Shown piece by piece: positions 1 to 31,476 of a stretch of DNA of 31,476 nt. A program made the translations under genes and the position numbers. Every line of letters begins with the position of its first letter. Within the stretch, counting starts at the first letter, position 1. A model generated the notes under the pieces. The model worked only from the letters and a program-made list of their open reading frames with translations, was not told the DNA's origin and searched no databases. Origin of the DNA: Methanomicrobiaceae archaeon UBA207 (GTDB taxonomy: Archaea; Halobacteriota; Methanomicrobia; Methanomicrobiales; Methanoculleaceae); the NCBI GenBank assembly GCA_002503135.1, contig DARA01000042.1, positions 1 to 31,476 of the forward strand. Reading direction: 5' to 3'.

Positions 1-216
1 GTTGATAATGTTCTGGGCATAAATGCTGAATATGAGGATCAGAACAAGGGTCAATAATCGCATCCAGAGTTCGTGTGGATCCGGGGAAAACAATTGCTGG
101 ACGAAATCACCATCTTGGAAGAAAACGACATGTAGGGCAGATTCACAAATCCACAAGAGCGCTGCGAGACCGATTCCAGCCAGGATAATACGATATTTAT
201 CTGGTATAGTTTGCAT
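1..216 (-). CDS. Membrane-anchored signal-transduction protein, N-terminal part only (probable sensor kinase/PAS protein); runs off the window start
   Basis: My translation, not in the ORF track: ATG at 216 after a GGAGGGGTGAG SD-like motif, open to position 1. MQTIPDKYRIILAGIGLAALLWICESALHVVFFQDGDFVQQLFSPDPHELWMRLLTLVLILIFSIYAQNIIN has two hydrophobic segments. The P..HELWMR motif is one I associate with N-terminal membrane modules of sensor proteins (inference). Confidence 0.7.
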   Translation of the reverse strand, partial: MQTIPDKYRIILAGIGLAALLWICESALHVVFFQDGDFVQQLFSPDPHELWMRLLTLVLILIFSIYAQNIIN

Positions 217-217
217 C

Positions 218-550
218 TCACCCCTCCTTCTGCATTCCTCCTTTCTGGAGGTGAAAATCAACGCCACTGTTTATCGCTTCGATGACCAGCTCCTCCCGCC
301 CCTTCCCGGTGAAGATGATGAACGGGATCTCCGAACCACTCCCACGGACGGTCTTCAAAAACTCAATACCGTCCATCTCCGGCATCTCGTAATCAGAAAT
401 GATGGCGTCATAAGTGGCGGTCTGCATCTTATCCAGGGCTTCGCGTGCGGATGCGGGGGTATCAACAGTAAAATCGCCGGTCTTTTCGAGATACGTTTTT
501 GCGATATCCAGAATGAGGGGCTCATCATCCACTATTAACAGGGGGATCAT
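218..550 (-). CDS. Stand-alone response-regulator receiver (REC) protein, apparently lacking the last helix
   Basis: LIVDDEP acidic pocket, ISDYEMP phospho-acceptor Asp, IFTGKG Thr and LQKGG Lys. The ORF ends 5 residues after QKGG. Confidence 0.85.
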   Translation of the reverse strand: MIPLLIVDDEPLILDIAKTYLEKTGDFTVDTPASAREALDKMQTATYDAIISDYEMPEMDGIEFLKTVRGSGSEIPFIIFTGKGREELVIEAINSGVDFHLQKGGMQKEG

Positions 551-665
551 CCATCATCAGAATGGCAATGGTGTGCACCACTAAATAGATGTTCCGGTAA
601 TGTCGCATTCTGAAGGAATGTGATTGAGCCACTGAAAGTGAGGGAGTTTAAAATCTCACACCAAA

Positions 666-750
666 CGCCGGGAGGGAGATTTGAACTCCCGAGGTGCAGA
701 GCACCAGTGGCTTTCAAGGCCACCGCCTTTCCGGACTAGACTATCCCGGC
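666..750 (-). tRNA. tRNA-Ser(UGA), 85 nt, long variable arm, no encoded CCA
   Basis: Reverse complement GCCGGGATAGTCTAGTCCGGAAAGGCGGTGGCCTTGAAAGCCACTGGTGCTCTGCACCTCGGGAGTTCAAATCTCCCTCCCGGCG. Acceptor GCCGGGA/TCCCGGC, anticodon stem GTGGC/GCCAC with loop CTTGAAA, T-loop GTTCAAAT, discriminator G. Confidence 0.97.
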
Positions 751-849
751 TCGCCTTAAACTCTTTGACTTCCCAGTAAAAATAGGTTGTTCATCCCTGT
801 TCCGGGGCGATCTTTTTTCATGCCGGTATGACCAATCATTATACCACTG

Positions 850-1836
850 ATGATATCCTCTGACCATGAAAAGCCGCTTGCGTGCTGGATCTCAAAAGAC
901 CTGTACCAGGATGAAGTACTCAATTCACTGACAGTCATCTTCAGGACCGGAGGCTGTGCCTGGGACCGCTGCACCATGTGCGGTTACCGGCATGAACGCT
1001 ACCACGGACTCTCAGGCAGTGACCTGACCGCCCGCCTGCTCAGCCAGATCGCATGGGTCATGGCGGCGTTCGACAAAGACCGGTACCAGATGGTCAAGAT
1101 CTTCACCTCAGGAAGTTTTTTTGATCCCGATGAGGTTCCCGAGCCTGCCCGTCTTGCTGCGGCAGAGGCATTCTCAGGCAAGGTGATCATCGCCGAGACC
1201 CGCCCTGAATACGTGGATGCCGAAAGGCTGGGCGCGGTTCTCGAAGCAGCGGATACCGGTGCCTGGGACCGCCCCCTCTATGTTGCCATGGGTCTTGAGA
1301 CCACCAACGACCAGATCAGGGAGAAGTGCATCAACAAAGGCTTTACCTTTGAGGATTTCAAACACGCAGCTGCGGTGTCTCACCAGTCAGGTGCCGGTGT
1401 CAAGGCGTATCTCCTCATGAAACCCCTGTTTCTCACAGAACGCGAAGCCCTGGAAGACATGCACCATTCAATACAGGAGGCAGCCCCCTTCTCTGACCTG
1501 ATTTCCATGAACCCGTGCACAGTCCAGAGCCGCACCGACCTTGAGAGGTTCTGGAGACAGAGGGCATACCGTCCTCCCTACCTGTGGAGTGTGCTGGATG
1601 CCCTGATCAGGGCTGATCCCCATGTCACCTGCGACCCTGTGGGGGGGGGAAAGATGCGCGGTCCGCACAACTGCAGGCATTGTGACAGGGAGATCGTGGA
1701 CGGCATCCGGACCTACAGCCTGACCGGGGACCGGGGGCTCCTGGATGCCCTGATGGAGATCGACTGTTCATGCAAAAGAGAATGGGAGTATCTGCTTGAA
1801 GAGGAGATGCCGTCCTGGATGCCGCTCACGCGTTGA
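850..1836 (+). CDS. raSEA: Archaeosine biosynthesis radical SAM protein RaSEA (TIGR01210-like)
   Basis: IFRTGGCAWDRCTMCGY (CX4CX2C), KIFTSGSFFD, AETRPEY, MGLET, KAYLLMKP, SMNPCTVQ and the RPPYLWS and RGPHNC motifs typical of this family. Confidence 0.85.
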   Translation: MISSDHEKPLACWISKDLYQDEVLNSLTVIFRTGGCAWDRCTMCGYRHERYHGLSGSDLTARLLSQIAWVMAAFDKDRYQMVKIFTSGSFFDPDEVPEPARLAAAEAFSGKVIIAETRPEYVDAERLGAVLEAADTGAWDRPLYVAMGLETTNDQIREKCINKGFTFEDFKHAAAVSHQSGAGVKAYLLMKPLFLTEREALEDMHHSIQEAAPFSDLISMNPCTVQSRTDLERFWRQRAYRPPYLWSVLDALIRADPHVTCDPVGGGKMRGPHNCRHCDREIVDGIRTYSLTGDRGLLDALMEIDCSCKREWEYLLEEEMPSWMPLTR

Positions 1837-3061
1837 TACGCCCGTATCTGTGGATGTGTTTTGCGAGGAGGGGCATGAACGTCCCGGCATCACTGACGAC
1901 ACCGATCGCCTGCGTGGTGCCGCGGTCCATCAGTTTTGTCACTGATGCCGGGTTGATGTCAACGCAGATTGTCTTCACATATGAGGGGAGGCAGTTGCCC
2001 ACTGCTATGGAGTGAAGGAGCGTGCTGACCATCAGCATCATGTCGCAGTCCCTGATATGCTCCCTCATGGCGTCCTGGGCTGCCATGGCGTCGGTGATGA
2101 CATCAGGCAGGGGTCCGTCATCCCTGATTGAGCCCGCAATGACGAATGGCACATTGTTCTTTACGCATTCGTACATGATGCCGCTCTTAATGATGCCGCT
2201 CTCCACGGCACTCTGTATGGAGCCTGCCCGCATCACCTCGCTGATCGCATAAATGTGGTGTTTGTGTCCGCCTGTAACCAGCTTCCCTGTCTTCAGGTCC
2301 ATCCCCAGTGATGTGCCGAAGAGGCTGTATTCGATGTCATGGGTTGCGAGGGCATTGCCTGCAAAGAGCACGTCTATGTATCCGTCCCTGATGATCTTGG
2401 CAAGCGACTCGGCAGCACCTGTATGGATGATCGCAGGACCGCCCACGAACCCGATTTTACCGCCTTTTTTCTTGAGTGTGACGATCTCCCTGGCGATCTG
2501 CGTGATGATCGTCTCGCTCGGGCGCTCGGACGAGACGCTCCCCTGCATAAACTCAAAGGTGCTCACCTTCCGCGGGCGTTCAGGATAGGCAACCCTCACG
2601 CCCTGCTCGCCGATGACCACTGCATCTCTGGCAGTTAATTTTGAGAGGGGTGTGCAGACTGCTTTCCTCTCATCCTCTCTCACGACGATGAGGCAGTCCA
2701 TCTCGATATTCTCTACCTGCAGCCAGTCCCCCTGATATTTGATGTATGTCGGGTGATTGGTGGTTGAGTAAAATCCTTTGGGCACAATCCTGTCTCCCTC
2801 TGCCGGAAGAGTGGTGATATCGCCTACCTCTGGCTGGCGCGCACCCAGGCGGTGCAGTTCGCTGATTATTGAAGCAAGGCGCCCTTCATCAGGTGCACCC
2901 ACCTTGATCCTGGCGTAACTGGGATCTTTCTTCCTTTTGCCGACTTCAAAGATAAGGACTTCAAACTCGCCGCCCATATCCATAATCTTGTCAAATACGA
3001 GGGTCATGGTGCCGGAATCGATGATATGCCCCTCCAGCTCAATCTCCTGCGATGATCTCAT
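1826..3061 (-). CDS. TIGR00300 (LOR/SDH-type) family protein, ornithine cyclodeaminase homologous to the AgrE/ArgZ C-terminal module
   Basis: ELEGHIIDS start, FYSTTNHPT, EMDC, FEFMQGSVSSERP, GGPAIIHTG, GNALATHDIE, AGSIRDDGPLP, LHSIAVGN, VDINPASVTKLMDRG. Confidence 0.85.
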   Translation of the reverse strand: MRSSQEIELEGHIIDSGTMTLVFDKIMDMGGEFEVLIFEVGKRKKDPSYARIKVGAPDEGRLASIISELHRLGARQPEVGDITTLPAEGDRIVPKGFYSTTNHPTYIKYQGDWLQVENIEMDCLIVVREDERKAVCTPLSKLTARDAVVIGEQGVRVAYPERPRKVSTFEFMQGSVSSERPSETIITQIAREIVTLKKKGGKIGFVGGPAIIHTGAAESLAKIIRDGYIDVLFAGNALATHDIEYSLFGTSLGMDLKTGKLVTGGHKHHIYAISEVMRAGSIQSAVESGIIKSGIMYECVKNNVPFVIAGSIRDDGPLPDVITDAMAAQDAMREHIRDCDMMLMVSTLLHSIAVGNCLPSYVKTICVDINPASVTKLMDRGTTQAIGVVSDAGTFMPLLAKHIHRYGRINA

Positions 3062-3165
3062 ATGGTAACCTCTCTGCTGCTTCTGTAAATAGAGTTTTTC
3101 TTAATGATAACCTATGCCGCGGTTCATTCGCAGGGCAGGTGCACATGAGCGCTCTTCATGAACGC

Positions 3166-3780
3166 TTACCCACTGGTGGTTCTCCTCCTCTCCCTGCAGA
3201 GAAACCGCCGGACCTCTGTTAATTCTTTGCGGGTGTTGATATTAAAGACCAGCCTGTTGTCAGTGACCAGGAGTTTCCGCTCCTCCTGGGTCTCTGTGAT
3301 GAGGTCGCCTCGCAGGATATTGATGCCTGCCGGGCATGCCGTGACGCCGTCGATGCGCTCCGTATACTGCGTCCTGCACATGTGCGTGATACAGAGGCTG
3401 TGGGGGACCCAGGTGGAGAGGGCAGGTGTTCCCGACTCCCTGTATGCAGAGTCGATATGCCTGATAATCTCCTTCTTCAGGCACGGGATGTCTGAGACAC
3501 AGGTGAATAGCTGACCGTCTTCTCCTGTCCCGGAAACGGCTTCAATGATATCTTCAACATATCCTCCGCCGCCTGCCCTGAAGAGCGGGATGCCCTGTCC
3601 CCGACACCAGTTCAGGGTGTACGGCGTCTTGCGGGATGCGACCACTACCACTTCATATCCACCTCCCTCAAATGCGTCGATGATGTACTGGATCATCGGG
3701 ACCCCGCAGATGGTGACGAGTGGCTTTTCACCCATCCCGAGACGGATGCCGCTCCCTCCTGCCATGATCAGGGCAAGCAT
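3166..3780 (-). CDS. cobY: NTP transferase, probable adenosylcobinamide-phosphate guanylyltransferase CobY
   Basis: ALIMAGGSGIRLGMGEKPL nucleotidyltransferase signature, SDIP and NINTRKEL. Overlaps the stop of the cobD-like gene. Confidence 0.8.
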   Translation of the reverse strand: MLALIMAGGSGIRLGMGEKPLVTICGVPMIQYIIDAFEGGGYEVVVVASRKTPYTLNWCRGQGIPLFRAGGGGYVEDIIEAVSGTGEDGQLFTCVSDIPCLKKEIIRHIDSAYRESGTPALSTWVPHSLCITHMCRTQYTERIDGVTACPAGINILRGDLITETQEERKLLVTDNRLVFNINTRKELTEVRRFLCRERRRTTSG

Positions 3781-4766
3781 TCCCTGAGCGCCTCCACAAG
3801 CAGCCTGTTCTCCGGGCGTGTCCTGACTGCGATACGGATGGAATCAGGCAGCCCGAATGATGTGCAGTCCCTGACGAGCAGGTCATGGTTCAGCAGCCTC
3901 TCGGCGAGTGCTTGTGCAGGGAGCGGCACATGCACGAGGATGAAATTTGCCGACGGTCTCTCATATCTCAGGTTGAGATCCGCCAATTGGGAGCAGAGCC
4001 ATGAACGCTCCTCTGCAATGAGCCTGCGTGAGGACCCGAGCGCCTCATAGTGCCTGAATGCCTGGATGGCATAGTCTTCGGCGAGGACGTTTACTGTCCA
4101 TGGCAGGCGCACCACTTCAATGCGCGCGATGAGATCAGGGTCTCCAAAACCGTAACCAAACCTCAGACCCGGGACAGAGAAGCATTTTGTGAGTGAGCGG
4201 AGTATGAAGAGGTGGTCGTCCCTGACACCAGACAGACTCTCGGCAGGGTCTGAGAGCTCGATGAATGCCTCATCGAGAAACAGGAATGATCCATTGTCTG
4301 AGACGCGGTCAAGGATGGCGAGGACCTCCTCTCGCGGGAGCAACGTTCCTGTGGGGTTGTTCGGATTGCAGAGAAAACGGACGTTCGCCTCGTTTTCGCT
4401 CTGTGCCCTGGCAGCACCGGCAAGTTCTGCTGCCAGTTCATATTCCCCGAATGTCGGCGGTTTCAGATAGTATTTCCCGCCTTTTTTCAGGACGGCATAG
4501 CAGAACGCCCTGATAAGTTCGACCGAACCATTTCCAACACAGATCTCATCTGGATTGCGCTGGAATGTTCCGGCGATTACGCTCTTCAGGTCACTGTATG
4601 TGTCATCCGGGTAGTCTGAAAGTGCCCTGAGATCAGGATTCCATGTGAATTCAGGGACAAATGGGTTGAGATTTGCACTGAAATCAATCAGGTCTCTGCC
4701 TGTCACGGAGCGGCAATGCCGCACTCTGCCGCCGTGCACGCTTTTTGCAGGGAATTTTATGTTCAC
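3768..4766 (-). CDS. cobD: PLP-dependent class I/II aminotransferase-fold enzyme, probable threonine-phosphate decarboxylase CobD
   Basis: VHGG, DFSANLNP, YPD, GNGSVELI, CNPNNPTG, DEAF and RSLTKCFSVPGLRFGY (PLP Lys). Start placed at GTG 4766 behind GGAGAGGT. The cobY neighbour favours CobD over HisC. Confidence 0.75.
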   Translation of the reverse strand: MNIKFPAKSVHGGRVRHCRSVTGRDLIDFSANLNPFVPEFTWNPDLRALSDYPDDTYSDLKSVIAGTFQRNPDEICVGNGSVELIRAFCYAVLKKGGKYYLKPPTFGEYELAAELAGAARAQSENEANVRFLCNPNNPTGTLLPREEVLAILDRVSDNGSFLFLDEAFIELSDPAESLSGVRDDHLFILRSLTKCFSVPGLRFGYGFGDPDLIARIEVVRLPWTVNVLAEDYAIQAFRHYEALGSSRRLIAEERSWLCSQLADLNLRYERPSANFILVHVPLPAQALAERLLNHDLLVRDCTSFGLPDSIRIAVRTRPENRLLVEALRECLP

Positions 4767-4840
4767 GCTGGTGCTTACCTCTCCTTTTAAAATGATTGAT
4801 TTGCATGCCATAAAACGATTTTGAGGGCGCCCTCCCTGCG

Positions 4841-4960
4841 AGTCAGAAACTATATATATGATTGGGGTATTATGAGAACCTATCAAGAATCAGACAAGGG
4901 GAGTACAGATGTCTGACGATTGACTGACATATAACAGACATATGTCAGATATTAGTGGTA
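4841..4960. promoter_or_regulatory. Divergent cobD / cdrS-ftsZ promoter region with TATA-like tract and clustered GACA/TGTC dyads
   Basis: TATATATA within 4851-4859; TCAGACA(4890-4896)/TGTCTGA(4910-4916); CTGACAT(4924-4930)/ATGTCAG(4942-4948); GACATATGTC palindrome 4937-4946. Confidence 0.55.
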
Positions 4961-4962
4961 GC

Positions 4963-5142
4963 ATGATGAACAGAATAACAGTCCGGCTGCCTCGCCAGCA
5001 GATCGTGTTGCTTGAGAAACTGGTCGAGTCCGGGCAGTTCCCCTCAGTCTCAGAGACCGTCCGGTATGCGGTCAGGGACCTTCTCGAAAGGCAGGGCGAC
5101 CGCGTGATGAGGGAAAGCGATCTGATTTCGGTTAAGTTTTAG
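4963..5142 (+). CDS. cdrS: Ribbon-helix-helix (CopG/Arc/MetJ) regulator upstream of ftsZ, CdrS-like
   Basis: RITVRLPRQQIVLLEKLVESGQFPSVSETVRYAVRDLL is an RHH pattern. Its position directly before ftsZ matches the cdrS-ftsZ2 operon of haloarchaea. Start could also be 4942. Confidence 0.8.
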   Translation: MMNRITVRLPRQQIVLLEKLVESGQFPSVSETVRYAVRDLLERQGDRVMRESDLISVKF

Positions 5143-5153
5143 GAGGTTGAGTT

Positions 5154-6287
5154 ATGCAGTCTATTATAAATGAGGCTCTGAAGCATTCGGAACGTGAAAA
5201 GTCTATCAACAGAGTAATTGAAGGTGAAGAGGATTACCTCGGTCAGCCGAGGATAGTGATCGTTGGTTGCGGGGGTGCCGGCAACAATACCGTCAACCGC
5301 CTCTACCACATGGGTGTAAGCGGTGCCGAGACGATTGCGATGAATACCGATAAGCAGCACCTGGATATGGTCCAGGCAGACAAGCGCGTGCTCATCGGCA
5401 AATCGCTCACAAAGGGTCTTGGCGCAGGTGGATTCCCTGACATAGGCAGGCGTGCCGCCGAGATGGCGAGACCCACACTCGAAACCCTGCTTGAGGAAGC
5501 CGACCTCTGTTTCATCACTGCAGGTATGGGCGGGGGTACAGGTACCGGCACCGCCCCTATCGTGGCGCAGATTGCAAAGGAGCAGGGCGCCATCGTTGTC
5601 GCGATGGTCAGTTATCCGTTCCAGGTGGAAAAAGCCAGGCTCCTCCGTGCAGAGGAAGGGCTTGAAGCACTCTCACAGGCAGCAGACTCGGTCATCGTCC
5701 TCGACAACAACCGCCTGATCAGCTTTGTCCCGAATCTGCCGCTCGGGCAGGCATTCTCTGTTATGGACCAGCTGATCGCCGAGACCGTAAAGGGTATCAG
5801 CGAGACGATCACCGAGCCGTCGCTCATCAATATCGATTATGCGGATGTCCGCGCCATCATGAGCAAAGGCGGAGTCGCCGTCATGCTGGTCGGTGAGTCC
5901 AAGCAGCAGAACAAGGCTGAGAGCGTCGTCCACGAGTGCCTCAACCATCCCCTGCTTGACATCGATTACCGTGGTGCAACCGGCAGCCTGATTCACATCA
6001 CAGGCGGCAGCGACCTGACCCTGCAGGATGCGGAGGAGATCGCAAGTACGCTCACATATGAACTTGATCCGCATGCGGATGTGATCTGGGGTGCCCGCGT
6101 AAACAGTGACTATGAGGGCAGGGTGCGCGTCATGGCGATCATGACCGGTGTTAAGAGCGCCCAGATTCTGGGCGGAGCCCGGTTATTTGAACGGGTTGCA
6201 ACTCCCGCCCCTGGACTTGGCATCCATTCCTCTGCGGCTTCACGAATGACCGAATCTGCGAGCGGACACCTCATAGACTTCCTCTGA
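5154..6287 (+). CDS. ftsZ: Cell division GTPase FtsZ (FtsZ2-type by context)
   Basis: [22 protein letters not shown], tubulin signature [23 protein letters not shown]. Confidence 0.97.
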
Positions 6288-6302
6288 AGCCCTCCTGAAT
6301 AC

Positions 6303-6313
6303 CTTCTTTTTTT
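6303..6313 (+). terminator. Archaeal oligo-T terminator candidate after ftsZ
   Basis: CTTCTTTTTTT with T7 at 6307-6313, about 20 nt after the stop codon. Confidence 0.45.
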
Positions 6314-6409
6314 GGGGCGCGCGTGTCTTTCGGGCATCGTGACTACTTTGCGGTGCTGAAATATAGCCCTCCCAGAGAGCATGATGCTCATATTGAATCA
6401 AAGGATCCT

Positions 6410-6425
6410 CATGAGGTCCCCACCC
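6410..6425. repeat. Dispersed 16-nt repeat CATGAGGTCCCCACCC, copy 1
   Basis: Identical 16-mer at 10493-10508, same orientation. Both copies lie between convergent genes. Confidence 0.8.
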
Positions 6426-6487
6426 CTGGTGGCGTGATGTCCCAACCACTATAAAAATTGTAAAAGAGGGGATTGTCATCCGGTGGT

Positions 6488-7776
6488 CTATGACCTTCTC
6501 CTGAAGAAGAGCACACCGCAGATGACCAGTGCGACCAGTGCGCCGGCGCCGATGAACCCTGGTGCCGCTTCTGTCTGGACCGGGCTCAGTGCAAGGGCTG
6601 CGTTGGTTGTCTGCCCTGCAGTGACTGTGACCGTCGTTGTCCCGTCATTATAGCCCGCGAGTTGTGCAGTGACCGTATGGGTGCCGGCAGGCAGATCACT
6701 GACAGTCAGCTCAGAGACACCCTTCAGCACATTGTCGATCATGATTGATGCACCCGTGGGTGTCGTCGTGACATGGACAGAGCCTGTGGCTGAAGGACCT
6801 GGTATCATGGACGCATATGCCTGTGATGTCGTGGCAGACCTGACATCCACCGTGGATGTGTAGTCCTGGTATCCGCTCAGTCTGACAGTGACCGTATGGG
6901 TGCCAGCTGCGGTACTCGCATGCGCCAGCGGCGTGAGACCATTGTATGCCCCGTCTATGTACACCTGAGCCCCTGACGGCGAGGAGGAGACCGAGATATA
7001 TCCCGGTGATACCGGAATCGGGTTGAGATTGGCGTGGACCGCGACGTTGCCGCCTGCCGGAACATTCACAGTCTGCTTCCAGTCATAGTAGCCATTGAGG
7101 TCTATCTCGATGATGTGGGTACCTGTTGAAACATCAGTGATAGTCATCGGCGTCCTGCCTTTGTATGCCCCGTCCCTGTATACGTATGCATAGGTCGGGT
7201 TTGAAGTGACTGTGATCGAACCCGGTTGGGGGATGGGTGTGAGAGCAAAGTGATATGGCGTTGTCTGCCCTGCAGTGACTGTGACCGTGTCAGGACAGGC
7301 TTCATAGCCCTCCTCATCAAGCTCGATATGGTACGAACCGGCATCAAGGTTGGTGATCGTCAGAGGAGTCACGCCCCGGTATGAACCACTCAGATATACC
7401 TGTGCACCTGTGGGGTAGGACGTGATGGAGAGCCCTCCTTTTGGGGGGGTGTGGGGTTCAGGGTTACATATATGTCTCTCGTCTCCCCTTGACCTGGTGC
7501 AGGTGAGAGGCTTTCCTCGTCGCTGGTATAACCGTCTTTTTCAACCCTGACTGTTGAATAGGGTGTAGCCGTGGTGTAGACCGGCACATTGAGCTCACCG
7601 CCCGCGATCATGCCCTTGTATTCACCGTCAAAATAGACGCTGGTGCCGTCCACATTGCAGTGGATCACGTACCAGCCCTGGTCCCCGCCAATCTGGGCAG
7701 AGGCGCTGACCGGGATAACTGCGAGGAGCACGAGCAGTGCCAGCACTCACGTTACAATCTTTCGTGAAATCATCAT
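6488..7776 (-). pseudogene. PEGA-domain cell-surface protein with PGF-CTERM-like anchor, disrupted by an in-frame TGA and a 1-nt frameshift
   Basis: Signal peptide MMISRKIVT*VLALLVLLAVIPVSASA with TGA at 7747-7749. N-terminal module GWYVIHCNVDG, then a frame change at C7/A4 (7439-7449). Four PEGA repeats follow (S.P.GA.VY.DG.Y.G.TP) and the C-terminus is EAAPGFIGAGALVALVICGVLFFRRRS. The two track ORFs 6488-7372 and 7390-7746 are pieces of one gene. Confidence 0.8.
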
Positions 7777-7944
7777 CTTATCTCCTAATGGTTTCAAACG
7801 CCTTTATCTCACTGTCTGATGTTAATTGTTTCTGTTGTGAGATCTGCACTGCCGCATCTCCCGCCTCTGACCGGACCGTGTCCGGATCGTGTCCGGAAGT
7901 CCTGCGGCATCTTCTCCATACTGCGAAATCTTTAAGAATATAGG

Positions 7945-7967
7945 TGACGTTTGAATAATAGACGTCA
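7945..7967. promoter_or_regulatory. Dyad TGACGT-N11-ACGTCA, candidate operator
   Basis: Perfect 6-bp inverted repeat next to the AT-rich TTTAAGAATA (7931-7940) in a divergent intergenic region. Confidence 0.4.
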
Positions 7968-8219
7968 AGCATATGTCCCACAGCACTTCATTGCCGGGGC
8001 AGTGTCGGGTTGAAAGGCGCTCCTGGCGCTCTTTCAGGTATCGGGAGTTGAATATTATGAACAGACAGTCGAATAACTGGCTCTGCCAGGGTCCGGAAAA
8101 ATGGCTCTTTTCGTCTCGTTGCTTCATACCTATCTTTCACTTCTCCCCGAATGCTGTAAACTGTGTGCTGCTTTTGGCATGGGACTTAGACAGGCATCAA
8201 TGTTGAGGATTGGTAACGC

Positions 8220-9080
8220 ATGTTGGATGAATTGATTGAGAAACGCAGGAAAACTATTGCAGAGTCAGAACAGCACAAAGATCGGCGGAACGATCTGAAT
8301 GCCCAGGCAAGCAAATACGCGAGGGAGCGCAATGCCCTGAACAGCCAGACGCGCGAATTCGTTGAAGAAGCGCAGAAACACAAGGAACTCAGGGATACGC
8401 ACAACAAGGATGTTCAGAGGCTCAAAGATGAGCGGAACAGCCTCAATGAAAAAGCAAAAATCCTTTTTGAAGAGATCGAGTCATTCAAGACAGAGCATGG
8501 CAGCATCAGGAGCCATGGCACCACCGAGCTCAGAAAGCAGATAGAGTATCTCGAGTTCAAGCAGCAGACTGAGGTCTTCAGCACAGACAAAGAGCGTGAA
8601 CTGATTGAAAAGATCAAGCAGATGCAGTCTGACATCCGTGAGCAGGAAGTGGAATTTGAGCAGAATAAAGAGATGCGGACGAAGCTCACAGAAGCGCGGG
8701 AAATGCGCAAGGAAGCATCACAGATTCACGCACATGTTACAGAGATTGCGGAACTTGCGCAGCAGCACCATGATCTGATGGTTGAATGCTACAGAAAAGC
8801 CGACAAGTCCCGTGAAGAGGCTGACGAAGCGCACAAACATTTTGTTGAGGCGCAGGAATCTGCAGATGAGGAGCACAGGCACTTTATCACCTGTCAGAAG
8901 GAGATGCGGGATTATGACAAGGTGATCAGTGGTCTGCGCCAGAAAACGAAGAAGACCTATGTCACCAGGGAGCAGAAAGCCACCCGAAAAGAGGCAGAGC
9001 GGATCTTCCAGCAGTTCAGGGGCGGTGAAAAGCTTACGACAGAGGATCTTCTCCTCCTGCAGCGCTCAAAACTGGTATAA
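8220..9080 (+). CDS. Conserved archaeal coiled-coil protein (COG1340-like)
   Basis: E/K/R-rich heptad pattern, LEFKQQT...KERELIEKI and C-terminal GEKLTTEDLLLLQ. Precedes DUF373, as I recall for other Euryarchaeota. Confidence 0.8.
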   Translation: MLDELIEKRRKTIAESEQHKDRRNDLNAQASKYARERNALNSQTREFVEEAQKHKELRDTHNKDVQRLKDERNSLNEKAKILFEEIESFKTEHGSIRSHGTTELRKQIEYLEFKQQTEVFSTDKERELIEKIKQMQSDIREQEVEFEQNKEMRTKLTEAREMRKEASQIHAHVTEIAELAQQHHDLMVECYRKADKSREEADEAHKHFVEAQESADEEHRHFITCQKEMRDYDKVISGLRQKTKKTYVTREQKATRKEAERIFQQFRGGEKLTTEDLLLLQRSKLV

Positions 9081-9095
9081 CCTTCATATAACCCC

Positions 9096-9102
9096 TTTTT
9101 TT
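9096..9102 (+). terminator. Oligo-T terminator candidate
   Basis: T7 tract 16 nt after the coiled-coil gene stop. Confidence 0.35.
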
Positions 9103-9150
9103 ACCCGGATTCAGCAATTATTTAATAATATGTGAGATATTTCTATGTAG

Positions 9151-10275
9151 ATGACTCCTGGCAGGACATTGGTTCTATGCATCGATCGTGATGACGATAT
9201 CGGTTATAAAGGAGGCATTGAGAGTCCTGTGGTTGGCAGGGCGGCATGCCTGGATGCGGCGAACCGGCTTGGGCTGAAAGATCCTGAGGATTCAGATGTC
9301 AATGCGATTTTCAGTGCAATAAAAATATTTGACGAACTCCAGGAAAGGGGTGAGGATGCCGCCATATCCATACTCGCCGGCAGTCACACGAATATGGTTG
9401 AGGGCGATCACAGGATTGCGTCAGGACTCACTACAGTAATAAAAAACACAGGGGTCGATTCCTGCATCCTTGTCACGGACGGGGCTGAAGACGAATATGT
9501 GCTCCCGATCATCCAGTCCCGGATTGCGATAAGCAGCATACAGCGGGTTGTTGTGAGCCAGATTCCCAATCTTGAAGGGACCTATTATATCATCAAGAAA
9601 CTGCTGGATGACCCGAAAGTCTCAAAGACCATCTTTGTGCCGCTCGGACTTGGAATGCTGCTATATGCGCTGGCATACCTCTTCGGTTATCCTGAGGCTG
9701 CGACTGTAGTTGTTGTCGGTGTAATCGGCATTTACTTCCTCTTCAAAGGTCTGGGTATCGATGAGGTATTCGGTTATTTCTTCACCGCATTGCAGATCTC
9801 CCTGCAAAAGGGCAAGTTTACCTTTGTCTCTTATATCGCAGCGATACTCCTGGTAATCATAGGGCTTATCATGGGTCTGACGAGCCTGCTTGTTTATTAC
9901 AAGGTGTCAGGTGTATTCTTCCATCTCCTGACCTTCATCTATGGCGCAGTCGGGTGGTTCACTGTGGCAGGGCTCGTTGCAGCTGTCGGGAAGATCGTCG
10001 ATGTCTACCTCACTGAACGTCAGGCTCTCGGGCGGGTCATTGTTCTGCCGTTTTTCATCGCTGCACTGGGGGCAATCACATATGGTGCCAGTGTCTATAT
10101 CCTGTCCATAAGCGACATCCCCCAGTTCGCCATTCAGCCCGATACCGGTGTGGGTTACATAGTATTCACAACAATATGCGGGCTTATCTGCGCTTTCTTT
10201 GGTGTATACCTCCAGTCAGTGATTACAAAATGGCTTGGGGTAAAATATGGGGCGGCTGCAGAAGGCGGGGGATAG
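9151..10275 (+). CDS. DUF373 family membrane protein
   Basis: LVLCIDRDDDIG, DPEDSDVNAIF, VTDGAEDE, RVVVSQ..NLEGTYY, then multiple transmembrane segments. Confidence 0.88.
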   Translation: MTPGRTLVLCIDRDDDIGYKGGIESPVVGRAACLDAANRLGLKDPEDSDVNAIFSAIKIFDELQERGEDAAISILAGSHTNMVEGDHRIASGLTTVIKNTGVDSCILVTDGAEDEYVLPIIQSRIAISSIQRVVVSQIPNLEGTYYIIKKLLDDPKVSKTIFVPLGLGMLLYALAYLFGYPEAATVVVVGVIGIYFLFKGLGIDEVFGYFFTALQISLQKGKFTFVSYIAAILLVIIGLIMGLTSLLVYYKVSGVFFHLLTFIYGAVGWFTVAGLVAAVGKIVDVYLTERQALGRVIVLPFFIAALGAITYGASVYILSISDIPQFAIQPDTGVGYIVFTTICGLICAFFGVYLQSVITKWLGVKYGAAAEGGG

Positions 10276-10321
10276 TGGCGCCCGGCAATCAATTATAGTC
10301 AAAAACCATACTTTGCTATGT

Positions 10322-10515
10322 AAATCACTTCGTGATTTGTCATCAAAACGTGTGAGGCTGACGCCTCATACACGTTTGGCAGGAAAGTGGCAATTGCCAC
10401 CTTCATCAAACAGTGCGTGACACAACGCGGGTCATGCACGTTCTACTAAAAAGTCTGGTCTTCTTCATTATCGTGATAAATCAGAGATTTAACATGAGGT
10501 CCCCACCCACGGGGA
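10322..10515. other. Cluster of inverted repeats in a convergent intergenic region; candidate structured RNA or non-autonomous repeat element
   Basis: Hairpins at 10322-10338, 10346-10377, 10383-10404, 10413-10439, 10478-10490 and 10500-10515 (details in findings). Confidence 0.5.
10493..10508. repeat. Dispersed 16-nt repeat CATGAGGTCCCCACCC, copy 2
   Basis: Identical to 6410-6425. Confidence 0.8.
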
Positions 10516-10527
10516 GTTGGGCTTAGT

Positions 10528-11004
10528 TCAAAAAGTAGCGTTCGTAACCATATGACTGAAATAACCCATGCCTGACGGGAATTCTGAGGTCATCTGAAAC
10601 GTGCGTGTTATCTGCGGGCTGCGCACCGTCAGTGAAGGAACGACCACATTGAAATCATGCACCGGGAACCAGTACGCGCCGTCTTTATAGTCGAATGCCG
10701 CGTTCTCCACCACCATGACCGTATGTTCAAGGTCATTTTCAGTGATCACGGCATTGTCAAAATTGGTTATATACTGCACTTTGTCCTGGAGGTCTTTCTT
10801 TCCCAGCAGGAAAACAAGCAGCCAGATGCCCGGGTCAATGGCGTAATTGATCGTGACCGTCGCAGTGGCATCAACTAGGTCGATGGTTACGTCATGTACT
10901 ACGATGTAGGCGTAACGGTTTCCATCCAGCGCTGCTGCGGGAACTGTCAGGGCCGCCATCAGCATAATGGCGATGGCAACTGACGCCCATCTCATCATCG
11001 CCAA
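10528..11004 (-). CDS. Hypothetical secreted or membrane protein with N-terminal signal peptide
   Basis: MMRWASVAIAIMLMAALTVPAAA signal-peptide pattern, 158-aa ORF in a gene-sized gap. Confidence 0.75.
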   Translation of the reverse strand: MAMMRWASVAIAIMLMAALTVPAAALDGNRYAYIVVHDVTIDLVDATATVTINYAIDPGIWLLVFLLGKKDLQDKVQYITNFDNAVITENDLEHTVMVVENAAFDYKDGAYWFPVHDFNVVVPSLTVRSPQITRTFQMTSEFPSGMGYFSHMVTNATF

Positions 11005-11046
11005 TTACATTATCCCAGTATTTATAAATCCTTTATGGTCTGCCTG

Positions 11047-11074
11047 AAAAAAATGAGCCGGCAGGCTCATTTTT
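11047..11074 (-). terminator. Hairpin plus U-tract terminator over the alba stop codon
   Basis: AAAAATGAGCC-GGCA-GGCTCATTTTT is a perfect 11-bp stem (11049-11074). On the minus strand it ends in 7 U. Confidence 0.65.
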
Positions 11075-11342
11075 CCTGTGCAAGAAGGATTTCGATACTC
11101 GAAACATTGGTCTTGCCGGTGTCGGTATCGATGGTCTCTGTCGAGGTGATGATCTCCTTTTTGCTGACATTGTCAAGGAAGCGGTTGAGTGTGATCTCTG
11201 CTGTATCCACAGCCCGTGAAATTGCCTTGCCGCGTGCCTTTATTGCAACCTCATCCGCACCATTGCTGAACTGCGTTACCACTGCCAGTACATAGCTCAT
11301 TACAGGTTTATTCCCTACGAATACTGTGTTGTCATTTGTCAT
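11067..11342 (-). CDS. albA: DNA/RNA-binding protein Alba
   Basis: [39 protein letters not shown]. Confidence 0.96.
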
Positions 11343-11355
11343 CTTCTACACCCCA

Positions 11356-12372
11356 CTAGAGATAATTCATTGAGTGAATCAGCTCTGCGTTCAGCACAGA
11401 TGCCCCGGCCGCTCCCCGTATGGTGTTGTGACCAAGAGCAATGAAGCGAAGCCCTTCTCTTATCCTCCCAACCGAGACCGTCATGCCGTTTCCACGGTTG
11501 CGGTCCAGCCGCGGCTGCGGGCGGTCAGGCTGGTCAAATAATTCAATTGCTTTTGCTGGCTGTAATGGTAGGTTGGTTAATGGAGATTTAAAACTTCTGA
11601 ATGCGTTTCTGACTGCATCGAGTGGTTCATGAACATCTGCCCAGATTGCAAGGGTATGCCCGTCGATGACCGGCACCCGGTGGCAGCTGGCACTGACAGT
11701 GAATGGTGCATCCTCCACCCTGGCACCATCGAATGTGCCCATGATCTTTAAAGTCTCGGTCTCCATCTTCTCCTCCTCGCCGCCGATATATGGGACAACA
11801 TTGTCATAGATCCCCATCGCAGGAATGCCTTCAAAACCTGCACCAGAGATCGCCTGCATCGTTGCCACCCGGACATCAGTAAATCCGAAGGTGCGGAGTG
11901 GCGCCAGTGCCATTACAAACACAATGGTTGAACAGTTGGGGTTGGTGACGATGAACCCGTCCCGCCCTCTGTCCTGCTGCACATCGATCAGACCCAGATG
12001 ATCAGGGTTCACCTCTGGCACCACCAGGGGAACGTCTTCATCCATCCGGTGCGATCCGGCGTTGCTGCAGACTGCCAGCCCCGCATCTGCCATCTCTGTC
12101 TCTGTTTTCGCAGCGATCTCAGGGGGCAGGGCAGAAAATACAAGGTCACAGTCTTTTACACTCTCAAGTGTGGTGGGACTGACCACGATCTCTCCCGCAC
12201 TCTCTGGAAATGGTACATCCAGACGCCAGTTCACGATCCTGCCATACTCCTTCCCGGCACTCCTTTCAGAGGCGGTAAGTGTCTGGAGACTGAACCAGGG
12301 ATGGTCTGCCAGAATCTGAACGAAACGCTGTCCCACAGCTCCCGTGGCACCGAGCACACCCACATTTATCAT
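11356..12372 (-). CDS. asd: Aspartate-semialdehyde dehydrogenase
   Basis: VGVLGATGAVGQRF, VPEVNPDHL, catalytic NPNCST, TMQAISGAG, CHRVPVIDGH, GHNTIRGAAGAS. Start set at MINVG (12372). Confidence 0.96.
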   Translation of the reverse strand: MINVGVLGATGAVGQRFVQILADHPWFSLQTLTASERSAGKEYGRIVNWRLDVPFPESAGEIVVSPTTLESVKDCDLVFSALPPEIAAKTETEMADAGLAVCSNAGSHRMDEDVPLVVPEVNPDHLGLIDVQQDRGRDGFIVTNPNCSTIVFVMALAPLRTFGFTDVRVATMQAISGAGFEGIPAMGIYDNVVPYIGGEEEKMETETLKIMGTFDGARVEDAPFTVSASCHRVPVIDGHTLAIWADVHEPLDAVRNAFRSFKSPLTNLPLQPAKAIELFDQPDRPQPRLDRNRGNGMTVSVGRIREGLRFIALGHNTIRGAAGASVLNAELIHSMNYL

Positions 12373-12435
12373 AAATAAAAATGCTGTTTTGAATTGATAT
12401 AATCTCTCTATCCCTGCCCTCACTCTATAAAGATC

Positions 12436-12609
12436 TCACTCCATAGAGATCGCTTCGGCAGGGCACTCCTCCACACACGTTTCACAGTCCACACAGAGAT
12501 CTGCGTCTACGTGTGCTGTATCATCGTTCATTGTAATCGCTGCAGATGGACAGATGTCCACACATGTTTCACAGCCTGTACATTTTTCAGGATCAACAAC
12601 TGCTGTCAA
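12436..12609 (-). CDS. 2[4Fe-4S] ferredoxin, 57 aa
   Basis: CTGCETCVDICP and CVDCETCVEECP. TTG start at 12609 behind GGAGGT. Confidence 0.92.
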   Translation of the reverse strand: MTAVVDPEKCTGCETCVDICPSAAITMNDDTAHVDADLCVDCETCVEECPAEAISME

Positions 12610-12686
12610 TATATTACCTCCACATAAAATGGGGTGAAGTGAGTGAAAAATATTGTGAATTACGCACACGCCCGAGAAGGACAGCC

Positions 12687-13445
12687 TCAGAGATCAAGGA
12701 CATCTGACATTGAATAGACGCCCGGCGTCTTTCCTGTGACCCACCGCGCCGCCTTCAGTGCCCCATTGGCAAAGACTGCGCGGTCATATGCACGGTGGGA
12801 GACTTCAATGCATTCGAAGTTGCCTGCAAAGAGGACTGCATGGTCGCCGACGATATCGCCGCCGCGGATCACATGCACGCCGATCTCATCGCCCCTCTCT
12901 GCCATCCCCTCACGTCCGTAGACCTGTTGCTTTTCGCCCAGTTCTTCACCCAGAATCCGCAGAATCGTCTTTGCTGTCCCGCTCGGGGCGTCTTTCTTGT
13001 AGCGGTGGTGCGCTTCAGTCACCTCGATATCATAGTCTCCGAGATGTCTGGCAGCTTCGCGGACGAGCTCCCAGAATATATTGACCCCTACACTGAAATT
13101 GCTGGATATGACTGCAGGGACACGTCCGGCGATCGTCGCATCGATCTCTGCACGCTGTTCAGGAGTGAAGCCGGTGGTGCCAACCACCAGACTGATGCCA
13201 TGCCTGGCAGCGGTCCTGATATTTTCCACAGCAGCGTCTGCAACCGTAAAGTCGATGATTACATCAGGTCTCTTCTCAGCGATGAGTCCCTCAATCCCTG
13301 ATGCATCCACCACCTCTGCACCAAAGAAATTTCCTGGTTTGAGGTCAGCACCGCCCACCAGCTCCATATCAGGAGCTTCAGTGACCAGTCTCCCTATAGT
13401 CGTACCCATCCTTCCGAGGGCACCGCAGACCGCAATTTTAATCAT
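12687..13445 (-). CDS. dapB: 4-hydroxy-tetrahydrodipicolinate reductase
   Basis: KIAVCGALGRMG, IDFT, VGTTGF, SSNFSVGVN, EAHHRYKKDAPSGTA, RGGDIVGDH. ATG overlaps the dapA stop. Confidence 0.96.
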   Translation of the reverse strand: MIKIAVCGALGRMGTTIGRLVTEAPDMELVGGADLKPGNFFGAEVVDASGIEGLIAEKRPDVIIDFTVADAAVENIRTAARHGISLVVGTTGFTPEQRAEIDATIAGRVPAVISSNFSVGVNIFWELVREAARHLGDYDIEVTEAHHRYKKDAPSGTAKTILRILGEELGEKQQVYGREGMAERGDEIGVHVIRGGDIVGDHAVLFAGNFECIEVSHRAYDRAVFANGALKAARWVTGKTPGVYSMSDVLDL

Positions 13446-14313
13446 AATATGACAACACCTTCTTAAGTTCCGCTCTTTTCTCCTCTTCGAGTGCGTCAAG
13501 CGGAAGCCTGACCGGTCCTGCCGCCATACCCCGTATCTCCACAGCCGTCTTCACCGGGATTGGGTTGGTGTCTATAAACATGGACCTGAAGAGTGGTGAG
13601 AGCTCATAATGGAGGTTCAGGGCTTCCCTGTAGTCTCCTGCCCTGAAGTATTCATACATCCTCACCATGCGGAGAGGTTCAATATTTGCCGCAACCGATA
13701 TGACGCCTGCCCCGCCTATGGCAAGTAATGGAAATGTCATGGCGTCATCACCGGATATGACTGAGAAGTCCTCGTCGCGCACATCCTCTATGATCTGGGA
13801 TACCTGGTTGATGTCCCCGCTCGCCTCCTTGATGCCGACGATGCCAGGGTGCCGGGAGAGCTCGATGACAAGGTCCGGCGCAAGGTTCTGCCCGGTCCTG
13901 CCCGGCACATTGTACATGATGACAGGGATGTCAAGGTCTGCCAGCTTGCTATAGTGTTTTATCAGCCCTGAACGATTGGGTTTATTGTAATAGGGGCTGA
14001 TGACAAGCACGCCGTCTGCACCGATGTCTTTTGCGGCTGATGTCAGACGTACAGCCTCTTCGGTATTATTTGAACCTGTGCCTGCAATGACCGGCACCTT
14101 TCCATTGACGGTATCGACGACCACTTCTATGACGCGTTCGTGCTCTTCAAAACTGAGTGTCGCAGATTCACCAGTCGAACCGCAGGGGACGATCCCATGC
14201 ACTCCGCTCTCCAGTAGATACCTGACATTCGATTTCAGTCCCTCAGCATCAATATCTGCTTTCGGATTTTGGTGGAAAGGGGTGATAATTGCCGGAAAAA
14301 CTCCCTTGAACAT
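13438..14313 (-). CDS. dapA: 4-hydroxy-tetrahydrodipicolinate synthase
   Basis: PAIITPF, GSTGESATL, SPYYNKP, MYNVPGRTG, GIKEASG, SGDD, TNPIPVK. Confidence 0.96.
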   Translation of the reverse strand: MFKGVFPAIITPFHQNPKADIDAEGLKSNVRYLLESGVHGIVPCGSTGESATLSFEEHERVIEVVVDTVNGKVPVIAGTGSNNTEEAVRLTSAAKDIGADGVLVISPYYNKPNRSGLIKHYSKLADLDIPVIMYNVPGRTGQNLAPDLVIELSRHPGIVGIKEASGDINQVSQIIEDVRDEDFSVISGDDAMTFPLLAIGGAGVISVAANIEPLRMVRMYEYFRAGDYREALNLHYELSPLFRSMFIDTNPIPVKTAVEIRGMAAGPVRLPLDALEEEKRAELKKVLSYYD

Positions 14314-14324
14314 AAAGAGTACTA

Positions 14325-14513
14325 TCAGGTTCTTCTTCTATTTATTTTTCTTGAGATGTAACCTGCAACGCGGTTTCTTATCCGTTTACTCCCGATAACT
14401 GCGACCTCATCCACAATCGGCTTGTTCTCATCAAAGTCGGCGGTAAACCTGTTGCCGTGCTTCACCATTAGTTCCTGACCGAGTGTTTTGATATATGACG
14501 GTTTAATTCCCAT
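14325..14513 (-). CDS. rps17e: 30S ribosomal protein S17e
   Basis: MGIKPSYIK...FTADFDENK...SKRIRNRVAGYI. Confidence 0.95.
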   Translation of the reverse strand: MGIKPSYIKTLGQELMVKHGNRFTADFDENKPIVDEVAVIGSKRIRNRVAGYISRKINRRRT

Positions 14514-14524
14514 GTGAACCTTAC

Positions 14525-15136
14525 CTACTGTTCTGCATCATTTATGCGCGCCGAGAGCTTAAGTATATTTTGTGTGACCATCTGCGGGTCCTCGCCCAGC
14601 ATCCGTATCATCGCCTCCTTTCCGACCGCACCCTGGTCAGAGATGATGTCCGGGACACCCTCCCTGCAGCAGAATGCGACCCCCCAGTCCATGGTCTTCA
14701 GTCCCGGGGGCTCTTTTGTGCGGTCAAATGAACGGATTTCAAGCATCTGCTCATCAAGCACATCAAGGATCTCCTCAGAAAACCGGATATTTGCTGCACA
14801 CCTGATCATTGGATCAAATTTCATCACAGTGAGGACGATCCGTGCCATATGGTCACTTGCGCCGAATGCGACCCTGCCCACCGGGTGAACCCGGCTGTCC
14901 ATACGAACAATCCTTCCGGAGACAGCAGCGACGTCCTCTGGTGTCCGGGCACCGCGCAATGCATATGCGATGTTCATGCCGACCTCAGGGATGAGCCTGA
15001 CATTCATCCTTTCTTTCAGGTGTGCCACGGCGTACCCGAGGTTTTTCAGAACCAGTTCTCTCTCTGGAACTGGAACCAGGTGTCTCTCTGGATCCAGGTC
15101 CCTCTCTGGAACCCTCTCTCTCTCTGGTGACGGCAT
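14525..15136 (-). CDS. thiN: Stand-alone ThiN-type thiamine-phosphate synthase domain protein with an N-terminal repeat extension
   Basis: LIPEVGMNIAYA, DVAAVSGRI, FGASDHMAR, RCAANIRFS, FDRTKEP, DIISDQGAVGKEAMIRMLG. Start set at MPSPER (15136). Confidence 0.72.
   Translation of the reverse strand: MPSPERERVPERDLDPERHLVPVPERELVLKNLGYAVAHLKERMNVRLIPEVGMNIAYALRGARTPEDVAAVSGRIVRMDSRVHPVGRVAFGASDHMARIVLTVMKFDPMIRCAANIRFSEEILDVLDEQMLEIRSFDRTKEPPGLKTMDWGVAFCCREGVPDIISDQGAVGKEAMIRMLGEDPQMVTQNILKLSARINDAEQ
15056..15127 (-). repeat. In-frame ~18-nt tandem repeat (CCAGAGAG..., PERxxx) x4 at the thiN 5' end
   Basis: PERERV / PERDLD / PERHLV / PV / PERELV; includes a (GA)n run at about 15114-15125. Confidence 0.7.
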
Positions 15137-15257
15137 CGGTAGTAGTTTCTGTCCCTGCCACTCATAATGGTGCTGGGGGGAGATGCGGCGCCCGTGCATC
15201 ATCCGGTGTGGTGGCAGGCATAAGGACTATACGTATGAAGCAGGAAATGAATAATCC

Positions 15258-15434
15258 ATGCATAAACTTCTCCAGGATGTGATACTGGGCATCGGCAGCC
15301 TCGGTCTTTTCATTGTAATGCTGATAGTGCTGCCTCTCATGATGGAGAGCGGGGTTGCGTATCTGGTTGCGATTATTGTGTTTATCATCACAATGGGCGG
15401 TGCCGGGTATCTGATCAATGCGAAGGCGGCGTGA
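15258..15434 (+). CDS. Small two-helix membrane protein, 58 aa (below the ORF-track cutoff)
   Basis: My translation: MHKLLQDVILGIGSLGLFIVMLIVLPLMMESGVAYLVAIIVFIITMGGAGYLINAKAA. It fills the thiN-priL gap and overlaps the priL 3' end by 20 nt. Confidence 0.7.
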   Translation: MHKLLQDVILGIGSLGLFIVMLIVLPLMMESGVAYLVAIIVFIITMGGAGYLINAKAA

Positions 15435-16443
15435 CGCTCTCACCCGGCGTCTTTCCTCTCTTTTTCCTGATCTTGTAATAAGTCAGTGGATGACTGACGG
15501 TGTCACATAATTTATTGCGGTTGGTGCAGAGCCCGTATGTGCGCATCGTGGCGCAGGAAGGCGGCACATATTCTGTCCCTCCTCTCCCTGTGATGTGCTC
15601 CACCTGGTACATCGTCTTTTCAATGTCAAAATCCGGGGCACGGGAGTAGATCTCCACGATGGTGGTGGTATCCATCCCGATTATATGGAGGAATGCAGTG
15701 ATTGCGAACCTCCCCGTATGTGGGAGATTCGTGCCTGCAGTGATCGCCGTGATCAGTGCATGAATGCATGGCGGAAAACTCCCCTCATCGATCTCCCCGA
15801 ACTGCTCCAGTATCCGTTCCTGAAACCGTGTCAGGATCTGTTCTGTCACAGGCGTGAGGCTTTCGCAGATTGCAGCCGGGACACGGAGTGGAAGGTCCTG
15901 TCTGATGAGTGCCCTGATGCATTCCCGGAGGAGTTCGTCATGTTCACCTGCCTCCACCTTCACATAGCCGTGCACGATGTCTCTGTTTACGAGGCGCCAC
16001 CGGTCGTCGCGCATCTGCGCAGCCAGTTCAATATATTTAACCACGGGCACCTCACTGGCATCCGGGTCGGTGCCGGCACTCTGTGCCACATAACGTTTTA
16101 TCCGCGGCTCCTCCATCTGAAGATAGAAAAACATGCGTTCTGCCTCATATTGTGCAAAACGTTCGATCAGTGCACGTTCCTTTGTGCACGAGATGAGGAT
16201 GCGGGCTATGGCATAGCTTGCGATCTCCAGCTCAGGGGGAAGCCTGCCCGGGTCACTCTCATCAAACTGCTTTTTTGAGGACAGGGCATTCTCTACCCTG
16301 TCTTTTGCACGACTCACAGCGGATTTTCCCGGATTGCCTGATAAAAACCGGTCGAGTGACTCTGTGTGCCCGCGCACAAGGTCCTGCGACTCTTTGAGAA
16401 ATGGATATTTTACTAACACTTTGTGGTCGAGCCCGACCTTCAT
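15415..16443 (-). CDS. priL: DNA primase large subunit PriL
   Basis: KYPFL start, FPPCI, NLPHTGRF, PDFDIEKTMYQVEHI, YVPPSCATMRTYGLC, HPLTYY (Fe-S cysteines). Adjacent to PCNA. Confidence 0.93.
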   Translation of the reverse strand: MKVGLDHKVLVKYPFLKESQDLVRGHTESLDRFLSGNPGKSAVSRAKDRVENALSSKKQFDESDPGRLPPELEIASYAIARILISCTKERALIERFAQYEAERMFFYLQMEEPRIKRYVAQSAGTDPDASEVPVVKYIELAAQMRDDRWRLVNRDIVHGYVKVEAGEHDELLRECIRALIRQDLPLRVPAAICESLTPVTEQILTRFQERILEQFGEIDEGSFPPCIHALITAITAGTNLPHTGRFAITAFLHIIGMDTTTIVEIYSRAPDFDIEKTMYQVEHITGRGGTEYVPPSCATMRTYGLCTNRNKLCDTVSHPLTYYKIRKKRGKTPGESVTPPSH

Positions 16444-17186
16444 CAGTCGGCCTCGATACGGGGTGCAAGGAGATATTCGACGTGACCCCTACCATTGGCG
16501 ATGTCAAAAGCGAATTTGACAGGGTGATCATTGCCGAGCTGGATCTCAACTTCATCTGCACGTCCCATCACTCTGCCCATATCTTTCAGGTAATCGAGAG
16601 AGAAGAGCGACCGCACTTTCACGGGTGTCAGTGACCTGAGATCGCCGCTCCCAATCTCCAGTTTTATATGGTCTGTATCCCCCTCAGCCTCCATGTAAAA
16701 TATCTCTGTGTCCGGGTCAATGCCCAGTGCAACTTTGTCTGAAATGACTGCCGCTGCTTTTATTGCAGAGTTCAGGTCCTCACCAGAGAGGACCGCTTTT
16801 CCAGGGAGTTCAATGTTAGGTGGGTTCGGGTCCTTTCTGATGGTATTGACGTCAAGGAGTGTTATGGAGTAGCGGTAACCTCCAAAACTCAGTTTCAGTT
16901 TTTTTTCGCCTTCAGGGAGATCGAGTGTCAGGGGTTCCCCTTTGCTCATCATCCCGATGATATTTTTCATCTTGTTGATATCAAGACCGATCTGATCTGG
17001 TGACGCCTCATATGATGAGAATGCGCTTTTGTCCAGCCCGAGTGCAACCATCGCCACATTCGCCGTATCAACTGCCCGGGTCAGAATCCCATCATTCTCG
17101 GTGTGAACACGGCATTCTGTCACGAGAGCTGAGATTACATCAATTGATTCCTTGAATACGTCTGCATCAATTTTTGCTTTTAACAT
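16443..17186 (-). CDS. pcn: PCNA sliding clamp
   Basis: RAVDTANVAMV, SLFSLDYLKDM, LGNDHPV, YLLAPRIE. Confidence 0.96.
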   Translation of the reverse strand: MLKAKIDADVFKESIDVISALVTECRVHTENDGILTRAVDTANVAMVALGLDKSAFSSYEASPDQIGLDINKMKNIIGMMSKGEPLTLDLPEGEKKLKLSFGGYRYSITLLDVNTIRKDPNPPNIELPGKAVLSGEDLNSAIKAAAVISDKVALGIDPDTEIFYMEAEGDTDHIKLEIGSGDLRSLTPVKVRSLFSLDYLKDMGRVMGRADEVEIQLGNDHPVKFAFDIANGRGHVEYLLAPRIEAD

Positions 17187-17392
17187 TGTAACTCCTTAAC
17201 AAACTCTATTATAAAGTATATAATCATATTTTTCTTATAATGTTTATGCTAATTCATTCTGCAGCTGGCACCACTGCAGAAGTCATGCGTGGGTGTTGCA
17301 TGTCCTGCGGATATCTGTCTTTTTGGGTCTCGCAGTCTGCGCATCACCGGGTGGCGGGCAGGTGCCTGGTCTGAAAGAGGGGGGGTATCTGA

Positions 17393-17989
17393 ATGGGTTC
17401 GCAGTGGTACAGGGATAAGACATACAGGAGAGCGATGAAGGCAGGCTACCGGTCGCGGGCGTCATACAAACTCATCGAGCTGCAGAAGCGCTATTCTGTC
17501 ATACGGCAGGATGACAATGTGGTTGACCTCGGTGCTGCACCCGGCGGATGGCTGCAGGTGGCGAGGGATCTGACCGAAGGGAAGATAGTCGGCACTGATT
17601 TGAACCCCATCGCACCCATTGATGGTGTGACGATGATCACAGGCGATTTTACTGCTGAGGATGTGCAGAAAAAGGTGATGGAGGAGATGGATGTGGTGAA
17701 TGTGGTGCTCTGCGACGCCTCTCCCAAGTTGTCAGGGCATAAGTCCTATGATCAGGCGCGGATTGCTGCCCTCACTGAGGCTGCACTTGCATTTGCCTGC
17801 AGGATGCTAAAACCCGGCGGGAATTTTGTGGTCAAGTCCTTTGAGGGCGAACTCTTTGGAGATCTGATGAATGAGGTGAAAAAGCACTTCAGGTCGGTCA
17901 GGGCGTACCGTGTCGCGGTCTCCCGGAAGGGAAGTGCAGAGACCTACATTATTGCAAAGAATTTCATTGGTGACTATGATGCTGCTTAA
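17393..17989 (+). CDS. rlmE: 23S rRNA (uridine-2'-O)-methyltransferase RlmE/FtsJ
   Basis: YRSRASYKL, VVDLGAAPGGW, CDASPKLSG, LKPGGNFVVK, SRKGSAETY. Confidence 0.93.
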   Translation: MGSQWYRDKTYRRAMKAGYRSRASYKLIELQKRYSVIRQDDNVVDLGAAPGGWLQVARDLTEGKIVGTDLNPIAPIDGVTMITGDFTAEDVQKKVMEEMDVVNVVLCDASPKLSGHKSYDQARIAALTEAALAFACRMLKPGGNFVVKSFEGELFGDLMNEVKKHFRSVRAYRVAVSRKGSAETYIIAKNFIGDYDAA

Positions 17990-18857
17990 AGACCCTTACG
18001 GGCGGACCGTCACGAATCTCAGGATAAGCCTTACGCACAAGTGCAATCTCAGGTGCATATACTGCCATGCCGAGGGTGAGGTGCAGCCGCAAACCGCGAT
18101 GACTCTGGATGAGATCTCTGAGGTGATGGAGACCGGGGCAAAATTCGGGATCAAAAGTGTCAAATTTACCGGGGGTGAACCGATGCTTCGCAGTGATATC
18201 GTCGGGATCGTCCAGGCAGTCCCTGAGGGTCTTGAATCTTCAATGACGACGAATGGCACACTCCTCGCTGACAGGGCATATGAACTGAAAGAGGCAGGAC
18301 TTTCGCGCGTCAACATCAGTCTCGACAGTCTCAGACCAGAACGCTACCAGGAGATTACAGGCAGGGCATGCCTTGACGATGCACTGGCAGGCATCACGGC
18401 AGCGCTGGATGCCGGGCTGACTCCTGTGAAGCTGAATATGGTCCTGCTCGACGGGATAAATGATGATGAGGTGGATGATTTCCTCGCATTTGTCCGCGGC
18501 AGGAGTGACCTCATCCTCCAGGTGATTGAATTGATGGAATTCAATGAATGCAGATATCACGGCGATGTGGATGGCATTGAGCGTGACCTGAAGGTGAGGG
18601 CGCGTCAGATCATTACAAGGCGGATGCACCACCGGAAGAAGTACTGCCTCGACGGCGCCGAGGTGGAGGTGGTGCGCCCGCTCCATAATACAGAATTCTG
18701 CTCCTACTGCAACCGTCTCCGTGTAACCTCTGATGCCAAGCTCAAACCCTGCCTGCTCAGGAATGACAACCTGGTCGATGTGCGCGGCGCACATGGGAAG
18801 GAACTGGAGGATCTCTTCAGGGAAGTGGTTATGAGGAGGGAACCATTCTTTAAATAG
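17976..18857 (+). CDS. moaA: GTP 3',8-cyclase MoaA
   Basis: DPYGR, LRISLTHKCNLRCIYC, FTGGEP, TTNG, RVNISLDSL, FCSYCNRLRVTSDAKLKPCL. Start set at 17976, overlapping the rlmE end. Confidence 0.95.
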   Translation: MMLLKDPYGRTVTNLRISLTHKCNLRCIYCHAEGEVQPQTAMTLDEISEVMETGAKFGIKSVKFTGGEPMLRSDIVGIVQAVPEGLESSMTTNGTLLADRAYELKEAGLSRVNISLDSLRPERYQEITGRACLDDALAGITAALDAGLTPVKLNMVLLDGINDDEVDDFLAFVRGRSDLILQVIELMEFNECRYHGDVDGIERDLKVRARQIITRRMHHRKKYCLDGAEVEVVRPLHNTEFCSYCNRLRVTSDAKLKPCLLRNDNLVDVRGAHGKELEDLFREVVMRREPFFK

Positions 18858-18940
18858 CGGGGGCAGGCATATGCCTGTCCGCTCCCGGGTCCGGGTTCTC
18901 AAAGCAAGATTTTTTGTCAGAGTCTGTTCAATATCTGTGT

Positions 18941-19450
18941 ATGCAGGGAGATAACGAATACGAGAATGTGCTGAGGCGATTTTATAGGAAATCTCTGATC
19001 CTGGAATCACCATCTGAATTTCATCATGTGCTCTGTTTCCATTTCATTGACGCCCTTGCGCACATTGATTTCAGCCTGAATACGCTGGCATATAATTACC
19101 AGTCTCCAAGAAACATCATGAATATGCAGTATATGCGCTGGCGCATTGATGAGGAGAAGAAAGAAGAATATGCTCATTTTGGTGAATTTATCAGGTGGCT
19201 GAAATCAGAGCACCCTGATGTATTTGCCTCGCTCCCGATGGTCTGGAGGTATGTATATGACCCTGAGAACCATGCAGGCTATCGCAGCTTCAGGATTGTG
19301 CTTGACCCTGACAGCAACAAACCGTTGCCCCCAGGTTTCTTCATTGATGCTATAGAGGAGTTTTTCGATCAGAAGTTTCTGAAGAGTATATACAAGGGGG
19401 CATCCCTTGCCCGGCTCTTTGATGAATTCATTGCAGCCGGAATATCCTGA
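18941..19450 (+). CDS. Conserved hypothetical protein (methanogen type), function unknown
   Basis: Aromatic-rich globular-looking 169-aa ORF, co-oriented between moaA and the M20 gene. No motif recognised. Confidence 0.7.
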   Translation: MQGDNEYENVLRRFYRKSLILESPSEFHHVLCFHFIDALAHIDFSLNTLAYNYQSPRNIMNMQYMRWRIDEEKKEEYAHFGEFIRWLKSEHPDVFASLPMVWRYVYDPENHAGYRSFRIVLDPDSNKPLPPGFFIDAIEEFFDQKFLKSIYKGASLARLFDEFIAAGIS

Positions 19451-19467
19451 GCCGGCGTGGTGGTAAG

Positions 19468-20637
19468 ATGGATGTCGCCAGCCTCTGTTCCACCCTTGTC
19501 CAGATAAGAAGTGAGAATCCACCTGGAAAGACCAGAGATATCATCGAGTATATCAGGGGTTTTCTCGACTCGCTCGGACTGCGCAGCAGTGCTGTCAGTG
19601 CCGGGGGAGGAAGATGCAACCTCGTTGCGGTGGAGCCTGACTGCCGTTTTCTCCTCTGCGGGCATGTGGATGTGGTCCCTGCACTGAAGGCGGGCTGGAC
19701 GCATGACCCCTTCTCCGGGGAGGTGGCAGAGGGGTATGTCAGGGGCAGGGGCTCGACTGATATGAAAGGGGGGTGCGCCGCCATGCTCTGTGCATACAGG
19801 GACCTGCTCAATCAGGGCATCGAACCGAAAGCCGGTTTCGCATTTGTCTGTGATGAGGAGACGGGCGGAGAGCATGGTATGCGGCATCTGCTTGCAAAGA
19901 ACACTCTCAGCCCCTGTGATGCCCTGATCGCAGAGCCGACACCCCCTCTCAGCCCCTGCATCGGGCAGAAGGGAATGTGCAGGCTGGAAGTCACGTTTTC
20001 CGGAGTGCCGGGTCACAGTTCTCTCTACCCTGCCATGGGCGTCAGTGCGATCATGGAGGCATACTCTCTCCTCAGGCATCTGAATGAGATTCATAATATA
20101 GATGTGCCGGTTGACGAATCTCTGAAGGAGGTCATCTCTACCTCCTCCCGGGTGCTTGAAGAGATATTTGGCAGGGAAGGGCTGGGAGATGTCCTGACCC
20201 GGGTCATGTTCAACCCGGGCAGGATCGAAGGGGGTGAGAAGGCGAATATCGTGGCGCAACGGTGCAGGCTGGAGCTCGACCTCCGTGTCCCGTGGGGCTG
20301 CACAACCGGGCGCCTGATCAGGTTGATCCGGGACCGTGCCCCAAATGCGAAGATGAATGTGATGAATGCATTTGAACCGAACCTCACCCTGCCTGATGCG
20401 CGTATTACGGCTGTTGTCTGCAGGGAGATAGCACGGGTATATGGCAGCCCGGCGGTCCCGATTGTGCAGTGGGCGGCGAGTGATGCGAGGTATCTCCGGA
20501 GCGCCGGGTTTGATGTGGTGGATTACGGTCCCGGAGAGATCACCACCCTCCATGGAATTGATGAGAGAGTCTCAATAGAAAATCTCGAAAAGGCGGTTGA
20601 TGTCTACAGGGGTGTTATACGCACATATTCCAGGTGA
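19468..20637 (+). CDS. M20 family metallo-hydrolase (ArgE/DapE-like)
   Basis: CGHVDVVP, GRGSTDMKGG, CDEETGG, IAEPT, GHSS, GEKANIV, ASDARY, YGPG, HGIDE. Substrate not assignable: methanogens generally use DapL rather than DapE. Confidence 0.88.
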   Translation: MDVASLCSTLVQIRSENPPGKTRDIIEYIRGFLDSLGLRSSAVSAGGGRCNLVAVEPDCRFLLCGHVDVVPALKAGWTHDPFSGEVAEGYVRGRGSTDMKGGCAAMLCAYRDLLNQGIEPKAGFAFVCDEETGGEHGMRHLLAKNTLSPCDALIAEPTPPLSPCIGQKGMCRLEVTFSGVPGHSSLYPAMGVSAIMEAYSLLRHLNEIHNIDVPVDESLKEVISTSSRVLEEIFGREGLGDVLTRVMFNPGRIEGGEKANIVAQRCRLELDLRVPWGCTTGRLIRLIRDRAPNAKMNVMNAFEPNLTLPDARITAVVCREIARVYGSPAVPIVQWAASDARYLRSAGFDVVDYGPGEITTLHGIDERVSIENLEKAVDVYRGVIRTYSR

Positions 20638-20752
20638 CTGAGTCATCGGAGATGACATGTGCCACCGGCCTGCGGGCGGTGACTGAGTTATCGGAGATGA
20701 CATGTGCCACACCTGAGACGGCGTGACTGAGCTGACGCAGTCAGCATATGCC
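20634..20752 (+). repeat. Three-unit array GTGACTGA-[6-bp hairpin, C(GNA)G loop]-ATRTGCC, period 45/44 nt
   Basis: Units at 20634-20663, 20679-20708 and 20723-20752. Units 1 and 2 differ at 1 of 30 nt; unit 3 has a different but fully paired stem. Confidence 0.85.
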
Positions 20753-20840
20753 TCGGAATGCACAACACTCCCGTCCATGAGCGGCGGACCATAGTTTATA
20801 ACAATTCCGCACTGAATTATAGTAAAAGACTGTGATTGGG

Positions 20841-22562
20841 ATGGAAGATATCTACGAGAAGGTCATGGAACTTGCAAAGCGCCGCGGTTTTGTATGGCCG
20901 TCATCCGAATGCTATGGCTCAGTCGCCGGGCTCATTGATTATGGTCCCCTTGGCGCCGGGATGAAGCGCAGGATTGAGAATATCTGGAGAGATTTTTACG
21001 TCATAAGAGAGGGATTTTTTGAGATAGAGTGCCCCACCATCGGTCCGGAGCCTGTCTTCATCGCGTCAGGGCATGTGGGGGGTTTCTCAGACAAGATGTG
21101 CCGGTGCCCTGAGTGCGGCGAGTACCTCCGTGCAGATCATATTGTGGAGGGGTGTCTGGAGGGTTCTGCCGCACTTATGCAGAAAGAAGACCTGGAAGAG
21201 GCGCTCAGAGACTTCCCCTGCCCTGCCTGTGGTGAAACACTTGGTGCACCCACGGTGTTTGACTTCAATTTAATGTTTGAAACTGCCATCGGTCCCGGGT
21301 CACAGCGTAAGGGGTATCTCAGACCGGAAACGGCGCAGGGGATATTCACTGACTTTGGACGGCTGCTTCGTTTTTACCGGGATAAACTGCCGTTTGGAGC
21401 TGTTCAGATCGGGAAGTCCTACCGGAATGAGATATCACCCCGCCAGGGCATGATCCGGCTTCGTGAGTTTTCGCAGGCAGAGGCTGAGATATTTGTACAT
21501 CCTGAAAAGAAGCAGCACCCCTCATTCAGCCGTTACGCCAGCTATACTCTTCCATTGCTGGGCAGCAGTCAGCAGGAAAGCGGTGAACCCCCTCTTGAGG
21601 TTACGATGGCCGATGCGGTTGCATCGGGTCTGGTCGCAAATGAATATGTGGCATACTATCTTGCGCTGACCCATGACCTTCTCGTTTCCATAGGCATCAC
21701 CCCTGAAAAACTCAGGTTCAGGCAGCACCTGCCTGACGAACGGGCGCATTACGCCATCGACTGCTGGGATGCAGAGGTGCATTCCGACCGTTTCGGGTGG
21801 GTCGAGACTGTGGGAATCGCTGACCGCACAGACTATGACCTCAGGGCGCATGCCAGGCATAGCGGGGAGTCATTTACTGTATTCATCCAGTTCACAGAAC
21901 CCCGCAGGGTAAAGCAGGTGAGAATATCGCCCAAAATGGGTATTATGGGACCGAAATTTCGCGGAAAAGCGAAAGCAATCTTAGAAATGCTGAAAACAGC
22001 GTCACCCGGTCCGGACGGGGTTGAGATCATACTCGATGGTGAGACGATCCTGATCACTCCTGATCTCTATGATGTCTGCGAGGAGGAGGTTGAGGTCAGG
22101 GGGGAGGAGGTCATGCCGCATGTCATAGAGCCGTCATATGGGATTGACCGGATGATCTATGGCGTGCTCGAGCACACCTATGCAGAAGAGATGGTGGAGG
22201 GTGAGGTGAGAAAGGTCCTCCGCCTCCCCACGGCGGTTGCACCTGTGCAGGTGTCGGTCCTGCCGCTGATGAACCGGGACGGACTTGAGGGTGCTGCCAG
22301 GGAGATCTACCTCACTCTTCTCACACACAGGATTTTTGCCATCTACGATGATTCTGGTGCCATCGGCAGGCGGTACCGCAGGCAGGATGAGATCGGGACG
22401 CCGTTTGCCGTCACTATCGACTATGATACCCTGGAGGACGGCACTGTAACCATACGTGACCGTGATAGCATGGAGCAGGTCCGGTGCCCCGCAGACCATC
22501 TGGTCGCCACCCTCTCCGCGCTCATCAGTGGTTCGATCACATTTGAATCGCTTCAGACATGA
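20841..22562 (+). CDS. glyS: Glycyl-tRNA synthetase (eukaryote/archaeal homodimeric type)
   Basis: LAKRRGF, DYGPLG, LRPETAQGIF, QIGKSYRNEISPRQG..RLREFSQAE, PHVIEPSYGIDR, SGAIGRRYRRQDEIGTP. Confidence 0.96.
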   Translation: MEDIYEKVMELAKRRGFVWPSSECYGSVAGLIDYGPLGAGMKRRIENIWRDFYVIREGFFEIECPTIGPEPVFIASGHVGGFSDKMCRCPECGEYLRADHIVEGCLEGSAALMQKEDLEEALRDFPCPACGETLGAPTVFDFNLMFETAIGPGSQRKGYLRPETAQGIFTDFGRLLRFYRDKLPFGAVQIGKSYRNEISPRQGMIRLREFSQAEAEIFVHPEKKQHPSFSRYASYTLPLLGSSQQESGEPPLEVTMADAVASGLVANEYVAYYLALTHDLLVSIGITPEKLRFRQHLPDERAHYAIDCWDAEVHSDRFGWVETVGIADRTDYDLRAHARHSGESFTVFIQFTEPRRVKQVRISPKMGIMGPKFRGKAKAILEMLKTASPGPDGVEIILDGETILITPDLYDVCEEEVEVRGEEVMPHVIEPSYGIDRMIYGVLEHTYAEEMVEGEVRKVLRLPTAVAPVQVSVLPLMNRDGLEGAAREIYLTLLTHRIFAIYDDSGAIGRRYRRQDEIGTPFAVTIDYDTLEDGTVTIRDRDSMEQVRCPADHLVATLSALISGSITFESLQT

Positions 22563-24895
22563 AATACATTACCCACCCGTATATTCGTCCGGAAAGTCTT
22601 GAAGAGCGTAGTTATCAGCTCTCTATCGCCATGAAGGCGCTCGACGGCAACACCATGGTGGTGCTGCCCACAGGGCTTGGAAAGACTGCCATTGCACTCC
22701 TGGTGGCAGCATCACGCCTCTATAATGGTGGCGGGCGGGTACTGGTGCTCGCACCCACCAAGCCCCTGGTGGAGCAGCACCTCAGATTTTTTCAGGAGTT
22801 TCTCATGCTCCCGGAAAGCGCCGGCAGCGTCGGCTCCCCATTCGCCATGTTCACAGGGGAGACCCCGCCTGAAGAGCGTGCACACGTATGGAAAACCTCA
22901 CAGGTCTGCTTTGCGACCCCACAGGTCATCAAGAATGACTGCATCGGCGGGAGGTACTCCCTTGAGGATGTATCACTCCTGGTCGTGGACGAATGCCACC
23001 GCGCTGTCGGCAACTATGCCTATGTCTTTATCGCGGATCTCTATCTCAGGGTCGCAAAAAAACCCCTGATCCTTGCAATGACCGCATCTCCCGGGGCGGA
23101 CCCCGTGAAGGTGGAGGGCGTCTATGCCTGTCTTGGTATAGATCGTGTGGAGAGCAGGGTCGAGAGCGACCCTGATGTGGAACCCTATGTACATGAGAGG
23201 GAGGTGGAGTATGTCAGTGTAGCCCTGCCCCCTGAGTTGCAGGAGACTCTCACCGACTTCACCACCCTCGTCACCGCCCGTCTGCAAAGTCTTGCAGACC
23301 TTGGTTTTGCCGTACCAAAACCGGAGAGGCTCTCCATCCGGGCGCTGAGTGCACTGAACGGGCAGATCCAGGGGCGGATTGCAGCCCGTGACCCCAGGGC
23401 ATACAGGGCAGCCTCCCTCTATGCGGAATGCATGAAGCTCCGTCATGCGATCTCGCTCTGCGAGTCGCAGGGAAGCGGTGCGCTGAAGGCGTATCTTGCC
23501 AGACTGGCGTCAGAGGGCTCATCCGGCAAGGCGAGCAAGGCGAGCAGGCGCCTCTCCCATGACCCGCTTTTCAGGAATGTGCTGAGGCGCGCCGAAGGAT
23601 GGACCGATGAACTCCACCCGAAAGCCGGGATTGTTATCAGGCAGGTGAGGGAACACTTCAAAGCCCGTCCTGACAGCAGGATCATCATATTCGCCACCTA
23701 CAGGGACACCGTCATGATGCTCGTGGACCTTCTCTCCAGGGAAGGTATCACCTGCGAAAAGTTTGTGGGGCAGGCAAACAGGGATGCAGAGAAGGGACTC
23801 TCGCAGAAGAAGCAGCTGGAAGCCCTCTCACGTTTCCGTGCCGGTGAGTTCAGGGTGCTCATCGCGACATCGGTCGGGGAGGAGGGGCTGGACATTCCCT
23901 CTACTGACATGGTAATCTTCTATGAGGCGGTCCCATCAGAGATCAGGAGCATCCAGCGGAAAGGCAGGACCGGCAGAAGCCGCAGCGGGAAGATCCTGGT
24001 GCTGGTGACCAGTGGAACTTCTGATGAAGCATTCAGGTACGTCAGCCAGCGCCGGGAGCGTTCAATGGTTTCAGGGATAAGGGGCATGAGCGGGCAGGAC
24101 CGGCAGAAGCCGCATGATGCGCCGCAGCACACCTTCCCGTCGTGGGAAGGTGTTCGAACACCACTTATGGGAAGTGGTGTACAGCACACACCTCCGTGGG
24201 GGAGTGTTCCAGCACCACTTGTGGGGCAGTCCGGGCTGGATACTTTTCTCACACAGGAACCGCGGATTGTGGTCGATGACAGGGAGACCTCCTCGCAGGT
24301 GGTGGAGACGCTTCATACTCTGGGTGCAGATATTGAACTGCGGCGTCTTGATTCCGGAGACTACGCGATCGGTGACCGCATCCTTGTTGAAAGAAAAACT
24401 GCTCGCGATTTTATGGACACCCTGATCAACCGCGACATCTTTGGTCAGATCAAAAAGATGGCAGAGGCAGTCCCGCGCCCGATTCTCATCATCGAGGGGC
24501 CTGAAGATCTCTACCGCGTCAGGAACATCCACCCCAATGCGATCAGGGGCACACTCGCGGCAATTGCTGTTGATATGGGTGTAACACTATTTTTCACAGC
24601 AGATGGAGAGGAAACCGCCAATATGCTCTATGTGCTTGCACGCAGGGAGGAAGGGAGCCGTGGAGAGCGGAAGATGCATCCAAGAAAGTCGTACCGCTCG
24701 CTCCGTGAAGAGCAGGAGTATGTCCTCACCTCATTCCCTAGTATCGGGTTGAAGAATGCACGCCTCCTGCTCGAACATTTTGGGTCGCTTAAAGCAGTGA
24801 TCGATGCCGGGAAAGAGGATCTCGTCTCAGTGAAGGGGATTGGAGAAAAGACGGCATCCAGAATCTGGGACCTCTCCCGCCGCACCTACTCCTGA
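22559..24895 (+). CDS. hef: Hef: SF2 helicase fused to ERCC4/XPF nuclease
   Basis: LPTGLGKT, DECHR, MTASPG, ATSVGEEGLDIP, IQRKGRTGR; then VDDRE, ILVERKT..DF, IIEG and C-terminal HhH (PSIGLKNA, KGIGEKTA). Confidence 0.95.
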   Translation: MKYITHPYIRPESLEERSYQLSIAMKALDGNTMVVLPTGLGKTAIALLVAASRLYNGGGRVLVLAPTKPLVEQHLRFFQEFLMLPESAGSVGSPFAMFTGETPPEERAHVWKTSQVCFATPQVIKNDCIGGRYSLEDVSLLVVDECHRAVGNYAYVFIADLYLRVAKKPLILAMTASPGADPVKVEGVYACLGIDRVESRVESDPDVEPYVHEREVEYVSVALPPELQETLTDFTTLVTARLQSLADLGFAVPKPERLSIRALSALNGQIQGRIAARDPRAYRAASLYAECMKLRHAISLCESQGSGALKAYLARLASEGSSGKASKASRRLSHDPLFRNVLRRAEGWTDELHPKAGIVIRQVREHFKARPDSRIIIFATYRDTVMMLVDLLSREGITCEKFVGQANRDAEKGLSQKKQLEALSRFRAGEFRVLIATSVGEEGLDIPSTDMVIFYEAVPSEIRSIQRKGRTGRSRSGKILVLVTSGTSDEAFRYVSQRRERSMVSGIRGMSGQDRQKPHDAPQHTFPSWEGVRTPLMGSGVQHTPPWGSVPAPLVGQSGLDTFLTQEPRIVVDDRETSSQVVETLHTLGADIELRRLDSGDYAIGDRILVERKTARDFMDTLINRDIFGQIKKMAEAVPRPILIIEGPEDLYRVRNIHPNAIRGTLAAIAVDMGVTLFFTADGEETANMLYVLARREEGSRGERKMHPRKSYRSLREEQEYVLTSFPSIGLKNARLLLEHFGSLKAVIDAGKEDLVSVKGIGEKTASRIWDLSRRTYS
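24126..24231. repeat. Tandem palindromic units inside the hef linker
   Basis: ACACCTTCCC-gtcgt-GGGAAGGTGT (24129-24153), ACACCACTT-atggg-AAGTGGTGT (24158-24180), plus two degenerate units. Confidence 0.8.
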
Positions 24896-25266
24896 GTGAG
24901 GTGCAGGAGCGCCTCAACACCTTTCAGCACACACTCCATCAGTGTGAGGCAGTTGTCAGGGGAGGGTTCCTCACGGATGCGGGTGCAGATATGGATGATG
25001 GTGGATTCAAGCTCGGCGGCAGTTTCGCCCTGCCCCCGCAGTCCGGGCGCGGCTCTCCTCTCCTGCACATCCGGTTTATCATCCCGGGATTTTTCCATCC
25101 CTGTTCTCCCCTTCCTCTTCTTCTCCTCCCTGCAGACCGGGCAAAGGGTCTCACCCCTGCATTCAAAGAGCGGGGACCCGCATGTCGGGCAGGCTTTTGC
25201 AAGCATCTTCCCGCCTTTGAGGAGATATTCCGCCATGATCTCTTCAGGTGCGCTGCCCGTTTCCAT
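24886..25266 (-). CDS. UPF0148 / Sjogren autoantigen-1 family zinc-ribbon protein
   Basis: MAEYLLKGGKMLAKACPTCGSPLF...CPVC. Confidence 0.85.
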   Translation of the reverse strand: METGSAPEEIMAEYLLKGGKMLAKACPTCGSPLFECRGETLCPVCREEKKRKGRTGMEKSRDDKPDVQERRAAPGLRGQGETAAELESTIIHICTRIREEPSPDNCLTLMECVLKGVEALLHLTQE

Positions 25267-25389
25267 ATCATCGTCTCCATATTGCGCCTGAAACCAATCT
25301 GTTTTTCAGGACCTGTTTTTCGAGACCTGCATCATTCATGTACTGATGGGTTCAGGTCATTCTCACATATGCAGGTCAAATAGCCGCAT

Positions 25390-25403
25390 ACGTAATATTA
25401 CGT
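25390..25403. promoter_or_regulatory. 14-bp perfect palindrome ACGTAATATTACGT in a divergent promoter region
   Basis: Directly upstream of the TATA-like CTATAAATTATATA (25410-25423). Confidence 0.35.
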
Positions 25404-25456
25404 CAGATACTATAAATTATATATGTCTGGATATTTAATTACATAAGGGTGATTAG

Positions 25457-25720
25457 ATGGCTGGTCCTGATGATACAATTAATATGTGCATACAGATGCT
25501 GCAGCAGATTACGGAGAACAATACCATACCACGAAATATCCGGCGTGTGGCAGACAGAACCCGGGGTGTGCTGATGGACTCCTCAAAAAGCATCGGTCTC
25601 CGCGCTGCGACTGCGATATCAATGATAGATGAGATCAGCAGTGATCCAAATATGCCGGTCCATGCGCGGACAAGGATCTGGGAGCTGGTCTCGCACCTGG
25701 AGACCATCCCCCTCGATTAA
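25457..25720 (+). CDS. UPF0147 family protein
   Basis: [39 protein letters not shown]. Confidence 0.9.
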
Positions 25721-25815
25721 TTCCGTATCGCTGATGCGGGCACCCCTCTTTTATCTTTCCTCTGAATCCCTGACAAACCCCTGATATTGCAGAAGTCGTG
25801 TCTGTACCTCTCCCG

Positions 25816-26244
25816 TCAGCCGGGTGCAGCAGACTCTGTCACGGTGCAGATCACGGTCCGCCTCCTGCTGCTCCTGATGTCGAGCTCCAGCAGCACAATC
25901 TGCTGCCAGGTGCCGCATACAGTGTCACCGTCAATGACAGGGACTGTCAGTGACGGTCCCACCACCGCCGCCTTTACATGGGAACGACCGTTTCCGTCGC
26001 CCCACGCCTGATCATGTGCATATGAAATATCATCCGGCGCCAGAACCGACAATGCCCTCTTCAGGTCTGAGAGCACGCCGGGTTCATATTCGATCGTGGT
26101 GATGGCTGCGGTTGATCCTGTCACAAACAGGTGACACATCCCGTCCTTCACCCCGCTTTCATGGAGGATGCTGCGGATATGCGGAGTAAGGTTTATGATG
26201 TCCCCCTCACCAGAGGTGGCAACTGTGATCACTTTTCTGAACAT
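25816..26244 (-). CDS. YjbQ/UPF0047 family (secondary thiamine-phosphate synthase-like)
   Basis: GSTAAITTIEYEPG, YAHD..WGDGNGRSHVKAA, GTWQQIVLLELD. Confidence 0.88.
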   Translation of the reverse strand: MFRKVITVATSGEGDIINLTPHIRSILHESGVKDGMCHLFVTGSTAAITTIEYEPGVLSDLKRALSVLAPDDISYAHDQAWGDGNGRSHVKAAVVGPSLTVPVIDGDTVCGTWQQIVLLELDIRSSRRRTVICTVTESAAPG

Positions 26245-26270
26245 CAGAGGGATGGTGCCCTTCCAGCACA

Positions 26271-30726
<4,456 letters not shown>

Positions 30727-30821
30727 CTAAAAGTGAGATGTCTACAAATGCAACTGGATTCACAATATATATTGGTATCAGAACCACATTAAACTGTGCT
30801 CTGCCTCCCTGCAACCCCGGA

Positions 30822-31130
30822 TCACTCATATTTTCCGGCATCAGGATCACTGATCCCGAGGTGCCTGTCGATTGCAACCCCAAGCCTGTTTAACAGTTGG
30901 TTTACCTCTGATGCATCGTCACTGTCATTTATTCCCGGCTGGTGCCAGATCACCCGCTTGCGCAGTGATTCAATGAGGCTCTCGATCTCGGTACCGCGGA
31001 ACTGATCGGGGACCTTCAGCTCTGTGAGGTGGTCCGCAGCACCGTAAAATGCCTGTTCCGGGGGTTGCCCGAAGTGCCTGGCGATGTGGATCAGGTTGAC
31101 TATGCATCCACGTCCGAACTGACTTTCCAT
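30822..31130 (-). CDS. Conserved hypothetical protein, about 102 aa
   Basis: MESQFGRGCIVNLIHIARHF...GAADHL...IDRHLGISDPDAGKYE resembles small methanogen hypotheticals. The upstream 61 codons of the track ORF look non-coding. Confidence 0.65.
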   Translation of the reverse strand: MESQFGRGCIVNLIHIARHFGQPPEQAFYGAADHLTELKVPDQFRGTEIESLIESLRKRVIWHQPGINDSDDASEVNQLLNRLGVAIDRHLGISDPDAGKYE

Positions 31131-31364
31131 GACTGCATATTGACGAATACGGATAAAAAGATAGGTGTCTTTAAGTGGCAGAGCCTCTCTGGAGAGTGAT
31201 GGTGGGGGATTTTTCACCACTTCTCCGGGGGTCTTCTTCTGCGGCAGGTAGCGGATCTGCGGCGGCGGTCCTGTGCGTGAACACCTTCCGGGACGGCACA
31301 AGTAAGCCACCACACAAACTGAAAAATTATTTCAGGCTGTATCCCAATTGTACACTGATGATGA

Positions 31365-31476
31365 ATGGTACGTATATTAATAGCCGATGATGAGCCCCTC
31401 ATTCTGGATATAACAAAGACATATCTTGAAAAGATCAGCGATTTTACTATTGATACCCAACTTTGCCAGTTAACTA
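31365..31476 (+). CDS. 5' fragment of a REC-domain gene, runs off the window end
   Basis: MVRILIADDEPLILDITKTYLEKISDFTIDTQLCQLT; paralogous to 218-550. Confidence 0.7.
   Translation, partial: MVRILIADDEPLILDITKTYLEKISDFTIDTQLCQLT

Follow-up and report, generated by a model that had tools for sequence, protein, structure and literature searches.

Three tandem hairpins beside an M20 peptidase gene are most probably copies of a lineage-specific palindromic mini-element in a marine-sediment archaeon

The three hairpins at positions 20634–20752 of the window (the whole stretch of DNA analysed, 31,476 nt) are very probably tandem copies of a non-autonomous palindromic mini-element specific to this lineage, which we call T2, and thus selfish DNA rather than regulatory RNA. 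Elements of this family are inserted at many sites in the lineage, between genes as well as in frame within them, and these insertions are independent and specific to the lineage. The complementarity of the hairpin is kept while the stem sequences differ, and intragenic copies survive only in open frames. It is the in-frame location across genes that decides the interpretation.

The window is contig C8 of a 1.29 Mb assembly (77 contigs, 54% G+C, 84% complete). The array is flanked by two co-directional genes, an M20 peptidase gene (19468–20637; Pfam Peptidase_M20 and M20_dimer) and glyS, and its features are as follows.

20634–20663, + strand: T2 unit 1, with core GTGACTGA, stem GTCATC/GATGAC, loop GGA and 3' flank ATGTGCC; matched by the covariance model and by nhmmer
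20635–20637, + strand: stop codon TGA of the M20 peptidase gene, bases 2–4 of unit 1, overlapping the T2 core
20661–20683, + strand: linker hairpin B1, with foot GCCAC...GTGAC, an inner stem and a TGC loop
20679–20708, + strand: T2 unit 2, with stem GTTATC/GATGAC (one T.G wobble) and loop GGA; 70.9 bits
20706–20727, + strand: linker hairpin B2, GCCAC-ACCTGAGACGGC-GTGAC
20723–20752, + strand: T2 unit 3, with stem GCTGAC/GTCAGC, loop GCA and 3' flank ATATGCC; 55.1 bits
20795–20801, + strand: putative TATA-like box TTTATAA; the likely glyS start, an ATG at 20841, follows after about 40 nt

The first-pass annotation had described three units with the core, a 6-bp stem, a 3-nt loop and ATRTGCC, and the sequence confirmed all three at their exact positions on the + strand, together with the single T.G wobble of unit 2, the linkers of 15 and 14 nt and the M20 stop within unit 1. 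Comparison of units 1 and 3 revealed that four of the six stem pairs are changed on both sides, as had also been noted. The units are arranged head-to-tail with start-to-start spacings of 45 and 44 nt, and the pattern GTGACTGA-N15-ATRTGCC has three matches in the window, compared with 0.20 expected from shuffles. The array begins exactly at the M20 stop, where GGTGA is common to the gene and the T2 core, and unit 1 is truncated at its 5' end, with the TGTCAC and the linker hairpin missing before it. The M20 C-terminus (..YS(G/S/W)*) and stop fall at the same position in seven relatives from several genera, indicating that TCC AGG TGA of the M20 gene is native. On the basis of the TATA-like box, the glyS promoter is placed downstream of the array, which would accordingly occupy the M20 3' region upstream of that promoter.

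Analysis of the linkers, which had been described as dissimilar, showed instead that they form a covarying hairpin with a GYCAC...GTGAC foot. Because of this hairpin and the 44–45-nt period, the true T2 unit is a two-hairpin module of 44–45 nt (15 codons at 45 nt), in the order TGTCAC, linker hairpin B, GTGAC-TGA, the 6-bp hairpin A, and ATG or RGA. The GTCAC...GTGAC foot of hairpin B is conserved, and the inner stem of this hairpin covaries; the 3' arm of B1 is common to the core of unit 2, and the linker type of B2 is also present on contigs C5, C22 and C13. At least two T2 subfamilies can be distinguished, one with the stems GTCAYC/GRTGAC and the flank ATGTG, the other with the stems GCCGAY or ACCACC and the flank RGATG. 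Solo units start with TGTCAC and end with GTGACA, a 6-nt inverted repeat, while arrays contain one to three units and also occur inside genes. Short direct repeats of 3–6 nt (ATG/ATGT, TGTCAC) border the units and are not separable from the element's own periodicity. Among the loops, the G-N-A triloop emphasized earlier is indeed the most frequent, with GGA, GAA or GCA present in 25 of 51 copies. It is not fixed, and since GGTA, AAA, TTC and AGA are also seen, the C(GNA)G mini-hairpin is a common rather than a defining trait.

Alignment of 46 copies of the main hairpin revealed changes on both sides in all six stem pairs, with 97.5% of the cells paired. The observed whole-structure pairing and covariation were reached in none of 500 shuffles, and sliding the partner columns lowered the pairing to 27–60%. 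The folding energy of the array itself is unremarkable (z = −1.5 as DNA and −1.7 as RNA), so the case for structure rests on covariation and not on stability. Selection on structure had been proposed in the first-pass annotation. The covariation holds genome-wide; covariation alone is not proof of selection on RNA, being equally expected for mobilised hairpin DNA.

Neither a lack of further copies nor unpaired stems in them was found in the genome. The core GTGACTGA occurs 98 times, about half of the occurrences being followed by the hairpin and flank. An nhmmer search with the T2 profile gave 51 matches at E < 1e-4, spread over 42 places, whereas the reversed genome gave no match, and a covariance model of a 62-nt unit gave 65 matches, 51 of them at 34 bits or more. 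Paired stems are present in further copies, and altogether more than 50 copies are spread over more than 30 contigs. The proposed pattern search and covariance model thus recovered many copies in the genome of origin, but in 40 relatives of the same family and order the model gave only isolated weak matches of at most 24 bits, and the exact T2 pattern was absent from all 40. The genus was represented in this comparison by a single genome, 84% complete. A loose pattern scanned across GTDB returned, among the matches listed, only chance ones, including a single Methanospirillum match that lacks the hairpin. Scans of JGI metagenomes and IMG/VR with the exact T2 and T1 patterns gave no matches in sets that possibly do not include the records of this genome.

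A second palindromic module, T1, accompanies T2. It consists of (GC)ACACC, a variable stem of 4–6 bp, a loop, the complementary stem and GGTGT(GC), and it often forms dimers joined by TCGA. We located 47 T1 loci with nhmmer and none on the reversed genome; the T1 junction was absent from the 40 relatives and from 400 genomes of the class, drawn from 45 genera. Composite arrays contain T1 and T2 side by side in mixed order (as at C13:23930-24260 and C29:8500-8700), and identical modules are found at different loci in shuffled combinations. The recurring peptide 'MFKHRF' corresponds to a T1 module that directly follows. One T1 mosaic lies within the window:

24126–24231, + strand: T1 mosaic with its modules joined by TCGA, in frame within Hef, in the linker that separates Helicase_C from ERCC4

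In the subsurface strain, the third T1 module of Hef carries a substitution cluster and small insertions (24189–24212), indicating that module content varies at a fixed locus.

About 15 of the roughly 51 strong T2 copies (approximately 30%) are intragenic and in frame, in about a dozen unrelated genes. Insertions at four sites, belonging to three genes, were verified by comparison with orthologs. Two of the sites are in the MFS transporter at C13:20775-22151, which has 18 additional residues (a T1 dimer) and, in its central loop, a second insert of about 48 residues (a T1/T2 mosaic); the periplasmic binding protein at C67:19026-19970 is longer by exactly 15 residues, which equals one 45-nt T2 unit; and the aspartate dehydrogenase on C40 carries about 20 residues just past the Rossmann glycine motif. 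The other in-frame copies were judged by translation and by the Pfam domains that flank the copy or lie immediately upstream. They include the C-terminus of ribosomal protein L32e, the long tail of CetZ, a DUF2953 protein, the tail of an IF-2B-family protein, a DUF7847 membrane protein with two antisense units, and a 4Fe-4S protein with an antisense copy. In a PfkB kinase, units lie just ahead of GAGDAF; no PfkB orthologs were found in ten relatives at E ≤ 1e-20, and this insertion is consequently placed by Pfam.

The reading frames of these copies follow a simple pattern. In the sense orientation only frame 1 of T2 is free of stops, reading VTESPxV(T/M), and frames 2 and 3 have a TGA within the 8-nt core; all sense-strand intragenic copies are in frame 1. 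On C10, C22 and C32, the TGA of the core serves as the stop codon of the gene. We also considered whether genes start at the ATG on the hairpin's 3' end and rejected this, as nearly all such open reading frames have 4–70 codons.

To follow the array in natural populations, we compared contigs of four sequencing runs over 19400–25000. DNA of the window was found in marine-sediment runs, and in part in subsurface and cold-seep runs. In the runs X6 and X9, which are of subsurface and cold-seep origin and come from different studies, a joint 20623>20745 skips 121 nt (20624–20744). The subsurface contig that carries it is 251 nt long, with 117 and 134 nt on either side and otherwise no differences. 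Identical pentanucleotides mark the two edges of the skipped segment:

20624–20628, + strand: left copy of CATAT, in the native M20 codons ACA TAT, at the left edge of the 121-nt deletion allele
20745–20749, + strand: right copy of CATAT, in the stem end and 3' flank of unit 3, at the right edge of the 121-nt deletion allele

This allele is without the last two native M20 codons, the stop and nearly the whole array, and the M20 reading frame would extend by 15 codons. It is probably a secondary microhomology deletion, and an ancestral empty site is clearly the less likely origin: the skipped part holds TCC AGG TGA, the native C-terminus in the seven relatives. Under either reading, the array is dispensable and unstable in nature. 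Neither a transposition event nor a clean empty site was observed in this comparison, whose sole polymorphism is better read as the secondary deletion.

These observations suggest a model in which T2 would be copied at the DNA level, with single-stranded hairpin DNA and the conserved foot and flank as the recognised features. Such recognition would keep both arms complementary while the stem drifts and would explain the covariation without an RNA function. Since the putative junction motifs GTSAC and ATGT recur inside the element, new copies may land beside old ones, which could produce the head-to-tail arrays and the mosaics. The apparent borders fall at identities of 3–6 nt, namely GGTGA (M20 stop), TGTCAC (binding-protein gene) and CATAT (deletion), suggesting the use of a target or of microhomology. 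Selection would then filter the copies: the intragenic survivors would be those in frame 1 or in open antisense frames, while copies in the other two frames would truncate the protein and be tolerated only near the 3' end of a gene. Intergenic copies may have an added role at the RNA level or in DNA binding.

The first-pass annotation had proposed an undescribed archaeal REP/BIME-like array, an idea that is partly right as to the kind of element. A dispersed structured family with a 5' motif, covarying stems and mosaic clusters was indeed found, but the kind of element is already described (RPE and MJRE, below). That T2 is a true REP/BIME, whose units are bound and moved by a RAYT (Y1/HUH) enzyme reading a motif 5' of the hairpin foot on single-stranded DNA, is unlikely, even though a covarying hairpin is immediately preceded by an invariant 8-mer, the units form mosaic clusters, and in published REPs a conserved GTAG precedes the foot while pairing is maintained by complementary changes (PMC3333891). 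Several properties disagree with it. T2 units are placed head-to-tail and not as inverted REP/iREP pairs; their stems are perfect, whereas the E. coli TnpA-REP needs a stem mismatch; and the intragenic share of the copies, close to a third, is not a REP trait. No cognate enzyme had been visible in the window, and none was found elsewhere in the genome: the 84% complete assembly has no match to Y1/HUH (PF01797), no DDE_Tnp_1, IS110 or DUF559 genes, and no parent insertion sequence with T2-like ends. TnpB (IS1341-like) copies are present, with a right end ...GTAGTTGAC that is unlike T1 or T2, and tyrosine recombinases are present without linkage to the repeats. A linked HUH/TnpA(REP)-like gene, which had been anticipated near the arrays, was likewise not found there; the genes bracketed by arrays (a ThiD-type kinase, an ABC1 kinase, NurA, a CLC channel, MarR, Sm and two small unknown proteins) are housekeeping genes or have no Pfam match, and none is a candidate for a mobilising enzyme. 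Given the completeness of the assembly, these negatives are not decisive.

A bolder reading, which we regard as distinctly improbable, takes T1 and T2 as an unrecognised class of ultra-small (45–54 nt, whole-codon) two-hairpin mobile modules that spread by an undescribed mechanism. The mover could be an archaeal enzyme that recognises hairpin DNA, or the process could be light on enzymes, with microhomology-primed template switching at replication forks targeting the modules' own GTSAC/ATGT junctions. In this proposal, the TGA stops in two frames and the single open frame would be an evolved 'safe landing' design and not an accident.

T2 has only a slim chance of being a classical MITE. Such an element would derive from an insertion sequence by deletion, have TGTCAC/GTGACA as its terminal inverted repeats, depend on a DDE transposase for its movement and leave target-site duplications behind. 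The ends of the solo units and the short bordering direct repeats would fit such an element. A length of 45 nt, however, is far below known MITE lengths, neither a transposase gene of the DDE_Tnp_1 or IS110 type nor a parent with such ends was found in this genome, and the trinucleotide at the border differs with the subfamily (ATG versus RGA) and hence probably belongs to the element instead of being a duplication.

A protein-binding RNA module in the M20 3' region or the glyS leader had been offered as the other explanation, and hairpins that bind a protein or act as a stabiliser or terminator there, under selection for RNA structure, would account for the covarying stems, the conserved flanks and the placement between two co-directional genes. 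We consider this very improbable. Copies lie in frame in about a dozen unrelated genes and in both orientations, and the array is missing from natural alleles. The intergenic copies have no clear preference for one orientation with respect to the adjacent genes (approximately eight co-directional sense, five co-directional antisense, seven divergent and four convergent), and at about five loci they are antisense to both neighbours. The RNA folding z-score is only −1.7, a search against Rfam gave nothing above noise (best 17.4 bits against a gathering score of 70), no T-run is present on the 3' side of the array, and the TATA-like box of glyS comes after the array. Probably the array serves neither the M20 gene nor glyS in any dedicated way.

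That the array is a single local tandem duplication whose third hairpin arose by chance, or an assembly artefact, has a negligible probability and kept no supporting point after testing, given the spread of copies over contigs, the identical array in JGI 3300031919, JGI 3300031921, GCA_030626605.1 and SRR5036789 (the same population, independently assembled), and contigs of other runs that join T2 sequence to other flanks. Two further structural readings were tried and rejected. Taking CUGA...GAUG as a K-turn (box C/D-like) works only for the minor subfamily, whose flank is RGAUG; the main subfamily has AUGU without the 3-nt bulge. Against a bulge-helix-bulge mini-intron, the unpaired segments of the repeat face each other and are not staggered, and the in-frame, stop-free copies argue for translation. 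A CRISPR array, which has identical repeats with unique spacers of about 30 nt between them and cas genes or a leader, does not fit either: its 'spacers' would be hairpins of 14–15 nt that recur at other loci, in arrays of one to three units that are also intragenic.

The analysis removes a candidate "new RNA or REP system"; what stands in its stead is a well-documented example of selfish palindromes in the DNA of an uncultured archaeon from marine sediment, a member of the Methanomicrobia. Hairpin repeats in frame within genes are best known from Rickettsia; here they are found in L32e, Hef, CetZ, aspartate dehydrogenase and several transporters, which adds evidence that such elements are a recurrent route for bringing short linker peptides into proteins in Archaea too. 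With its compact, modular build, two module types and clear covariation, the system is a good substrate for asking what mobilisation recognises. For annotators, T2 and T1 units supply stop codons, break assemblies and inflate open reading frames. The main value of the system is as a compact modular example with population-level variation.

Among known systems, REP/BIME/REPIN sequences with RAYT (TnpA-REP) are described from Proteobacteria (PMC3333891, PMC2817692, PMC3116915). Like T2, they are hairpin units of about 30–40 nt in which a short invariant motif precedes the foot, undergo complementary changes that keep the stem paired (PMC3333891), form mosaic arrays with variable linkers and are polymorphic between strains in array copy number. 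REPs are extragenic, occur as inverted pairs, have a required stem mismatch and are accompanied by a RAYT gene; T2, in contrast, is head-to-tail and often intragenic, with perfect stems and no Y1 gene found in the genome, and its 8-mer GTGACTGA 5' of the foot differs in sequence from the GTAG of the E. coli REP. Membership in REP/BIME thus fails on extragenic location and inverted pairing. The boxB module of BOX elements is 45 nt long. BOX elements of Streptococcus pneumoniae (PMC3049150) are a possible parallel in that they hold a short module in tandem within composites, but they are bacterial and have defined A-B-C ends, unlike T2.

In behaviour, the closest counterparts by description are RPE and MJRE. 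The Rickettsia palindromic element, or RPE (Ogata et al. 2000, as reviewed in PMC2229807 and PMC10969869), is, like T2, a dispersed, lineage-restricted palindromic repeat, with many copies in frame in unrelated housekeeping genes and presumably translated, and with no known transposase of its own. RPEs are described as single long stem-loops of about 105–150 bp, whereas T2 is 45 nt long with two mini-hairpins; T2 further differs in being modular, tandem and mosaic with a second module and in having an archaeal host. MJRE of Methanocaldococcus jannaschii (Suyama, Lathe and Bork 2005, as cited in PMC2229807 and PMC2996958) is described as comprising palindromic repeats that have coding potential and occur in frame within the genes of an archaeal methanogen, as with T2; its host belongs to a different archaeal order, and the likeness is one of description. 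No look-alike of T2 in sequence was found in the genomes searched. Judged from its sequence, T2 matches the RPE/MJRE type of lineage-restricted dispersed palindromes with in-frame insertions that are absent from orthologs. In-frame palindromic selfish repeats are a known kind of element, and within it T2 is a new sequence family, set apart from RPE and MJRE by description.

Analysis of the Hef gene indicated that the linker between its Helicase_C and ERCC4 domains holds a mosaic of T1, the palindromic partner (ACACC, variable stem, GGTGT) of the two-hairpin repeat T2; the mosaic lies in frame and is predicted from the sequence to be translated with the gene.

Window 22559-24895: Hef gene
Window 24126-24231: T1 module mosaic in Hef

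In the subsurface metagenome run X6, the third Hef module (24189-24212) differs from that of the window by eight clustered substitutions and three inserted letters, so the module content at one locus varies between strains.

T2 units occur in frame in other genes of G000, the genome of the window itself, among them the following.

C37:11296-13404: CetZ gene (locus L133)
C16:14695-15162: ribosomal protein L32e gene (locus L209)

The reading frame of the tubulin-like CetZ remains open at the C-terminal side for approximately 330 aa past the CetZ_C domain, with two T2 units inside this extension, which may be real protein or else an open reading frame held open by the repeats. In L32e, a T2 unit follows the conserved domain directly, in frame, and is succeeded by an acidic tail. 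Within the window, the covariance model gave a weak match to the T2 unit at 598-660 (18.3 bits, E 4e-4), which may be a degraded copy or chance.

The T1/T2 repeats break or confuse assembly. Scaffold gaps (N runs) adjoin the modules in G000 at C14 ~13960, C35 ~10628, C11 ~11165, and C32 ~15155, and one such gap splits the HerA gene of C35. Because of this disturbance, the T1/T2 copy numbers in G000 are lower bounds, to be read as "at least". Loci L222 and L223 come from two further assemblies of this population. They depart from the window (~19430-19470) by just one 1-nt indel, close to where the M20 peptidase gene starts, and the M20 call is shortened to 284 aa; an error of assembly or in a homopolymer is the probable cause.

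A tyrosine recombinase gene and a TnpB-only element are also present in G000.

C22:28296-28754 and C22:29212-29363: tyrosine recombinase gene and triple T2 array
C27:8750-9862, C77:1-570, C54:1-592: TnpB-only element, two or three copies

The recombinase gene (369-aa open frame) is located approximately 450 nt from the triple array at the contig end. No TnpA (Y1) gene was found in the G000 assembly (84% complete). The TnpB-only element is IS1341-like, and its right end reads ...GTAGTTGAC.
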